Below, piece after piece: positions 1 through 64,000 of a DNA stretch of 64,000 bases. The DNA comes from Planctomycetota bacterium (lineage in GTDB: Bacteria; Planctomycetota; SZUA-567; H5-PLA8). Numbering within the stretch: position 1 is the first letter of the stretch; the number at the start of each line of letters is the position of its first letter. The DNA is taken from contig JBBRPR010000031.1 of NCBI GenBank assembly GCA_038227875.1, positions 1 to 64,000 on the forward strand, in the 5' to 3' direction. The position numbers and the translations under genes were made by a program. The notes beneath the pieces are model-generated. The model saw only the letters and a program-made list of their open reading frames with translations. It did not search any database and had not been told where the DNA came from.

Positions 1-138
1 CTGGATTGTAAACCGCGTCTGTCCTGTAGACAAAGCGGTCAATACGAAGCGAGCCCCTTGACGAGGCCGCGAAAGGAAGGTACGTTTCGGTTTCGGCTAC
101 GGACGTTCAACCAATTTCAACAACGGATGGGACATCCG
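1..138 (-). mobile_element. possible terminal end of an insertion sequence (IS256-like terminus?) abutting the helicase gene
   Basis: The helicase frame has stops at 9-11 and 27-29. The minus strand starts GGATGTCCCATCCGTTGTTGAAATT, which from memory resembles some IS256-family termini (unverified). A leftward sigma70-like promoter is present: TTGTCT (33-28), 17 bp, TACAAT (10-5). Confidence 0.3.
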
Positions 139-146
139 CTACGATT

Positions 147-3100
147 ATGTCGATGGCTTTGCGGCTTAAGACTGCCGCCAAAAGCCACGCAATTTTGGAA
201 CGCGCTTTTTTGGTGGCGGGAGAGTTAGTTGAGTCGGCAATTCACCGGGGCAACCAACGGATTGATACGGGCTTTCATCGTGTAACGGCTTCGATCGCTT
301 TTCATCTCGGCGGATACGCGGCACGCGCCTATTCGATACTTCCCACTCATCCGGCAATCGATAACCTTGCGCCAATCGAAAAAGTTTTAGTAGACCTGCT
401 GCGCCGAAATCTTGATGAGATGCGGCAATCCTACCTTTCTTGGATTAGGAATGACCAAAACTCAGATACCAATATAGCGCGGAAACTTCAAGACGATAGC
501 GAGTTCAACGAAGATGATGCAATTCACTCAATTCTGACAACCTCGTTTATGCGAGGCATTGCGCTATTCGATCATGCTATTACCACTGGCGATGCCGACT
601 CGGCATCGAAAGCCAAATCGCAGCTTGCAAACACCGCACTTGCCGCCGCAGATATGCGGGCAGTTAGCCATTGGTGGACATCGACCCTAGCATCACACCT
701 AATCGATGAACTGTGGCAATTTAGCTTGTACGTCCAAATCCCGACCTTGCCACCTGGAGCCGATGGTTCCAATACTTGGCAAAGTCTTCGGCGAGACTAT
801 ATACAACGCTTGCGTGCAGCCAAGAGATGCGCAGTCGAGCTGTGGCCCTCGCAATGCGAAGCTGCAAAGCGTGCAGTCAAGGAGTTTGATGATTTACTAG
901 TAGCACTCCCGACGAGTGCTGGAAAGACGCGAATCGCTGAGTTATGCATTCTGCGAGCATTGGCGGCAGGGAAGCGCGCGGTATACATAACACCGTTACG
1001 GGCGCTTTCTGCACAGGTGGAGCGAGATCTTTCTCAGACATTCAGGCCGCTCGGGTTTTCGGTCACGGCTCTGTATGGTGCGGCGGGGATTGAGACGGTC
1101 GATGCAAAATCGTTGAAGGAGGGAAAAATTGTTGTTTCAACTCCTGAAAAGCTTGATTTCGCTCTACGAAATGATCCTACGATCATTAATGACGTCGGAC
1201 TCGTCGTACTAGATGAAGGGCATATGTTGGGGCCAAACGAGCGTGAGGTGCGTTACGAAGCGCTTGTACAGCGATTGTTGTTGCGAACTGACTCCTCAAT
1301 CCGAAGAATTGTTTGTTTATCTGCACTCTTTCCAACACCGGAAGAAATGAAGGATCTTGTTGCGTGGATTCGGCAAGATGAGCCCGGGGAACCAATTTAT
1401 TCACGATGGCGCCCGACACGCCAGCGATTCGGAGTACTCAGATGGGCGCGAAATGCGGCTCGGTTAGAAGTTAAAGTGGAGGAAGAAAGTCCCTTTGTAC
1501 CCAGATTTGTTGAGTCGTGCGTGCCACCGGCCGGGTCTAGAAGACGCAAGAACTTTCCGGCTGAAAAGAATGAACTGACCTTGGCAGCCGCATGGAAGTT
1601 TGTCGAGCAGCAAAAGGAAGTTTTGATTTACTGTTCGTTGCGCAAATCAGTTGAAACACTCGGAAGGTTGGCAATCAAATGCATCAAGCAGGGCCTATTG
1701 CCGCCCCTGCGACAAACATCTCAACAAATCAGAGACGCCGTTGCAGTGGGCACAGAGTGGCTTGGAGGTGATCATCCGGCGGTTCAGTGTCTGCCATACG
1801 GCATAGCGCTTCACCACGGGGGGCTGCCTAGAGCATATCTTAACGAGATCGAAAAGCTTCTTCGTACCCGGGACTGCCCGCTAGTAATCGCATCACCTAC
1901 TCTTGCGCAAGGACTTAATCTTGCGGCAAGCGTACTTATTGTTCCATCAATATGGCGTAATCAGGAAGTCATTCCAGCTTCAGAGTTCGCGAACGTTGCT
2001 GGGCGCGCCGGCCGAGCGTTCGTTGATTTAGAGGGTCTAGTTCTCCACATTGTTCATGAACCCACCCCTGGAAAGACTAACTGGGCAATAAAGACTTGGG
2101 AACAGTTAGTAAGCCGAGCTCGGGGACCTCGGGTCAGCAGCGGAATATTGTTGCTTGCAAACAATATATTTGAGCAAATTGCATCCGTGAGTAACGCGCC
2201 ATTTGATGAAGTCGTTAATTACATTACTGGGCACGGCGACGCGTGGAGCTACAACCCTATCCTTTCTGAGAAGGACATTTCGGAAGAAGACTGGGAGCGA
2301 GATATCGCTTCGCTTGATTCGGCTATTTTGGCTTTACTTGATCCATCTACTGTTGACTCGGAGCTTGACCAATCGCTGGCCAATGTACTTCGCGGTTCAC
2401 TATTTTCGAGACAGCTGCAGGAGAAGACGGCAGCAATACAAAACCTGATTCGCGCATTCCTAGCCGCACGCGCAAAGAAGATATGGTCGGAAACTAATCT
2501 CAGTCAGAGAAAAGGTTATTACGCTGCGGGAGTCGGACTGCGCGCCGGAAAGTTTTTGGATTCAAACTTTTCATCACTTCTTAGCATGTTGTTGCGCATT
2601 GAGGCCGGAATTGTTGCAAAAAACGTCGATGATACCTGCAATGCGGTTGTTGAGTTCGCGGAGCTAGTATTACAAATCTCGCCATTTCACCCGCCTGCCG
2701 GGCTGCCTGCTCATTGGCAGGGCGCTTTGCGGGCTTGGATTAAGGGAGAGCCCGCTGCCGACGTTATCAAAACATGTGGCGACGACGGGGTAGATTTTCT
2801 TCAAGATGCAATAGCGTATAGGTTGCCTTGGGCAATGGAAGCACTTCGCGTACATGCCTTAGCACTCGGCGATCTGAAGGCTGTAGGGATTCAAGGGTTA
2901 GCGGCGTTAGCGGTTGAATGCGGTAGCATTGATCGAAGCGTAATGACACTCTTGCGCAACGGCCTAAGTTCGCGCGAAGCTGCAATTAACGCTGTTTCGT
3001 CAACATCCGCGGCTTTTTTCGACACTATTGAGATGCTTGTTTGGTTAATGTCCGACGACGTTCGAAACAAGGCTGCGAACGATGACTGGCCTACGAAACA

Positions 3101-3416
3101 AAGTCGTCACGCGTGGAAGGAATTCTATGGAGGAGAGACAAGGGATCGATATCAAGAATGGACGCGCCGGTCCATACAGGTGCCTGTCGATTGGGCTGGT
3201 GGTCTTCCTGAAGTTGGCTCTGCTGTCGTAGTTGTTCCCGAACAAAAGGCTCAAGCATTAATTTTTACCCCTGACTTCTTGCCCTTAGGAAAACTAGCTT
3301 TTAAAGAAGAGCCGATCTGGGTGCAATTGGTCGAAGCACACGTCTCCGCCGATCCTAAGTTCATAACTATAGAGTTTTTTGGCAATGTTGATTCGTTTGC
3401 ACCCAAGTTCGCGTAA
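147..3416 (+). CDS. Ski2-like DEAD/DEAH-box SF2 helicase, Hachiman HamB-like; N-terminus possibly truncated
   Basis: Motifs LWPSQ (Q motif), ALPTSAGKT (Walker A), LDEGH (Walker B), LSA (III), HHGGL, SPTLAQGLN (V), NVAGRAGRA (VI). Long helical N- and C-terminal extensions. Lower GC than the rest of the window and next to an integrase. Confidence 0.8.
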   Translation: MSMALRLKTAAKSHAILERAFLVAGELVESAIHRGNQRIDTGFHRVTASIAFHLGGYAARAYSILPTHPAIDNLAPIEKVLVDLLRRNLDEMRQSYLSWIRNDQNSDTNIARKLQDDSEFNEDDAIHSILTTSFMRGIALFDHAITTGDADSASKAKSQLANTALAAADMRAVSHWWTSTLASHLIDELWQFSLYVQIPTLPPGADGSNTWQSLRRDYIQRLRAAKRCAVELWPSQCEAAKRAVKEFDDLLVALPTSAGKTRIAELCILRALAAGKRAVYITPLRALSAQVERDLSQTFRPLGFSVTALYGAAGIETVDAKSLKEGKIVVSTPEKLDFALRNDPTIINDVGLVVLDEGHMLGPNEREVRYEALVQRLLLRTDSSIRRIVCLSALFPTPEEMKDLVAWIRQDEPGEPIYSRWRPTRQRFGVLRWARNAARLEVKVEEESPFVPRFVESCVPPAGSRRRKNFPAEKNELTLAAAWKFVEQQKEVLIYCSLRKSVETLGRLAIKCIKQGLLPPLRQTSQQIRDAVAVGTEWLGGDHPAVQCLPYGIALHHGGLPRAYLNEIEKLLRTRDCPLVIASPTLAQGLNLAASVLIVPSIWRNQEVIPASEFANVAGRAGRAFVDLEGLVLHIVHEPTPGKTNWAIKTWEQLVSRARGPRVSSGILLLANNIFEQIASVSNAPFDEVVNYITGHGDAWSYNPILSEKDISEEDWERDIASLDSAILALLDPSTVDSELDQSLANVLRGSLFSRQLQEKTAAIQNLIRAFLAARAKKIWSETNLSQRKGYYAAGVGLRAGKFLDSNFSSLLSMLLRIEAGIVAKNVDDTCNAVVEFAELVLQISPFHPPAGLPAHWQGALRAWIKGEPAADVIKTCGDDGVDFLQDAIAYRLPWAMEALRVHALALGDLKAVGIQGLAALAVECGSIDRSVMTLLRNGLSSREAAINAVSSTSAAFFDTIEMLVWLMSDDVRNKAANDDWPTKQSRHAWKEFYGGETRDRYQEWTRRSIQVPVDWAGGLPEVGSAVVVVPEQKAQALIFTPDFLPLGKLAFKEEPIWVQLVEAHVSADPKFITIEFFGNVDSFAPKFA

Positions 3417-3446
3417 GACGGGCCGTCCTGGCGAGTCTGGCTGGCA

Positions 3447-4931
3447 TTACCACTGCAAAGGCCATTTTCCCGCTCCAACCGGCGCCATGTAATGACGCCT
3501 CACTATATCTGGAGAATTTCCCGACCATTGTGCTACTTGAATCTCAGTGCATCCGGAATGGCCCATGGCCGTTGCAGCGCAATGCCGCCACTCATCTGGC
3601 CCGTATGACCAGAACTCATCTTCGACCTTCGGCTTGGACTTGGATTTGGCCGCCTGCCAGATTTTCTTCCATTCCTTGTGCCAGTTGCTTGCGCTCTTCC
3701 ATCGGTCGTTGGTGATCGCGGCCGTATGACGAACGAGTCTAGGGAACACCCATTTGCAGCCAGATGGTAGCGTAGCGAGGTGATCCTTTAAGATGTCGAG
3801 GAGCAGAGTTCGCTCGATCGGCACATTTCTCTCGCGGCCGGTCTTCGTCCCGCTCAGATGAGCTTTGCCGGGCTTGACGCGTTTGCCGCTGGCGCGGGAA
3901 GTGACGCGCATGTAATTGCTATCCAGATAAAGATCATCAACTTTTAGCCAGGCCTGCTCGGACCATCTCGGACCCGCCAAAATCGCCGTCGCAACCCACG
4001 CCCGCCAGTAGAGCCATGGTTTCAGACCGTCGAAGAGCGCTGTAAGCTGTTCGTACCGCCGGATGGCAATGATGTGTTCGGCGTAACGCGCAACGCCGGC
4101 AACCTCCAAAGTTTTTTGCATGGGGTTCTCTGACAGATCGTAAAACTTGTACGCCCATGTCAGGAAGACAGAGATGTAGCGCTTGTACTTTGCTTTCGTC
4201 GTTGGCGACAGTGGATCCTTAGATTTCTTATCAGCGCGCTTCAACCCTGCAACCCAGTCGTTGACATGGCGCGCGGCGACATCGCCGATCAGCTTCGTGG
4301 CGCCAAAAAAGTCGCGAAAGTCATTTGCGATCCTGATTACCTGATCCGCGTCCGTTTCAGAATGACCGGCGGGATAGTCCTTCTCGAATTTCCTGGCGGC
4401 CTCTTCAACAGTTGTCTTGCAATGCTTGTTCAGCTTTCGCTGATACTCCCGAATCTGACGCTGATCTTCCTCGAGTTCCCTCTCGAGTTGGATAATCCGA
4501 CGATCCTTTGCCGCTTCATCACGGCGGCGCTGGTCTTCCTCTACCAACTCGACCTTCACATTGCGGATGAACTTGGGAGTAACCTCTCGATCATCTCTGA
4601 AATACGCTCGCGCCGTGCCGATTGTTTTTCCGGATATCTTGGTTTCATTCCTGAACTCGCGGCGCCTTCGAGGTTTGCCGTAAAACAGTTCGACTGCTCT
4701 GTCATGGAATCGCTCGACCAGTTCATGGTCAGAATCCAAGTTCCAAAGCGACGGCGTCTCCATCAGCGTCTTGAGATCGATGTAGATCTGCATCGCTTCG
4801 GTCTGATCGATTGTCTTCAGACTATTGGTTGTTCGCTTTCCGGTCTTCGGATGGACCCAGGTGGTGTACCGCGTCGGGTAGTCGCCCTGCGGAAAAGGTA
4901 TAACGATGTCGTCTTTTTTGCGCCCAGCCAT
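3447..4931 (-). CDS. tyrosine recombinase / phage-type integrase with extended N-terminus
   Basis: Catalytic motifs GPRWSEQ (Arg), KTGRERNVP (Lys), DEWRH (HxxR equivalent), WSGNS...RRHY (Tyr). Core-binding region with TTKAKYKRYISVFLTWA. Adjacent to a tRNA fragment. Confidence 0.9.
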   Translation of the reverse strand: MAGRKKDDIVIPFPQGDYPTRYTTWVHPKTGKRTTNSLKTIDQTEAMQIYIDLKTLMETPSLWNLDSDHELVERFHDRAVELFYGKPRRRREFRNETKISGKTIGTARAYFRDDREVTPKFIRNVKVELVEEDQRRRDEAAKDRRIIQLERELEEDQRQIREYQRKLNKHCKTTVEEAARKFEKDYPAGHSETDADQVIRIANDFRDFFGATKLIGDVAARHVNDWVAGLKRADKKSKDPLSPTTKAKYKRYISVFLTWAYKFYDLSENPMQKTLEVAGVARYAEHIIAIRRYEQLTALFDGLKPWLYWRAWVATAILAGPRWSEQAWLKVDDLYLDSNYMRVTSRASGKRVKPGKAHLSGTKTGRERNVPIERTLLLDILKDHLATLPSGCKWVFPRLVRHTAAITNDRWKSASNWHKEWKKIWQAAKSKSKPKVEDEFWSYGPDEWRHCAATAMGHSGCTEIQVAQWSGNSPDIVRRHYMAPVGAGKWPLQW

Positions 4932-4959
4932 AACCCCAAAGGTAGCCGATTTGATAGAT

Positions 4960-5140
4960 TTTGCATAGAGTTTTTTTGAGCGATTTGCATAGAGTCAGGA
5001 GGCCGAAAACGCCCGTTTTTCATAGGAGCACATATTTTCATAGGAGAACGGACGGTCGAATCGCACGCGAAATCCAGCATAGAGTAACGGATTATGAGTC
5101 CCCTGCTCTCACCGCTGAGCTATGGGCCCGTTTCATAGAG
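4960..5140 (+). repeat. cluster of short direct repeats, candidate integrase arm-type binding sites
   Basis: TTTGCATAGAGT at 4960 and 4984; TTTTCATAGGAG at 5017 and 5035; AGCATAGAGT at 5076; TTTCATAGAG at 5131. Confidence 0.65.
5089..5129 (-). pseudogene. 5' half of a tRNA with CAT anticodon (Ile2-like), cut just after the anticodon loop; att junction
   Basis: Minus strand GGGCCCA-TAGCTCAGCGGTGAGAGC-A-GGGGA-CTCATAA-TCC gives the acceptor 5' strand, D arm and anticodon loop. No T arm or acceptor 3' strand follows. Confidence 0.85.
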
Positions 5141-5154
5141 GGCAGGCTTTCGCG

Positions 5155-5182
5155 AATATAGTGTGGGGTTACTCGTTGTAAA
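5155..5182 (-). promoter_or_regulatory. sigma70-like promoter of the tRNA fragment, pointing toward the integrase
   Basis: Minus strand TTTACA-16 bp-TATATT, about 25 nt upstream of the tRNA 5' end. Confidence 0.55.
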
Positions 5183-5422
5183 CCTGCCTTTTGGGCCGCG
5201 CGCTGCTCGGATTCGCAGCGGTGTTGACGCTCCACCCCGCGCAGAATTGCCATGCGATGTGTGCTTTTAACCACGTAACGAATTCGTTTCCGGTCCTCTC
5301 AACCGATCACTTGGAAGTGTTCACGGAATTTCAGTAACCGTGTCTGACTTCGTCTTATACACTCCACGAGCCTAAACGTGTGCTTAGGTGGATTCGCAAC
5401 TTTTTGAGGAGGAGAAAAGAAC

Positions 5423-5953
5423 GTGGTTAGAAATACCGTTTTGGTTGCAGTGCTGTTGCTGGGAATCGGTTTGATGCAGCGTGAAGTTTTCGCGGCCGCG
5501 CCGAATGAAGTTCATGTGCCGAAGAGCGCCTGGGACAAGCAGGATCTGTCGAAGGCGAAGAAAGGCGATTTTGTCGAATATGAAATGCCGGCAATGCCCG
5601 GGGCCAAGAGCCGCCAGGAAATCGTGGACATCGGCGATCACACGATGACCTATGAAACGGCAATGACTGTCGGCGGCAACAAGCTCCCGGCCAGCCAGAC
5701 GAAGATGATCTATGACGCGGCCGATCCGGCGCCCAAGGATGAGAAGACCAAGCTGGAGACCAAGGAAGCGGCGGACAAGGTGACCGTGGCCAAGGGTACG
5801 TTCGATGCGACGCGGTACGAGTCCTACAAGGACGGCACACTGCTGAGCAAAGCCTGGGTCAGCAAGGAAATCCCGGTGACCGGCCTGGTCAAGGCGCAGG
5901 ATGGCGCGGGCAAGGACTCCATGGTGCTTTCCGATTTCGGACGCGGCAAGTAA
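5423..5953 (+). CDS. secreted hypothetical protein
   Basis: GAGGAG RBS and GTG start; signal peptide (VLVAVLLLGIGL...AAA); high GC3 codon usage. Confidence 0.8.
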   Translation: MVRNTVLVAVLLLGIGLMQREVFAAAPNEVHVPKSAWDKQDLSKAKKGDFVEYEMPAMPGAKSRQEIVDIGDHTMTYETAMTVGGNKLPASQTKMIYDAADPAPKDEKTKLETKEAADKVTVAKGTFDATRYESYKDGTLLSKAWVSKEIPVTGLVKAQDGAGKDSMVLSDFGRGK

Positions 5954-5982
5954 TCCGCATTAAAATATATCCACAGCCGTGA

Positions 5983-6020
5983 GCAGAACGGACCGGACGT
6001 GATCGGTCCGTTCTGCGTTT
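5983..6020. terminator. hairpin terminator between convergent genes
   Basis: GCAGAACGGACCG-N8-CGGTCCGTTCTGC followed by GTTTT. Confidence 0.7.
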
Positions 6021-9207
<3,187 letters not shown>

Positions 9208-9233
<26 letters not shown>

Positions 9234-10455
9234 GGTCGGACAGCGCCTGCAGATCGTTCCAATCGAAGCTCACAACCTTTCCGTCCTTCACCACCGTCGG
9301 CCAGATTTCGTGGCTGGCCTGATGTTCACTCCCACTGAGATGCAATTTGGTATCGAAGCCAAGATCGAACTCGCCCAGGTTTTCAAACGCGGTGACGAGG
9401 CTTTCGGAATCGACGGCCTTGGCCTGTTCGAGCGCCAGGCACAGCATGCGGCCGACAAGATAGCCTTCAAACGAGACGTAACCCGGAGTGGCCTCTGAAT
9501 TCAGGGCATGAATCGCGCTCTGATAGCGTTTGGAGACGGCTGAATCTGCAACAAAGCTGGGGACGACCTGCGTGATAATGGTGTCCTCACTATTCTTGCC
9601 TGCTTCGGCGACCAGATCATTGGCGCCGACGAACGATACGGCCAGGAAGAGCGGCCAATAATTGTTGGCGTGCGCCTGCTTCAATAATTCGCCGCACGGT
9701 TTGTACGTGCCGACCATAATCACGGCCTTGGGCTGAATTTCCGTCAGCAACAGCTGCGAAAGTCCGCGACGGATGGCCACCGTGTTGCGTTCGTAGCCGA
9801 CCTGCACGATCTTCGACTCATCGGTCAGACCGTGGCGCTTGAGCGCTTCAAGGCCGCCCTTGAAGCCGGCCTCGCCGTACGCGTCGCGCTGGGTGAAGAA
9901 GCCGATCTCCTCAGGCTTCAGATGCAGCTTGTCGATCAACGCATCGACCATCGCGCCGGTTTCTTCCGCATACGACGCTCGAAAATTGATGATGTAACGG
10001 TCCGGCGGCGTTTTGCGCAGCAGCCCCGCCCCGGTGAAGGCGCCGACCAGCGGCGTGTGGCCTTCGTTGACAATCGGCACGGCGGCGACAGCCGTCGGTG
10101 TGCCGACGTTTCCGGTTACGGCGAGGACGTGATTTTCCGAAATCAACTTTCTGACATTGGTCGCGGCGCGCAGCGGTTCATAGCCATCGTCGAGGGCGAT
10201 CAAATGAAGCTTCCGTCCGGCGATCCCGCCATTGCGGTTGACTTCTTCGAGCGCCGCTTCGACGCCGAAGCGCATCTTCAATCCAATCTCCTGCGTCGGT
10301 CCGGTGAGCGCCGTCGACATGCCCAGCTGAATATCCATCGTGTCGGGCTTGTCCGCCGCGGGGAGCACCGTACAGCAAACTACCCCCACGAAACAAACGA
10401 TCCATCGGGCAATATGCAATCGAACAGGTTCAATAGTGTGGTGCGGTCGTTCCAT
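9208..10455 (-). CDS. periplasmic substrate-binding protein, LivJ/branched-chain amino acid-binding family; start uncertain (ORF open to 10530)
   Basis: [44 protein letters not shown]; hydrophobic signal segment; its stop overlaps the kinase start. Confidence 0.88.
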
Positions 10456-10565
10456 CTTAGACCCAAACCTCCAATACCCGTAAGCCAACCGAACCATGGG
10501 AACAAGCAAATTGCGGACATATTCGAGCATTTCGGCAAATTATCCCGACCCACCTGAGCAGACGT

Positions 10566-12143
10566 ATGGCGCGAAGCTTGCGCAACAAAGCGTGTCTCAT
10601 TATAGGGAATTCGTGTATGGCATCTTCCAATCCACTATTAAGAACCTGGCGGGCAGTCGTCGCGCTCAACTCCGTTCGAAAGGTCCGGAAGTCCGGTTCG
10701 GCCTCCTCTACCGCGCGTGAACGGTCGCGGAAGCATCTCGCCACCCAACTGGGACAGCTCAAGGGCTTATTTCAAAAGCTGGGGCAGGTGGCAGAATCCG
10801 CGTCTACGGACGACGCGATGTGCGACGTGGTCAATCGCGGAGCTGCGATCCCCGCCACACGCGTGCTTTCGATCCTGAAGCTGGCCTGGCGCCGCGAGCC
10901 TGAACGCGTGCTGGCCGAGATCGATCCACAGGGTCTGGCGGCGTCCCTGGGACAGGTTCACCGCGCCCGCTTGCGCAATGGCGCAGACGTTGCAATCAAG
11001 GTTCAATTCCCCTGTATTCGCGAGGCGCTGACTCAGGATCTCTCGCTGGCGCACACGTCCTTTCAAGCGGCGAAAATGTTCGGCCTGAAATTCGACACCG
11101 CCGAATACGACAGCGCGCTTTCCGACTCGCTGTTGGGAGAACTGGACTACCTCGCCGAAGCGGCCGCTCAAAACATTTACGCTCGGGACGTCCGCGCCAG
11201 TTCGCAACCGGTGGTGGTGCCGCGCGTCGTGGCGGAACTCTCCGGTCCGACGGTGCTCGTCACTCAATGGCAGAGCGGCGTGACGATCGGTGAAGCGGCG
11301 CGAATCTGGAGCCCCGAGGATCGCGCCGAGGCCGGACGCGTAATGCTGACGCATGTGCTGACGCAGCTCCTGCGTTTCGGCACGGTTCACGGCGATCTGC
11401 ACACGGGAAACTTTGCATTCCGGCGCGGGCCAGCGGGAATTGAATTGGTGCTCTACGATTTTGGTTCCGTCTGCCGTCTGGAAGAACAAGAACAAAGCGC
11501 TCTGCAGGATTTGCTTCTTAATGTTTCACGGCATCAATCCGACCCGTTGGACACCTTCTTGAATTTTGGATTTCGTCGTGAGTTCCTTTTGCCGATCGCG
11601 TCGCGCTGCAATGCATTTTGCGACTTACTACTCGAACCGTTCACAAAACCGGGACGCTTCGATGTCAATGCCTGGAATCTTTCCGCGCGGGTCGGCGCGG
11701 TCCTCGGCGATGACCGCTGGAATTTCCGCGCTGCCGCGCCCGCGCGCTTTCTATTGTTGATGCGGGTTTTTCACGGCGTCACCCACGCCCTGCGGCGACT
11801 CCGCGCCGCCGTCGACTGGCAGGCGTGCTTGGCGCAGGCCAGCATCTCCGCGGGTGTAACGCCGACAGTCTCGCTGCCCTTGTCCATCTGCGATCCGCTC
11901 GTTGCAACGGCGCTGGTGATTCAGGTGGTTCAGGACGGGGAGACTCGCGTGAAGCTCACGCTGGAGGCCTCGATGCTCGCCCAGACCGACGCGTGGCTGT
12001 CGGAGGAACTTGAAGCGCGATTGGTCCATCGCGGCATCGATGCGCGGGAGATCGCGAGCAAAGCCATCAGGCAGGGATATCGAAAAGGCGTGCTGTTTTC
12101 GTCGAGCGACGCAGAGAACACGATCTCGGTCAGGCTGGAGTGA
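10566..12143 (+). CDS. ABC1/UbiB (AarF) family atypical kinase
   Basis: KGLFQKLGQ, AASLGQVHRA, VAIKVQ, ELDYLAEA, HGDLHTGN, LYDFG. Confidence 0.88.
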   Translation: MARSLRNKACLIIGNSCMASSNPLLRTWRAVVALNSVRKVRKSGSASSTARERSRKHLATQLGQLKGLFQKLGQVAESASTDDAMCDVVNRGAAIPATRVLSILKLAWRREPERVLAEIDPQGLAASLGQVHRARLRNGADVAIKVQFPCIREALTQDLSLAHTSFQAAKMFGLKFDTAEYDSALSDSLLGELDYLAEAAAQNIYARDVRASSQPVVVPRVVAELSGPTVLVTQWQSGVTIGEAARIWSPEDRAEAGRVMLTHVLTQLLRFGTVHGDLHTGNFAFRRGPAGIELVLYDFGSVCRLEEQEQSALQDLLLNVSRHQSDPLDTFLNFGFRREFLLPIASRCNAFCDLLLEPFTKPGRFDVNAWNLSARVGAVLGDDRWNFRAAAPARFLLLMRVFHGVTHALRRLRAAVDWQACLAQASISAGVTPTVSLPLSICDPLVATALVIQVVQDGETRVKLTLEASMLAQTDAWLSEELEARLVHRGIDAREIASKAIRQGYRKGVLFSSSDAENTISVRLE

Positions 12144-12182
12144 TCATTCGGAAAAGTATGCCGTAGGACAAAATCGCGCGGG

Positions 12183-12198
12183 GGGCATACCAGTTGCA
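12183..12198 (+). promoter_or_regulatory. putative sigma54 (-24/-12) promoter of the chemosensory operon
   Basis: GGGCATACCAGTTGCA matches TGGCACG-N4-TTGCW with exact GG/GC spacing, about 135 nt upstream of the MCP start. Confidence 0.5.
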
Positions 12199-12333
12199 AT
12201 GAGGCCAGGTGCTTGTTCATCGGCGAGCACGCAATTCTCAAATGCAGGAATAGTTTAACGAATGAACGGGCCACGCAGTGGGGCGAGCCCGAGTACTGGC
12301 AAGCACAAACCATATCAAACTCTGGAGAAAAAC

Positions 12334-14166
12334 ATGGCTCTCAAGAATGGTCACGCCTCTGATGCCGCTTCGGTTAAGCCTGGCCGGAACCGCATACATG
12401 CAGTCGTCTCTCGCTCACGGCGCGGCCATACGACGGAGGACTTGTTGAGCAATGCCGGCATTTTGCATTCCGCTCTCGATCAAGTCGGCGCAAATGTGCT
12501 GATGGTGGATGCCAGCCGCACAATCGTTTTCGTCAACGCCGCGTCGCACGCCACACTGCATCGCATCGCCGATACGCTTCGAGCAGCGGCAAAGTTGAAC
12601 GTGGACGAACTGGTCGGTGAATCGTTCGATGGCTTGTGCGGCGACGCCGCCGGGCGCATCGGCACACTGCTGGACAGCGGCAACGCCGCGCCCCAGCACG
12701 CGGAAACAACACTGGGCAAGCTGACCATGACTTTCGACTTCGCACCGTTGGCCGACGATGCCGGCTGGCTGGTGACCTGGGACGAAGTCAGCGAGAAGAA
12801 CCAGCTCGCACGGGAAGCCATGCGCGCGCGCAGCATCATCGAAAACGCGCCGACGCATATCCTGTTCGCCGAAACCGATCTCAAACTGACGCTGATCAAT
12901 CCCGCGTCGGTCAAGACGCTGCGGAAGATCGAACACCTGCTCCCGGTGAAAGTGGACCAGGCGCTGGGCCAGAATATCGACATCTTCCACAAGGATCGCG
13001 AACACCAGCGGCGGGTGCTGGGCGCCTTGCGTCCGGGGCAGAGCGCCTCGGCCGAAATCAAGCTCGCCGATGAAACGCTCAAGCTGGTCTACGCCGCGAT
13101 TCCAGACTCCAACGGCAAGGTCATGGGCTACATGGCCGCGTGGGAACTGATCTCGGACCAGATCGCGTTGAAGAAGCGCGAAGTGGAGCTGGCCGAACGC
13201 GAACGCGTTCAAGCCGAGGAGCTCAAGCACAAGGTCGACGAAATTCTTTCCGCGGTGATGCTCGCGTCGAAGGGCGATCTGACCTGCAAGGTCCCGGTCA
13301 GCGGCAGCGACACAGTTGGGCAACTGGGCGAAGGCGTACAGGCGCTGATCGCCGATCTGCGCAAGGACATGTCCCTGATCTCGCAGAATGCGCAGGCGCT
13401 GGCCGCGGCCTCGGAGGAACTCACCGGCACCGCGCAGCAGATGGCCGCCAACGCCGAAGAGACATCGGTGCAGGCCAATACGGTTTCGGCAGCCTCGGAA
13501 CAGGTCAGTAAGAATGTGCAGACCGTGGCGACAGGCACCGAAGAGATGACTGTGTCGATCAAGGAAATCGCCAAGAACGCGACGGAATCGGCGAAGGTCG
13601 CCACCAACGCCGTCAAGATCGCGGAGAGCACCAACAAGACCGTCTCCAAGCTGGGCGAAAGTTCGGTCGAAATCGGCAAGGTGGTCAAGGTGATCACCTC
13701 GATCGCACAGCAGACCAACCTGCTGGCGTTGAACGCCACGATCGAAGCCGCGCGCGCCGGCGAAGCGGGCAAGGGCTTCGCGGTGGTTGCCAACGAGGTC
13801 AAGGAACTAGCGAAGGAAACCGCGAAAGCGACGGAAGACATCAGCCAGAAAATCGACGCGATCCGCGGCGACACGCTGATGGCGGTGAAAGCGATCAAGG
13901 AAATCAGCGACGTCATCCTGCAGATCAACGAAATCTCCAGCACAATCGCCGGGGCAGTCGAAGAGCAAACGGCCACCACCAATGAAATGGGCCGGAACAT
14001 CAGTGAAGCGGCGAAAGGTGCTGGGGAAATTACTGAGAACATCCTGGGTGTGGCCAAGGCGGCTCAGGACACGACCACGGGCGCCACCGACACACAGAAG
14101 GCCTCCACCTCCCTCTCGCAGATGGCCACTCAGCTGCAGGCCCTGGTTGCCAAGTTCACGCTGTAA
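12334..14166 (+). CDS. soluble methyl-accepting chemotaxis protein with two PAS-like domains
   Basis: GGAG RBS before ATG 12334; two PAS-like repeats ([30 protein letters not shown]); signalling hairpin [34 protein letters not shown]; no TM segment. Confidence 0.93.
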
Positions 14167-14178
14167 GGACGACAGACC

Positions 14179-14206
14179 TCGCTTCGGGCCACGTGGCCCG
14201 AAGCGA
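14179..14206. repeat. perfect 28-bp palindrome between the MCP gene and cheB
   Basis: TCGCTTCGGGCCAC|GTGGCCCGAAGCGA is its own reverse complement. Confidence 0.9.
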
Positions 14207-14265
14207 TAACACAAGCACGTACATCGTGAGTGGGCAACAGGACGGTTAATCGAGGACGAACGCGC

Positions 14266-15693
14266 ATGAAAGCACTGGTGGTCGACGATACGGGAGTCAT
14301 GCGACACGTGCTGTCGGCGTCGTTGCGCAAGTTGGACTTCGACGTGATCGAAGCCGACAACGGCGCGGCCGCGATCCAGGCGATCTACACCGGCAACGGC
14401 GCGGACATCATCTTTGTCGACTGGAAGATGCCGACGATGGACGGAATGGAATTCGTCCGGCAGCTCCGGCGCGATGAAACCTTCAAGCGTATTCCCATCT
14501 GCATGGTCAGCAGCAAATCCGAAGAAGATGCCATCAAGGAAGCGATGGACGCCGGCGCCGATGCATACATGACCAAACCCTTTTCGATGGACACCTTGCG
14601 CGCCAAATGCAGCATCGCCCGTCACGAAGCGTTCGCCGTACCGTCCGTAAAAGCCGTGCGCGTTCTCGCGGCCGACGGCTCATCGACGACCCGCAAGATC
14701 ATTACCGAAGCGTTCGCGGCGCATCCGGATTTGCAACTGGTGGCCACGGCAGCCACCGCCAGCATCTGTCTTCAAAAAGTGCGGCAATTCAATCCCGACC
14801 TGCTGATCGTGGATCTCGACTCCCCGGAAGTGGATGGCCTGAACGTGCTGAAGGCGCTCCAGAAGTCCCATCCCCATCTCCAATCGCTGGCGTTGATCGA
14901 ACATTCCGACCGTGGCGCGCAAGAGGCTTTCGACGGCATGCAAGCCGGAGCCGGCGACTTTCTCCTCAAGGACGACACGCTCCGCGACCAGCTCATCCCC
15001 AAGCTTCGCCACGTTTTGAAACAGAGCGCCACCACCTCGGGTCTGCAGCCGGCGGTCGAATCCAAAACGCCCATCAAGGTACGCGACACCTTTCGTACGA
15101 TCCGGCGTGAAGTCATCGCCATTGGCGTCTCCACCGGAGGCCCCAACGCGCTCGCGACCTTTCTGCCCATGCTGCCCAAGTCGCTTAACGTGCCGCTGCT
15201 GATCGTACAGCACATGCCCCCGCGCTTTACGCAGCTGCTGGCCGAACGCCTCGACGCCGAATGCGGAATCCACGTCGTCGAAGCCACCGCGGACATGGAA
15301 TTGCAGCCCGGCACCGCCTACATCGCCCCGGGCGATCATCATCTCACGATCAAGCGCGAGGGCACGAAAATCGTCACGGCGCTGAACCAGGGGCCGCAGG
15401 AAAATTCCTGCCGGCCGGCCGTCGATGTGCTCTTCCGTTCCGTCGCCGACGTCTACGGCGCGTCGGCCATTGCCATCGTGCTGACCGGCATGGGCAAGGA
15501 CGGCTACTCCGGTACACAGATTTTAAAGCGCGCTGGCGCATATGTGATTGCTCAGGACAAGGACTCTAGTGTGGTCTGGGGTATGCCCCGGTTTATCGCC
15601 GAGGCTGGGTTGGCTAACGCAGTGGTGCCCATCGATCAGGTGGCAATTGAGGTTCAGCGATGTCTATCGCGGTCAGAGACATGTATTCGATAA
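14266..15693 (+). CDS. cheB: CheY-like REC fused to CheB (REC-REC-methylesterase)
   Basis: REC1 IIFVDWKMPTMDG; REC2 LLIVDLDSPEVDG; methylesterase motifs GVSTGGP, VQHMP, RPAVDVLF, LTGMGKDG. Confidence 0.9.
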   Translation: MKALVVDDTGVMRHVLSASLRKLDFDVIEADNGAAAIQAIYTGNGADIIFVDWKMPTMDGMEFVRQLRRDETFKRIPICMVSSKSEEDAIKEAMDAGADAYMTKPFSMDTLRAKCSIARHEAFAVPSVKAVRVLAADGSSTTRKIITEAFAAHPDLQLVATAATASICLQKVRQFNPDLLIVDLDSPEVDGLNVLKALQKSHPHLQSLALIEHSDRGAQEAFDGMQAGAGDFLLKDDTLRDQLIPKLRHVLKQSATTSGLQPAVESKTPIKVRDTFRTIRREVIAIGVSTGGPNALATFLPMLPKSLNVPLLIVQHMPPRFTQLLAERLDAECGIHVVEATADMELQPGTAYIAPGDHHLTIKREGTKIVTALNQGPQENSCRPAVDVLFRSVADVYGASAIAIVLTGMGKDGYSGTQILKRAGAYVIAQDKDSSVVWGMPRFIAEAGLANAVVPIDQVAIEVQRCLSRSETCIR

Positions 15694-16500
15694 CGTCCGA
15701 GGACGTGGATTTTGTCGTCCAATTCGTGGCGAAAGAGTCCGGTATCGTGCTCGATCACGCCAAGACCTATCTGATCGATTCGCGGCTCGCGGACGTCGCG
15801 CGCCGCTTGAATCTCGGCGGGCCCTCCGAAGTCATCAAAAAACTCCGTACCATGCCGACGCCGGAACTGCAACGTCAGGCCGTCGAGGCCATGACCACCA
15901 ACGAAACCTCGTTCTTCCGGGATCATTCGCCGTTCGAAGCGCTCAAGACCGATATCGTCCCCAAATTGATCACCCAGAACGCCGCCAAACGCTCCATTCG
16001 CATCTGGAGCGCCGCGTGTTCGACCGGCCAGGAGGCCTATTCGATTGCCATGACGCTGCGCGAGAGTTTCCCGGTGCTGTCCACCTGGAAGATCGAAATC
16101 GTCGGCACCGACATCAATTCACAGGTCCTGCAGCGCGCGCGATGGAAAATTTTCCCAGTTGGAAGTCAACCGCGGTCTGCCTGCGCCATTGCTGATCAAA
16201 TACTTCACGCAATCTGATCGCGACTGGGTGATCAAACCCGATTTGATCCGCATGACCGACTTCCGCAGCTTCAACCTGCTCAAGGATCTGACCGTCCTCG
16301 GCCGCTTCGACATCATCTTCTGCCGCAATGTGCTGATCTACTTCGACGTGCCCACCAAGCGCCGCATGCTGACGGAAATTCAACGCATGATGGACGGCAC
16401 TGGAGTGCTGTTTCTCGGCGGCGCGGAGACGGTCTACGGCGTGGTCGACGGCTACAAGCGACTGACGTCAGGCAAGGCTGTGTACTACCAGGTTGGATAA
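15681..16500 (+). pseudogene. cheR: chemotaxis methyltransferase CheR, split by a frameshift at about 16133-16141
   Basis: The first ORF has TTNETSFFRD and IWSAACSTGQEAYS; the second has FDIIFCRNVLIYF. Adding one CG unit to cagcgcgcgcgat restores QRARDGKFSQLEVNRGL. Confidence 0.88.
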
Positions 16501-16545
16501 GTCAGGGCACTCAGCGCGCAGGGCGTGGTGTCGGAGTAAGGGCCA

Positions 16546-18582
16546 ATGAACAAGCCGAATCCTCAGATCCCCCCCGTGCCAGCAGAGCCCGAGCGTTCAG
16601 CGCGCGCCATCCGAACGTCGCGTCCGCTGGTGGCCGCTTCAGTTCCCTGCGAAAGCGAACAGCTCCTGCGGAGCTATTTCGACAGCCCCGGCGCGATGCG
16701 CGGTGTCGTGGAAGTAGTGGGCGAGGACATTCTTCACCGCTCCGACAACGCGGTAAGCGCCGCGTACTTTCGCCGCAGCCAGAAGTCCATGAAGGACCGC
16801 TTCGCCAGCGAGCTGGGCATGTCGCACGAGACCATCCAGCTGTGGATCGGCCATTACCTCGACAGCCTGCGCTCAGGCCAAGCCGTGACATTTGAATATT
16901 GCAGGACCGTCGAAGGCACCGCAACGTGGCTGGCCGCCACGGTCAGCCCGCTGGGCATCAGTTCCACGGGGCATCCGCGCTTCGCTTACGTCGTCTGGGA
17001 TATTACCAAAGAGAAGCAGCAGGAGCAGGCGCTGCACGAAAGCGAAATGCGCCTGCGTGCCATTCTCGATTACGCCGCCGATGCCATCATCACCATCGAT
17101 GAAGCAGGGATTGTCCAGACCTTCAACAAGGCCGCCGAACATATTTTCGGCTATACCCCCGCGGAAATTATTGGTGCTAACATCAACAAGCTGATGCCGG
17201 AACCGCATCGCGCCGCTCACGATGGCTATATGCGCCGGTATCTCGCCACGGGATTGCCCAACGTGATCGGCATCGGCCGGGAACTGCAGGGTCAGCGCAA
17301 GGATGGCGCGCGAGTGCCGATCTTCCTGAACGTCAGCGCCGTGATGTTGAGCGGCAAGCGCTATTTCACCGGCGTCGTCCGCGATTTGACTCAGGAAAAG
17401 CTGGCGCTGGCCGAACGCCGGGCACGCGAACAGCAGGCGATGCAGTCACAGAAAGTCGAAGCCCTCTCCGTGCTTGCCGGTGGCATCGCCCACGACTTCA
17501 ACAACATCCTCACCTCGATCCTGGGCTACGCGGACGTGGCGCAGTCGTTTTCCAACGAACCTCCAAAAGTGGAGAACGCGCTGAAGCGGATCGTCGCCGG
17601 CGGCGAGCGCGCCCGCGACCTGGTCAAGCAGCTCCTCGCCTTCAGCCAGATGGGCATCGATTGCCGCGACGACGTCGATTTGAGAATGAGCATTCAACAG
17701 GCGCTGCAACTGCTCCAAGCGGCCAAGCCGGAGGGCGTTACCGTCAAATGCGTACTGTCGTCCGTGCCGGTCGTCGTGATGGCCGACGCGGTGCAGATGA
17801 ATCAGGTGGTGATGAACCTTTGCACCAACGCCTTTCAGGCCATGAACGCCGGCGGCGAACTGAAAATCAACCTGGACGCGCGAACCATCACCGACGCCGC
17901 GGAGCTGCCCGACACCCGCGTCACTCCCGGCCGCTACGCCTGCATGACCATCTGCGACAGTGGGACAGGCATGACCGAAGAACTTCAGAAACGCATCTTC
18001 GAGCCGTTTTTCACGACACGGGGAATCAAGAGCTCCGGTCTGGGCCTGTCCGTGGTGCACGGCATCGTCAAAAAGCACAATGGCACCATGAAGGTGAAAT
18101 CGCAGCCCGGCGTGGGCAGCTCTTTCATCATCTGGATTCCACTGAAATCAGAAGAACTGCCGCCCGCGGCGCCTGTGGCATCCGGCAAAGGCGCGGATTT
18201 GGGCGGCGGACTCATGCTCTTGATCGACGACGATCTGGCAGTGCTCAGCTTCGAGAAGGATGTCCTGACCGATCTGGGTTTCCAGGTCGAAGCCTGCTCA
18301 AACCCGGAGCAGGCGCTGGCGCTGATTCAAGCCGACCCTCACCGGTTCAGATTCATCGTCAGCGACTTCAACATGCCTGGGATGAATGGAATTGAACTGA
18401 CCGACCGCATCCGCCAGGTGAATTCAGTTGTGCCGATCCTGATCGCTTCCGGACGCGAAGATCCCTGCGTCACCGCCCATATCCGGGTAACACCGGGAAA
18501 TCTTGCCTTGCTGCCGAAGCCGTTTCTACGCAAGGAAATGCAAGTCGCTCTGGAACGCATTTTAGCGGGGAGTAAATCATGA
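16546..18582 (+). CDS. cytoplasmic PAS-PAS hybrid histidine kinase with C-terminal REC
   Basis: FixL-like PAS (DAIITID...LMPEPHRAAHDGY); H-box LAGGIAHDFNNIL; NLCTNA; DSGTGM; GLGLSVV; REC IVSDFNMPGMNG. Confidence 0.92.
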   Translation: MNKPNPQIPPVPAEPERSARAIRTSRPLVAASVPCESEQLLRSYFDSPGAMRGVVEVVGEDILHRSDNAVSAAYFRRSQKSMKDRFASELGMSHETIQLWIGHYLDSLRSGQAVTFEYCRTVEGTATWLAATVSPLGISSTGHPRFAYVVWDITKEKQQEQALHESEMRLRAILDYAADAIITIDEAGIVQTFNKAAEHIFGYTPAEIIGANINKLMPEPHRAAHDGYMRRYLATGLPNVIGIGRELQGQRKDGARVPIFLNVSAVMLSGKRYFTGVVRDLTQEKLALAERRAREQQAMQSQKVEALSVLAGGIAHDFNNILTSILGYADVAQSFSNEPPKVENALKRIVAGGERARDLVKQLLAFSQMGIDCRDDVDLRMSIQQALQLLQAAKPEGVTVKCVLSSVPVVVMADAVQMNQVVMNLCTNAFQAMNAGGELKINLDARTITDAAELPDTRVTPGRYACMTICDSGTGMTEELQKRIFEPFFTTRGIKSSGLGLSVVHGIVKKHNGTMKVKSQPGVGSSFIIWIPLKSEELPPAAPVASGKGADLGGGLMLLIDDDLAVLSFEKDVLTDLGFQVEACSNPEQALALIQADPHRFRFIVSDFNMPGMNGIELTDRIRQVNSVVPILIASGREDPCVTAHIRVTPGNLALLPKPFLRKEMQVALERILAGSKS

Positions 18583-18986
18583 GAAAATGTGTGATGATTA
18601 TTGACGACGACGAACAGATTGTGGCTCTCCTGAAGTTATCGTTGCTGGAGCGTGGTTACGATGTCACCACGGCCTGCTCGGCCACGGATGCGTCACAAAA
18701 ATTGGAATACACTCCCGTGGACCTGATCATCACCGACATCTTCATGGATGACGGTGATGGATTCGACGTGATCTTCAAATGGCGCAAGCAGGGCAAACAA
18801 TGCAAACTGATCGCCATATCCGGCGGCGGCGCCCAAAATGGTCCGGATACGTTTCTGGAAACCGCGCGGTTGGCCGGAGTCCAGCGCACCTTTAACAAGC
18901 CGTTCCACCGCTCAGACTTGCTCCGGGCCGTCGACGAGTTGCTGGAAGTCGATCCAGCGCTGCTGGACTCTCCGCGGACAGCTTGA
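18579..18986 (+). CDS. single-domain response regulator
   Basis: VMIIDDD, LIITDIFMDDGDG, IAISG, KPF; overlaps the preceding stop codon. Confidence 0.9.
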   Translation: MRKCVMIIDDDEQIVALLKLSLLERGYDVTTACSATDASQKLEYTPVDLIITDIFMDDGDGFDVIFKWRKQGKQCKLIAISGGGAQNGPDTFLETARLAGVQRTFNKPFHRSDLLRAVDELLEVDPALLDSPRTA

Positions 18987-19111
18987 CGGCTTCTGTTAAA
19001 TGGATTTGACGAGTAACGAGTGGTCTTTACCATCGTTCTGGTTAAGATAAGCCCATTGTGCGTGAAGACGTCGCAGCTTGCTTGAAGTACTTCCAGTTAG
19101 GAGATGAGTCG

Positions 19112-19483
19112 ATGGATCTGCAGATAGAAGGTAGACATTTCAAAGTCACTGAGGCCATTCAAACCCACCTAGAAGAAAAAATCGGCAAGCTCGAACACTA
19201 CTACGATGGCATCCATCACATTCACATCGTGCTGAGCGTTGAAAAGGTCAAACGTCAGTGCGTGGAATTGATTTGCACGGTCGCCAAGCGCCAGACGCTG
19301 GTGTCGAAGGGCGAAGCCGAAGACATGTACGTGGCCATCGATAAGGCCGAAAAGAAGATGCTCGCCGAACTGAAGAAGTTCAAGGCGAAGCTGACCTCGT
19401 CACGCCGCGAACCGGGACTGAAGGTGCTGGCGGCGAAAGCCGCGGCCACCGCCGCCGAGACCGACGACGACTCCGACGAGTAA
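19112..19483 (+). CDS. raiA: ribosome hibernation factor (HPF/RaiA, sigma54 modulation protein family)
   Basis: MDLQIEGRHFKVTEAI...EEKIGKL...DMYVAID; AGGAG RBS. Confidence 0.9.
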   Translation: MDLQIEGRHFKVTEAIQTHLEEKIGKLEHYYDGIHHIHIVLSVEKVKRQCVELICTVAKRQTLVSKGEAEDMYVAIDKAEKKMLAELKKFKAKLTSSRREPGLKVLAAKAAATAAETDDDSDE

Positions 19484-19604
19484 CTTCGAGTTGGCCTGAT
19501 CCCGCATGAGGTGGGGGCGGATTTTCGCCCTCACACGGTGGGCTTGTGAGCCAGGAAACGTTAAACTTTAGACGACGTAGCAGAAACGAAGCTGGGGAGG
19601 CACG

Positions 19605-20081
19605 ATGAAGCTGGGCGAAATCATTCCTGAAGGCGGAATACTGGACGACCTGAAGGCCGTCACCAAGGAAGAAGTCATCAAGGAGATGGTTCAGGCGCTG
19701 GTCAAAGCTGGACGGATTGACGAAGCCAACTCCAAAAAGGTCGTCAAGGCCTTGATGGACCGCGAAGAACTCGGCTCCACCGGCATCGGCGCAGGCGTGG
19801 CCGTGCCGCACGCCAAGCACGACTCCGTCACCGACCTCGTCGGCGCCTTTGGCCGCTCCAAGCGCGGCATTGCCTTTGAAGCGCTGGACGGTGAACCCGT
19901 GCACGTGCTCTTCCTGCTGCTCTCTTCCAAAAGCGCTTCCGGAGCCCATCTTGAAGCGCTGGCCTATATCTCGCGGCTGGTACGAGACGAAAAGTTCGTG
20001 AAGTTCCTGCGCGAATCGAAAGACTCCAGCGGAATCCGCGATCTGCTCAACGAAGCCGACCAGACTCTGGGCGGAAACTGA
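19605..20081 (+). CDS. ptsN: PTS EIIA component (PtsN/fructose-type)
   Basis: REELGSTGIGAGVAVPHAK; ALDGEPVHVLFLL; follows hpf. Confidence 0.88.
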   Translation: MKLGEIIPEGGILDDLKAVTKEEVIKEMVQALVKAGRIDEANSKKVVKALMDREELGSTGIGAGVAVPHAKHDSVTDLVGAFGRSKRGIAFEALDGEPVHVLFLLLSSKSASGAHLEALAYISRLVRDEKFVKFLRESKDSSGIRDLLNEADQTLGGN

Positions 20082-20120
20082 GAAGTCGTACGTTTCGCTG
20101 CTGCGCGAACGGGTTGACGG

Positions 20121-20192
20121 CAGTTTTGAGTGTTGAGTGTTGAGTTTTTAGTTGCTCTTAACTAAAAACTAAGAACTCAAAACTCAAAACTG
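20121..20192. repeat. hairpin built from heptamer tandem repeats (GTTTTGA / TCAAAAC)
   Basis: 33-nt arms CAGTTTTGAGTGTTGAGTGTTGAGTTTTTAGTT and AACTAAAAACTAAGAACTCAAAACTCAAAACTG are near-complementary. Confidence 0.85.
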
Positions 20193-20229
20193 GCCTTTTG
20201 CATGGGCCAGGTTTAGAACAGCTGCCACT

Positions 20230-21492
20230 ATGTTCCTCGACAAATTCTTCAAATGGCTGCGGCCGGGCATGCGCATCAAGCGCTGGATCGCCGTCATCCT
20301 GCTGGGCATTATTTTCGCCGTTTTCGCCGCCGGAATGTTCATCGTTTTCTGGTTCGCGACGCCCGGCTACGGGCGTTTCTCCGGGAAGGAATTCCTGATC
20401 GGCTCGGCGCTCGGTTTTGCGCTCGCCGGCTTCTGCCTGATCACCGGCATCTACCGCCTGATCAAATCGATGTGGGGCCTGGTCGACCGGCGCGGCGCGC
20501 AGAAGGGCCTGGTCGAAGCCGCCTACGAACGCGCCGTGCTCTCCGCCGGCCCGAAAGTCGTCGCCATCGGCGGCGGCACCGGCTTGGCCTGCGTGCTGAC
20601 GGGCCTGAAAGAACACTCCCGCGACATCACCGCGATCGTCTCGATGGCCGACGACGGCGGCAGCTCGGGCAAGCTCCGCCAGGAGCTCGGCATCAATCCG
20701 CCCGGCGACATCCGCAAATGCTTGATCGCACTCGCCGACGAAGAACCGCTCATGAGCGAACTGCTGGAGTTCCGTTTTCCGGAGAACGAACTCGGCGGCC
20801 ACAATTTCGGCAATCTATTTCTGACCGCGCTGGCCCGCATCCGTGGCGATTTCGGCGAAGGCATCCGCGAAGCCAACCGCATTCTCTCCGTGCGTGGACA
20901 GGTGCTCCCCTCGACGCTCGACCGCGTCCTGCTGGTCGCCACGCACGAAGACGACACGAAAACCACCGGCCAGGCGCTGATCAGCAAGACGCAGAAGCGC
21001 ATCAAAAAGCTGGAGCTCCGCCCCGATCCCGAACCGGTCGCCACCGACATTGCCCGCGCCATTGAAGAGGCCGAGCTGATCGTGATCGGCCCGGGCAGTC
21101 TGTACACGTCCGTGATTCCCAATCTGCTCATCCGCGGCATGTCCGAAGCCCTGGCACGAAGCAAGGCCAAGAAGGTTTTCATCTGCAACATCATGACCTA
21201 CGAAGGCGAAACCCGCGGCTACAACCTGCCCGATTTTCTCAAGGCGATCGATGACCATACCTATCCGCACCGCGTTTACGATTACGTGCTGGTGAACAAT
21301 GGCAACCACGGCGACACCGGCATCCTGGCCATTAAAGACCGCAATGCGCATAAAGTTCAATACGACCGCAAGGCCTACGAGAACGCACCGATCCATTTAA
21401 TCACCGACGACGTGGTCAATCCCGCGTATCCGTTGCGCCACGACACACATAAGTTGGCGCAGGCGCTGGTGGATATTTTGAAAAGCGCCTGA
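20230..21492 (+). CDS. yvcK: YvcK/GlmR (CofD-like, UPF0052) family protein with N-terminal TM segments
   Basis: VVAIGGGTG, ADDGGSSG, PPGDIR, GHNFGNL, IGPGSLYTS, RHD. Confidence 0.92.
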   Translation: MFLDKFFKWLRPGMRIKRWIAVILLGIIFAVFAAGMFIVFWFATPGYGRFSGKEFLIGSALGFALAGFCLITGIYRLIKSMWGLVDRRGAQKGLVEAAYERAVLSAGPKVVAIGGGTGLACVLTGLKEHSRDITAIVSMADDGGSSGKLRQELGINPPGDIRKCLIALADEEPLMSELLEFRFPENELGGHNFGNLFLTALARIRGDFGEGIREANRILSVRGQVLPSTLDRVLLVATHEDDTKTTGQALISKTQKRIKKLELRPDPEPVATDIARAIEEAELIVIGPGSLYTSVIPNLLIRGMSEALARSKAKKVFICNIMTYEGETRGYNLPDFLKAIDDHTYPHRVYDYVLVNNGNHGDTGILAIKDRNAHKVQYDRKAYENAPIHLITDDVVNPAYPLRHDTHKLAQALVDILKSA

Positions 21493-21750
21493 GAATTTTT
21501 TTCGCGTTTTGGGGATTTCCAAATTTACGTTTCGGGGTATCACTTCGCTCAGGTGTGGACGCGAAATTGCATGCAACACCACCTGTGAACGGCTGTAAAA
21601 GCGCGCCATGTTTCTTAATGCCTTCCTAACAAAAGGAAGGGCAGTTTTTAAGAGAAGTTTACTTGGAATTTCGCGTCTTACGGCTATCGTTTTAAGGGAG
21701 TGCTCAATTCGCAACATCCCGCAATCTGCAGTAACGCACTTGGGGCGCGT

Positions 21751-22050
21751 ATGACAAGCTCGTGGCTCGAAAAAAGTATCGACTTGAAAAACAAGCACGG
21801 GCTTCACATGCGGCCGGCTCAGCGCATCGTTGAAGTGGCGAGCAAATACAAAGCGGATATTCGCGCCGTCAAAGACGACATGGATTGCAACGCCAAAAGC
21901 ATTCTCGACATGATCGAGTTCGCCGCCCACATGGTCCGCTCCACCGCCCACGACGACAACTCCTTCCTCTTCCGCGCCAGCGGCGACGACGCCCAATCCG
22001 CGCTCGAAGCACTCGGCCTGCTGGTCGACGACAAGTTCGGCCTGGAGTAG
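21751..22050 (+). CDS. ptsH: HPr family phosphocarrier protein
   Basis: NKHGLHMRPA (His15 motif); NAKSIL (Ser46 motif). Confidence 0.88.
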   Translation: MTSSWLEKSIDLKNKHGLHMRPAQRIVEVASKYKADIRAVKDDMDCNAKSILDMIEFAAHMVRSTAHDDNSFLFRASGDDAQSALEALGLLVDDKFGLE

Positions 22051-22066
22051 TTTCGGCTCTTGGCTT

Positions 22067-22627
22067 GTGGCTCTTGGGAGTGCGAGAACGGTGCGCCGCA
22101 ATCGTGCAACGTCTGACCTCAAAAGTTCCTTTGAAATAGATTACCCGTTCATTCCCAAATCCAATTTGCAATTGCTCCCCGGGCAATTCTGGGCCATTCC
22201 GCTTTCCAATGGAAGGTTCGCATGCGGTCGCGTACTTCAGCTCCCGCCTGTGAATTATTCCTATGGGAAAAAGTGTGCTTTTTTCGCAGGTGTGATGAAC
22301 TGGATATCCACAAAGCCGCCCACGGCAGACAGCATTGCAGGATCTAAACTGCTAGCGCAGGGAGCGGCTCACATCAAAGCGATTCATCAAACTGGAAAAG
22401 AGATTCTCGGCTATCGATCACTAGGTTCGGACAAGATTGCAGTCCGATTGGAAACTAACGCAGCCTATCCTCCGTGCGATGTTGTGCGAGGATTCAAAAT
22501 CGTCAGGCCCGCAACTCCGAGCGATACAAAAAAGTTAAACACCAAATCCACCTGGGGCTTTCGCGTTCCACTTATTATTGCTGAAAGAATTCTCGTTGAA
22601 GGTAAGAAGGTCGCGTACGGAAAGTGA
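22067..22627 (+). CDS. Imm26-like immunity protein (orphan); start uncertain
   Basis: YPFIPKS...PGQFWAIPLSNGRFACGRVL...WG; visibly AT-richer than its neighbours. Confidence 0.65.
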   Translation: MALGSARTVRRNRATSDLKSSFEIDYPFIPKSNLQLLPGQFWAIPLSNGRFACGRVLQLPPVNYSYGKKCAFFAGVMNWISTKPPTADSIAGSKLLAQGAAHIKAIHQTGKEILGYRSLGSDKIAVRLETNAAYPPCDVVRGFKIVRPATPSDTKKLNTKSTWGFRVPLIIAERILVEGKKVAYGK

Positions 22628-22744
22628 CTTCGAAGCTGCCCCTGTTTGCTGGCAAAGTAAGCGCACTTTGTAATTTCGGACTACCTCCTTTAAGATTCGC
22701 AACGAAACAAATGAATAGCCTCAGTCATTGAACGGAGACCATCC

Positions 22745-23830
22745 ATGTCCAAACGTGTTTTCAATTTCAGCGCCGGCCCCGCCATGCTTCCTCTGGAAGT
22801 GCTCGAAGCTTCCGCCAAGGCGCTGGTCGATTTTCAGGGCAAGGGTTTTGGCATCGCCGAAATCAGCCACCGCGGCAAGGAATTCGACGGCGTCCTCGAC
22901 GAAGCCATCGCCCGCTGCCGCTCGCTGATGGGCATTCCTGAAAACTACGACGTACTCTTCGTCCAGGGCGGCGCGACGCAGTTGTTCACCACGCTTCCCA
23001 TGAACTTCCTGCAAGGCTCTGCCGATTTCCTCGTCACCGGCGAGTGGGCCAAGAAGGCCGCCGAGGCCGCGAAGGCCTACGGCACCGCCAACGTCATCGC
23101 CTCCAGCGAAGCGACCGCCTTCGATCGCATCCCCACGGGCTGGAAGACCAACCCGGCGGCCAGCTACTTCCACATCTGCACCAACAACACGATCTACGGC
23201 ACGCGCCTGAGCACCATTCCGGATCACCCGTTTCTGTTCGCCGACATGAGCTCTGAAATCATGTCGCGCCCGGTCGACGTCAAAAAATACGCCGTGATCT
23301 ACGCCGGCGCGCAGAAGAATCTCGGTCCGTCCGGCGTGGTCCTGGCGATCATCCGCAAGGACCTCTACGCGCGCATTCCGAAAACGGTGCCCGGCATCTT
23401 CAATTTCCAGAAGCTGGCCGAAGCGAAGTCCTGCCTCAACACGCCGCCGACCTTCGGCATCTACATGCTGCTGGAAACCTTCCGCTGGCTCGAAAAACAA
23501 GGTGGCCTCGCCGCAGTCGAAAAGCGCAACGAAGAAAAAGCGAAGCTGATCTACGACGCCATCGACGGCACGCCGAATTTCTACAAAGGCACTGTCACCG
23601 ACATAGCCAACCGCAGCCGCATGAACATCACGTTCAAGCTGCCCTCCGATGAACTTACCGATCTGTTCATCAAGGAAGCCGACAAGCAGGGCATGATCGC
23701 GCTAAAAGGTTACCGCACCGTCGGCGGCATTCGCGCGAGCACCTATAACGCGATGCCCGTCGAAGGCGCCGCCGCCCTCGCCCAGCACATGAAAAAATTC
23801 GCCGAAGCCCACGCCGGCGCAGCGAAATGA
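22745..23830 (+). CDS. serC: 3-phosphoserine aminotransferase
   Basis: NFSAGPAMLP, EISHR, QGGAT, DMSS, YAGAQKNLGP (PLP lysine), NTPP, RSRMN, GGIRAS. Confidence 0.97.
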   Translation: MSKRVFNFSAGPAMLPLEVLEASAKALVDFQGKGFGIAEISHRGKEFDGVLDEAIARCRSLMGIPENYDVLFVQGGATQLFTTLPMNFLQGSADFLVTGEWAKKAAEAAKAYGTANVIASSEATAFDRIPTGWKTNPAASYFHICTNNTIYGTRLSTIPDHPFLFADMSSEIMSRPVDVKKYAVIYAGAQKNLGPSGVVLAIIRKDLYARIPKTVPGIFNFQKLAEAKSCLNTPPTFGIYMLLETFRWLEKQGGLAAVEKRNEEKAKLIYDAIDGTPNFYKGTVTDIANRSRMNITFKLPSDELTDLFIKEADKQGMIALKGYRTVGGIRASTYNAMPVEGAAALAQHMKKFAEAHAGAAK

Positions 23831-23857
23831 CCGAACAGACCGACTGAGGACTGAGAT

Positions 23858-23891
23858 AAAAGCGCGCCGCATTCAGCGGCGCGCTTTTTTT
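23858..23891 (+). terminator. intrinsic terminator after serC
   Basis: AAAAGCGCGCCGC-ATTCA-GCGGCGCGCTTTTTTT. Confidence 0.85.
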
Positions 23892-24092
23892 CGCATGGGG
23901 GCCCGCTACCCGCTCGAGTTTGTGAAAAGATCGAGCGACCAACCCGCGAGGGGTGGCCCGACTCCAGGACAGACGTACGCCTGCCGTGAAACTATCCGAC
24001 TTCGCAGCACGTAAGACAATCTTCGTAGATACCCTTTAGTTCCTGCCGACATCTGCCGATACCAGACCCGGAAAACTCCCCGAGGGCCTCCC

Positions 24093-25049
24093 GTGTCGTT
24101 CGACGCTCACATCGCTTCGTTCATCGAATACCTCGCCGTGGAGCGCGGATATTCCGAGCACACGCAGAGCGCGTACCGGCGCGATCTCGAATTTTTCGTC
24201 GGGCATTGTCTCCACCAGAAGATCACCGACATCCACGCCGTCGACATGGACATCGTCTCGACTTTCGCCTCCTATCTGACGCGCGAACAGGGTTATGCGT
24301 CGACGTCAGCCGCGCGCTCGCTGGCGGCCGTCCGTTCATTCCTCCATTTTCTAACCAGCGAAAATATCCTCAAGAAGGATCCCGGCGCGAACGTCGAGAC
24401 GCCCAAGCAGTGGCGTCGCCTACCGAACGTGCTCTCGCAACAGGACGCCGCGACGCTGACCGCCTCGCCGCTCGCGAAGACCGCCACCGCGTCGACCGTA
24501 CCGGCAAAGGCAGGCGAACCTGCCGAGCCCGGTGGTAATGGACCCATCGCGTTACGCGACGCAGCGATTCTCGAACTGCTCTACGCCACCGGCATGCGCG
24601 TGAGCGAACTGTGCAACCTCCCGCTCGACGGCTGCAACCTGGAGATGGGCGTCGTCCGCGCGACAGGCAAGGGCGAGAAAACCCGCCTGATCCCCGTCGG
24701 CCGCGCCGCACTCGCCGCCGTGCAGACGTACTTGACCCTCGTGCGCCCGAAACTTGTCGGCGCGCGCCGCGTCGCGACGCTCTTCGTCAGCAAGTCCGGC
24801 AAACCGATGGCGCGCGAAGATGTCTGGGCGCTGGTGAAACGCCACGGCCGCAACGCCGGTATCCGCGGCAAGTACAGCCCGCATACGCTCCGCCATTCAT
24901 TCGCCACGCATCTGCTCGAAGGCGGCGCCAATCTGCGCGCCGTCCAGGAAATGCTCGGCCACGCCGACATCGCCACGACGCAACTTTACACGCACGTCGA
25001 CGCCAAGCGCCTGCTCAGCATCCACAAACAATTCCATCCCCGCGGCTAA
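24093..25049 (+). CDS. xerD: site-specific tyrosine recombinase XerD
   Basis: ERGYSEHTQSAYRRDL, LYATGMRVSEL, GKGEKTR, SPHTLRHSFATHLL, LGHADIATTQLYTH, FHPRG C-terminus. Confidence 0.9.
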   Translation: MSFDAHIASFIEYLAVERGYSEHTQSAYRRDLEFFVGHCLHQKITDIHAVDMDIVSTFASYLTREQGYASTSAARSLAAVRSFLHFLTSENILKKDPGANVETPKQWRRLPNVLSQQDAATLTASPLAKTATASTVPAKAGEPAEPGGNGPIALRDAAILELLYATGMRVSELCNLPLDGCNLEMGVVRATGKGEKTRLIPVGRAALAAVQTYLTLVRPKLVGARRVATLFVSKSGKPMAREDVWALVKRHGRNAGIRGKYSPHTLRHSFATHLLEGGANLRAVQEMLGHADIATTQLYTHVDAKRLLSIHKQFHPRG

Positions 25050-25080
25050 ACGTTGTGCCACGGCGCGCAGTCTAAACTTT

Positions 25081-25134
25081 GTGCCATGGATGCGCGACAG
25101 TCTGAGCGTAGCGAAGACTGTCGTTCATTCGTGC
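25081..25134 (+). repeat. 54-nt structured repeat, copy 1
   Basis: GTGC-CATGGATG-CG-CGACAGTC-TGAGCGTAGCGAA-GACTGTCG-TT-CATTCGTG-C; homologous to 37414-37467. Confidence 0.85.
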
Positions 25135-25231
25135 ATGACGCTCCCCCTGACGGAGCAAGCGCCCGCGCAACCCTGTCACCCCTTCACCCGCGTGCGTTTT
25201 TTAATTTTGAATTTTAAATTTTGAATTGCCA

Positions 25232-25966
<735 letters not shown>

Positions 25967-26022
25967 GGCCGCGCAGTCTAATTCCATGCGCGGAGTCTGG
26001 CTAGCGCCGAGCGCTTCGGCGT

Positions 26023-26781
26023 TTACTTTTTCGCGGCTGTCGGTCCGAAACGGGGCGCGCCCTTTTCGGCGATCGGCTTGCCGTAGTTCCACGCCTCTTC
26101 CAGCGCGTCGTTCATCATGCGATGGCCGTCAGTGTTGGGATGAATACCATCGCCCCACGTGAAATTCGGTTTGCCCGCGTCCAGCCACGCCTTGAATTTC
26201 GAATAACAATCGGCGTAGATCACATTCTCATCCGCGGCAAGCTTCTTCATTTCGCCGGCCATGTCGCCCAGGATCGGCACGTACTTTTTCAGATCGTCGT
26301 TCACGGGATATGTCGACGGCGCGGTCAGAATCGTCACGGCGATGTTCGACTCCTTCAGCTTCTTGACGATCTTCCGCATGTTCACGACGTAATTCGCGCG
26401 GTCCTTGTAGCGGTCGTTCATACCGAAGCAGACCACGCACACGGTCGGATTCCATTTCTGGATCAATCCCGGCAGCCGGCTCACGCCGCCGCCGGCAATG
26501 TCGCCGCTCACGCCGCCGTTTACAAAGGTCAGCGTCGGCGCTTTGAACGCATCGTGATTGTACGGCGGAGGCGAACCGCCCAGCAGATCGGGGTACTTTT
26601 TGGCGATATCGTCGTAATACAACGCGTACATGTACTTCGATTCTTCCGTGATCGAATCGCCGAGGAACAGCACGACATCGCCCTTCTGCAGATAGAACGT
26701 GTCCGCGCCTTTCGCCGGTTCAGCCGCGAATCCCAATCGCGCCAACGCACAGACCAAAGCCAGCAAAATTGTCATTCGCAT
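26023..26781 (-). CDS. secreted SGNH/GDSL hydrolase
   Basis: Signal peptide; FLGDSIT; NGGVSGD; FGMND; DGIHPN. Confidence 0.92.
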   Translation of the reverse strand: MRMTILLALVCALARLGFAAEPAKGADTFYLQKGDVVLFLGDSITEESKYMYALYYDDIAKKYPDLLGGSPPPYNHDAFKAPTLTFVNGGVSGDIAGGGVSRLPGLIQKWNPTVCVVCFGMNDRYKDRANYVVNMRKIVKKLKESNIAVTILTAPSTYPVNDDLKKYVPILGDMAGEMKKLAADENVIYADCYSKFKAWLDAGKPNFTWGDGIHPNTDGHRMMNDALEEAWNYGKPIAEKGAPRFGPTAAKK

Positions 26782-26897
26782 CTTCGAGTTCCCCCGCGCC
26801 GTTCACCTGAAGCTACACCGAAACGGCGAGCCCCCACGGGCGGAAAACCGCATCCGCGCAGGTTGTATCACCAGCGATACGAGAAATGTGAGAACGA

Positions 26898-28835
26898 TCA
26901 GCGAACGTACGTGAATTCCGGCGAATTGAGCAGCGCCCAATAGACGTCGTCGATCCACGCACGCATTTTTCCCGCGTCGCTGCCGGCCGGCGCCACTTTG
27001 AAGAGCATCTCCAATTCCGCGGCGCTCGGTTCGCGCCCGATCGTGGAAAGGAATAACTCCGACGCAATCTGTTTGGGATTCAAATCCACCGAAACCAGCG
27101 TCCGAGCCAGCGGGCTGTTGCGAATCGCGTCGTTGATCGTGTGTCCGTTCATCAGCTCCAACGCCTGCGGAATCGATGACGCCTCTTCGCGCCACGTCGC
27201 CGTCTGTTCGCGGTCGGGCTGATTGAAGAGATTGAAGAACGACCCCGTCTGCGCCGGCACGCGAACTTCCGCGGCGAACTGCAGCGCGCCATTCTTCTTC
27301 GCATCGGGCTTTGCAGCGCGGCGCAACATCAGAGAGGATCCGTCCTCCGGTTTTTCGTCCTTCAAATACCCGTTCGCATCATCGACATGATTGTCATGCC
27401 CCGTCGCGACGAGAATCGAATCGAACGCCTCTTCCGCCGACATGCGTCGCACACGGTGATGCGAATACAGCGTCGAATCTCCGCGGTTGGCGTCCGTGGT
27501 CTGAGCGGAAAGTTGGTACGTGTTCGAATTCAAAATCAGTTTCAGGATGTGCTGGTTGTCGAACTTCGAGCGGATGAATTCGTCCGTCAAGTACTCCAGC
27601 AGCTCCGGATGCGTGGGCGGATTCTTCTCGCGGAAATCGTCGACGGGCATCACGATCCCCCGACCCATCAGCTGCGCCCACATGCGATTGACCTGCACGG
27701 CTGCAAACTGGCGCGATCCCGTCACGAACTCCGCCAGCGGCACGCGCCGCGAACCCTGGCCGTCCCAGCGCCGCGACGGATCCCACGCAAACACCGGCGC
27801 GATGACCTCGTCGCCCTTCCGTTTCTTGCTGATGCCGTCGCCTTCGTTCGGCAGCCGGTATTCGCCCTGCGTCCGTTCGACGATAATGCGCGTCTGGCTC
27901 TGATCGAACGCTCTGCGTACGGCGTCAACAGTATTCTTCGTCGAGCCCGACGCTTCAATCTCGCGCACGATGTCGCGGCGCGGCATCACCGGCTGGTCCT
28001 GCATCGCTCCCATGATCGGCAGCCGCTGATTGGGATGTTTGGCGTTCAGCACCTGCGAACGCAGCTCGCCCTTGTGCGCTTCCACGAAGTACTGCGCCAA
28101 GGCTTCGCGCGGAGCTTCCGCCAGATCGGGACGCGCCTCGACTTTCAGCAACCGCGCCACCGGATCGTCTTCGACCGCCGTGCGCACGAAAAACGCCATC
28201 AGTCCGTGAAAATCGTCCTGCGTCCACCTGTCGAACGGATGATCGTGGCACTGCGCGCAGGCCATGCGCGTGCCCATGAACACCGTCGAGACCGTGTTCA
28301 CCTGCTCGACATGGTTGCCCTGGTCGCGGAGGTAAAAAACCGTCGCCGGGTTGTCGTCGGTGTTGCCGCTCGCCGCGATCAGCCGCCGCGTGAACTCGTC
28401 GTACGGCATGTTCCGCGCGAGCGCCTGGCGCATCCACGCGTGGTAGGCCGGCGAATTGGAATTGTCGCGCAGCAGATCGCTCCACATCACCTGCCAGTGC
28501 TCCGCGTAACGCGGACTTTGCAGCAGCGCATCGATCAGCTTCGCGCGCTTGTCCTCACGCTTGTCGGCCGCGAACTGTTTCACCTGCTGAGCCGTCGGCA
28601 CCACGCCGCAGATATCGACGTACACGCGCCGCGCAAACTCGCCGTCGGTGCACAGTCCGGACGGCGCGATCTTCTCCGCACGTAGACGTTGCAACACAAA
28701 TCCGTCGATCGGATTGCGGATTGGAAAATCAGGAGAGGCGGAAGGTTCGGCGAGTACCGGCGCGCTGCTCAAACGCGAAAAAACCACCGCCGCGGCGATC
28801 GCAACAATCAGAACCAACCCCAGCGCGCGCCGCAT
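26898..28835 (-). CDS. DUF1549/DUF1553 (PSD1-type) secreted protein
   Basis: NPIDGFV, FARRVYVDICG, CAQCHDHPFDRW, VNRMWAQLMGRGIV.PVDD, NPPTHPELL, ALLNSPEF. Confidence 0.9.
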   Translation of the reverse strand: MRRALGLVLIVAIAAAVVFSRLSSAPVLAEPSASPDFPIRNPIDGFVLQRLRAEKIAPSGLCTDGEFARRVYVDICGVVPTAQQVKQFAADKREDKRAKLIDALLQSPRYAEHWQVMWSDLLRDNSNSPAYHAWMRQALARNMPYDEFTRRLIAASGNTDDNPATVFYLRDQGNHVEQVNTVSTVFMGTRMACAQCHDHPFDRWTQDDFHGLMAFFVRTAVEDDPVARLLKVEARPDLAEAPREALAQYFVEAHKGELRSQVLNAKHPNQRLPIMGAMQDQPVMPRRDIVREIEASGSTKNTVDAVRRAFDQSQTRIIVERTQGEYRLPNEGDGISKKRKGDEVIAPVFAWDPSRRWDGQGSRRVPLAEFVTGSRQFAAVQVNRMWAQLMGRGIVMPVDDFREKNPPTHPELLEYLTDEFIRSKFDNQHILKLILNSNTYQLSAQTTDANRGDSTLYSHHRVRRMSAEEAFDSILVATGHDNHVDDANGYLKDEKPEDGSSLMLRRAAKPDAKKNGALQFAAEVRVPAQTGSFFNLFNQPDREQTATWREEASSIPQALELMNGHTINDAIRNSPLARTLVSVDLNPKQIASELFLSTIGREPSAAELEMLFKVAPAGSDAGKMRAWIDDVYWALLNSPEFTYVR

Positions 28836-29119
28836 GCGAAACCCCCACTTCGTTCACTACTACTACACTATACCTACGACGTGAATTTTCGTTGATTCGC
28901 TGCCAATCGCTTCGAACAACGCGGTTGACGGAGTGGATGCCACTCGACGCCCCCCGGAAATCATGTCCCAATCTGACTACAACTGATTTCATTTTTAAAA
29001 ATATTAAATCTATAGGATTGATTCTGGTGTATATCAAGTACGATGTTCAGACTGAGTCAGATGGGGTCAGCGCTTAAGATCCCGGTGCTTCGCTCAAAGC
29101 TCGCCACAAGGAGATCGCT

Positions 29120-31727
29120 ATGATTCACCGAGGGCACTGGATTCCAGCCTTACTCTTCAGCGTTGCAATCGCGGCGGTGGCCGCCGAGACCCCGACACCC
29201 GTCGCGTTCACGCAGAAGCCGTCCGTCAAGCAGAACAGCGGCAAGTCCCTGGTGGAGTTCGCCGTCGCGTCGAAGACCGACGTGGAAATCGCCATCCTCG
29301 ACGCCAAGGGAGAGGTCGTGAGACATCTCGCGGCAGGCCTGGTGGGCGGCGAAGTTCCTCCTCCGGCCCCGCTCAAGGCGGGTTTGGCGCAGAGTCTTGA
29401 ATGGGATGGCACCGACGATTACGGCCAGCCCGCCACTGGCGCCAACGTCCGCATCAGATGCGGCATGGGCGTAAAGCTGGAGACCATCGTCGGCGGAGAT
29501 CCGTACGCCTTCTGGTCCACCCAGAGCGCAATGTGCCAGGATCACGCCGAATGGAAGATGACCGGAATCGAGGTGAAGTCTGACGGCCAGGTGTACGTCG
29601 TCGGCACCCAGACTTCCTTCGGTTCGCCGACACTCCGCGCCTACGACGCCCACGGCAATTACGTGCGCACCGTCTTCCCGCCCCCGGCCGACAAACCCGT
29701 CGAAGAGATGAAGGGATGGAATGTCAACGTGCGTAGCGACGGCACCTGGTCGCTGCCCACCAGCTACGCCGGCTGCAAGGTCTCCAATTGGGGCCTGATG
29801 GCCGGCGGCGTCGACTGGGGCCGCACCACCGTCGCGCGCTTCATTCCCTCGACGGAAACCAACACGCTGCATCTGGCCGATGGTAACCAGGAGATGACCA
29901 TCGGCACCGATGGTTCGCAGCGCCAGTTCGCTCCCACGCCCGTGCTTAAGGGCGAACCGTTGCCGAAGACGGGCCTCACGTTCAATTCTCACTACGAGGC
30001 GCTCGCGCCCGACGGGAAGAGCTTCTTCCTCAGCGGCATCGGCACTCTGGCGCCGGGCTTCTGGCGTGATGGTCAGGTCTGGAAGGTGGACCTCGCCACC
30101 CGCGTGCCGACGCCCTTTTATGGACTGAAAGACGAAGACCTCAAAGATCGCACCCCGTCCGGACACGCCAACGGTACGCCCTTCGCCGCGTTCCATGGCG
30201 TCGCCGTGGATTCCGAAGGACGGGTCTTTATCGCCGATCGCCAGTCCAAACGCATTGCGATCGTGGGACCCGATGGCAAATTGATCCGCTCCCTGCCCGT
30301 GGAATACCCCGATGCCGTTGCGGTGAACCCCAAGTCGAAGGCCGTCTACGTCACCACGCGTCTGACCAGCTGGCAGCAGGGCGCCTTCCTGCGCCTGGTC
30401 AAGTTCAACGACTGGTCCAAGGATGAGGCACCCGCGGCAACGGTTCCGCTCCTCGGCGCCGAGATCCATCTGTACGGTGGACCCTCGCGCCTCGCCGTGG
30501 TTCAGGACAAGGACGAGACTCTCATCTGGGTCGCACACACGTACCTGCCGGTGCGTGTGTACAAAGATAGCGGAGCGGGACTGGAGCTGGTGAAGGACTT
30601 CTACCAGTCCGGTCCGAAGCAGCGCGCCCTGGACATGCAGGCGATGGAGGTGGACAGAAAGACCGGCGATGCCTATATCGCCGACACACAGAGCTTCCTG
30701 TTCCGGATTCGAGATTGGAAAAATCCCGTCTTCGAACCCTGCCTGGTCGACGCCAACACCCGGATCAAGTCCGGGAAGCATCGCTATCGATTCCCGCAGC
30801 CGCCAGCTCTACACCAAGTCTCACTACGCCCAGCCCATTCGCCGCTGGAAAATGGACGGCGAGTTTTTTACCCCGCTCAACAACGACGGCTCATCGGTCG
30901 TAAAGAGACAAACCAGCGGCTCCGACGAGTTCTGCTCTCCCGGCGACAATCCTGTGTTTAAGACCACCAAGAAGGATGCAGACTTCCTCAACGGCGTCAT
31001 CACACCCATCACCTGCTCCTGGGTTTTCACCGGCCTCTGGGAGCGGGGCATGGCTGCCTGCCCGGCCGGTGCGGCGACGCTCGGCGTGGTGATGGAGAAC
31101 GGCGCCCGCATCGACGATTACAGCGGCCCGATCACTTATTTTCATCCCGACAAGCAGGTGCCGTGGCCGGGCCTCCACTTCGCTTATCCCGGTCCGCAAC
31201 CCGCCACCGGCGGCATCCGTTTCGATCCGCGCGGCAATCTCTATGTCGGCATTTCCGATGGCAAGGCCTTCGACATCGCTCCCGGCTTCGAAAAGGATCG
31301 GGACTTCGCCAAGCTTGCCCGCATCTGCAAATTCGCACCCACCGGCAGCATGCAGAGCGGCAACCTCTTCCCCACCGAACCTGCGGCGCCGGCTAAGGTC
31401 TATGCGGTTCATTTCGGCCCGGTCGTGACCCCCACACGTTTCGGCGTGGATGAATACGGCCGGATCTACTACCCGAACGCCGTCGAGAAATCCGTCGGCG
31501 TCATCGACAACGAGGGCAACAAAGTCCTTTCCTTCGGCACCTACGGCAACCGCGATTCCATGGGTGGATTGCCCGGCGATCTCGTCCCGACCAAGGACGT
31601 CCCCATGGCCTGGCCGGCCAGTGTCGACGCGACCGACGACTACATCTACGTCTCCGACCGCCAGAACGTGCGGCTGATGCGGCTGGCCAAGACCTTCGCG
31701 ACCTCTGAAACACTCCCGATCAAGTGA
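29120..31727 (+). pseudogene. secreted FlgD-like/NHL beta-propeller protein, split by a +1 frameshift at about 30770-30778; paralog of the next gene
   Basis: ORFs 29120-30961 and 30669-31727 together align end to end with 31768-34353. Removing one base from aagtccgggaagcatc gives KSGSIAID. Confidence 0.85.
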
Positions 31728-31767
31728 TCGTTCTGCCAAAGATCGTTCTCAATGGAAAGGTGCTGCC

Positions 31768-34353
31768 ATGAAACATCTTCGATCTTCCGCGATTGTGTTG
31801 TGCCTGGCGATGCTGACAGCGCAAGCATTGGCAGGTGACGCCAGCACGCCGCAGGCATTCCGCACGGCGCCCACCGTAACGAAGGACAACGCGAAAGTTT
31901 TCGTCGAGTTTGCGGTTGCGCAGAAGACCGATGTCGAGGTCGCGATCGTCACTGCAAAAGGCGAGGTCGTCCGGCATCTGGCCGCCGGGGTGCTCGGAGC
32001 GGAGACGCCGCCTCCGGCGCCGCTTCAGCCCGGCCTGGCGCAGAAACTGGAGTGGGATGGCAAGAATGATTTCGGCGAACTGGTCCCGGACTCTGCGGCC
32101 TGCTCCGCCCGCGTCCGTGCGGGCATGAGCGTGAAGCTCGATGCGATCGTCGGCGGCGATCCGTATGCTTTCTTCTCCAAGGAAATGGGAGCTGGCGATC
32201 ATTTCATCTGGAAGATCACCGGCATGGACGTCAAGGCCGATGGCAGCGTGTTCGTCATGGGCAACTCCAACAACTACGGCCCTCCGGCCATCCGGCAATA
32301 TGCCGCCGACGGGACCTACAAACGAACCGTGTACCCTTTCCCCGCCGGCAAGCCCGTCGACACTGTCCAGGGCTGGGGCGTCAACGTCCGCGCAGATGGC
32401 ACCTATGCTCCCGGCTACAGCGACCTGGCTTCACCAGCGCTCAGTCGCATCCCCATTGCCGCCACGCGATCGGGATGCGCCAGCCTTCTGCCCTCGCCGG
32501 ATAAAGATGCCGTCACGGTCAGCCTTCTGGCAGCATGGGACAAGCCCACCAACCTCGGCGCGCTGATCAATATCGGAACAGACGGAACCCTGCAGGACAA
32601 CAAATCCACGCCTGTATTCGCCGACGCGCCGAAACCGGACAACCTCGCCGGTCCCCTCACCTGCGCTTACTCGCCGGACGGCAAATTCATGTACGTGAAC
32701 GGAATCTTCTCCTACACCGACGACAAAACCACCGCGGTTCAGTCCACGGGTTTCTGGCGCGACGGTCAGGTGTGGAAAGTGGACCTCGCCACCCGCAAGT
32801 CGACCGTGTTCTTTTCACTCGACGAGAAGGATGTAGTCGGCGACATGAAAGACCGCAGAACCTCCCCCATTGGCCACCTCACCCGCTACACGCCCTTTGC
32901 CGCGCTCCAAGGTCTCGCGGTCGACGACAAAGGCAATGTGCTGATCGGCGACCGCCAGAACAAACGGGTCGTGGCGCTGGATCCCGCCGGAAAACTCATT
33001 CGCGAAATTCCTGTCCTGTATACCGACGCCCTCGCCCTCGATCCGGCTTCGCACGCGCTCTACGTGACGACCCGCACGGGCGACGTCTACACCAAAGGCG
33101 AAGTCAAACTCCTGAAGTTCAACGATTGGACCAAGGATACCGAACCGTCCATCACCCGAACGATCTGTCCGAGTTACGGCTACTCGCCGCGGACTTTCCT
33201 CGGCGCCTGCAGGAGCGGCACTGACACGCTGGTGTGGCTGGCCTACACCACGCTCCCGGTTCACATTTACAAGGACAAAGGCAATGCGTTCGATCTGTTC
33301 AAGGACTTCTATGAAGCCGGCCCGCAACGCGCGCTGGACCTTCAGCACATCGTCGCCGATCCCCGGACCGACCATCTCTACATCTCCGACGGCTCGGGCG
33401 CCTGCTTCCGCATTACGGATTGGAAAAACCCGGTCTTCGTCCGCTGCATGCAGGACGAAAAGACCCCGCTCAGCGCCCTGAACCTCGCCGTCGACGCGCG
33501 CCACCGTGTGCTCTACGGTCACGCCGACCGCAAGCCCGTCGTCCGCTACAAAATGGACGAGGCCTACTTCACCCCGATCATGAATCCCAACTCCGATACC
33601 GCCGTGACCCCCGCCTACAATAACGACTGGCGCATCGGGCTGGGCTTTGGCGATCGCGGCTTGGCCGTTGCCCCGGACGGCAGCGTCGTCACGCTCGGTG
33701 CGCTGATCAACGGCAAGTTCAAGGGCGACGACTACGGCGGATACCTGCACTTTTTTAAAGCCGATACCACACAGGCGCCGTGGCACGAGGTGTATTTCGA
33801 GGCCTTCGGTGCGGCGCGGTCTGGCGGCGTGCGCTTCGATTCCCGTGGAAATCTGTACGTCGGCAGAACCGACACCCGTCCCAAAACGCCACCGGCCGGC
33901 TTCGAGAAGGACAGCCTCTTCCTGGCCAGCCTCGGCCACATCTACAAATTTGCTCCGACGGGAACCGCGGGGAATCTGTTTCCGAGCGAACCCGCCGCGC
34001 CGGCTAAAATTTACGATGTCAATTACGGCTCGATCAGCAACTTTTTTGGCCGCACCTGCCGCTTCGGCGTCGACGCTTACGGCCGCATCTATTATCCGAC
34101 GTCGCTGGAACCGAAAGTCTCCGTCATCGACAACGAAGGCAATCCGGTCGTGAGTTTCGGCACCTACGGCAATCGCGACTCCATGGGCGGGCTGCCCGGC
34201 GACCAGGTCCCGACCAAAGACATTCCAATGGCCTGGCCTAACAGTGTCGATGCCACTGACGATTACATTTACGTCAGCGACCTCGTCAACATTCGCGTAA
34301 TGCGGCTGGCAAAATCGTTCGCCATCGATGCCACGGTCAAAATTCAGAACTGA
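31768..34353 (+). CDS. secreted protein with FlgD-like Ig domain and NHL/beta-propeller repeats
   Basis: Signal peptide; VVRHLAAG...LEWDGKND (FlgD-like); GLAVDDKGNVLIGDRQNKRV and FGVDAYGRIYYP (NHL-like). Confidence 0.8.
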   Translation: MKHLRSSAIVLCLAMLTAQALAGDASTPQAFRTAPTVTKDNAKVFVEFAVAQKTDVEVAIVTAKGEVVRHLAAGVLGAETPPPAPLQPGLAQKLEWDGKNDFGELVPDSAACSARVRAGMSVKLDAIVGGDPYAFFSKEMGAGDHFIWKITGMDVKADGSVFVMGNSNNYGPPAIRQYAADGTYKRTVYPFPAGKPVDTVQGWGVNVRADGTYAPGYSDLASPALSRIPIAATRSGCASLLPSPDKDAVTVSLLAAWDKPTNLGALINIGTDGTLQDNKSTPVFADAPKPDNLAGPLTCAYSPDGKFMYVNGIFSYTDDKTTAVQSTGFWRDGQVWKVDLATRKSTVFFSLDEKDVVGDMKDRRTSPIGHLTRYTPFAALQGLAVDDKGNVLIGDRQNKRVVALDPAGKLIREIPVLYTDALALDPASHALYVTTRTGDVYTKGEVKLLKFNDWTKDTEPSITRTICPSYGYSPRTFLGACRSGTDTLVWLAYTTLPVHIYKDKGNAFDLFKDFYEAGPQRALDLQHIVADPRTDHLYISDGSGACFRITDWKNPVFVRCMQDEKTPLSALNLAVDARHRVLYGHADRKPVVRYKMDEAYFTPIMNPNSDTAVTPAYNNDWRIGLGFGDRGLAVAPDGSVVTLGALINGKFKGDDYGGYLHFFKADTTQAPWHEVYFEAFGAARSGGVRFDSRGNLYVGRTDTRPKTPPAGFEKDSLFLASLGHIYKFAPTGTAGNLFPSEPAAPAKIYDVNYGSISNFFGRTCRFGVDAYGRIYYPTSLEPKVSVIDNEGNPVVSFGTYGNRDSMGGLPGDQVPTKDIPMAWPNSVDATDDYIYVSDLVNIRVMRLAKSFAIDATVKIQN

Positions 34354-34444
34354 CCCAGTGCCTCATTCTGGCAATGACGTACTCCTCGATTTTCGTATGC
34401 TGGGTTGACCTGTCTGGCCATCCCAACGATCGTCGAGGACCACC

Positions 34445-35092
34445 GTGGCGCTAAAGTCTTCCACCCTCACCCACCTCAACACCTTCACCACGCGTTACGC
34501 CCGCATGAGCGACTTTGCGCCCGCGCTCTCGCGCGCGACGGAGCTGATCTGCGGCTGCGCGCGTTCCGGATGCAAGGTGCTGACCTGCGGCAACGGCGGC
34601 AGCGCCGCGGACAGCGAACACATCGCCGCAGAGCTGATGAAAGCGTTCATCCTGCCCCGCCCCGTTTCCAGCGACGAGACGCAAAAGCTGAACGCCGGCG
34701 GCGCCGGCGAACTCGCGCCAAAATTGCAGCGCGGCGTCGCCACCGTGGCGCTCACCTCCAACGCCGCGATCATGACCGCCGTCGCCAACGATACCGATGC
34801 GCAGATGATCTTCGCGCAGCAGGCCTTCGTCCTCGGCCGCGCCGGAGACATCCTGATCGGGCTGAGCACCTCCGGGAATTCCGGCAACGTCGTCAACGCG
34901 CTCAAAGTCGCGCGATCGCTGGGGCTGCACACGATCGGCTTCACCGGCTCGAAAACCGCCGCGATGGACAACCTCTGCGACGTGCTCTTCAAAGTTCCTG
35001 AAACGGAGACGTACAAAATTCAGGAGTGCCACTTTCCGATCTACCACACGCTGTGTTTGATGGTCGAGCAGGAATTGTACGGCATCGATTGA
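34445..35092 (+). CDS. gmhA: SIS-domain sugar isomerase, phosphoheptose isomerase (GmhA) family
   Basis: CGNGGSAADSEHIAAEL, TAVAND, LSTSGNS, IQECH. Confidence 0.85.
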   Translation: MALKSSTLTHLNTFTTRYARMSDFAPALSRATELICGCARSGCKVLTCGNGGSAADSEHIAAELMKAFILPRPVSSDETQKLNAGGAGELAPKLQRGVATVALTSNAAIMTAVANDTDAQMIFAQQAFVLGRAGDILIGLSTSGNSGNVVNALKVARSLGLHTIGFTGSKTAAMDNLCDVLFKVPETETYKIQECHFPIYHTLCLMVEQELYGID

Positions 35093-35124
35093 ACCCAGGT
35101 ATTCAAACGACTCGAGGACCACCC

Positions 35125-36093
35125 ATGAAAACGTACACCATTCCGCACACGACGCTGAAAACTGCACGCATCGCCTATGGTTGCGGTTCGATCGGCGGCT
35201 CCTGGGATCAGACGCCCAACACCGATGCGCATCGCGCCGCCGCGGTCAAGGCGCTTCGCGCCGCGCTCGACGCCGGCCTGAATTTCTTCGACCATGCCGA
35301 CATCTACTGCTATGGAAAATCGGAATCCCTCTTCGCAGAAACCATGCGCGAGCTCGGTGCCAGCCGCGACCATTTCATTCTGCAATCGAAGACCGGCATC
35401 TGCTTCAAAGGCGACACCGCGCCCGACGCCGTCGGCCGCTACGATTTTTCCCACGCGCACATCATCGCCTCGGCCGAAGGCAGCCTCAAACGGCTCGGCA
35501 CCGAGTACCTCGACATTCTGCTGCTTCACCGTCCCGATGTGCTGGTTGAACCCGAAGAAGTCGCGCGCGCGTTCGATTCGCTGCAGAAGAGCGGCAAGGT
35601 CCGCCACTTTGGCGTGAGCAACCACAACGTCCAGCAGCTGGAGCTGCTGCGCAAATACATCAAGCAGCCCTTCGTCGCTAATCAGCTTCAGTTCAGCCTT
35701 GTCCACACCGGCCTGGTCGACGCCGGCATCAGCGTCAATCAAGCCAAGCCCTCGGTGGGTTGCGAAGGCATCGTCGACTACTGCCGGCTTCACAACATCC
35801 AGATTCAAGCCTGGAGCCCCATGGCCAACGGCCGCGCCACGGGAACGTGGACCGACGGCAAACCCGCCGACGAACTCGCCCGCGTTGTCGCTGAATTCGC
35901 GCAGAAGAAAAACGTCCCGCCCGACGCCATCGCGCTGGCCTGGGTCCTGCGCCATCCCGCCGGCATTCTCCCGATCATCGGCTCAATGAAACCCGACCGC
36001 ATCGCCGCCGCGAGCAAAGCCGACGGCGTCGAATTGACTCACGGCGATTGGTACCGGTTGTATCAGGCCGCGCGCGGACAGGCGGTGCCGTAG
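35125..36093 (+). CDS. aldo/keto reductase (YdhF/YcsN-like)
   Basis: FFDHADIY, LDILLLHRPD, GKVRHFGVSN, QAWSPMA, WVLRHP; ATG at 35125 with GAGG RBS. Confidence 0.92.
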   Translation: MKTYTIPHTTLKTARIAYGCGSIGGSWDQTPNTDAHRAAAVKALRAALDAGLNFFDHADIYCYGKSESLFAETMRELGASRDHFILQSKTGICFKGDTAPDAVGRYDFSHAHIIASAEGSLKRLGTEYLDILLLHRPDVLVEPEEVARAFDSLQKSGKVRHFGVSNHNVQQLELLRKYIKQPFVANQLQFSLVHTGLVDAGISVNQAKPSVGCEGIVDYCRLHNIQIQAWSPMANGRATGTWTDGKPADELARVVAEFAQKKNVPPDAIALAWVLRHPAGILPIIGSMKPDRIAAASKADGVELTHGDWYRLYQAARGQAVP

Positions 36094-36109
36094 GGCGGCT
36101 CCGGAAGAT

Positions 36110-36270
36110 AATTTTGAATTCTTAATTTTGAATTGCTGCCGCAGCGAAGTAATTCAAAATTTAGAATTCAAAAGTCAAAATTGCCAGGAATCCGATCGGC
36201 TCAGCTCCGGCTCTTGGGAGAGCGTGCGAACTCGCTCTCCCAAGAGCCAAGAGCAAAGAGCCAAGAGCTA
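36110..36270. repeat. two adjacent heptamer-repeat hairpins between convergent genes
   Basis: TTTTGAA-type units inverted against TTCAAAA-type units (36110-36183); GGCTCTTGGGAGAGCG...CGCTCTCCCAAGAGCC followed by further (C/A)AAGAGC units (to 36268). Confidence 0.8.
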
Positions 36271-37326
36271 CTAATATTCGAGTTTCACTTCCTTACCTTC
36301 AGCCGCGCTGCGGTACAGGCCGTCGAGGATCGCGATCACGTCCAGCGATTGTTCGGGCGGCACCGGCGAGGGCTTGCCGTTGGCGATGGCTTCGGCAAAC
36401 GCGACACATTCTTCCGCGTGCGGTTCGCCGCCTTCGTTCGACAGCAACTGCGTGTTGGTGTGAATTTTCAGCGTGTTGTTCGTCTTCAGGATTTCGTTGC
36501 TCGGCCACTGACAGCCGCCCTTGTCGCCGTACAGCCACATCTGCATGTCTTCGCCGGTGGTCTTGTGGTTGAGCAGCCACGAACATTCCAGGATCAAGGT
36601 CGAACCATTGGCGAAGCGCACGAACGCGCTGGCGAATTCCTCGACGTCCCACTCCTTGGCGATCGGACCGCCCCAGTTGCTGAACGCGCCGGGCAGCTTG
36701 CGCAGCCGGTCCTGCGTCACGCCGGAAACGGAGACCGGCCGCGGGTTGCCCATCATCCAAAGCGTCAGATCCAGAATGTGGACGCCGATGTCGATGCACG
36801 GTCCGCCGCCGGAATGCTTCTTCATGATGAAGCCCGGCCGCATCGGCGCGCCGCTGCGCCGCAGCATCCAGCTTCGTGCGTGGTAGATCTCGCCCAGCGT
36901 GCCGGTGTCGAGTTCCGCCTTCAGGGTCTTCGTGCTGCTCATGAAGCGGAAGTGCTGCGCGGTCATCAGCAGCTTGCCGCTCTTGTTGCGCGCGACGATC
37001 ATCTTCTTGATGTCATCGGGCGTCGGCGCGAGCGGCTTTTCGCAGATCACGTGCTTGCCGGCTTCCAGAGCTTTGATGCTCAGCGGCGCGTGGTAGGCGT
37101 TGGGCGTGCAGACGTCGACGATGTCGATCTCCTTGTTCGCGATCAGCTCTTCAGCCTTCTCGTAAACATGAGCGACTTTGAATTCTTCACCGATTTTCTT
37201 GGCGGTCGCGGTATCCAGATCGGAAACGGCGACGAGCTCCGCGTCCGGGCTCTTCGCCCAGCCGGGAAAATGCGTGCGCGCGATTCCGCCGACGCCGATC
37301 ACGCCGACTTTCAACTTTTTGGCCAT
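36271..37326 (-). CDS. Gfo/Idh/MocA family oxidoreductase
   Basis: VGVIGVGGIA, AGKHVICEKP, GGGPCIDIGVH. Confidence 0.93.
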   Translation of the reverse strand: MAKKLKVGVIGVGGIARTHFPGWAKSPDAELVAVSDLDTATAKKIGEEFKVAHVYEKAEELIANKEIDIVDVCTPNAYHAPLSIKALEAGKHVICEKPLAPTPDDIKKMIVARNKSGKLLMTAQHFRFMSSTKTLKAELDTGTLGEIYHARSWMLRRSGAPMRPGFIMKKHSGGGPCIDIGVHILDLTLWMMGNPRPVSVSGVTQDRLRKLPGAFSNWGGPIAKEWDVEEFASAFVRFANGSTLILECSWLLNHKTTGEDMQMWLYGDKGGCQWPSNEILKTNNTLKIHTNTQLLSNEGGEPHAEECVAFAEAIANGKPSPVPPEQSLDVIAILDGLYRSAAEGKEVKLEY

Positions 37327-37413
37327 GAACGTTCCTGCCTCCTGTGGTGGTTGGGTGGGTTGGGTGTCTCGCTAATGGTATAGAACGCCGCTTTCGGCGC
37401 GCAACTCCGAATG

Positions 37414-37467
37414 GTGCCACGGATGCGCCGTCACGTGAGCGCAGCGAAAGTGGCGGTTCATCCGTGC
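37414..37467 (+). repeat. 54-nt structured repeat, copy 2
   Basis: GTGC-CACGGATG-CG-CCGTCAC-G-TGAGCGCAGCGAA-A-GTGGCGG-TT-CATCCGTG-C; an inverted half-copy GCACGGATGAAC lies near 37520. Confidence 0.85.
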
Positions 37468-37544
37468 GAGACGCGTCGCGAAACACGGAATGTCCCGCAA
37501 CCGGTTGGCGAAGCGCACCGCACGGATGAACGAAAGTCTTCGCT

Positions 37545-39449
37545 TCAGCTCGTCGTCGCGTGCTTGGCAATCATCAGCGTTCCCTGCGGCAGCGTCACGC
37601 CGCCCCAATCCGGGACCAACCGCACCAGATGCGCTTCGCCGGCGATGCCCTTCAGCGCGGCGTGGAACGGTTCGGTCTTGAAATGGTAGCGCGTCAGAAT
37701 CTCTTCCATCGCCGGATCGCGGAGAAGCTCTTCGAAAAAGACGATGTCGCCGCCGCGGCTCTCGTTCTGGATGCGCGCGGCCAGGTTCACCGTCGTGCCG
37801 AAGTAATCGATGCGGTTGTTGAAATTCACCGCGATGCACGGCCCGCGGTGGAAGCCCAGCTTCACCACCATCGCCGCCATCTGCGGGTGATGCTTCCACA
37901 GCTCGACGAACGCGTGTTGAATCTCGAAGCAGCATTCCAGCGCCTGCGGAGCGGAGAAGAACATCGCCATCACCGCGTCGCCGATCGTCTTCACGATCCC
38001 GCCGTGGTGCTTGCGGATGACGTCCTGCATCACTTTGAAATGCTCCCGCACCAGCGCGTACGCCGCGGCGTCGCCGATCTGCTTGTACAGCGCCGTCGAA
38101 CCGCGCAGATCGGAGAAGAGCAGCGTCAGCGAGCGGACGGAAAGTTCCTCGTCGGGAATCAGCACATCCTTGGAGGCGAGGTCGTAAAATTCCGGCATCG
38201 ACGTCACCAGCACGCCGCTGGCCGCGTGATCGTCCCACGCCGCGTGTTCCAGCTTGATATCCATGAAGGCCGAGGCCGACGACGTGACTTCGAATTCGCA
38301 GTGCCCGCTGCCGATCGTCATTTCCTTGCCGGGCCCGAAGCCCAGGTCGCTCACGAAGATCGCCGCGCGGTTTTCCGCCTCCGGCCGCGGCGCGCCGACC
38401 TGCACATCCATCGTCTCCTTGGCCTGCGTGGCGCGGAAACGGTAGAGCCCCGGCGTGAGATCGATGCCGATGCGCCGCGCCTCTCCCGGCTCAAGGCGCA
38501 ATTGCGCGCGGATGTGAGGCGTGCGGCTGGGGTCGCCGGCGCAGTAGATGCGGTCTTCCGTCGCGCGCACGGCTTTGTTGACTGTGAATCGCGCTTCCAC
38601 CGACCGGTCGAATTCCGTGGTGAAATCGATGTTGCAGGAATCGCAATGCGACTGCTTCTTCAGGTAACGCAGGCCCGTCAGCCCCGAGCGCGCGCTGCGG
38701 CAGTGCGGGCAGATCACCTGCCAGCGCAAGTCCATCAATCCGGCGCGGACGGCGCGCATGTAGAAGGTCAGAACGTCCATGCGCGGCAGTTGCCAGCGCT
38801 GCGCCACTTCAAACGGCCGCACGCGCACCACGTCTTCGTCAGGAAGTCTTTCCAGATCGGCGCTGATCTTCGCCAGCATCTCGTCGCCGCAGCCCAGTTC
38901 GCGCAGCTGCCGGCGCGCGCTTTCCAGAGCCGCGCCGTTGACCACCGGGCGCCTGTTCGCGTGCAGCACCACCGTCTGAGCGCGTTTGGTCACGGCTTCA
39001 TCTGCCACGCGCGCGGCCATCACGGCCTTGTCGAGCCAATTGTTGACCGCCATCTTTACCAGCCAGTGCGTGGTCACCGACGGCGGCGCGTACTCGCAGG
39101 CGAACGTGACTTTCGTGCCGCCGGGATCGTTGTCGAGATGCATCTCGTAGATGCCGACCTTGAACGGCCCCTTGCTGTAGTTGCGCTGCACGCGCCAGAG
39201 CACCGGCTCGATCCATTCGAACGGCAGCTCTTCCCATTGCAGGCTCATGCCCAGCACCGCCGCGTTGCCCTGCACATCCGAGCCGCCGCGCGCGTTGGCC
39301 GTGACCGTGTAGTCAATCGTGGGAAGTCCCCATTCGCGGTTGAGCGAATTGGTGGACGAGAGCAGCGGCCACAGCGCGGTGCGCGACGCGCGCACAACCA
39401 CCGAGCGGCTGCGTCTTAACAGCGGGACTGCAAGAATGGTGGTGGGCAT
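37545..39449 (-). CDS. class III adenylate/guanylate cyclase with SRPBCC-like and DUF5939-like N-terminal domains
   Basis: LLFSDLRGSTALY, IVKTIGDAVMA, DYFGTTVNLAAR; CPHC...CDSC zinc-like motif; WEELPFEW in the N-terminus. Confidence 0.9.
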   Translation of the reverse strand: MPTTILAVPLLRRSRSVVVRASRTALWPLLSSTNSLNREWGLPTIDYTVTANARGGSDVQGNAAVLGMSLQWEELPFEWIEPVLWRVQRNYSKGPFKVGIYEMHLDNDPGGTKVTFACEYAPPSVTTHWLVKMAVNNWLDKAVMAARVADEAVTKRAQTVVLHANRRPVVNGAALESARRQLRELGCGDEMLAKISADLERLPDEDVVRVRPFEVAQRWQLPRMDVLTFYMRAVRAGLMDLRWQVICPHCRSARSGLTGLRYLKKQSHCDSCNIDFTTEFDRSVEARFTVNKAVRATEDRIYCAGDPSRTPHIRAQLRLEPGEARRIGIDLTPGLYRFRATQAKETMDVQVGAPRPEAENRAAIFVSDLGFGPGKEMTIGSGHCEFEVTSSASAFMDIKLEHAAWDDHAASGVLVTSMPEFYDLASKDVLIPDEELSVRSLTLLFSDLRGSTALYKQIGDAAAYALVREHFKVMQDVIRKHHGGIVKTIGDAVMAMFFSAPQALECCFEIQHAFVELWKHHPQMAAMVVKLGFHRGPCIAVNFNNRIDYFGTTVNLAARIQNESRGGDIVFFEELLRDPAMEEILTRYHFKTEPFHAALKGIAGEAHLVRLVPDWGGVTLPQGTLMIAKHATTS

Positions 39450-39627
39450 GCCGTATCAGCCGCTCGCGCCGGACCAACCGGAAGACTAAATGTGACGTAT
39501 CACTTTAATCTGAAGGTAGGCATGGCACTACTGTATTCCTGAATATGGTATGCGCTGCTGGCGGACATGTTTCATTGCGAATGTGATCGGGCAGGCGCCG
39601 TAAAATCTGTCCGATGCCCGATACCAT

Positions 39628-41062
39628 CTATCTGTCACGCAAATGGCCCTGCAGCTCTTCAATATGATGCTGGCAGTCGGATTTGTGATCCGGGCCTGGA
39701 CCGGTGCTGGGCTTGTTGTGATTGTTCTGCGGGAAGTTCTGCTTGAAGTCTTCGTACAGGCGCTTGGCATCCTTCCACAGTTCGATCTGTTCCTTGCGGG
39801 GCCGGTTTTCTTCAGCCTGCAAGCGCCGGTTTTCGGCGGCAATCCAGAGCGCATCGCCCCAGGTGACATTGCTGTTCTTAGGATACTTGTCGATCATCGT
39901 CAGCGCTTCGTCGGCGGATTCCTTGTGCAATTCCAAATCGTTGCTGAGCAGATTTACCAGGCGCCACTGCGCTTCTCCGCTCTTGACCTGTTCGTGGGTG
40001 GGATTCCATTCGCGCATCTTGATCAGCGTGCTGATTTCGTGGAGCGGATCGTACGGGTGCAGTCCGTGGTAGCGGTGCGAGAGCTCCCACATCATGTTGG
40101 CATCGCCTTCGGCCTGCTGCTCGCGCTTGATTAAAAATTCCGCCAGCGTCGGCTTCTCGGTCAACATCTTTTCACGTTCGACGGTGTCCCACTGATCCCA
40201 GGTCTTCCAGTCCTTGTTGAAGTCCGGCCGCGCTTCGTCGGCTTTCATCTTCGCCAGCTTGCGCTCTTTCCACTCGGTGAACAGCGCTTCCAATTCCACG
40301 CGCCCCATCGGCGGAGTCATGATGCAGCCCGTTTCAAAATACTTGTCTTTCACCCACGTTTCCTTGCCTGGAAACCGTTTCGGGTCCTGCTTCATCGCGA
40401 TCAGTTCCTGCAGCGCCGTCGGGTACCGTTGCATGCGATAATAAATGTTGAACGCACGCTCCAGGTCCTTGCTCTTTTCAGCGCGATCGGCGATCGATTC
40501 GGCGCGGCGCACGTACTGCAGGCGGTACTCCGCGATCAGTGGCGGTTCCGGCCGGTGTTCGCCGGGACGCGAGGGCGTCCACGTCGGCTTCACGACTTCC
40601 GGCGGCGGGGGCGGTGGAGCAGGCGTCGCGGGCGCCACCGGCGGAGCGGGCGTGGCCGGCGTCGCGGGCGCCGGTCCGGGCGCGGCTTTGTCCGCCGGCT
40701 TCGGATCGGTCTTCTTCGGGCCTTCCGCGTTCTTGGCCGTGTCCGGCATCGCGCCGCCACTGGCCCACGCTTCAATCTGATCCCACGGCACTTCCGCTGG
40801 CGCAGCCGGAGGTGCCGGCGGCGCAGGCGACGCCACGGGTGCCGGCCCCGCCACTGCGGGCGTAGCCGCCGGCGCAGGTGCTGGTGCGGGTGCGGGAGCA
40901 GGTGCAGGTGCTGGTGCTGGTGCTGGTGCCGCCACGGCAGGTGCAGGGGCAGGTGCGGGTGCGGGAGCGGGAGCGGGCTTGGGTGCTTCTGCGGCGTTCA
41001 CCACGGCACTCCACATCAGCACGGGCGTGCAGAACGCGGCCAGTTCCCAACCCCATGCGGAG

Positions 41063-41085
<23 letters not shown>
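39628..41085 (-). CDS. secreted hypothetical protein with long Pro/Ala linker and helical C-terminal domain
   Basis: GTG at 41085 with GGAGG RBS, overlapping the kinase stop; signal peptide ending VNAA; (PA)n tract at about 40600-40980. Confidence 0.75.
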
Positions 41086-43705
<2,620 letters not shown>

Positions 43706-44230
43706 GACGCCGTCATACTACCGTCTATGTTTCTTACTACCACTCAAGGGTGATGCCTATTTCGAAAAAATCCGCGCACAAGCGCAAACTTATTGAAAAT
43801 CAGCGAATGCAGCATTGGGAACGCTGTTGTCGAAAGTGGGCTATTAGCATTATTTCATGCCAGAAAACCCATGTCGATCGGCCCCGCAGCCGCCTGCCGG
43901 TGCTGATAGCTCTGTTCAGACGTACCATGCGGATCGATCGTTAGCCAAATTGCAGTGCGGAGCGCGTGAAGGCGCAGGACCCATCCGTGCTACAAAGCCG
44001 GCGACGAATTGGTGCGTTCGGCTCCATTCGGCGTGGAAGGCCGAGCCAACGCCCGTCTGCAAACCTCATCTCACTCGCGAGATCCAACTCCTTTAAACAA
44101 TGGAACATAGAAGAAATACCGTGATTTAACTTTATTTTATCGGTTTTTTGTTGAATTTAGTACCGGCCGCAGCGTATATTACTAGTAATTAGGTTCTTCA
44201 GATGAAGACCATCCTATACGGAGGTGCTTT

Positions 44231-45286
44231 ATGCACTCGCCGCACACTGCCGCGGCCTTGCCCGCGGCCAACAACGGGAGTCCCACCCAATCGGCTCCCT
44301 GCCCGTCCATCGAAACGATGGAGCCCCACGACCTCACGGCGATCTTCCCGTTGATGAGCGAGGCGGATTATGCAGCGCTGGTCGCCGACATCCGCGACAA
44401 GGGGCAGCTCGAGCCGGTCTGGACGTACGCCGGCAAGGTCATCGACGGCCGCCACCGCTTGCGCGCCTGCAAAGAATTGGGCGTGACGCCCAAGACGCGC
44501 GAATGGGACGGCAACGGCTCGCTCCTCGAGTTCGTGATCTCGCTGAACTTGCGGCGCCGCCAGCTCAAGGAAAATCAGCGCGCGATGGTCGCCGCGCGGC
44601 TGATGCCGATGTTTACAGAGGAAGCGCTACAGCGGATGAATGTCAAAGGAGTGGTCAAAAGCCAACCCCAGGCAAATTTGCCTGAGGGTCAGGCACGCGA
44701 TCAGGCGGGCAAATGCCTGAATGTCTCAGGCAGAAGTGTCACTCATGCTCGCAGACTCCTTGATCGTGGCATCCCCGCTCTAATCGCCAAAGTCGACACC
44801 GGCCAGCTCGCGGTGTCGGCGGCGGCGAAGATCGCGGCGCTTCCGGCGGAGGAGCAGAAGCGCATGCTGATGCTCAACCGCCGCGAAATCGCCGACGCGT
44901 TCCGGCTCGCCAGGCCGGCCCAGCCACCGGAACCGGCGCAGACCAGCACGCCCGCCCCGGCCCAACTGGAAAAGGCGGAGCCGCCGGCACAACCCGCGGC
45001 GGATCCATCACCTCCGCCGCAGGAAGCGGAGCGACCGACGTACCGCTATCCGCGCGCGGTGCGCAAACGCGAGACGGAAGCCGATGAGCGTCGTGACGAC
45101 GCGTTCATCAAGGCGATCTACAACGGCATCTGGTGCGATCTTCGCAAATGCGACGAAGGTCTGCGTTTGAAGGTGTCGGTGGGCAACTGGTACAACGAGC
45201 TGGCCGAGTTGTTTCGCCACCCGCTCTTCCCCGACCTGCTCGACCGCGGCGTGCTGGTGATGCGCAGCGACGAGCAACAACTGTAG
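44231..45286 (+). CDS. ParB/Srx N-terminal domain protein with HTH (phage/ICE-type ParB-like)
   Basis: GGAGG RBS; FPLMS...LVADIRDKGQLEPV...VIDGRHRLRAC (GxxRxxA); NLRRRQL; HTH ARDQAGKCLNVSGRSVTHARRL. Confidence 0.85.
   Translation: MHSPHTAAALPAANNGSPTQSAPCPSIETMEPHDLTAIFPLMSEADYAALVADIRDKGQLEPVWTYAGKVIDGRHRLRACKELGVTPKTREWDGNGSLLEFVISLNLRRRQLKENQRAMVAARLMPMFTEEALQRMNVKGVVKSQPQANLPEGQARDQAGKCLNVSGRSVTHARRLLDRGIPALIAKVDTGQLAVSAAAKIAALPAEEQKRMLMLNRREIADAFRLARPAQPPEPAQTSTPAPAQLEKAEPPAQPAADPSPPPQEAERPTYRYPRAVRKRETEADERRDDAFIKAIYNGIWCDLRKCDEGLRLKVSVGNWYNELAELFRHPLFPDLLDRGVLVMRSDEQQL
44668..44732. repeat. intragenic array of six (T)CAGGC(A) half-sites, including a perfect 16-bp palindrome
   Basis: CCAGGCA 44668, TGCCTGA 44679, TCAGGCA 44689, TCAGGCG 44701, TGCCTGA 44714, TCAGGCA 44726; palindrome CAGGCAAATTTGCCTG at 44669-44684. 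Confidence 0.85.
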
Positions 45287-45461
45287 TCGTTGTTGAACGA
45301 TGAATGAGGAGCGATGGATGATGAACGCCGAAAGCTGATCGTGGATCGCAGGCTTGAGGCTTTATCATTCATCGCTCTGAGCTCTGAGCAATCTACCCTC
45401 TTGAAAAGGGGGGGAGGTCCAAGGCCGCCGGACGCGCGCGAAAATCGAAGGCAGACCCGTT

Positions 45462-45914
45462 ATGCTTCGAAACATGCTGAGTGACGAGATCCACACAAAA
45501 ATTACAACGCTCTGCGCCTCGGCCGATGCGTACGTGGAAGGGAAGAAATTTGAACTCGCCATGCGGCTTTATCAGGAAGCGTGGGATTTGTTGCCGGAAC
45601 CCAGGCACGACTGGGATGCGGCGACGTGGATACTTTCGGCGCTTGGCGATTGTTGTTATCTGAGTGGGGATTACGCGCGATCAGTGGCCTTGTTCACGGA
45701 ATGTTTGCGCTGCCCCAATGCGCTGGCCAATCCATTTATTCATCTCCGCCTGGGTGAATCGCACTTCGAATTGGGAAATGAAACGTCAGCCGCAGATGAA
45801 TTGACGCGCGCGTACATGGGCGCAGGGAAGGAAATCTTCGCGGACGAGGCACCCAAATATTTTGAACTGCTCAAACGAGTACTGAAACTTCCTCCGGGGC
45901 AGACTGAGCTTTGA
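45462..45914 (+). CDS. small tetratricopeptide-repeat protein
   Basis: YQEAWDLLPEP...WILSALGD...NPFIHLRLGESHFELG...ELTRAYM. Confidence 0.8.
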   Translation: MLRNMLSDEIHTKITTLCASADAYVEGKKFELAMRLYQEAWDLLPEPRHDWDAATWILSALGDCCYLSGDYARSVALFTECLRCPNALANPFIHLRLGESHFELGNETSAADELTRAYMGAGKEIFADEAPKYFELLKRVLKLPPGQTEL

Positions 45915-46484
45915 AATCGCGGGCGGCGGAGCATCTGTCCGGCTGATCTAGCCCCCTACCCCCTTTTCAAGGTGGGGGAGAATTTCTCGAAGTCGTACGT
46001 GTTTTTCGGCAGGGGTGCGTCTGTCCTGGAGCTTCTTGTTGCTCAGGCAACCCGGCCCGAGGGGCCGGCCACCCATCGCGGGTTTCGCCACGCTCGCCGC
46101 TTCCGGATTCATCATTCATCAATCTGAACTCTAATTTTCTCCCGCCTCCGAATTTCTCCGCCCCTACCACGCTCAAACCGACCGCTCGCACCTGCGCGCC
46201 CCCAACTCTGAGCCCTGGCCCCTGACCGCTGCCCCCTCGCGCTGCGAAGCGTCAGCGTAGCAGCGCGCGCACGCATATATCGAAACTGCGCATTATTTTC
46301 CGAAAAACGCTAAAGAAATAATCTTTCAGAACTCACCATTCGGCGGCCCTTTTTCTGCATTCCCACCTTAGGAAGGCCGATATTTCCATACTGGTCGGCA
46401 AAGAAAACCGGATCTCAGTGCGCAGCGGCAGCGATGCGCGCGCTTCACGATCCGTAGCTTAAGGCACTGGGGAGCCCACCTGAG

Positions 46485-47258
46485 ATGACGCAACCACGCA
46501 GCTCGATCGCCGCCATTCTATTTTTGCTCTGCGCCACGGCTCTGACGGGTCTGAGCGGCACGGCCAACGGCGCTGAACTCGGCACGAAGCTCGGCACGCG
46601 CCCGTTGACGCCGGAGAATTTTCTCGATGGCACCGTGCGCCTGCGGCTGCGCACCACCGACGGCGGATTCGTGAGGACCGGCTGGGGGGCGGCCTTCGCG
46701 GTGGACCTTTCGCGCTACGGTTTGATGAGCTCCCGCTACCTGCTCACGGCGGCGCATTTGATCAACACGGAAAACGGGCAGATCATGCCCCGCGGCGATC
46801 TGGACGTCGAAGTGGAAAACAACACCTGGGCCACCTGCAAAGTGGTGGCGATGGACAAGAACCGCGATCTGTGCCTGCTGGAATGCAGCGTGCGCATGCC
46901 GGTGCTCTCGAAGCTCTCGACGGGCGGCGATGTTAAGACCGTCGGCGACAAAATCGTGGTCGTGGGCTGTCCGCGCGGTGTGCCGCCGTGCGAAAGCCGC
47001 GGGATGATGACGGATTTCCAACCCAATGTTAACGGCGTGCGCTGGCAGGCTGCGGCGCAGTTCAATCACGGCAACTCCGGCGGCCCGGTTTACAGCGAAC
47101 GGACCGGCGCGGTGATCGGCGTGGCAGTGGCCGGCGTTTCCGATGGCATGGGCGACATGCGCCCCGACATCGCGCTCTTCGCACCGTACACGGAGATCCG
47201 CAATTTTCTGAACCTGACCATGGCCGCGCGCTCCGTCGCGCAAGCCAGACGTCGCTGA
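46485..47258 (+). CDS. secreted trypsin-like serine protease
   Basis: Signal peptide; LLTAAH, RDLCLL, GNSGGP catalytic motifs. Confidence 0.9.
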   Translation: MTQPRSSIAAILFLLCATALTGLSGTANGAELGTKLGTRPLTPENFLDGTVRLRLRTTDGGFVRTGWGAAFAVDLSRYGLMSSRYLLTAAHLINTENGQIMPRGDLDVEVENNTWATCKVVAMDKNRDLCLLECSVRMPVLSKLSTGGDVKTVGDKIVVVGCPRGVPPCESRGMMTDFQPNVNGVRWQAAAQFNHGNSGGPVYSERTGAVIGVAVAGVSDGMGDMRPDIALFAPYTEIRNFLNLTMAARSVAQARRR

Positions 47259-47278
47259 GCGATCTCGGAATGTCGAAT

Positions 47279-47313
47279 GAAAAACGCGCCGCTACATGCG
47301 GCGCGTTTTTTTT
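47279..47313 (+). terminator. intrinsic terminator after the protease gene
   Basis: AAAAACGCGCCGC-TACAT-GCGGCGCGTTTTTTTT. Confidence 0.85.
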
Positions 47314-47333
47314 AATTTGCGTGAGTTCCACGA

Positions 47334-47524
47334 GCTTTTTGTAGTCCGGGCGTCTCGCCCGGTCTGACCTTGGCACAGACAGTTAGATGAATTCGTTCGT
47401 TAAACGTGCTGTATTGCGAAGCAAAGGCTGTTTGCTTCGCGATAAAGCAAGCGCTGCTTGGGAAGTTTGCTTCAGTTGAATTGGACGAGGTTAGACCGGG
47501 CGAGACGCCCGGACTACAAAAAGC
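47334..47524. mobile_element. REPIN-like element: two inverted GTAG-type REP sequences flanking a 117-bp spacer
   Basis: 37-bp inverted repeats at 47334-47370 and 47488-47524 (36/37 match), each GTAG followed by the hairpin CCGGGCG-TCT-CGCCCGG. Confidence 0.75.
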
Positions 47525-47578
47525 ACTCGCTTCGCCCTTCGACATTCCTTGTTCGCGCCATTCGCCATTCGACATTCC

Positions 47579-50185
<2,607 letters not shown>

Positions 50186-50283
50186 ACGGTACCCTCCTTG
50201 ACCGGCCATGCGCGGGGAACGGAGTCATTGGGCATTGGGTCATCGGTCATTTTTCATTTTTAACTGCTCGCAAGCGGTTCAAT

Positions 50284-50450
50284 AACAACCCACGTACCAA
50301 CGGATGGGTTTCAGGGTAGTTTTATAAATGTTGAATGGGATTGGTGTTGCGACGTGACGTTGGAGGGCGCGAGGAGGGGGGCGTGTCATTCTGACGTGGC
50401 AATGTTCTCAGACTTGAGAACGAGCAGGCACGGTGGCGCGTTGGCCACCG
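50284..50450 (-). promoter_or_regulatory. putative sigma54 promoter of clpB with upstream palindromic activator sites
   Basis: Minus strand TGGTACG-TGGG-TTGTT (50299-50284); AT-rich spacer; palindromes at 50385-50395, 50404-50421 (GTTCTCA-GACT-TGAGAAC) and 50431-50450. Confidence 0.45.
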
Positions 50451-50487
50451 TACCTTCTATAGAAGCGGGCTATCTGTGCGTGGAGCT

Positions 50488-51156
50488 TTATTCGTCGGCG
50501 GGGCCGGAGGGGCGCTTGGTGGCGATGGGCGTCGCCTTCTTGTCGTCCTTGGGCTTGTCCTCACCGGGCTGCGCGATGCCTTTGATCTTCAAGTCGTCGC
50601 CCTTGGCGGCGACCTTGTCCTTGTCTTTATCCTTCTCTTTGGGCGCGTCCTTTTCCTTCTCGACCTTGTGCGACTTGTCGTATTCTTCGATCTGCTTGGC
50701 GGCCGCCATGAAGCGTTCGGGCGTCATCAGGTCGGCGGCGGTCTGGCGATCGAACCAGACGAGCATCAGGTTGTCGGAGGACATCAGGAGCACCGAGGCG
50801 CCATTCTTGGAATGTTCGCGGAGTTCCTTGGGCCAGCCGCGGGCTTCGAGTCCATCGTAACGGACTTTGAAGCGCGAGAATTTTTTCAGTGCGGCCTGTA
50901 CGTCCTCGTTGCCGAGCCAGTCCTTGCCTTCCATTTTTTCGGCGAAGTTGTTGCGGTAGATATCCAGATCGTAGAAGTAGATGACCTTGGGCGAAGCGAG
51001 CGCTTTGACGTCGTCGTAATTGCGGGCGGACCAGGTCTTGACCGAAGCGGCCGAGCCGCCGCGGTATTCGGTCGCGGAGACGCGGACCTGAGCGAGCAGA
51101 AGGACGGGCAGCGCGATAAGAATCAATCTACAACATGCGGATGGACGCATGGGCAT
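50488..51156 (-). CDS. secreted hypothetical protein with charged C-terminal tail
   Basis: GAGG RBS; signal peptide; high GC3. Confidence 0.75.
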   Translation of the reverse strand: MPMRPSACCRLILIALPVLLLAQVRVSATEYRGGSAASVKTWSARNYDDVKALASPKVIYFYDLDIYRNNFAEKMEGKDWLGNEDVQAALKKFSRFKVRYDGLEARGWPKELREHSKNGASVLLMSSDNLMLVWFDRQTAADLMTPERFMAAAKQIEEYDKSHKVEKEKDAPKEKDKDKDKVAAKGDDLKIKGIAQPGEDKPKDDKKATPIATKRPSGPADE

Positions 51157-51423
51157 TTCCTCTTCGTAAAGGGCTCGGGACGAATTACAGTCGAAGTATT
51201 GACGAATGCAACGTTACTGCCGATGCGAAAATTATCGTGGTTTTGACTAAGTTTCACAACAAAAATACGTCATTCCGCTCTTCGCACACGTGCATAATGT
51301 GTTGTCGTTTGTAATATAGCGAATGATTATCACGGGTGGTTTTTCGAGTCGCCGACCAAATTTATTTCCGGCGCGTGCGGAGACGGGCTGAATTTCAATC
51401 AGCTCTGACTGAGGATCGGTTAT

Positions 51424-51586
51424 GGGCGCCTTGCGTGTGATGGGCGGCTTGGTTGAAGTATGCGGCCTCGCGAGGTCTGGATCAGTCCGGTGAACAGTGG
51501 TCGGGGGCGTGGGCGTGTGTGATGGACGGCAGAGTCGAAGAGTGCGCGCTGGTAAGGTCTCGATCAGTCCGGAGAAAAGTGGTCGG
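51424..51586 (+). repeat. diverged tandem duplication with a period of about 82 bp upstream of tRNA-Gln
   Basis: 32-nt cores at 51473-51504 and 51555-51586 match at 29/32; the upstream GTGTGATGG.CGGC segment is also repeated. Confidence 0.75.
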
Positions 51587-51684
51587 TTACTGATCACCGG
51601 TCATGCGTCGATCACTGCAGTGTCTTCTTGAAGAAATCGCGGTGAGGGAGTAATGTGAATTTTCACACGCAGCGAAGCACTCAC

Positions 51685-51755
51685 TTCCGGGTGGTGTAAC
51701 GGTAACACTAGGGATTTTGGTTCCCTCATTCCAGGTTCGAATCCTGGCCCGGAAA
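51685..51755 (+). tRNA. tRNA-Gln (TTG), CCA not encoded
   Basis: Acceptor TTCCGGG/CCCGGAA; anticodon arm AGGGA-TTTTGGT-TCCCT; T arm CCAGG-TTCGAAT-CCTGG; possible promoter TTGAAG-17-TAATGT at 51628-51656. Confidence 0.95.
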
Positions 51756-51913
51756 TATCAAATATTGCAGGTTGTAGTGTAAGACAATTCGCGAAGGCAC
51801 AAGCGATTCTGATATTGGATAACAATCCCGATTTTGACCAATGTAACAAGGTAATGAGACAAAAACGCCGCCGCAGGTGAAGTCGTCCGTTCCACACGCA
51901 GGCAGGTGACACG

Positions 51914-52432
51914 ATGATGCCCAAATTTTTCGGCCTGTTCGCTCTCTCCATACTGACGCTGAGCGTCGTCGTGCATCTCTCGACTTTTCTGCCGACGCCA
52001 ATGTTCTTCATGGCATCCGCATGGCCGCTCCATATCGGCGCGATGCTTGCGTTTTTTCCGATGATCTTCTGGCTGCAGCGGCTGAAGAAGCAGACCAACC
52101 TGGCGCCGGACGTCACGCGGAATTTCAACCGCCTGCTCGGAACCTATCTTTCCCCGCCGCTGCGGATGCTATTTTTTGTCGTCGGCATGTATACGATAAT
52201 CAACTTCTGCATCTTTGGTTACAATCTGTCGGAAGGCACTCCGACGCCCGTCGGCGACCACTACGAAATTAAATCCCACGGCCGCTTCGTCCGCACCATC
52301 ACCAAAGACGAATACGACCACCTGCAGGCCTGCCTGCTCCGCGGCTTCTCGGGCCACTGGATCTTCTTCTCGTTTGCGCCCACTGTTTTTTTTCTGGTCT
52401 GCGTTCCAAAACTGCCGGTGAAGGAAACGTGA
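51914..52432 (+). CDS. hypothetical integral membrane protein
   Basis: About four hydrophobic segments; AGGTG RBS. Confidence 0.7.
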   Translation: MMPKFFGLFALSILTLSVVVHLSTFLPTPMFFMASAWPLHIGAMLAFFPMIFWLQRLKKQTNLAPDVTRNFNRLLGTYLSPPLRMLFFVVGMYTIINFCIFGYNLSEGTPTPVGDHYEIKSHGRFVRTITKDEYDHLQACLLRGFSGHWIFFSFAPTVFFLVCVPKLPVKET

Positions 52433-52468
52433 GCTTGAGACTCCGTAGGAACTCCGGCTAACTCGATT

Positions 52469-53146
52469 TCAGATTCGTATCTGGCCGGCCCCTCTCGCGC
52501 GCCGCTGCACCCAGATGACGGGCACGAAGATCAGCGCGGCGCTGAGGTATTCGCTGGCGGCAATCAATTGGGGGCGGTTGACGGCGCCGAGGATTGTGCT
52601 GCCGCTGCCGAAGGCCATGATCACGCAACCGATCCCAATCAGGATTGAAATGGGGCTCAGCAGCGACGCCCACGCCAGCAGCACCAGCGCGGCGCGGACG
52701 AGGGCGTGTTGAATTTTCAGCGCGTGAATCCATTCCAGTGCCAGGAGCGTGCCGGGAAAGGTAACGAGTAAGCCCGCGGCCAGATAGAAGGCCAGGGTTG
52801 CCACGTCCATGGCGGTCAGCGCGTTGGCGCGGATGCCAAATCCGCGGATGCCGTAGATCATCGCCAGCGAGCCACCGAAAACCGAGAGCAGCAATTCGAG
52901 CAGCGGCCATTGCATCCGCGTCAGCAGTTCATAAAAAATTCCGACGATTAATAACGCGAAGCTGCCCAGACCGAGAACGACCGCACAACCACACAGCACA
53001 TTGCTGCGATAAAGGTCCCCTGCGATTCCCACCGGAAACGCGGAGAGGATGCTGCCAAAAAGAAGAGCGGCATGCCGGACAAGGAAATTGGGGCGACGCT
53101 GCAGTTCCATGCAGAAATTGAACCCATCCCGCTGCAAAATAGCCAC
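52469..53146 (-). CDS. hypothetical integral membrane protein; start uncertain
   Basis: Multiple hydrophobic segments over 225 codons. Confidence 0.6.
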   Translation of the reverse strand: MAILQRDGFNFCMELQRRPNFLVRHAALLFGSILSAFPVGIAGDLYRSNVLCGCAVVLGLGSFALLIVGIFYELLTRMQWPLLELLLSVFGGSLAMIYGIRGFGIRANALTAMDVATLAFYLAAGLLVTFPGTLLALEWIHALKIQHALVRAALVLLAWASLLSPISILIGIGCVIMAFGSGSTILGAVNRPQLIAASEYLSAALIFVPVIWVQRRARGAGQIRI

Positions 53147-53217
53147 AAAAATCCCGCTCGACTTGCTAGACTTTCTTTCATCCCAGGTCCGTCAATTTTC
53201 ACCCGAGGTTTTACGCG

Positions 53218-55068
53218 ATGACTGAACGCGAAATCTGGCTGCCTTCGATTTTTGGCGACAACATGATGCTCCAGGCCGACGTGCCGACGGTGATCTGGGG
53301 GCACGCAGAGCCGCGGGAGCGGATCGTGATTGAGATCGCCGGGGCGCGGGTGAAGACCACGGCGGACGCGAAGGGCGATTTTCGGGCCCGACTGCGGCCG
53401 CTTAAGGCGGGCGGGCCGTTCGTGCTGAAAATTCGTGGCGGCACCGAGCGCACGCTTGAGAACGTGCTGGTCGGCGATCTCTGGTTGTGTTCGGGGCAGT
53501 CGAACATGGACTGGTCGGTGTCGAGTTCCCGCGATGCGGACTCGGAGATTGCCGGCGCGCGCTTTCCGAAGATCCGGTTGTTCAGCGTGGCTCAGCGCGC
53601 GTCGCTGGTGCCGTGCCTGGACGTGGAAGGAAAATGGGCGGAGTGCAGTCCGCAGACTGTCGGCGATTTTTCGGCGACGGCGTATTTCTTCGGCCGGGAA
53701 GTGCATCAAAAAAGCGGGCGGCCGCTGGGGCTGATCAATGCCTCGTGGGGCGGTACGAAGGTTGAGCCGTGGATCAGTCCGGCGAGCTTGAAAAGCTACG
53801 ATGGCTACACGGCGCTGATCAAGCCGTATCGCGAGTACTTGCGGCCGGGCGTCGCTACGGAGGCCAGCTCGTTTCATAAGGACCGTTCGAACATTGGCGT
53901 TGGACAGGGCTGGGCCACGACGGAGTGCTCCACGGCCGGTTGGAAGACGATGCAATTGCCCTGCTACTGGACTGGCCAGGGGATCAAGCAGGTCGGCGCG
54001 TTCTGGTTTCGGAAGACTGTGAACGTTCCGGCGTCGTGGAAGGGCGAAGACCTTTATTTGAGTCTCGGGCCGATCGTGGACTTCGACACGACGTATTTCA
54101 ATGGCGTCAAAGTGGGCGGCATTGGGATCGAGACGAAAGGGTTCTGGGACGTGCCGCGCAAGTATCTGGTGCCGGCGGCGCTGGTGAAGCCGGGGCGCAA
54201 CTGCATCGCGGTGCGCGTCTTCGCTCATAATTTGAACGGCGGCTTCGGCGGGAAGAAAGAGACGCTGCAATTGTCGGTGATCAACAAGCCTGGCAAGGGC
54301 ACGGTGGCTCTGGCCGGCACGTGGAATTATCGGATCGAACGCGCGCTGCCGCCCAAGGGGCAGCTCAGCCGCGCGGTGGTGCCGGGCACGCTTTATAATG
54401 CGATGATTCATCCGCTGGTGGACATTCCGGTCAAAAGATTTCTCTGGTACCAGGGCGAATCGAATGTTCACGATGCGCCGGCGTACCGAAAACTGTTTCC
54501 GCTGCTGATCACGGATTGGCGGAAGCGCTGGGGCCGGGCGGGTCTTCCTTTTTATTTTGCGCAGCTCCCCGACTACGGCGGTCCGGTCGGCGACAACCTG
54601 GCGCTGTTGCGCGAAGCTCAGTTGATGACGCTAAAAGTTCCACAGACCGGAATGGCCGTGATCGTGGACGGCGGCGAGCGGGACGTGCATCCGCGGAACA
54701 AGCAACTGGTTGGGCATCGGTTGGCGCTGCAGGCGTTGGCCAAAACGTACGGCAAGAAAATCGACGCGTCGGGGCCGCTCTATAAGAGGTGCCGAATTGA
54801 GGGGCCGATCGCGCGGATTGAGTTCGAGCATGTCGGCCGGGGCTTGAAGTTGCGCGGCGGCAAAACGCCGAGCGGATTTATGATCGCTGGAGCTGACCGG
54901 CGCTGGGTGGAGGCGGAGGCTCGCGTTCAGAAGGATACGGTGCTGGTGTGGAGCCCCGAGGTTTCGCGCCCGCGGGCGGTGCGGTATGCGTGGGGGTCGA
55001 CGCCGCCGTGCACGCTTTACAATCAGGCGGGGTTGCCGGCTTCACCGTTCAGGACGGACGGTTGGTAG
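53218..55068 (+). CDS. sialate O-acetylesterase (SASA) family with inserted sugar-binding domain
   Basis: LPSIFGDNMMLQ, WLCSGQSNM, SWGGT, LYNAMIHP, WYQGESN, VHPRNKQ, GLPASPFRTD. Confidence 0.92.
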   Translation: MTEREIWLPSIFGDNMMLQADVPTVIWGHAEPRERIVIEIAGARVKTTADAKGDFRARLRPLKAGGPFVLKIRGGTERTLENVLVGDLWLCSGQSNMDWSVSSSRDADSEIAGARFPKIRLFSVAQRASLVPCLDVEGKWAECSPQTVGDFSATAYFFGREVHQKSGRPLGLINASWGGTKVEPWISPASLKSYDGYTALIKPYREYLRPGVATEASSFHKDRSNIGVGQGWATTECSTAGWKTMQLPCYWTGQGIKQVGAFWFRKTVNVPASWKGEDLYLSLGPIVDFDTTYFNGVKVGGIGIETKGFWDVPRKYLVPAALVKPGRNCIAVRVFAHNLNGGFGGKKETLQLSVINKPGKGTVALAGTWNYRIERALPPKGQLSRAVVPGTLYNAMIHPLVDIPVKRFLWYQGESNVHDAPAYRKLFPLLITDWRKRWGRAGLPFYFAQLPDYGGPVGDNLALLREAQLMTLKVPQTGMAVIVDGGERDVHPRNKQLVGHRLALQALAKTYGKKIDASGPLYKRCRIEGPIARIEFEHVGRGLKLRGGKTPSGFMIAGADRRWVEAEARVQKDTVLVWSPEVSRPRAVRYAWGSTPPCTLYNQAGLPASPFRTDGW

Positions 55069-55210
55069 CTTAGGGGCGATTCACGCTTCGGGTATTTTCG
55101 AAATCCCCAGGTCGGAATCGTCCCTCTTTTATACGGTATTGGCCTTGGTATTTCCCCGAGCGGGAAGTGTATGTGATTCTGTGCGACTAACGACCACACA
55201 GGAGATTTCT

Positions 55211-57799
55211 ATGGGAAAAACATTGACCTTGGCAGTGGTGGCGATGGTCTTGTGGTCCAGCGGCGTGGCGGCGGAAACTCCCGTCGCCGGTGAGATGGTG
55301 ACAGTTCCGACTGCGGAGCTGGTCAGCACGTTCACGTCAGAAGACAAGACGATGCCGAAGACGTTCCGTATTGGGAACGGGTTTCAGAAGATCGGCGATT
55401 ACATTTACGTCAGCCTCGGAGGGGACCGCATCGGCGGCGGCATTATCCAGTACTTCAAGTGGGATCCGAAAGCGTCGGGCAATCAGTTTACGTATGTGGG
55501 GGAAGTTTCGCATTCCACGATCAAGGGCGGCTTTTCGCTCTGCGCCGTCGGCAACCGTTTGTACGCGCTGGCCTTGTTCGTGTGGGGCGCGGGGTTGGAT
55601 GGTCACCCGGAAACATTCAACGCGATCACATGGTTTGACATTGAGAAGGAGACCGGCAAGCCGATCGAGAAGGGCACGCTGCCGGGCATCGTGCCGCGCA
55701 GCGCCACGTTTGAACCGATGCTGATTGCCGACCCGGAAGGGAAGAATCTCTATGTCACCACGGCTCAGGACAATTACACCAATCGCCTGACGTGGGTGAA
55801 ACTGGGGGACGACGGCAAGGCCGAACGCGGCGGCGATATCAACGGGCTGGGTTTCCGCTCCAACCCGAAGATGAGCCCCGATGGCAAGCACATCTACTGC
55901 GTCGGCGATCACAACATCGCGATCGTCGAGCGGAAACCGAGCGGCGAGATCGTGTACAAAAAGTCGCTGAGCCTGGATTGCCTGGCCAAAGCGAAGACGC
56001 CGAACGTGGGAAATGTCGAAGAGCTGAAAGGCAACATCGCCGGGATCTCGCCCGACGGCCGGTGGGTTTACGTGGTGCTGACCAGCGAACAGGTCTGGAC
56101 CAAGAACTGCTTCGGCATCTTCAAACGCGATCCGGCGACCGGCGAGTTGGAGTTCAGCTCGGGCGGTTCGGAGTACGACAAGGAATTCGACGCCTTCGCC
56201 AATCTGCGCGGGATGAACCTGATGTTTGCGCCCGACGGCGTGAGCGGGTTCATTTCGTCGGACATGCATTTGATCCAGAATTTCAAGCAGGATCCCAAGA
56301 CGGGCAAGCTGAGCAATGTGTCGGACGTGGTGACGCCCGCGTTGAAAGGCCGGCCGACGCCGCTGATGGTCTACGATGCCAAGGCCGGATACTTGATCGG
56401 CGCGGCGACGTTGCAATACGAAGCGTACGGTGGAACGTGGCTGGGCGTGTGGGCCGCGAAGACCGGCACAGCTCAGGTTCGGCGCGGGGAGCGCGCGGAC
56501 CTTACCGCGACGACGGCGGCGGCCGCGGATGCCAAGCCTGGCAGCACGGAAGACTGGCCGCGCTGGCTGGGCCCCAACGGCGACGGGAAGAGCACGCTGA
56601 AGGGAATTCGCAAGGACTGGACCGGGGGCTTGAGGAAAGTATGGGAGGTGTCAGGGTTGAGCCCGTATCTGACCACCTGGTCGCCCCCGTCGGTGCAGGG
56701 CGAGAAACTGGTGGTCCTCGGCAAGCATGGGTGCATGGACGAAGTGCTGTGCTTCAACGCCGACACAGGCGGAGCGCCGCTGTGGATCGCGGAACTTCCC
56801 GGCGACGGAGGGGGCGATGGTTGGGCGGGCGGGCCTGTGGCGCAGCCGTGCATCGACGGCGACCGGGTGTATGTCTGCCATGCGACTTCGCGCTACTCGT
56901 GCCTGAGCATGGCCGATGGCCGCTTACTGTGGAAAAAAGCGTTCGCTCAATACAGCCACACGCCGGGCAATCCCCCGGTGGTGTGGGAAGACCTGGTGAT
57001 CCTGACGCACGTGATCCGGCCGGAGACCAACAAGCGGAGCACCTTGTCTGCATTCAAAAAAGACACGGGCGAGTGGGTCTGGAGCTACGGCGAGGACAGT
57101 AAACGAATCGACTTGAGTTGGACGGGCGCCCTGAGTTTGAAAGTAAATGGCCAGGCTCAGCTCGTTTATAACACCGCCGGATTTGCCGTCGGCTTGGATC
57201 CCCGCACCGGAAAACCACTCTGGGAATTGGTTCCGGAATCGGTACCGAGCGGCGATTTCGGCATGTACACCGATCCCTTGACGGACGGCAAGACCGTGGT
57301 TCTGGTCAGCGCCAACGCCAAGAACGAGCACGTGCGGTCAGCGGTGCAGATCGAGAATGGCATCGCCAAGGAACTGTGGAAAAACGTGGTCGCCTTCACG
57401 GGTTGGACCAATCCGGTGCTGCACGACGGCTACCTGTATACGTTTGTCGCCGATGGATTGTACAGTTCCGTCAACAGTGGTTTTCAGTGCGTGGATGTGA
57501 AGACCGGAGTGGAAAAGTGGAGCGAGAAGAAAATTGGATGCGGATCGATCGTGGAAGTGGACGGCAACTTGCTCTGCCTGAAATACAGCGGCGACCTGCT
57601 ACTGCTGAATCCGACACCGGAGGGTTTCAAGAAGGTGACGGAATGGAAGGGTGCGGTGAAAATTCAGCCGTGGTGGACGCACCGCGGTTCGCCGGCGGCC
57701 TATGGCGGCGCGCCCTGCTGGACGATCCCGGTGATTGCGCGTGGGAAGGTGTACTTGCGCTACAACGATTCGCTGGCGTGTTATGACCTGATGAAGTGA
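55211..57799 (+). CDS. secreted double beta-propeller protein (lactonase-like plus PQQ-binding-like/BamB-like)
   Basis: AGGAG RBS; signal peptide; SPDGKHIY and SPDGRWVY repeats; DWPRWLGPNGDG, LDPRTGKPLW, DVKTGVEKW, PVIARGKVYLR. Confidence 0.82.
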   Translation: MGKTLTLAVVAMVLWSSGVAAETPVAGEMVTVPTAELVSTFTSEDKTMPKTFRIGNGFQKIGDYIYVSLGGDRIGGGIIQYFKWDPKASGNQFTYVGEVSHSTIKGGFSLCAVGNRLYALALFVWGAGLDGHPETFNAITWFDIEKETGKPIEKGTLPGIVPRSATFEPMLIADPEGKNLYVTTAQDNYTNRLTWVKLGDDGKAERGGDINGLGFRSNPKMSPDGKHIYCVGDHNIAIVERKPSGEIVYKKSLSLDCLAKAKTPNVGNVEELKGNIAGISPDGRWVYVVLTSEQVWTKNCFGIFKRDPATGELEFSSGGSEYDKEFDAFANLRGMNLMFAPDGVSGFISSDMHLIQNFKQDPKTGKLSNVSDVVTPALKGRPTPLMVYDAKAGYLIGAATLQYEAYGGTWLGVWAAKTGTAQVRRGERADLTATTAAAADAKPGSTEDWPRWLGPNGDGKSTLKGIRKDWTGGLRKVWEVSGLSPYLTTWSPPSVQGEKLVVLGKHGCMDEVLCFNADTGGAPLWIAELPGDGGGDGWAGGPVAQPCIDGDRVYVCHATSRYSCLSMADGRLLWKKAFAQYSHTPGNPPVVWEDLVILTHVIRPETNKRSTLSAFKKDTGEWVWSYGEDSKRIDLSWTGALSLKVNGQAQLVYNTAGFAVGLDPRTGKPLWELVPESVPSGDFGMYTDPLTDGKTVVLVSANAKNEHVRSAVQIENGIAKELWKNVVAFTGWTNPVLHDGYLYTFVADGLYSSVNSGFQCVDVKTGVEKWSEKKIGCGSIVEVDGNLLCLKYSGDLLLLNPTPEGFKKVTEWKGAVKIQPWWTHRGSPAAYGGAPCWTIPVIARGKVYLRYNDSLACYDLMK

Positions 57800-57805
57800 T
57801 GCGAC

Positions 57806-58675
57806 TTAGCGGACACGTCTCCGGTAATCGCGCGGAGATGCTCCGATGACATGCTTGAACGCGGTCGCGAAGTATTGACTCGATGAAAAACCCAGCCGCA
57901 GCGCAATGGCGGTGATTTCCGCGTCAGTGCGGCGCAGTTCTTCACACGCACGTTTAAGACGAAGGCGGAGGTAGTAGTCGGCCGGCGCGACGCCCATCTC
58001 GGTTCGGAACCGGCTCTTCAGGTGCGAGATACTCCAGCCGAGGCGTTGAGCCAGCGAATCCAGGCGTAACGGATGTTCGATATTCGCTTCCATCAGTTTG
58101 ATCGCTTCGCTCACCACATTCGAATGGCCGTGCGCTTTCGCCGCGCGTCCAGCCGCAACAAGGCCTAGCAGGATCTGGGTCAGGTTCATGCGCGCGTGAA
58201 TGGTGGCCAGGGCGTCCGAGCTTCCAATGGCGCTCAAGACCATGGCGAAAAGCCGGGCGGTTTGAGCCGGAGCGGGAGCGGGAAAGCATCGCTCGGGGAG
58301 ACCATTGATCGCTTTGAGCAGCGATCGCGATTCGCCGGCCGGAAGATGCAACAGACGGACGCTTGAAACGCGCAACCCCACGTAGCTATACGAGCAGGGC
58401 TGGTGGATTTTATCGATTCCGCCGTGAAGTTCATGCGGCCGGATCATGAAAAACTGCCCGCCGGCAATCGCGTACGATTTCCGCCCGACCCACCATTCCG
58501 CGATGCCCTTCTCAATGTAGCAAACTTCGAGAGACGCGTGGCGATGAGCGATCATGGGGGTTGCATTGCGAGCCTTGTACCGCCCGGCATAGAGCAGTTC
58601 CGGAATGGCAGCAATGGGCCTGGCCGACGGGGCCATCCAGTATTCTGCCTTGCGGTGGCGTGAAAACGTCTTCAT
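57806..58675 (-). CDS. AraC family transcriptional regulator with cupin sensor domain
   Basis: HRHASLEVCY...PHELH cupin; LAQRLGWSISHLKSRF and IALRLGFSSSQYFATAFK double HTH. Confidence 0.92.
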   Translation of the reverse strand: MKTFSRHRKAEYWMAPSARPIAAIPELLYAGRYKARNATPMIAHRHASLEVCYIEKGIAEWWVGRKSYAIAGGQFFMIRPHELHGGIDKIHQPCSYSYVGLRVSSVRLLHLPAGESRSLLKAINGLPERCFPAPAPAQTARLFAMVLSAIGSSDALATIHARMNLTQILLGLVAAGRAAKAHGHSNVVSEAIKLMEANIEHPLRLDSLAQRLGWSISHLKSRFRTEMGVAPADYYLRLRLKRACEELRRTDAEITAIALRLGFSSSQYFATAFKHVIGASPRDYRRRVR

Positions 58676-58761
58676 GTTCGATTTTGTACAGTGGATTGCG
58701 TCGAAAGCAATGGCGTGATGACGTGGTATTATTCCATCCTCTCGCTGAAAGGAGCACAGGG

Positions 58762-59550
58762 ATGTCCATTGCCGATCAGATGTACCAACTGGGTGTTCGA
58801 GAAAACACACTCACCGACGAGGAGAAGTACTGCCTCGACTACGAAGGATACGTTGCGCTTGCAGAGGTCGTGCCGCTCTCCCAGATCCGAGTCATGCGCC
58901 GGGAAATGGAACGGCTGTTTGAACTCGAAAAAACCGGGACCGCGGAAAATCCAGGTGACTTGGGACAACTCCAGAACAAGTCGACAGCATTCGATCTCTG
59001 CGTGTCGCATCCGCGCGTGCTGGCCGCAATCTGGCATGTGTTGAAAGAAGACTTCCGTTCCTTTGGCGTGCATTCCCGCCCCAATCGCCCGGGGGCTGGA
59101 CATCAAGCCTTGCACGCGGATTGGAGCGGGCCGGTGCCGAAAATCGGCGAGTACTTTCACTGCAACTCGATCTGGCCGCTGGCGGACTTCACAGAACTGA
59201 ACGGCGCCACCCGAGTGGTGCCGGGTTCGCATCGCTGGCCGCTGGAGGTGCGCGCTGAGTTGTCCGATCCCCTGGCGCGTCATCCGCGTGAACGAAAACT
59301 GATCGCGCTGGCTGGGACAGTCGTGATTTTCAACGGTCACGTCTGGCATGGCGCCACTCAGAACAACAGCGCGCAAGACCGCCCCAACGTGACCAGCTTC
59401 TTTGGCCGACGGCGCTATGCCGAAGGCCCCGGCAAGCCGAATCTTCTGAGCGCTGAAGCGCATGCGCGATTCAGCGAACCTGTTCGCGCGTTGTTTGACG
59501 GCGTGGACGCAGCCACATGCAGCGACCGGTTGGAGACCGCGACGGCGTGA
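58762..59550 (+). CDS. phytanoyl-CoA dioxygenase (PhyH) family Fe/2OG oxygenase
   Basis: QALHAD, NGATRVVPGSH, WHGA...N...R; AGGAG RBS; divergent from the AraC gene. Confidence 0.9.
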   Translation: MSIADQMYQLGVRENTLTDEEKYCLDYEGYVALAEVVPLSQIRVMRREMERLFELEKTGTAENPGDLGQLQNKSTAFDLCVSHPRVLAAIWHVLKEDFRSFGVHSRPNRPGAGHQALHADWSGPVPKIGEYFHCNSIWPLADFTELNGATRVVPGSHRWPLEVRAELSDPLARHPRERKLIALAGTVVIFNGHVWHGATQNNSAQDRPNVTSFFGRRRYAEGPGKPNLLSAEAHARFSEPVRALFDGVDAATCSDRLETATA

Positions 59551-59561
59551 GATGAAAACGA

Positions 59562-59588
59562 GATCGCCCGGAACGGCTCCGGGCGATC
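59562..59588. terminator. hairpin between convergent genes
   Basis: GATCGCCCGGA-ACGGC-TCCGGGCGATC. Confidence 0.6.
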
Positions 59589-59613
59589 CTTACTCGGTTC
59601 ACTTTTGCTGCGC

Positions 59614-62600
59614 TTATTTCTTGATGATCACTTTCAAACTCTTCGCCATGCCCGTCTTTCCTTTCTTTGCGGTGTAGACCAGGTCCTGGGCTTTGCGGTA
59701 GAGGGACTTGTTGAGGATCAGGTTGAACGTCACGTTCACGGGGAGTTTCCTGGCGTCGGCGTTCTTCAGGCCGGAGCCGTCGAGCGTCAGGGCCAACGCG
59801 ACCTTTTTGAACATGATCGAGAACTTGGCGTCCTGTTCGAGCACGACTTTCTTCTTGGTCTTGATCATGAGCTTGAAGGAACTGTCGCGCGTCTTGCCTT
59901 TGCCCTTGGCGTCCAGCGTCCAGCTCCGCACAACGCTGCCGACCACCAGCGCGACTTGATTCTTCAGAGGACTGTAGCCCTTCGGAATGTGGAGCGTGCC
60001 GCTGGCGGAAAGTCCATCGGCGCTGACGCTGGCGAAGTTGAGCTTGATGCCGGCTTTGAGCACGGTCAGCGGGAGGACCGGCCCGGAGTACGGGGTGCTC
60101 AGCGGATCGGTGGGCGAGGTGCCCAGCGTCGTTTCGATGCCATCGGAGACGCCGTCGCCGTCGCTGTCCGGTCCGGTGCCGACCAGCGGCGCGGAGACAG
60201 TGACCGTCACCGTGCTGGTAGCACTATTCCCAAACGTATCAGAGACGGTGACGGTGGCCGTGTAGGCGCCTTCGGTCTGATACGCATGCGTGGGGCTGGC
60301 CTGCGCGGAGGTGGGTGAGCCGTCGCCAAAATCCCAGGAGTACGTCAGCGTGCCCGAGCCGGTCACGCCGACAGCGAACTGTACGGTCTGACCGAGGCCA
60401 GGATTCGGCGGCGTCGCCGACGCAGGGGACGTGACCACCACGACGGGGGGCGGAATGAACGTGACGGTAACGGTCGTGACCTTGTCGGTGACGGTGGGAG
60501 CGATGCCGTCACTGAGCGTGACGGTCATGGTTGTCGTTTCGGATTGACCGGGCGGAAGATGGCGCGGCGCGGCAGCGAAGACGAGCTGCCGGATGGCGTT
60601 GGTCGCGATCGTGGTTGCGCCGTTGAAGGTATAGCGGCCGGCACCGGCGTCGGTGAATCCCGACGCGGTCAGCGACGCGGGAGTGAACGCGCCCTTGGCC
60701 GGATCGTCGAGCGTGACGGAAACGGCGAGTGTCTGCGCGGGGACGTCCAGGTCGCGCAGGATCGCGATGGCAAAGGGCGGAATCGTCTGCGTGTCGTTGA
60801 TCTGCAGACCGCCATTCATGCCGAGAATCGCCGGACCGTCGTTGAGGGAGGTGCTCACGACGGTCGTGATGCTGTTGAGCACCGCCGGGGCGACGCCATC
60901 GTTGGCCGCAACGGAGAGCGTCGTGATTTCGGTGCTGCCCGGCGCCACGCGATTGGGCGTGGGCGCGAAGACGAGCAATCGGATTGCGGTAGTCGCGGCC
61001 GCTGGAGTTCCGGAGAACGTGTAGACGCCGTTGCCGGAGTCCGCGAAGCCGGAAGCGGTAAGCGACTGGGCCGTGAACTTGCCTTTCGCCGCCAAATCCA
61101 GCGAGACGGAAACGGTGAGCGTCTGCGGGTCCACGTCGGCCACGGTCACGCCGGTGAACGTGGCGAGCGTTTGCGTATCGTTGAGCGCCTGATTGGCGAC
61201 GGCGCCGGAGATCGTCGGCGCGTTGTTGATGGAGAGCGAGTTCACCGACGTGGTGGAGTCGGTGACCGCCGGCGAGATGCCGTCGTTGACAGAGATTGTA
61301 AACGACGTGGCTTCCGTGGTGCCCGGCGAGACGCGGGTGGGAATGGGCGCAAAGACGAGCTGGCGGATCGCCGCGGTGAGCGCGGCGGCCGTGCCGTTGA
61401 AAGTGTACGAACCGCCTCCGGCGTTGGTGAATCCCGCGGCCGTCACGGATCCGGGAGTGAAATCGCCGTGCGACGTCGCGCTGACGGTGACCGAGGTCGT
61501 CAGGGACTGCGCACTGTCGAAGTAGAAAATCGTAACTGGCGTGAACGGCGCGAGCGTGGCCGTGTCGTTGAGCGCCTGATTGGGAAGCGTACCGGAGATC
61601 TGCGGCGCTTGATCGGGCAGGACGGTGGTCGAATCGCTGGCGGTGTCGTTGGTCGTGTTGGTTTCACCACCGCCGGAAATCGTGACTGTGGGAATGAGCG
61701 TGGCTGCGGCGTTGCTGGCGATGTTGGCCGTCAACATCAGGTTGGTATCGGTGCCGGCCGCGGCGATGGTGCCTGAGAACGTAGCCGTGGGCGGAGCGAG
61801 CGAGGTTTGAACCCACCCGGTTCCGGTGAACGCCGTCGGCGTGAGGCCAGCGGGGATACTCATCGTCGCGGTGATGGTTCCGGAGCTGGCCAGCGCGCCG
61901 GTGTTGGCGACAGAGACGCTGTAATGAACGCCGCTCTGTCCCTGCTTGAAGGTGCCGGTGTGCGAGAGCGCGGGCACCAGATCGATTCCCGGCGTGCTGC
62001 CGACGGTCAGCACAAAATTGGCAGTGCCGACCAGGCTGGTGCTGTCGGTGGCGGTGATGGTGAAGGGAAAACTTCCGACAGCCGTAGGTGTGCCGGCCAG
62101 CGTTGTGCCGTCGCAGGTCATGCCGCTGGGCAGCGAGCCGGAAAACACCAGCGCATACGCGGGCGTGCCGCCGGTCGCGGAGAACGTAACAGTCGGGTAG
62201 AGCGTTCCGGATTGGCCGGCTGGAATGGTTGCGGGGCTGACGACGACTTGCGCTTCAATTGCGCCGATGTCGGCGGCGGCTCCGCGCGGGCGGACCAGGC
62301 CGCGCTGATCGTTCAGCGGCGCGACGAGCGCCGGTCCCATCGTGCCGGTGAAGGACGTATTCGATCCTTTATTGTAGGCCAGGCTGCTGGGCGTGATCAG
62401 ATGCGTTGGCGTCGGGCCGCCGTAATTTCCCAGCGGGCTCAGGCCTGGATCGAGAATCGCGCCGGGCGTGCCGACCTGATCGCCACTGACACCGTTAACA
62501 AAGTACGTCGGTCCGACGGTTCCGCCGAGGGTATAAACGCCGATGTTGCCGATGAGATTGTAGCCATCTGAGTAGATTTTCCCCGTTCCGCCAAAGATTG

Positions 62601-64000
62601 GATCGGGAATACAAATGTCCGCGGTCTTGGACGTGGCCGATCCGCCGTTGGTATTGCCGGCGATGATGGAATTGAAAACATAGGTGTTATTTTGCAAGGC
62701 TATCAAGCCGCCGGTTGACGTACTGTCATTCAAATTTGAATTATTCGTGATCGTGCAGTTAACGATGGTGGTCGTGCCGCTGAAGGTACACACACCGCCG
62801 GCGGAATCGCTGGCGGAGTCGTTCGAATTGCCACTAATGGTGCAATTCTCCAACAGCATCGTGCCGCCTTGATAATTGATGCCGCCACCAGCATTGCTAA
62901 ACCCCGTATTCACGGCCTGATTATTGGAGACGGTGCAGCGTCGGATCGTCAAGAAATTGGAGACGACGGAGACGCCACCGCCGAATTTCCCGACATTGCC
63001 GGTGATGTTGCAATCCAGGATGGTCACGCTGTTGACGGTCGCAGCAGCTCGTGTCGTGACGCCACCGGCAAAGTTGAGGGAATAGTTGTCATGGCCACCG
63101 GTCAGGGTCATTCCGATCAATGTAATGTCGCCGTTCAATAGTTCGAAGACGGGATAGTTGGTGTTGTTGCCCGCCACCGTCAAGAGATTGGCGCCTGGGC
63201 CGTTGATCGTCAGCGATTTGTTGGGCTGCAGCGAACTGGCCAGATTGATCGTCCGGGATGTGTTGAAGAACGTGGGATCGAAGGTGATGACACCGTTGGC
63301 CGTGACATCGCTCAACGCCTTGCGCAGGGAGCCGGCTCCCGAATCGTTGGCGTTGGTGACGATGATGGTCGAGGAGAATCCGGCGTTGACCGTGACGCTC
63401 GTGAGCAGCGGCGGCGTGAAGGTCAGGCCACCATTGTTCCCGGCAACGTCCTGAATCGTGGCGCCGTTCAGCACCAGCGGCGATGCGCAGTCGATGCCAT
63501 CGGTGTCCACTTCTCCGATGACGACGGTGTGCCGGAAGGTGAGCAGCGCGGTGCCGTTGCCGGATATATAGGTCGCGGTGACCGGCGACGCGCCGATGGT
63601 CAGCGACATCGTCGGCGTTCCGTTGGCGACATACACAACGTGGTCGTATTGGACGATGAAATCGAGATTCTGATTCAGCAGGTATTCGCCGTCCGCGGGA
63701 CCCGTAACGCTTAAGATTGCAGGCGAGACGGTATTGACCAGGACGCTCGTGGTGACTGGAGGCGTAAACGTCAGCGCGGAATTGTTGCCGGCCAGGTCAC
63801 GGATCAAGGCTCCGTTCAACTGAATGGGCGAGGTACTGACGATGCCATCGCTGTCGCTCTCACCCGCCTGAACGGTGTAGCGGAACAGGAGCGCCGCCGA
63901 ACCACCGCCGGAGATGTAATTGGCCGAACGCGCTGTCGCGCCGATGGTCAACGCGATCGTCGGCGTTCCTCCGGTGACGAAAACAGGTTCGTTGAAGTTG
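59614..64000 (-). CDS. giant repetitive surface/adhesin-like protein (Ig-like repeats, beta-helix with choice-of-anchor-Q-like region, DUF11-like, PKD); 5' part outside the window
   Basis: The frame is open to the window edge. GTPT.SLTIG...YISG repeats; VTNANDSGAGSLR; YGGPTPTH...DQRG..R...DIGAIE; three repeats of about 128 aa; YSWDFGDG (PKD); DSDGDGVSDG. Confidence 0.88.
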   Translation of the reverse strand, partial: NFNEPVFVTGGTPTIALTIGATARSANYISGGGSAALLFRYTVQAGESDSDGIVSTSPIQLNGALIRDLAGNNSALTFTPPVTTSVLVNTVSPAILSVTGPADGEYLLNQNLDFIVQYDHVVYVANGTPTMSLTIGASPVTATYISGNGTALLTFRHTVVIGEVDTDGIDCASPLVLNGATIQDVAGNNGGLTFTPPLLTSVTVNAGFSSTIIVTNANDSGAGSLRKALSDVTANGVITFDPTFFNTSRTINLASSLQPNKSLTINGPGANLLTVAGNNTNYPVFELLNGDITLIGMTLTGGHDNYSLNFAGGVTTRAAATVNSVTILDCNITGNVGKFGGGVSVVSNFLTIRRCTVSNNQAVNTGFSNAGGGINYQGGTMLLENCTISGNSNDSASDSAGGVCTFSGTTTIVNCTITNNSNLNDSTSTGGLIALQNNTYVFNSIIAGNTNGGSATSKTADICIPDPIFGGTGKIYSDGYNLIGNIGVYTLGGTVGPTYFVNGVSGDQVGTPGAILDPGLSPLGNYGGPTPTHLITPSSLAYNKGSNTSFTGTMGPALVAPLNDQRGLVRPRGAAADIGAIEAQVVVSPATIPAGQSGTLYPTVTFSATGGTPAYALVFSGSLPSGMTCDGTTLAGTPTAVGSFPFTITATDSTSLVGTANFVLTVGSTPGIDLVPALSHTGTFKQGQSGVHYSVSVANTGALASSGTITATMSIPAGLTPTAFTGTGWVQTSLAPPTATFSGTIAAAGTDTNLMLTANIASNAAATLIPTVTISGGGETNTTNDTASDSTTVLPDQAPQISGTLPNQALNDTATLAPFTPVTIFYFDSAQSLTTSVTVSATSHGDFTPGSVTAAGFTNAGGGSYTFNGTAAALTAAIRQLVFAPIPTRVSPGTTEATSFTISVNDGISPAVTDSTTSVNSLSINNAPTISGAVANQALNDTQTLATFTGVTVADVDPQTLTVSVSLDLAAKGKFTAQSLTASGFADSGNGVYTFSGTPAAATTAIRLLVFAPTPNRVAPGSTEITTLSVAANDGVAPAVLNSITTVVSTSLNDGPAILGMNGGLQINDTQTIPPFAIAILRDLDVPAQTLAVSVTLDDPAKGAFTPASLTASGFTDAGAGRYTFNGATTIATNAIRQLVFAAAPRHLPPGQSETTTMTVTLSDGIAPTVTDKVTTVTVTFIPPPVVVVTSPASATPPNPGLGQTVQFAVGVTGSGTLTYSWDFGDGSPTSAQASPTHAYQTEGAYTATVTVSDTFGNSATSTVTVTVSAPLVGTGPDSDGDGVSDGIETTLGTSPTDPLSTPYSGPVLPLTVLKAGIKLNFASVSADGLSASGTLHIPKGYSPLKNQVALVVGSVVRSWTLDAKGKGKTRDSSFKLMIKTKKKVVLEQDAKFSIMFKKVALALTLDGSGLKNADARKLPVNVTFNLILNKSLYRKAQDLVYTAKKGKTGMAKSLKVIIKK

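Follow-up and report, generated by a model that had tools for sequence, protein, structure and literature searches.

The window analysed here, a stretch of 64,000 nucleotides at the start of contig C31 of a metagenome-assembled Planctomycetota genome (9.3 Mb, 176 contigs, 88% complete, 4% contamination), opens in a repeat of many copies, probably an insertion sequence, whose end (1..140, no strand assigned) is where the contig breaks. Sixteen other contig ends share the initial 137-141 nt at 98.3-100% identity. Beside it lies the gene of a Hachiman-type helicase, HamB (147..3416, forward strand, 1089 aa), which forms the cargo on this side and converges on the gene of a tyrosine integrase of 494 aa (int; 3447..4931, reverse strand). 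HamB scores 1270.4 bits against the PADLOC profile PDLC00174 and carries the Pfam domains DEAD, ResIII and Helicase_C; it covers profile positions 63-1160 of 1163, so that the first 62 are missing on the side of the contig-end repeat. The integrase reading frame is full length when compared with its homologues, and its score against Pfam PF00589 (26.6 bits over aa 309-470) falls just under the cut-off of 27.1, while nearly all of the 50 homologues found besides the window protein have a precomputed PF00589 assignment. A search for related loci with the integrase alone returned none, and alignment A1 was needed for this. It consists of 38 sequences, the window integrase among them, and its invariant columns include R322, K363, R449 and Y481.

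Between int and the host DNA lie the integrase-proximal P' arm (4932..5088, reverse strand), with ACTCTATG at 5078-5085, 4988-4995 and 4964-4971 and CTCCTATGAAAA at 5035-5046 and 5017-5028, and then the attL junction, where nt 1-41 of the host's tRNA-Ile2(CAU)-like gene, its 5' part, remain at 5089..5129 on the same strand. Read from 5129 to 5089, this stub is GGGCCCATAGCTCAGCGGTGAGAGCAGGGGACTCATAATCC; it holds the acceptor strand, the D arm, the 5' strand of the anticodon stem, the CUCAUAA loop and three nucleotides of the 3' strand. The window contains a single CTCATAATCC, where 0.03 would be expected by chance. Directly after nt 41 the sequence reads GTTACTCTATG, with neither a T arm nor the 3' acceptor strand, and the integrase ATG follows 158 nt further on. 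ARAGORN called no tRNA at the stub, and Rfam gave zero matches in window positions 1-12000 at E<=1. A sigma-70-like promoter that belonged to the split host gene is located upstream (5155..5182, reverse strand; TTTACA-16-TATATT, 10/12 matches), and it is the single promoter-like site in window 4800-5400, where shuffled sequence gives a mean of 0.4. All of these elements had been named in a first-pass annotation made from the letters of the window, namely the promoter, a tRNA ending at nt 41 without T arm or 3' acceptor strand, and an integrase starting some 160 nt downstream on the same strand, and each of them is present as described.

Genomic islands land most often in tRNA genes, and the textbook rule is that an island repairs the tRNA that it cuts. 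For this locus the first-pass annotation had offered two options: either the far junction holds a promoter and 5' half brought in by the element, or the element truly disrupts the tRNA. It had also treated the lack of a 3' half elsewhere, together with an unrelated intact Ile2 gene, as the sign of a decayed relic. A 3' part does exist, though on a separate contig, C35, where nt 28-73 occupy 83700..83655. The two junctions are identical from G28 to C41, that is, over a 14-bp core, GGGACTCATAATCC, which corresponds to tRNA nt 28-41 and is found at 5089..5102 (reverse strand) and as a direct repeat at C35:83700..83687. Judging from this identity, the core in the anticodon stem-loop is probably the region of crossover. 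At C35:83700 the core is directly preceded by GAGAATC and arm repeats, not by nt 1-27; ARAGORN called no tRNA at this junction, and Rfam gave only a partial tRNA match below threshold (23.7 bits, model 7-64). With no 5' half fused there, the target gene is truly split, and the second of the two options thus holds. Since the core is short, a functional tRNA is rebuilt at neither junction, attL being without nt 42-73 and attR without nt 1-27.

The idea that the element uses a promoter and 5' half of its own to rebuild the tRNA at the far junction is therefore ruled out at this island, yet it does describe what happens elsewhere in the family. In the relative G008:C1, a first element has displaced the host 5' half and promoter to 90020, and a rebuilt tRNA (124047-124119) stands beside a divergent integrase homologue (122395-123867). 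As such, the reversed att geometry proposed in the first-pass annotation is real in that relative, but not at C35:83700. Divergently arranged tRNA and integrase genes, which suggest a tRNA rebuilt from the element's 5' half, are also seen at L031, L033, L035, L036 and L043 in other genomes and at C59 and C11 in the window genome. Loci with a complete tRNA adjoining int on the same strand are C88, C36 and C73 here and L026, L029, L030 and L034 elsewhere, and the second element of G008:C1 has the classical geometry. Altogether, the other full-length paralogues in this genome all stand beside a complete tRNA (5/5: C59, C88, C36, C11, C73), as do 9/14 family loci in other genomes, and the att geometry at the window locus is exceptional among the paralogues. 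Two further loci are of a different kind: a junction with only a 5' half on G016:C923, with no integrase within 4.6 kb, was taken to be where an island of reversed geometry has its far end and not to be another case like the window locus, and L028 and L032 are neighbouring family integrases on one contig, with no clear attL at L028.

What the first-pass annotation could not see is a compensation for the disrupted tRNA, a whole tRNA-Ile2 gene, intron included, a short way in from the island's far end. This gene (C35:84162..83844; C35:83839-84169 in the tally of tRNA pieces over the whole assembly) lies about 145 nt inside the far junction, and its exons equal the two host halves over 33/33 and 40/40 nt; on the window side, C31:5097-5129 matches its nt 1-33 at 100%. 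Joined, the exons form a 73-nt cloverleaf like that of the intronless genes of relatives, which are 91-98% identical. A 243-nt insert separates U33 from C34, and in doing so splits the 14-bp core into GGGACT and CATAATCC. The insert ends in ...CTTCCTG, with a terminal G, after which CATAATCC follows. In the minimum-energy fold of P1, exon GGACU plus U pairs with GGGUCC, placing U33 in a G.U pair, and the intron family aligns at GGGTT/GGGC. Rfam RF00028 finds P3-P7 in the insert (model 48-158, 22.9 bits, E 0.0091, against a gathering score of 50) and gave no match over the whole genome at E<=0.001, the model being weak on these introns. With the C35 intron left out, an nhmmer profile made from 58 other tRNA(CAU) introns matched the genome only at C35:84069-83924 (E 6e-14). 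Furthermore, in an alignment of 18 introns, 30 of the 51 consensus pairs show compensatory change, and the covariation backs P3, P4, P6, P8 and P9. From these features the insert can be assigned to the group I introns, and it is predicted to splice.

As to the identity of this putative tRNA-Ile2, the 3' exon has its best E. coli match in an annotated tRNA-Ile with anticodon CAT (86-88% over 43 nt). G1 opposite U72 and the pair A31-U39 are not initiator-like. The genome encodes TilS (TIGR02432, 160.6 bits, cut-off 93.6). The first-pass annotation had proposed a genome-wide search for intact CAT tRNAs, and ARAGORN returned just two others, on C25 and C112, both different from this tRNA. It should be noted that a tRNA-Ile(UAU) is present in a 30-gene tRNA array on C25 and might read AUA, in which case host dependence on the spare tRNA may be weak; another Ile2 copy could also be missing from an assembly that is 88% complete.

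Could the break at 5089 be a chimeric join between a tRNA gene and unrelated DNA? The genome is metagenome-assembled, in 176 contigs and with 4% contamination, and the 5' exon, 33 nt present in two copies, breaks short-word assemblies at 5100-5118. However, in an assembly of the probable source run made with another assembler, a 3003-nt contig spans window positions 3000-5118 with 0 differences and crosses the junction at 5089 by 29-30 nt. Being made from the same data it is not independent support, and still no misassembly of the sort that the first-pass annotation had raised is indicated. Loose assembly ends at 5089 proved to be intact tRNA genes of other organisms, and coverage by X4 assembly pieces was limited to portions of 5142-5371 and to a repeat around 6205-6273. 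A partner junction of the kind to be expected is present on C35, where core and arm repeats are the same. This, too, speaks against an artefact, as does the recovery of the partner module in a second sample (L169, below), and we regard this explanation as barely credible.

More weight must be given to the fact that the two junctions lie on unjoined contigs. The start of C31 and the end of C35 are two different multicopy repeats for which no overlap was found; because the contigs break in these repeats, the interior of the island is hidden and colinearity of the junctions is presumed. Visible are 5.1 + 2.6 kb of island DNA with int, hamB and a 560-aa reading frame near the intron gene on the C35 island side, and these island-side genes (hamB and the 560-aa frame) are accessory. 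The stubs on C31 and C35 might accordingly stem from different integrations or a rearrangement, with the intron-bearing gene being the host's own on C35, a notion to which the tandem or multiple islands at the same tRNA in G008:C1 lend some colour. A tblastx comparison of the host flanks with the 3-kb loci of relatives gave no matches and no flank synteny, so that an empty site in a relative could not be shown. Against two separate events stands first of all the tally of pieces: the whole assembly holds three only, a 5' one (C31:5097-5129), a 3' one (C35:83655-83694) and the intron-bearing gene, so that there is exactly one 5' and one 3' stub, and the two agree in core, strand logic and a rare arm repeat. 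ACTCTATG is counted 49 times in the 9.3-Mb genome, and same-strand clusters of three within 160 nt are found genome-wide only in the P' arm and at C35:83729-83760. These repeats occur at the island side of both junctions, which have the same strand relative to the tRNA, and since they stand between the intron gene and the core, that gene is on the island side. Moreover, the intron is found in 0/60 relatives and the intronless gene in 14, the neighbouring 560-aa reading frame is absent from 60/60, and to the left of the gene L169 bears another recombinase and a DUF3102 protein. Two unrelated events are quite improbable on this evidence, and we infer that the C31 and C35 junctions are the two ends of one island.

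Other searches for parts of the island gave little. An 18-mer of the arm repeats hit five loci in genome contigs, which were dismissed as chance matches in unrelated phyla, none with the core nearby, and the arm-repeat pattern had no match in viral contigs. The exact 22-nt attL junction had 0 matches in metagenome contigs, and neither an attP nor an attB form was present in assembled contigs, where rare forms would not show. A 20-mer of the intron, on the other hand, matched two metagenome contigs, L168 and L169. The former is a chance match in unrelated DNA, without tRNA and without core. The latter has the same order of parts as the module of the window genome, with 33/33 nt of the 5' exon, 40/40 of the 3' exon and 46/46 of the core plus 3' half identical, 56/61 in the arm repeats, and 233/243 (96%) in the intron, including two compensatory double changes. 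The intervening and flanking DNA agrees far less (upstream 31/48, spacer 44/83, downstream 8/19). A module kept at 92-100% next to spacers at 53-65% points to a maintained function under selection, not to chance in a single genome, and the changes seen in the intron lend indirect support to its predicted splicing.

This conservation speaks against an island that is simply decayed, in which the usual 3' half was later deleted at attL, leaving a trapped island whose intron-bearing tRNA is cargo and whose intron position is coincidental. Such decay would fit with the complete tRNA that the same-strand relatives listed above retain at int, with the truncation of hamB beside a repeat, and with the interruption of the island by two or more IS-type repeats; these IS insertions suggest age, and the island may no longer move. 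Coincidence in the placement of the intron is also conceivable, given that CAU tRNAs with an intron at U33|C34 occur widely where no island is near (at least 120 loci), a second CTCATAA being nearby in 0/22 of the Ile2-like intron loci checked. Conversely, the deletion would need to start at precisely the point where the 14-bp repeat ends, the second, diverged island in L169 carries the same module, and an exon-identical spare without an intron beside attP would be an attB in cis. The int reading frame is intact, and it has the invariant residues of A1, which is so by definition as A1 includes the window integrase. We therefore consider a relic unlikely.

So what would be the use of an intron at precisely this position? 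The two stubs, the shared core, the arm repeats and the tyrosine recombinase on the inner side would all be explained by integrase recombination at a tRNA attB. A tRNA-dependent integration as in some mycobacteriophages, with the intron hiding the attachment core in the rescue gene, is the reading we prefer, at a probability of about 0.62. In this scheme, recombination by the integrase would have taken place between the attP core GGGACTCATAATCC and the anticodon stem-loop of an intronless host tRNA-Ile2(CAU). Relatives bear a tRNA half beside the core and the window island bears none, and with no such half the integration would leave the gene split, the promoter and nt 1-41 coming to lie at attL beside int, and nt 28-73 at attR on C35. 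The island's own complete tRNA-Ile2 would offset the loss, since with exons identical to the target it should yield the same tRNA once spliced. Because the intron divides the core, the rescue gene could not serve as an attB for the island's integrase; an intronless version would place an attB some 190 bp from attP in direct orientation. The rescue gene would likewise be closed to other islands using the same site. In our inference, it is the spare tRNA that works in the cell once its intron has been spliced out, and the position of that intron matters for masking the attachment site. The further step, that the intron is there as a mask rather than a passenger, allowing an exon-identical gene to sit beside attP without self-recombination and leaving no intronless copy for rivals, is put forward tentatively, at somewhat less than even odds.

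This arrangement can be set beside the tRNA-dependent lysogeny of actinobacteriophages such as Fionnbharth, which is described as combining a short core and a tRNA that is not rebuilt with an isotype-matched tRNA carried by the phage (Guerrero-Bustamante & Hatfull, mBio 2024, PMC10865867). As in that description, a tyrosine integrase uses an attB within a host tRNA gene, the core is short (~10 bp there, 14 bp in the window island), and arm-type sites flank it. Unlike Fionnbharth, the window island shows no phage genes in its visible 7.7 kb, carries a Hachiman helicase and resides in a Planctomycetota bacterium. Its spare tRNA is exon-identical to the target, whereas that of Fionnbharth is reported as not closely related to the host's, and it adjoins attP. 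Finally, a group I intron lies inside the core, and in PMC10865867 the word 'intron' occurs only once, in a reference title. With classical tRNA islands, in which the 3' part is restored by the island and the displaced fragment lies at the far end according to the Islander account (PMC4383910), the window island shares a tRNA target, a tyrosine integrase beside the tRNA and direct-repeat ends, but a whole tRNA is found at neither of its junctions, and its repeat is 14 bp against a typical 30-45 bp (PMC10865867). The close integrase relatives mentioned above (C88, C36, C73 and the second element of G008:C1) do behave classically.

Group I (IC3) introns in the anticodon loops of bacterial tRNAs are known, the classical types given being fMet.2Ug and Ile2.5Ug, the latter as in Azoarcus (10.1101/2020.01.27.920355; PMC3984707). 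The C35 intron resembles them in the U at -1 in a G.U pair, the terminal G and the conserved P3-P8 core; it has the insertion point of fMet.2Ug, after U33, and is homologous to at least 58 such introns. In contrast to the classical Ile2 intron, at position 5, it sits at position 2 of a tRNA-Ile2, and, unlike the classical IC3 introns, in an island-borne gene beside the island's attachment site. The type Ile2.2Ug may already be among the 21 types of the Williams 2020 preprint (10.1101/2020.01.27.920355). That disrupted, i.e. intron-bearing or split, archaeal tRNA genes are kept against integrating elements has been proposed by Randau and Soll (PMC4390854), and here, too, the intron breaks exactly the sequence that the integrase needs. 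Their proposal, as summarised there, concerns protein-spliced introns that protect archaeal host genes, whereas in the present case a bacterial self-splicing intron would protect the rescue gene of an element. Among the titles and abstracts listed in literature searches, none dealt with a tRNA that is borne by an island or phage and has a group I intron in its attachment core.

The locus thus extends the tRNA-dependent exception to a defence island without the looks of a phage (with Hachiman hamB), in a very different bacterial lineage, and adds a new ingredient, a rescue tRNA that is exon-identical and differs from the attachment site only by an intron inside the core. If the intron is indeed a mask, this would be the first natural bacterial self-splicing intron found to shield a mobile element from site-specific recombination, and a directly testable case of introns protecting tRNA genes from integrases. 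The benefit of bacterial tRNA introns has long been unclear. Should the placement of this one be functional, it would provide them with a concrete role, one that can be tested with one integrase and two targets, and integration vectors that bring along a copy of their target gene could be designed on the same principle.

A few minor observations remain. tRNA finders miss both stubs as well as the intron-bearing gene, so that genomes of this kind appear to be without tRNA-Ile2. The promoter at 5155..5182 is now aimed through the tRNA stub at int. A scan from 5400 to 4800 turned up no terminator-like site, and it is plausible that the native tRNA promoter could drive int. The sequence upstream of the spare tRNA yielded no consensus promoter, and only a candidate there, TTGAGC-17-TACAAG, which is conserved in L169.

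On the (-) strand of contig C31, window 5129..5089 reads GGGCCCATAGCTCAGCGGTGAGAGCAGGGGACTCATAATCC and represents nt 1-41 of a tRNA gene, comprising the acceptor strand, the D arm, the 5' strand of the anticodon stem, a CUCAUAA loop and three bases of the 3' strand. The structure is that of a regular tRNA up to nt 41, beyond which the sequence is no longer tRNA; ARAGORN called no tRNA at the stub, and an Rfam search of window 1-12000 at E<=1 returned no match. The first-pass annotation, which had described a tRNA lacking its 3' part at this site, is thereby borne out, as are its two other observations: a promoter at 5182-5155 (-), TTTACA-16-TATATT, is the sole sigma-70-like site within 4800-5400, and the integrase ORF (4931..3447, (-), 494 aa), placed at about 160 nt from the stub on the same strand, starts 158 nt past tRNA nt 41. 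The window has one occurrence of CTCATAATCC, where 0.03 would be expected by chance. The probable source run was also assembled a second time, and one contig of that assembly covers 3000-5118 with 0 differences; this is the same data and thus not independent, and the contig reaches past 5089 by just 29-30 nt. An extra copy of CTCTATG is found at 5134-5140, 5 nt upstream of tRNA nt 1 and on the supposed host side of the junction, which may be chance or a remnant of an earlier island. In contigs from runs X2 and X3 of another study, the host flank is near-unchanged (0-1 differences per 151-175 nt; window 4843-4993 and 5298-6223 compared), and the N-terminal region of the integrase is just 87% identical (19/151 differ); at a depth of ~2, this weakly hints at what may be a diverged island variant in another strain of the same species. 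The sole intact tRNA within the window is a tRNA-Gln(UUG) at 51685-51755.

Contig C31, whose first 64 kb make up the window, belongs to an assembly of 9.34 Mb and 176 contigs (88% complete, 4% contamination). Exact searches of the whole assembly located CTCATAATCC in six places, and a second copy of the stub's initial 20 nt on contig C35. Read from the sequence, the (-) strand of C35 carries a complete gene, consisting of a 5' exon (nt 1-33, C35:84162-84130), an insert of 243 nt (84129-83887) and a 3' exon (nt 34-73, 83886-83847) with CCA directly after it. Some 145 nt beyond this gene follow GGGACTCATAATCC and then the remaining tRNA, a partial copy of nt 28-73 (C35:83700-83655, (-)) that is uninterrupted and without CCA. 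Upstream of this copy ACTCTATG is present three times, and once more in inverted form, and tRNA nt 1-27 are absent. This is the missing 3' half, with the same core, that the first-pass annotation had proposed to look for leftward on the contig. Between them, the stubs on C31 and C35 share exactly 14 bp, nt 28-41, the signature of site-specific insertion into the anticodon stem-loop. With the complete gene as BLAST query, the assembly yielded just three pieces, namely the C31 stub, the C35 gene and the C35 3' part, and the only other CAT tRNAs called by ARAGORN lie on C25 and C112 and differ in sequence from the split gene.

Judged from its sequence, the split gene is probably of the lysidine-dependent Ile2 type. 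The best E. coli match of its 3' exon (86-88% over 43 nt) is annotated as tRNA-Ile with anticodon CAT, and TilS is encoded in the genome (TIGR02432, 160.6 bits; cut-off 93.6). An uninterrupted version of the same gene is present in 14 of the 60 relatives compared, 91-98% identical across the matched parts, and the insert is matched by none of the 60.

This insert is a group I intron, for which splicing is predicted. Its position is between U33 and C34 and its last base is a G; exon GGACU, together with the first U of the intron, is paired to GGGUCC in the minimum-energy fold, so that U33 is part of a G.U pair. Rfam Intron_gpI aligned over P3-P7 with 22.9 bits (E 0.0091 in a 4.3-kb search), below its gathering score of 50. 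A degenerate pattern of a G directly before CATAA and a T arm matched at least 120 loci in genome_contigs, and the 58 in which both exons could be delimited by script make up our intron set. Most of these are initiator tRNAs with the intron after U33, the classical fMet.2Ug type (Williams preprint, 10.1101/2020.01.27.920355), and at least 8 carry GGGCC.../CATAATC exons like those of the present gene, including a Roseimaritima MAG, a Phycisphaerae MAG and several Burkholderiales and Accumulibacter records. When the 58 introns were made into a profile, with the present one left out, the profile had a single match in the whole assembly, at C35:84069-83924 (E 6e-14). In an alignment of 18 sequences, to which the present intron conforms, 30 of the 51 consensus pairs show compensatory changes, and the pairs cover the anticodon stem across the intron as well as helices placed as P3, P4, P5, P6, P8 and P9. 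While the classical tRNA-Ile2 intron of Azoarcus is located after position 36 (Ile2.5Ug; 10.1101/2020.01.27.920355), the intron described here is at position 2, after U33.

A 20-mer of the intron led to a metagenome contig, L169, that is 88.6% identical over 554 nt and has the same order of a candidate promoter, an intron-bearing tRNA-Ile2, a spacer, three ACTCTATG repeats with an inverted copy, the core and the 3' part. Identity (identical/aligned columns) is 33/33 in the 5' exon, 233/243 in the intron, 40/40 in the 3' exon, 56/61 in the arm repeats and 46/46 in the core and 3' part, against 31/48 in the upstream segment, 44/83 in the spacer and 8/19 in the downstream segment. Among the differences in the intron are two double changes that preserve pairing (CUG..CAG to CCG..CGG, and G-C to A-U in the P6 hairpin). 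Left of the module, L169 encodes another tyrosine recombinase and a DUF3102 protein, and ~1.3 kb to its right a LacI-type binding protein. With flanks and spacer diverged around it, the module of exons, intron, arm sites and core is thus under joint selection, at one end of a mobile element.

Do the C31 and C35 junctions bound one and the same island? The first ~140 nt of C31 are repeated at the ends of 16 other contigs, as two variants of 100% and about 98.5% identity that may be the long terminal inverted repeats of one IS, and the last ~141 nt of C35 at the ends of 4 others. Since these end repeats differ from one another, the contigs are not joinable within the assembly, and we infer the linkage from four features. 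Reading C31 down from 5129 and then C35 down to 83655 gives the order 5' stub, island, 3' stub; the 14-bp core is identical at both junctions; the assembly holds exactly one stub of each kind; and, among 49 occurrences of ACTCTATG in 9.3 Mb, same-strand clusters of three within 160 nt exist only at C31 4964/4988/5078 and C35 83729/83740/83753. The island is interrupted by IS-type repeats, and no excised form is present among the contigs, which cannot reveal rare forms. What is in view of it looks accessory. A Hachiman HamB helicase (window 147..3416; PADLOC PDLC00174, 1270 bits) begins directly after the ~140-nt repeat, which adjoins its N-terminal end, and is without the first 62 profile positions; no hamA is visible, and the system may have been broken by the IS. 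A 560-aa ORF on C35 was assigned no family and has a homologue in 0 of the 60 relatives. A partial paralogue of this ORF (44% identical) is found at C116:142-681 and 2182-2555, beside the tmRNA gene, and two small ORFs adjoining the intron-bearing tRNA in L169 have their best matches on the same contig; this may be another island, at ssrA, with common cargo.

The integrase has 50 homologues besides itself, several of them from Planctomycetota by source name. A complete tRNA lies within a few hundred nt of the integrase at 9 of 14 family loci in other genomes, on the same strand in four (L026, L029, L030, L034) and divergently in five (L031, L033, L035, L036, L043). The other full-length paralogues within the genome are all beside complete tRNAs (5/5; C88, C36 and C73 same strand, C59 and C11 divergent). 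Both modes meet at this very tRNA-Ile2 in the relative G008, where two family islands stand in tandem (G008:C1:90020-154930; L022-L025, with L026 overlapping this stretch and hence no independent example). The host 5' half and promoter are displaced to 90020, and a single rebuilt tRNA (124047-124119) lies between both islands. The 5' half of this tRNA comes from the far end of the first island, where it is accompanied by arm repeats and by upstream DNA of the island's own. The integrase of this first island is divergent (122395-123867), that of the second is on the same strand (124289-125740), and the displaced 3' part of the second is at 154889. The arm motif is CTTATAACG in the island supplying the 5' half and CGTAATGCA in that supplying the 3' part. 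Among the family loci found, only the element in the window has a truncated tRNA beside its integrase. Of the two first-pass interpretations, real disruption of the tRNA stands, and reversed attachment geometry does not apply here, being seen only in relatives (G008:C1). Many family members, and L169, have a motif of the type TTTCATAGG / CCTATGAAA between tRNA and integrase (L027:9800-10000, C88, C36, L029, L032, L033, L169:6280-6300), the version in the window being CTCCTATGAAAA at 5035-5046 and 5017-5028. L027 has arm repeats on both sides of a 3' tRNA part, with the integrase after the second set, an arrangement resembling an unintegrated attP or a tandem junction.

In contrast to its same-strand relatives, the island would have an attP without a 3' tRNA part, either lost or never there, leaving just the 14-bp core between two arms. 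Because such an attP holds the core only, integration would split the host tRNA-Ile2 gene. The 3' part missing at the C31 junction could alternatively be a secondary deletion. The island would itself supply a whole replacement tRNA, ~190 bp from the core. A replacement with identical exons and no intron would place attB and attP on the island in direct orientation, 190 bp apart; the intron divides the core 6 + 8 in the DNA, and the core would be whole again only in the RNA. We therefore propose that the intron masks the attachment site, an idea that echoes the proposal, as cited in PMC4390854, that interruption protects archaeal disrupted tRNA genes against integrating elements. As defined in PMC10865867, tRNA-dependent lysogeny combines a short core with a host tRNA that is not rebuilt and an isotype-matched tRNA carried by the element. 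The island agrees with this definition, and its novelty relative to that account lies in replacement exons identical to the target. The locus is probably best filed as a variant of tRNA-dependent integration, with a group I intron that interrupts the attachment core within the rescue tRNA. In the integrated and the presumed circular form alike, the integrase is downstream of a like-oriented tRNA gene, and a scan from 5400 to 4800 found no terminator-like site between the host promoter and int; read-through from this promoter into int is therefore possible.

The assembly yielded no initiator tRNA. ARAGORN calls one CUA tRNA (labelled Pyl) and two UCA tRNAs (labelled SeC) at C67:21469-21544, C13:840-935 and C47:42458-42548. 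At C25:15917-21842, 30 tRNA genes with unusual sequences lie on one strand within 6 kb, in what looks like a mobile tRNA array, and include a tRNA-Ile(UAU), a tRNA-Ile(GAU) and one CAU tRNA. The tRNA-Ile(UAU) might read AUA, and the array could alter the need of the cell for tRNA-Ile2.

Follow-up and report, generated by a model that had tools for sequence, protein, structure and literature searches.

Gene context and transcription signals

The window (the whole stretch of DNA analysed, 64,000 nt) carries on its plus strand a ParB-like gene, P0001 (44231–45286), which encodes 351 amino acids with the motif VIDGRHRLRAC. Both the gene and the half-sites described below lie at the positions given in an earlier sequence-only reading. 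The AT-rich leader contains a candidate sigma-70-like promoter (TTGAAT, 18-nt spacer, TATATT; 44151–44180, plus strand), found by a consensus scan that returned one site against 0.6 expected. It is followed by a small palindrome read from the sequence, TCTTCAGATGAAGA (44195–44208, plus strand), and 3' of this by GGAGG at 44220–44224. Beyond the stop codon lies an inverted repeat, GAACGATGAATGA...TCATTCATCGCTC (45295–45377, plus strand). The promoter-bearing leader is common to P0001 and one of its paralogs in the same genome, C14, with recurrence of the leader palindrome 5' of the latter. A different leader of ~195 nt is common to four other paralogs, and the 3' sequences of paralogs C107 and C33 resemble the downstream inverted repeat of P0001.

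The six flanking ORFs that were scanned comprised a Ser/Thr kinase, a TPR protein, a trypsin-like protease, a ClpB-like ATPase, a cyclase, and one ORF without a family. No parA, integrase or phage gene was present among them, as had been claimed. The designation of the gene as solitary therefore holds for its neighbours but not for its copy number, since the protein has 21 matches in the genome. Nor is the gene a lone oddity: it is a member of a broad family, often fused to methylases and found in prophage replication regions.

Predicted structure of the protein

The N-terminal ParB/Srx-fold domain (approximately residues 33–137; 44327–44641, plus strand) was modelled with AF2 pLDDT of 89–97. 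It contains box I-III-like motifs (LVADIRDKGQLEPV, DGRHRLRA, and NLRRRQL) that align with the Spo0J boxes, and residues D72, G73, R74, R76, N106, R109, and R110 are invariant across 36 sequences. In this superfamily, box II is an arginine motif of GxxRxxA type and box III is of ENLQR type; the motifs here deviate from the canonical GERR and ENLQR, and nucleotide binding is putative. The helix-turn-helix (HTH; residues 155–179; 44693–44767, plus strand) has model helices at residues 155–162 and 167–179 and aligns with the HTH of Spo0J; its recognition helix is RSVTHARRLL. The C-terminal alpha/beta domain (residues 283–346; 45077–45268, plus strand; AF2 pLDDT ~90) is putatively involved in dimerisation and is kept in the stand-alone subfamily. 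A homodimer model of residues 274–351 scored 0.45 vs. 0.01 for the best control, with at least 96% of contacts in agreement between runs and partner pLDDT of at least 64. This passes the mark of the tool. Among proteins with solved pair structures, 20 of 30 reached that mark, and among those with single-chain structures, 1 of 23; these counts apply only roughly here, since the alignment was one made for this analysis.

Foldseek searches with the model yielded matches of probability 1.00 (E 4e-6 to 4e-4, ~215 columns) to ParB, pNOB8 ParB, Noc, Spo0J, and KorB. The best match was ParB with CTPgammaS (7bnr, E 4e-6), accompanied by other ParB/Spo0J-type structures (6sdk, 1vz0, 6t1f, 4umk), Noc (7nfu, 7ol9), and KorB (8qa9, 1r71). 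Profile comparison with PHROG gave families 21315 (7e-26) and 4715, "ParB-like partition protein" (8e-17). No Pfam family matched at E ≤0.01, PF02195/ParBc being below threshold and only DUF7227 appearing at 0.2, and TIGR00180 reached 16.3 bits vs. a cut-off of 58.45; PF02195 does match some relatives of the protein. According to the model, P0001 is built like ParB, with a putatively NTP-binding ParB/Srx fold at its N-terminus, an HTH in the middle, and a presumed dimerisation domain at its C-terminus.

Palindrome and half-sites within the gene

The core of the site is a perfect 16-mer palindrome, CAGGCAAATTTGCCTG (44669–44684), proposed to be the cognate site of the protein. It codes for Q146–E151 (Q-A-N-L-P-E), in a low-confidence loop between the N-terminal domain and the HTH (pLDDT <50 at residues 143–148). 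The sequence-only reading had proposed that further copies be sought, and the 9.34-Mb genome indeed contains 15 exact copies vs. 0 for a reversed control.

Extra half-sites spanning 44679–44732 overlap the HTH codons and form TGCCTGA-GGG-TCAGGCA (44679–44695), TCAGGC-N8-GCCTGA (44701–44720), and TGCCTGA-ATGTC-TCAGGCA (44714–44732). The dense array of six half-sites is present as described, but its significance is marginal: with the 16-mer fixed, four extra half-sites were counted where codon shuffling predicts 0.85 (P = 0.025). Five other paralogs have 0–1 matches each, all non-significant, which rules out the extra half-sites, and with them the array, as a family feature. When the whole of P0001 was shuffled, a palindrome with an arm of at least 8 nt arose anywhere in 5.5% of 20,000 shuffles and a cluster of at least five copies of any 6-mer in 14% of 20,000, both non-significant, because GC-rich low-complexity codons yield palindromes by chance. 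The case thus rests on the comparative data.

A hypervariable specificity cassette

The linker, the palindrome, and the HTH fall within a segment of low GC3 (44609–44800, plus strand), delimited by GC3 and by identity among paralogs. GC3 is 0.53 here vs. 0.85 elsewhere in P0001, and the same dip occurs in all six full-length paralogs, so the excess of A/T-ending codons noticed by eye in the sequence-only reading is real. Identity among paralogs is 0.32–0.59 within the segment vs. 0.73–0.93 in its flanks. In the contigs of paralogs, homology ends at 44608 and resumes near 44801, with equal length between. Judged by composition and paralog identity, the site and the HTH share one hypervariable cassette between conserved flanks.

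The linker palindrome as a family trait

The homolog set comprised 214 distinct loci among the matches listed (78 metagenome, 72 genome, and 64 viral), the metagenome and viral loci being drawn from the best 80 of at least 540 and the best 80 of at least 511 candidates, respectively. A perfect palindrome with arms of at least 6 nt was found at the equivalent linker position in 139 of these 214 loci (metagenome 43/78, genome 57/72, viral 39/64) and was absent from the other 75. In control windows of equal length, such palindromes were present in 4/213 cases upstream (1/77, 2/72, and 1/64, in the same order) and 9/212 downstream (3/76, 4/72, and 2/64). The centre was AATT in 134 of 156 linker palindromes with arms of at least 5 nt, and the arms differed among loci, with lengths from 5 to 21 nt.

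The palindromes use two codon phases (24 and 23 loci); examples of their framing are GCA AAT TTG CC, CCA ATT GG, and CAA ATT TGC. Synonymous resampling of 148 linkers gave 11.3 loci with arms of at least 6 nt vs. 98 observed and 1.7 loci with arms of at least 8 nt vs. 65 observed. Across the family, synonymous shuffling therefore does not reproduce the palindromes, and the refuting conditions that the sequence-only reading had set on homologs and on shuffling do not hold. This excess, together with the two reading frames, places the signal at the level of DNA and not of protein. Arms of up to 21 nt exceed what an HTH dimer needs, which suggests hairpin or cruciform formation, or "perfecting" by template switching, as well.

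In 730 kb of flanks around 160 loci, only two further AATT palindromes with arms of at least 7 nt were found outside the linker; there is one site per gene in the family. In a Neorhizobium genome, the 18-mer of the homolog is unique, with a one-mismatch, chance-like copy in an ABC-ATPase gene. In a Lysobacter genome, the homolog's 20-mer recurs exactly at a distance of 114 kb, and no ParB-like gene adjoins this second copy.

Relatives and fusions with DNA methylases

Palindrome-bearing relatives span bacterial phyla and phages (metagenomes, genomes, and viral contigs). The isolated-phage collection returned eight records, all with <60% identity and ≤50% query coverage. Among 72 relatives in genomes, 40 are fused to DNA methylases (34 MT-A70 and 6 N6_N4_Mtase). 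In named genomes, relatives are located in prophage replication/recombination modules with D5_N and Prim-Pol primases, helicases, AAA_24, and the DNA polymerase III beta subunit, and one relative has the module of HTH and palindrome within a primase-like protein, beside a DnaB-like gene.

Fusions of the ParB-CTPase fold with methylases are described as enriched in prophages in PMC12704722; its passages on these fusions mention no intragenic site, and the stem "palindrom" occurs 0 times in its main text. We found no published description of an intragenic palindrome in this family in the openly accessible main texts covered.

Co-variation of site and recognition helix

Palindrome bases co-vary with residues of the recognition helix. 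Over 107 loci, Arg occupied helix index 8 in 35/35 cases where the base adjoining AATT (p3) was C and in 0/72 where it was A. The same rule held for the held-out viral loci among the matches listed (7/7 for C and 31/31 for A; 38/38 in all), so that in the pooled set C went with Arg in 42/42 and A in 0/103, and all 145 of 145 loci agreed. In P0001 itself, p3 is A and helix index 8 is His173. On a tree of the N-terminal domain, there were seven independent supported pairs, 7/7 in one direction (sign test 0.016). Mutual information was 0.91 bits for p3 vs. index 8, 1.22 bits for p6 vs. index 7 (C with Q/E, G with R, T with A), and 1.22 bits for p7 vs. index 3, and was low for the other variable helix positions.

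Since only ~60 nt separate the palindrome from the HTH, co-inheritance of the cassette could mimic co-variation. A control tree on the DNA-binding domain yielded only one supported independent pair and is underpowered, although the best tree implies 17 joint changes. Within this genome, C11 and C27 have a near-identical HTH and different palindrome centres, and C27 and C32 have a common palindrome core and different HTHs; the coupling of site and HTH is loose in places here. The idea of the sequence-only reading that the site and the specificity domain form one module is nevertheless supported by the shared cassette and by the p3/index 8 agreement.

Paralogs and dispersed palindromes in the genome

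Merging the 21 matches to P0001 with those of six other paralog queries gave 24 intervals. The genome contains at least 13 paralogs. Each stands alone as a gene and carries a palindrome unlike those of the others, and no neighbours were common to the paralog loci compared. All 13 of 13 paralog segments examined had a hairpin-forming palindrome of 10–26 nt at the equivalent codon position, AATT-centred in nine. Paralogs C11 and C33 have a near-identical N-terminal part as far as the motif that precedes the palindrome, from which point they differ.

Perfect AATT-centred palindromes of at least 14 nt number 349 in the genome, 235 of them outside long ORFs by a rough classing. In sequence they correspond to the internal sites of the ParB-like gene family, and the palindromes of several paralogs have 7–19 dispersed copies each. 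The dispersed palindromes fall into several sequence families per genome, often stand in clusters of 2–4, and lie nearer to 3' than to 5' gene ends (median 63 nt from facing 3' ends). Intergenic copies share up to ~40 nt with the linker of P0001, in the arrangement TGGTCAAAAGCCAAC-AT-palindrome-ATCC, and likewise in one Terriglobia genome. In two Terriglobia genomes, copy number and palindromes likewise go together: the matches number 7 and 14, and one site core occurs 38 and 43 times.

We considered the dispersed palindromes as intrinsic terminators and rejected this, as a T-rich tail on either side accompanied 70/349 of them vs. 14% of random intergenic places; a tail directed toward a nearby 3' gene end was found for 41/247. 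The stand-alone form has multiplied to at least 13 single-gene copies with different sites here, and copies of these sites have reached intergenic DNA as well. That paralogs and palindromes expanded together in two unrelated lineages suggests a route, so far undescribed, by which short palindromes spread in genomes.

Proposed function and alternative explanations

These comparisons argue that CAGGCAAATTTGCCTG is probably a double-stranded DNA site read by the HTH of the protein encoded there, so that gene and site would form a self-addressed module. A dimer of P0001 would place one recognition helix on each half-site of the palindrome. The site precedes the HTH codons by ~45–80 nt and falls in a loop tolerating almost any residues, an arrangement that would allow site and reader to be inherited and swapped as one cassette. 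The protein may bind in cis to its own coding DNA and, by analogy with ParB, Noc, and KorB, may clamp in an NTP-gated manner and slide from the site. Possible consequences would be self-repression by a roadblock or the marking or silencing of adjoining DNA; in methylase-fused relatives, methylation could be aimed at the element's own DNA.

Four other explanations were weighed against this one. The palindrome could be a hotspot of recombination or template switching, or a cassette boundary, at which N-terminal domains and HTH cassettes are shuffled, perhaps with seeding of linker copies, its symmetry being a by-product of hairpin-templated repair. Mosaic paralogs such as C11/C33, the homology break at 44608, the stretch of linker carried by intergenic copies here and in one Terriglobia genome, and the fit of perfect symmetry and very long arms to template switching all speak for it. 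We regard it as unlikely on its own, because it leaves the constant AATT centre across phyla and the base-to-residue code unexplained and because the homology break is 60 nt upstream of the palindrome; it can coexist with the self-addressed site.

A hairpin in the mRNA, acting in pausing, stability, processing or translation and not as a protein-binding DNA site, would have its classic signature in variable arms of up to 21 nt with kept pairing around a constant AAUU "loop", and the minus-strand hairpin with TTGGCTTTTG scores terminator-like. The palindromes are, however, perfectly symmetrical even across their middle, a feature that a loop would not need, and their arms co-vary with the encoded recognition-helix residues, which RNA would not need either. 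Rfam over 43800–45600 gave no family (best E 0.24, far below gathering scores), and T-rich tails at only 70/349 genomic copies, set against the 14% background, speak in the same direction. We consider such a hairpin improbable.

The palindrome might instead be a replication origin or pac site of a mobile element, lying inside the gene of its recognition protein. The lambda origin lies in gene O, and pac sites lie in small-terminase genes. The location of relatives in prophage replication/recombination modules, including the primase-like protein beside a DnaB-like gene, agrees with this explanation, as does PMC4738411, where ParB-terminase loci are predicted to modify the DNA of phages while it is being packaged. 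It seems to us just as improbable as the hairpin: P0001 and its paralogs have no adjoining replication or phage genes, and neither iterons nor, apart from the 4–6 nt centre, an AT-rich unwinding stretch is present. The pac/terminase version was rejected, as no terminase occurs among the 135 nearest neighbour ORFs.

Least probable is a REP-like palindrome that was mobilised by some agent, such as an IS200-like Y1 (RAYT) transposase, landed in frame by chance, and is functionally unlinked to the gene: the abundance and 3'-end placement of the 349 palindromes, eight Y1_Tnp matches in the genome, and REPs reported in frame within genes (in a part of PMC3733652) are in its favour, but homologs from other phyla and viral contigs without expansion keep the palindrome at the equivalent codon position (one relative has GGCAAATTTGCC only once in 7.2 Mb, inside the homolog), 0/7 Y1_Tnp loci have an AATT palindrome within 3.6 kb or flanking repeats within 400 nt, and GTAG and CGTC each occur at 1 of 698 palindrome flanks, so that the absent tags and Y1-flanking repeats contradict such an origin of P0001's own site.

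Returning to the self-addressed site, we put forward a wider reading more tentatively, as one whose chances are somewhat below even. P0001 would belong to a family of ParB-fold/HTH proteins found throughout bacteria and in phages, stand-alone or methylase-fused, each with its own palindromic loading site in disordered-linker codons. Together they would make up hundreds of orthogonal pairs of protein and site, related by a base-to-residue code. The stand-alone form would, in some genomes, act as a proliferating one-gene element that spreads sites through intergenic DNA. If true, such a system could be seen as the counterpart of REP elements coupled to a protein, or as a Noc-like way of marking chromosomes through many channels. 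The DNA target of each member of this large, poorly understood ParB-fold branch could then be read from its own gene, the targets of phage ParB-methylase fusions would become testable, and the choice of bases by ParB-type HTHs could be studied through a natural code, in which p3 pairs with Arg and p6 with Q/E, R or A. It would also become testable whether cis loading lets mobile elements tell self from host, and the many orthogonal pairs could be useful for DNA-locus labelling based on ParB/parS.

Comparison with known systems

Reported ParB-methylase fusions (PMC12704722 and PMC4738411, in the portions concerned) are similar to the relatives of P0001, 40/72 of which are fused, and are enriched in prophages; P0001 itself has no methylase. 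REP/RAYT systems likewise consist of hundreds of short, mostly intergenic palindromes in clusters of 2–4 and in several families, but this genome has no tag-flanked Y1 transposase gene, and its palindromes are perfect, with a fixed AATT centre.

ParB/Spo0J with parS has in common with P0001 the N-terminal fold and HTH, the box I-III-like motifs, a 16-bp palindrome, and the C-terminal dimer, here modelled. The spo0J gene of B. subtilis even contains a parS site. P0001 differs in having no adjoining parA and in sequence similarity below the family cut-offs, and its family differs in that the site lies in the gene's own linker codons family-wide, is hypervariable among members, and is in many cases accompanied by a fused methylase.

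Noc and KorB, paralogs with the ParB fold, recognise palindromes dotted around a replicon and do so outside partition; the dispersed palindromes of this genome (7–19 copies for several paralogs) resemble their sites. Here, however, the paralogs are numerous, every one having a separate set of sites and a site inside its own gene, and the dispersed copies favour 3' gene ends over 5' ones, unlike operators. Lambda O with ori-lambda has an unrelated fold and combines iterons with an AT-rich region in a replication origin, whereas P0001 has a single palindrome; in both, a cis site, in P0001 a proposed one, lies in the interdomain-linker codons of its own binder, and the two travel together in mosaic genomes.

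ParB-like gene of the window and its palindrome

The sequence-only reading described a solitary ParB-like gene with a dense array of palindromic half-sites inside its own HTH-coding region, and the core of this observation, a ParB-like gene with an internal palindrome, is real. The gene occupied 44231-45286 (+) and encoded a protein of 351 aa (P0001) with the motif VIDGRHRLRAC, which contains the DGRHR noted earlier. The six neighbouring ORFs scanned encoded a Ser/Thr kinase, a TPR protein, a trypsin-like protease, a ClpB-like ATPase, a cyclase and a product without an assigned family; as originally reported, no parA, integrase or phage gene was found among them.

P0001 had no Pfam match, and its TIGR00180 score was far under the cut-off of that model. 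PHROGs assigned it to family 21315 (7e-26), with a second match to a 'ParB-like partition protein' family (8e-17). Foldseek searches with the AlphaFold model (mean pLDDT 82; input alignment of 36 relatives) retrieved ParB with CTPgammaS, pNOB8 ParB, Noc, Spo0J and KorB, with E-values down to 4e-6 and alignments of ~215 columns corresponding to the N-domain and HTH. The family profile aligned LVADIRDKGQLEP, DGRHRLRA and NLRRRQL to the Spo0J boxes and the HTH to that of Spo0J. Residues 143-148 were modelled with pLDDT <50; the first part of the palindrome-coded stretch falls in this loop. Residues 283-346 formed a confident small domain, the homodimer model of which scored 0.45 vs. 0.01 for the best control (at least 96% contact agreement between runs, partner pLDDT at least 64). 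The mark for this score was passed by 20 of 30 proteins solved as pairs and by 1 of 23 solved as single chains, counts that are only rough here because a custom alignment was used. Taken together, the fold matches, the aligned boxes and HTH, and the dimer model give P0001 a predicted ParB-like plan of NTP-fold, HTH and dimeriser.

A perfect 16-mer palindrome, CAGGCAAATTTGCCTG, was located inside the gene at 44669-44684, framed as CAG GCA AAT TTG CCT G and encoding Q-A-N-L-P-E. All other half-site arrangements listed earlier were also present: TGCCTGA-GGG-TCAGGCA (44679-44695), TCAGGC-N8-GCCTGA (44701-44720) and TGCCTGA-ATGTC-TCAGGCA (44714-44732). Synonymous codon shuffling gave a divided result. 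Six CAGGCR/YGCCTG half-sites in the 100 nt were reached in 2 of 20,000 shuffles, a statistic picked post hoc with the data already seen. Two unbiased statistics were not significant: a palindrome with arms of at least 8 nt anywhere in the gene appeared in 5.5% of shuffles, and at least five clustered copies of any 6-mer in 14%. When shuffling left the 16-mer intact, the four additional half-site matches were marginal (P = 0.025), and five other paralogs had 0–1 extra matches each to their own palindromes, none significant. For these reasons, we treat the 'array' as one strong palindrome with marginal extras. The A/T-ending codons noticed by eye were confirmed, GC3 being 0.53 over 44609-44800 vs. 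0.85 in the remainder of the gene. The sole other AATT-centred perfect palindrome of at least 14 nt in the window, ATTCAAATTTGAAT (62728-62741), fell within a 6.8-kb open frame on the minus strand.

Distribution of the palindrome in the family

The genome of the window (G000; 9.34 Mb, 176 contigs) contained 21 matches to P0001, and queries with P0001 and six other paralogs gave 24 merged intervals. Each of the 13 paralog segments examined carried its own, different palindrome at the same codon position (for example, CATATGGTAAATTTACCATATG, ATGGGGAAAATTTTCCCCAT, GCCGCCAATTGGCGGC, GTGGTTGCAAATTTGCAACCAC and GGGCACCAATTGGTGCCC), with an AATT centre in nine.

Relatives were fetched from three collections by N-domain peptide patterns, so that sampling was independent of the palindrome. 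Each locus was scored by the longest perfect palindrome in the linker, defined as the segment from the QRAM motif to the HTH, and equal-length windows on either side served as controls. Among 78 distinct metagenome loci, arms of at least 6 nt were found in 43 linkers (upstream 1/77, downstream 3/76) and arms of at least 8 nt in 30 linkers and in neither control. The 72 distinct genome loci, belonging by record titles to Acidobacteriota, Alpha-, Beta- and Gammaproteobacteria, Planctomycetota and Actinomycetota, gave 57 linkers with arms of at least 6 nt (upstream 2/72, downstream 4/72) and 36 with at least 8 nt. For 64 new loci from viral contigs, left after removal of five with linkers identical to earlier loci, the counts were 39 (upstream 1/64, downstream 2/64) and 18, respectively. 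The palindrome anticipated at this position in homologs was thus found in all three collections. AATT was the centre of 134 of 156 palindromes with arms of at least 5 nt, and the longest arms reached 21 nt.

Two codon phases of the centre were used (24 and 23 loci), and the encoded peptides differed: A-N-L-P (GCA AAT TTG CC), L-P-I-G (CTG CCA ATT GGC AG), A-Q-I-C-A and S-I-D. In close relatives, the conserved Asn was followed by L, W, C, S or F, all with T-first codons. Arms of at least 6 nt were observed in 98 of 148 loci vs. 11.3 under synonymous resampling, and arms of at least 8 nt in 65 vs. 1.7; the resampling used the codon usage of each gene and kept fixed a protein that is itself shaped by the palindrome. 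The signal resides in the DNA, not in the protein.

One site per gene is the rule in the family. Beyond the linker, AATT palindromes with arms of at least 7 nt occurred just twice more in 730 kb of flanks from 160 loci, both being of an unrelated TAATTA type. The 18-mer of a Neorhizobium ParB-like gene occurred once in its genome. The sole GGCAAATTTGCC in the 7.2 Mb of one relative of G000 was inside a homologous HTH module of a primase-like protein. The 20-mer of the Lysobacter homolog, far too long for chance, had a further exact copy in its genome, 114 kb from the gene (L193, G042:C37:8450-12470, near 2001-2020), with no ParB-like gene and no DNA similarity around it. Locus L020 (G006:C1:1326243-1329392, ORF 886-1911 (-)) encoded a 341-aa primase-like protein with a CHC2-type zinc-finger signature, recognized by eye, and an inserted ANLPQG and HTH module; it carried GTGGCAAATTTGCCAC at the corresponding place and adjoined a DnaB/RepA-like gene. 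The HTH-plus-site module therefore exists outside ParB-fold proteins.

Co-variation of the site and the recognition helix

A clear arm/helix pattern emerged when 82 loci were ordered by their arms. The 107 distinct loci then compared, seven of them paralogs of G000, had either C (35 loci) or A (72 loci) as the base just outside AATT (p3). Two residues past the conserved R-S-V in the recognition helix, Arg was present in 35/35 of the C loci and 0/72 of the A loci. Recognition of G in a C:G pair by Arg is ordinary chemistry. Mutual information was 0.91 bits between p3 and helix index 8, 1.22 bits between p6 and index 7 (C with Q/E, G with R, T with A) and 1.22 bits between p7 and index 3; the remaining variable helix positions gave 0.1–0.4 bits.

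A tree of the N-domain only required at least 21 changes of each trait. Seven independent pairs on its supported branches all agreed (sign test 0.016), a count that linkage could inflate, the palindrome lying ~60 nt from the HTH in one travelling cassette. A control tree of the DNA-binding domain, in which the tested residues had been masked out, was underpowered: it implied 17 joint changes and resolved one supported pair. The viral loci, obtained only after the p3/Arg rule had been stated, followed it in 38/38 cases (C/Arg 7/7; A/not Arg 31/31), and the p6 code was seen again. Co-variation with HTH residues, proposed for a module in which site and specificity domain travel together, was accordingly found. 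That module idea is largely borne out by the p3/Arg co-variation, the family-wide linker palindrome and the variable low-GC3 cassette described below, and judged by these sequences the module is far wider than the window gene.

Paralogs and dispersed palindromes

Each paralog of G000 was solitary, flanked by unrelated host genes and preceded by its own conserved AT-rich leader. One ~195-nt leader was common to four paralogs; the window copy and the paralog on contig C14 had another in common, with a promoter-like TTGAAT-18-TATATT at 44151-44180. In 6/6 full-length paralogs, the cassette of linker, palindrome and HTH was the variable, low-GC3 part, and in paralog contigs from metagenomes homology was lost at 44608 and back near 44801. 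A conserved inverted repeat, GAACGATGAATGA ... TCATTCATCG, was located directly 3' of the stop codon (45295-45377) and also downstream of paralogs C107 and C33. This repeat and the shared leader suggest that duplication involved a unit of ~1.4–1.5 kb made up of the leader, the gene and the 3' stem. The paralog count is probably an underestimate, since the assembly breaks within the family (copies cut by contig ends at C36:85826, C110:15140, C4:2, C32:2, C43:14 and C88:8).

The palindromes of several paralogs were dispersed in G000: 15 copies of the window 16-mer, 10 of the C36 16-mer, 11 of the C15 22-mer and 8 of the C3 18-mer. AATT was the centre of 349 of 1,326 perfect palindromes of at least 14 nt, with 108 distinct cores; 14 of the 349 were in ParB-like intervals and, by a rough test, 235 outside long ORFs. 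Their median distance was 63 nt to facing 3' gene ends vs. 154 nt to 5' ends. Many intergenic copies had ~40 nt in common with the linker of the gene (TGGTCAAAAGCCAAC-AT-palindrome-ATCC), and copies were grouped as 2–4 different palindromes. Such clusters were joined by GGTCAAAATGACC or TGGTCAAAAGCCAAC (e.g., C60:29600-29720, C10:135050-135150, C25:100360-100450). TGGTCAAAAGCCAAC matches exactly the codons that specify V-V-K-S-Q immediately before the palindrome in ParB-like genes; other paralogs carried its near reverse-complement form, GTGGATTTTAACCAC (V-D-F-N-H). The dispersed copies were not REPs of the RAYT type, and most were not terminators.

GGCAAATTTGCC had 43 copies in G000, compared with 0–4 per genome among 40 relatives. 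Two Terriglobia genomes in which P0001 found 7 and 14 matches contained 38 and 43 copies, respectively (control 0), and three genomes with 1–2 matches contained 0–3. In G043, one of these two Terriglobia genomes, intergenic copies again had flanks in common with the linker of the gene. The expansion is lineage-specific and has arisen more than once. In G043, a ~130-nt repeat on at least nine contigs held a pair of GGCAAATTTGCC-type palindromes with a spacing of exactly 48 nt (L195-L198). Outside the window, G000 had a ~200-nt repeat family (C19:50090-50330, C70:16414-16650, C57:7455-7710, C85:31470-31700, C14:171140-171380 and others) consisting of a palindrome X (TCAGGCAAATTTGCCTGA or TCAGGCCAATTGGCCTGA), a conserved CCACTACTAATGGTAGAGTTGTACCTGTGGAACACCT and a palindrome Y with arms different in every copy and pairing kept; it looks like a structured element. 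A short repeat, GGGGTCAGGGGCCAGGGGTCAGGGGCCAG, was dispersed on many contigs (C19:49995-50040 and about 40 other places).

Methylase fusions and proposed mechanism

Methylase fusions made up 40 of the 72 ORFs of genome relatives (34 with MT-A70, 6 with N6_N4 DNA methylases), and no additional Pfam domain was found in the remaining 32. Neighbour families were mostly prophage replication, recombination or regulatory genes, including D5_N and Prim-Pol primases, SF1 and SF2 helicases, AAA_24, DNA polymerase III beta subunit, C5 methylase, and cI- and AlpA-like HTH proteins. Terminase was found in 0/135 nearest neighbours. Literature searches yielded no published description of the intragenic-palindrome arrangement. 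The main text of a 2025 survey of the ParB-CTPase fold, in which 'palindrom' occurs 0 times, reports methylase fusions enriched in prophages (PMC12704722). In an older review, a passage on ParB-terminase loci predicts modification of phage DNA at packaging (PMC4738411).

The very long arms and perfect symmetry of the palindromes suggest a role for hairpin-templated repair, too, in shaping the site. With the site within its own coding region, reader and site would never be parted by recombination, and action in cis on the encoding DNA would be favoured. Self-limited transcription and local marking or silencing of neighbouring DNA are plausible outcomes; in the methylase fusions, the methylase may be aimed at the own DNA of the element. 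The co-variation points to binding of a P0001 dimer to the palindrome of its own gene via two recognition helices. If P0001 behaves like ParB, Noc and KorB, nucleotide binding may then lead its N-domains to close on the DNA and slide.
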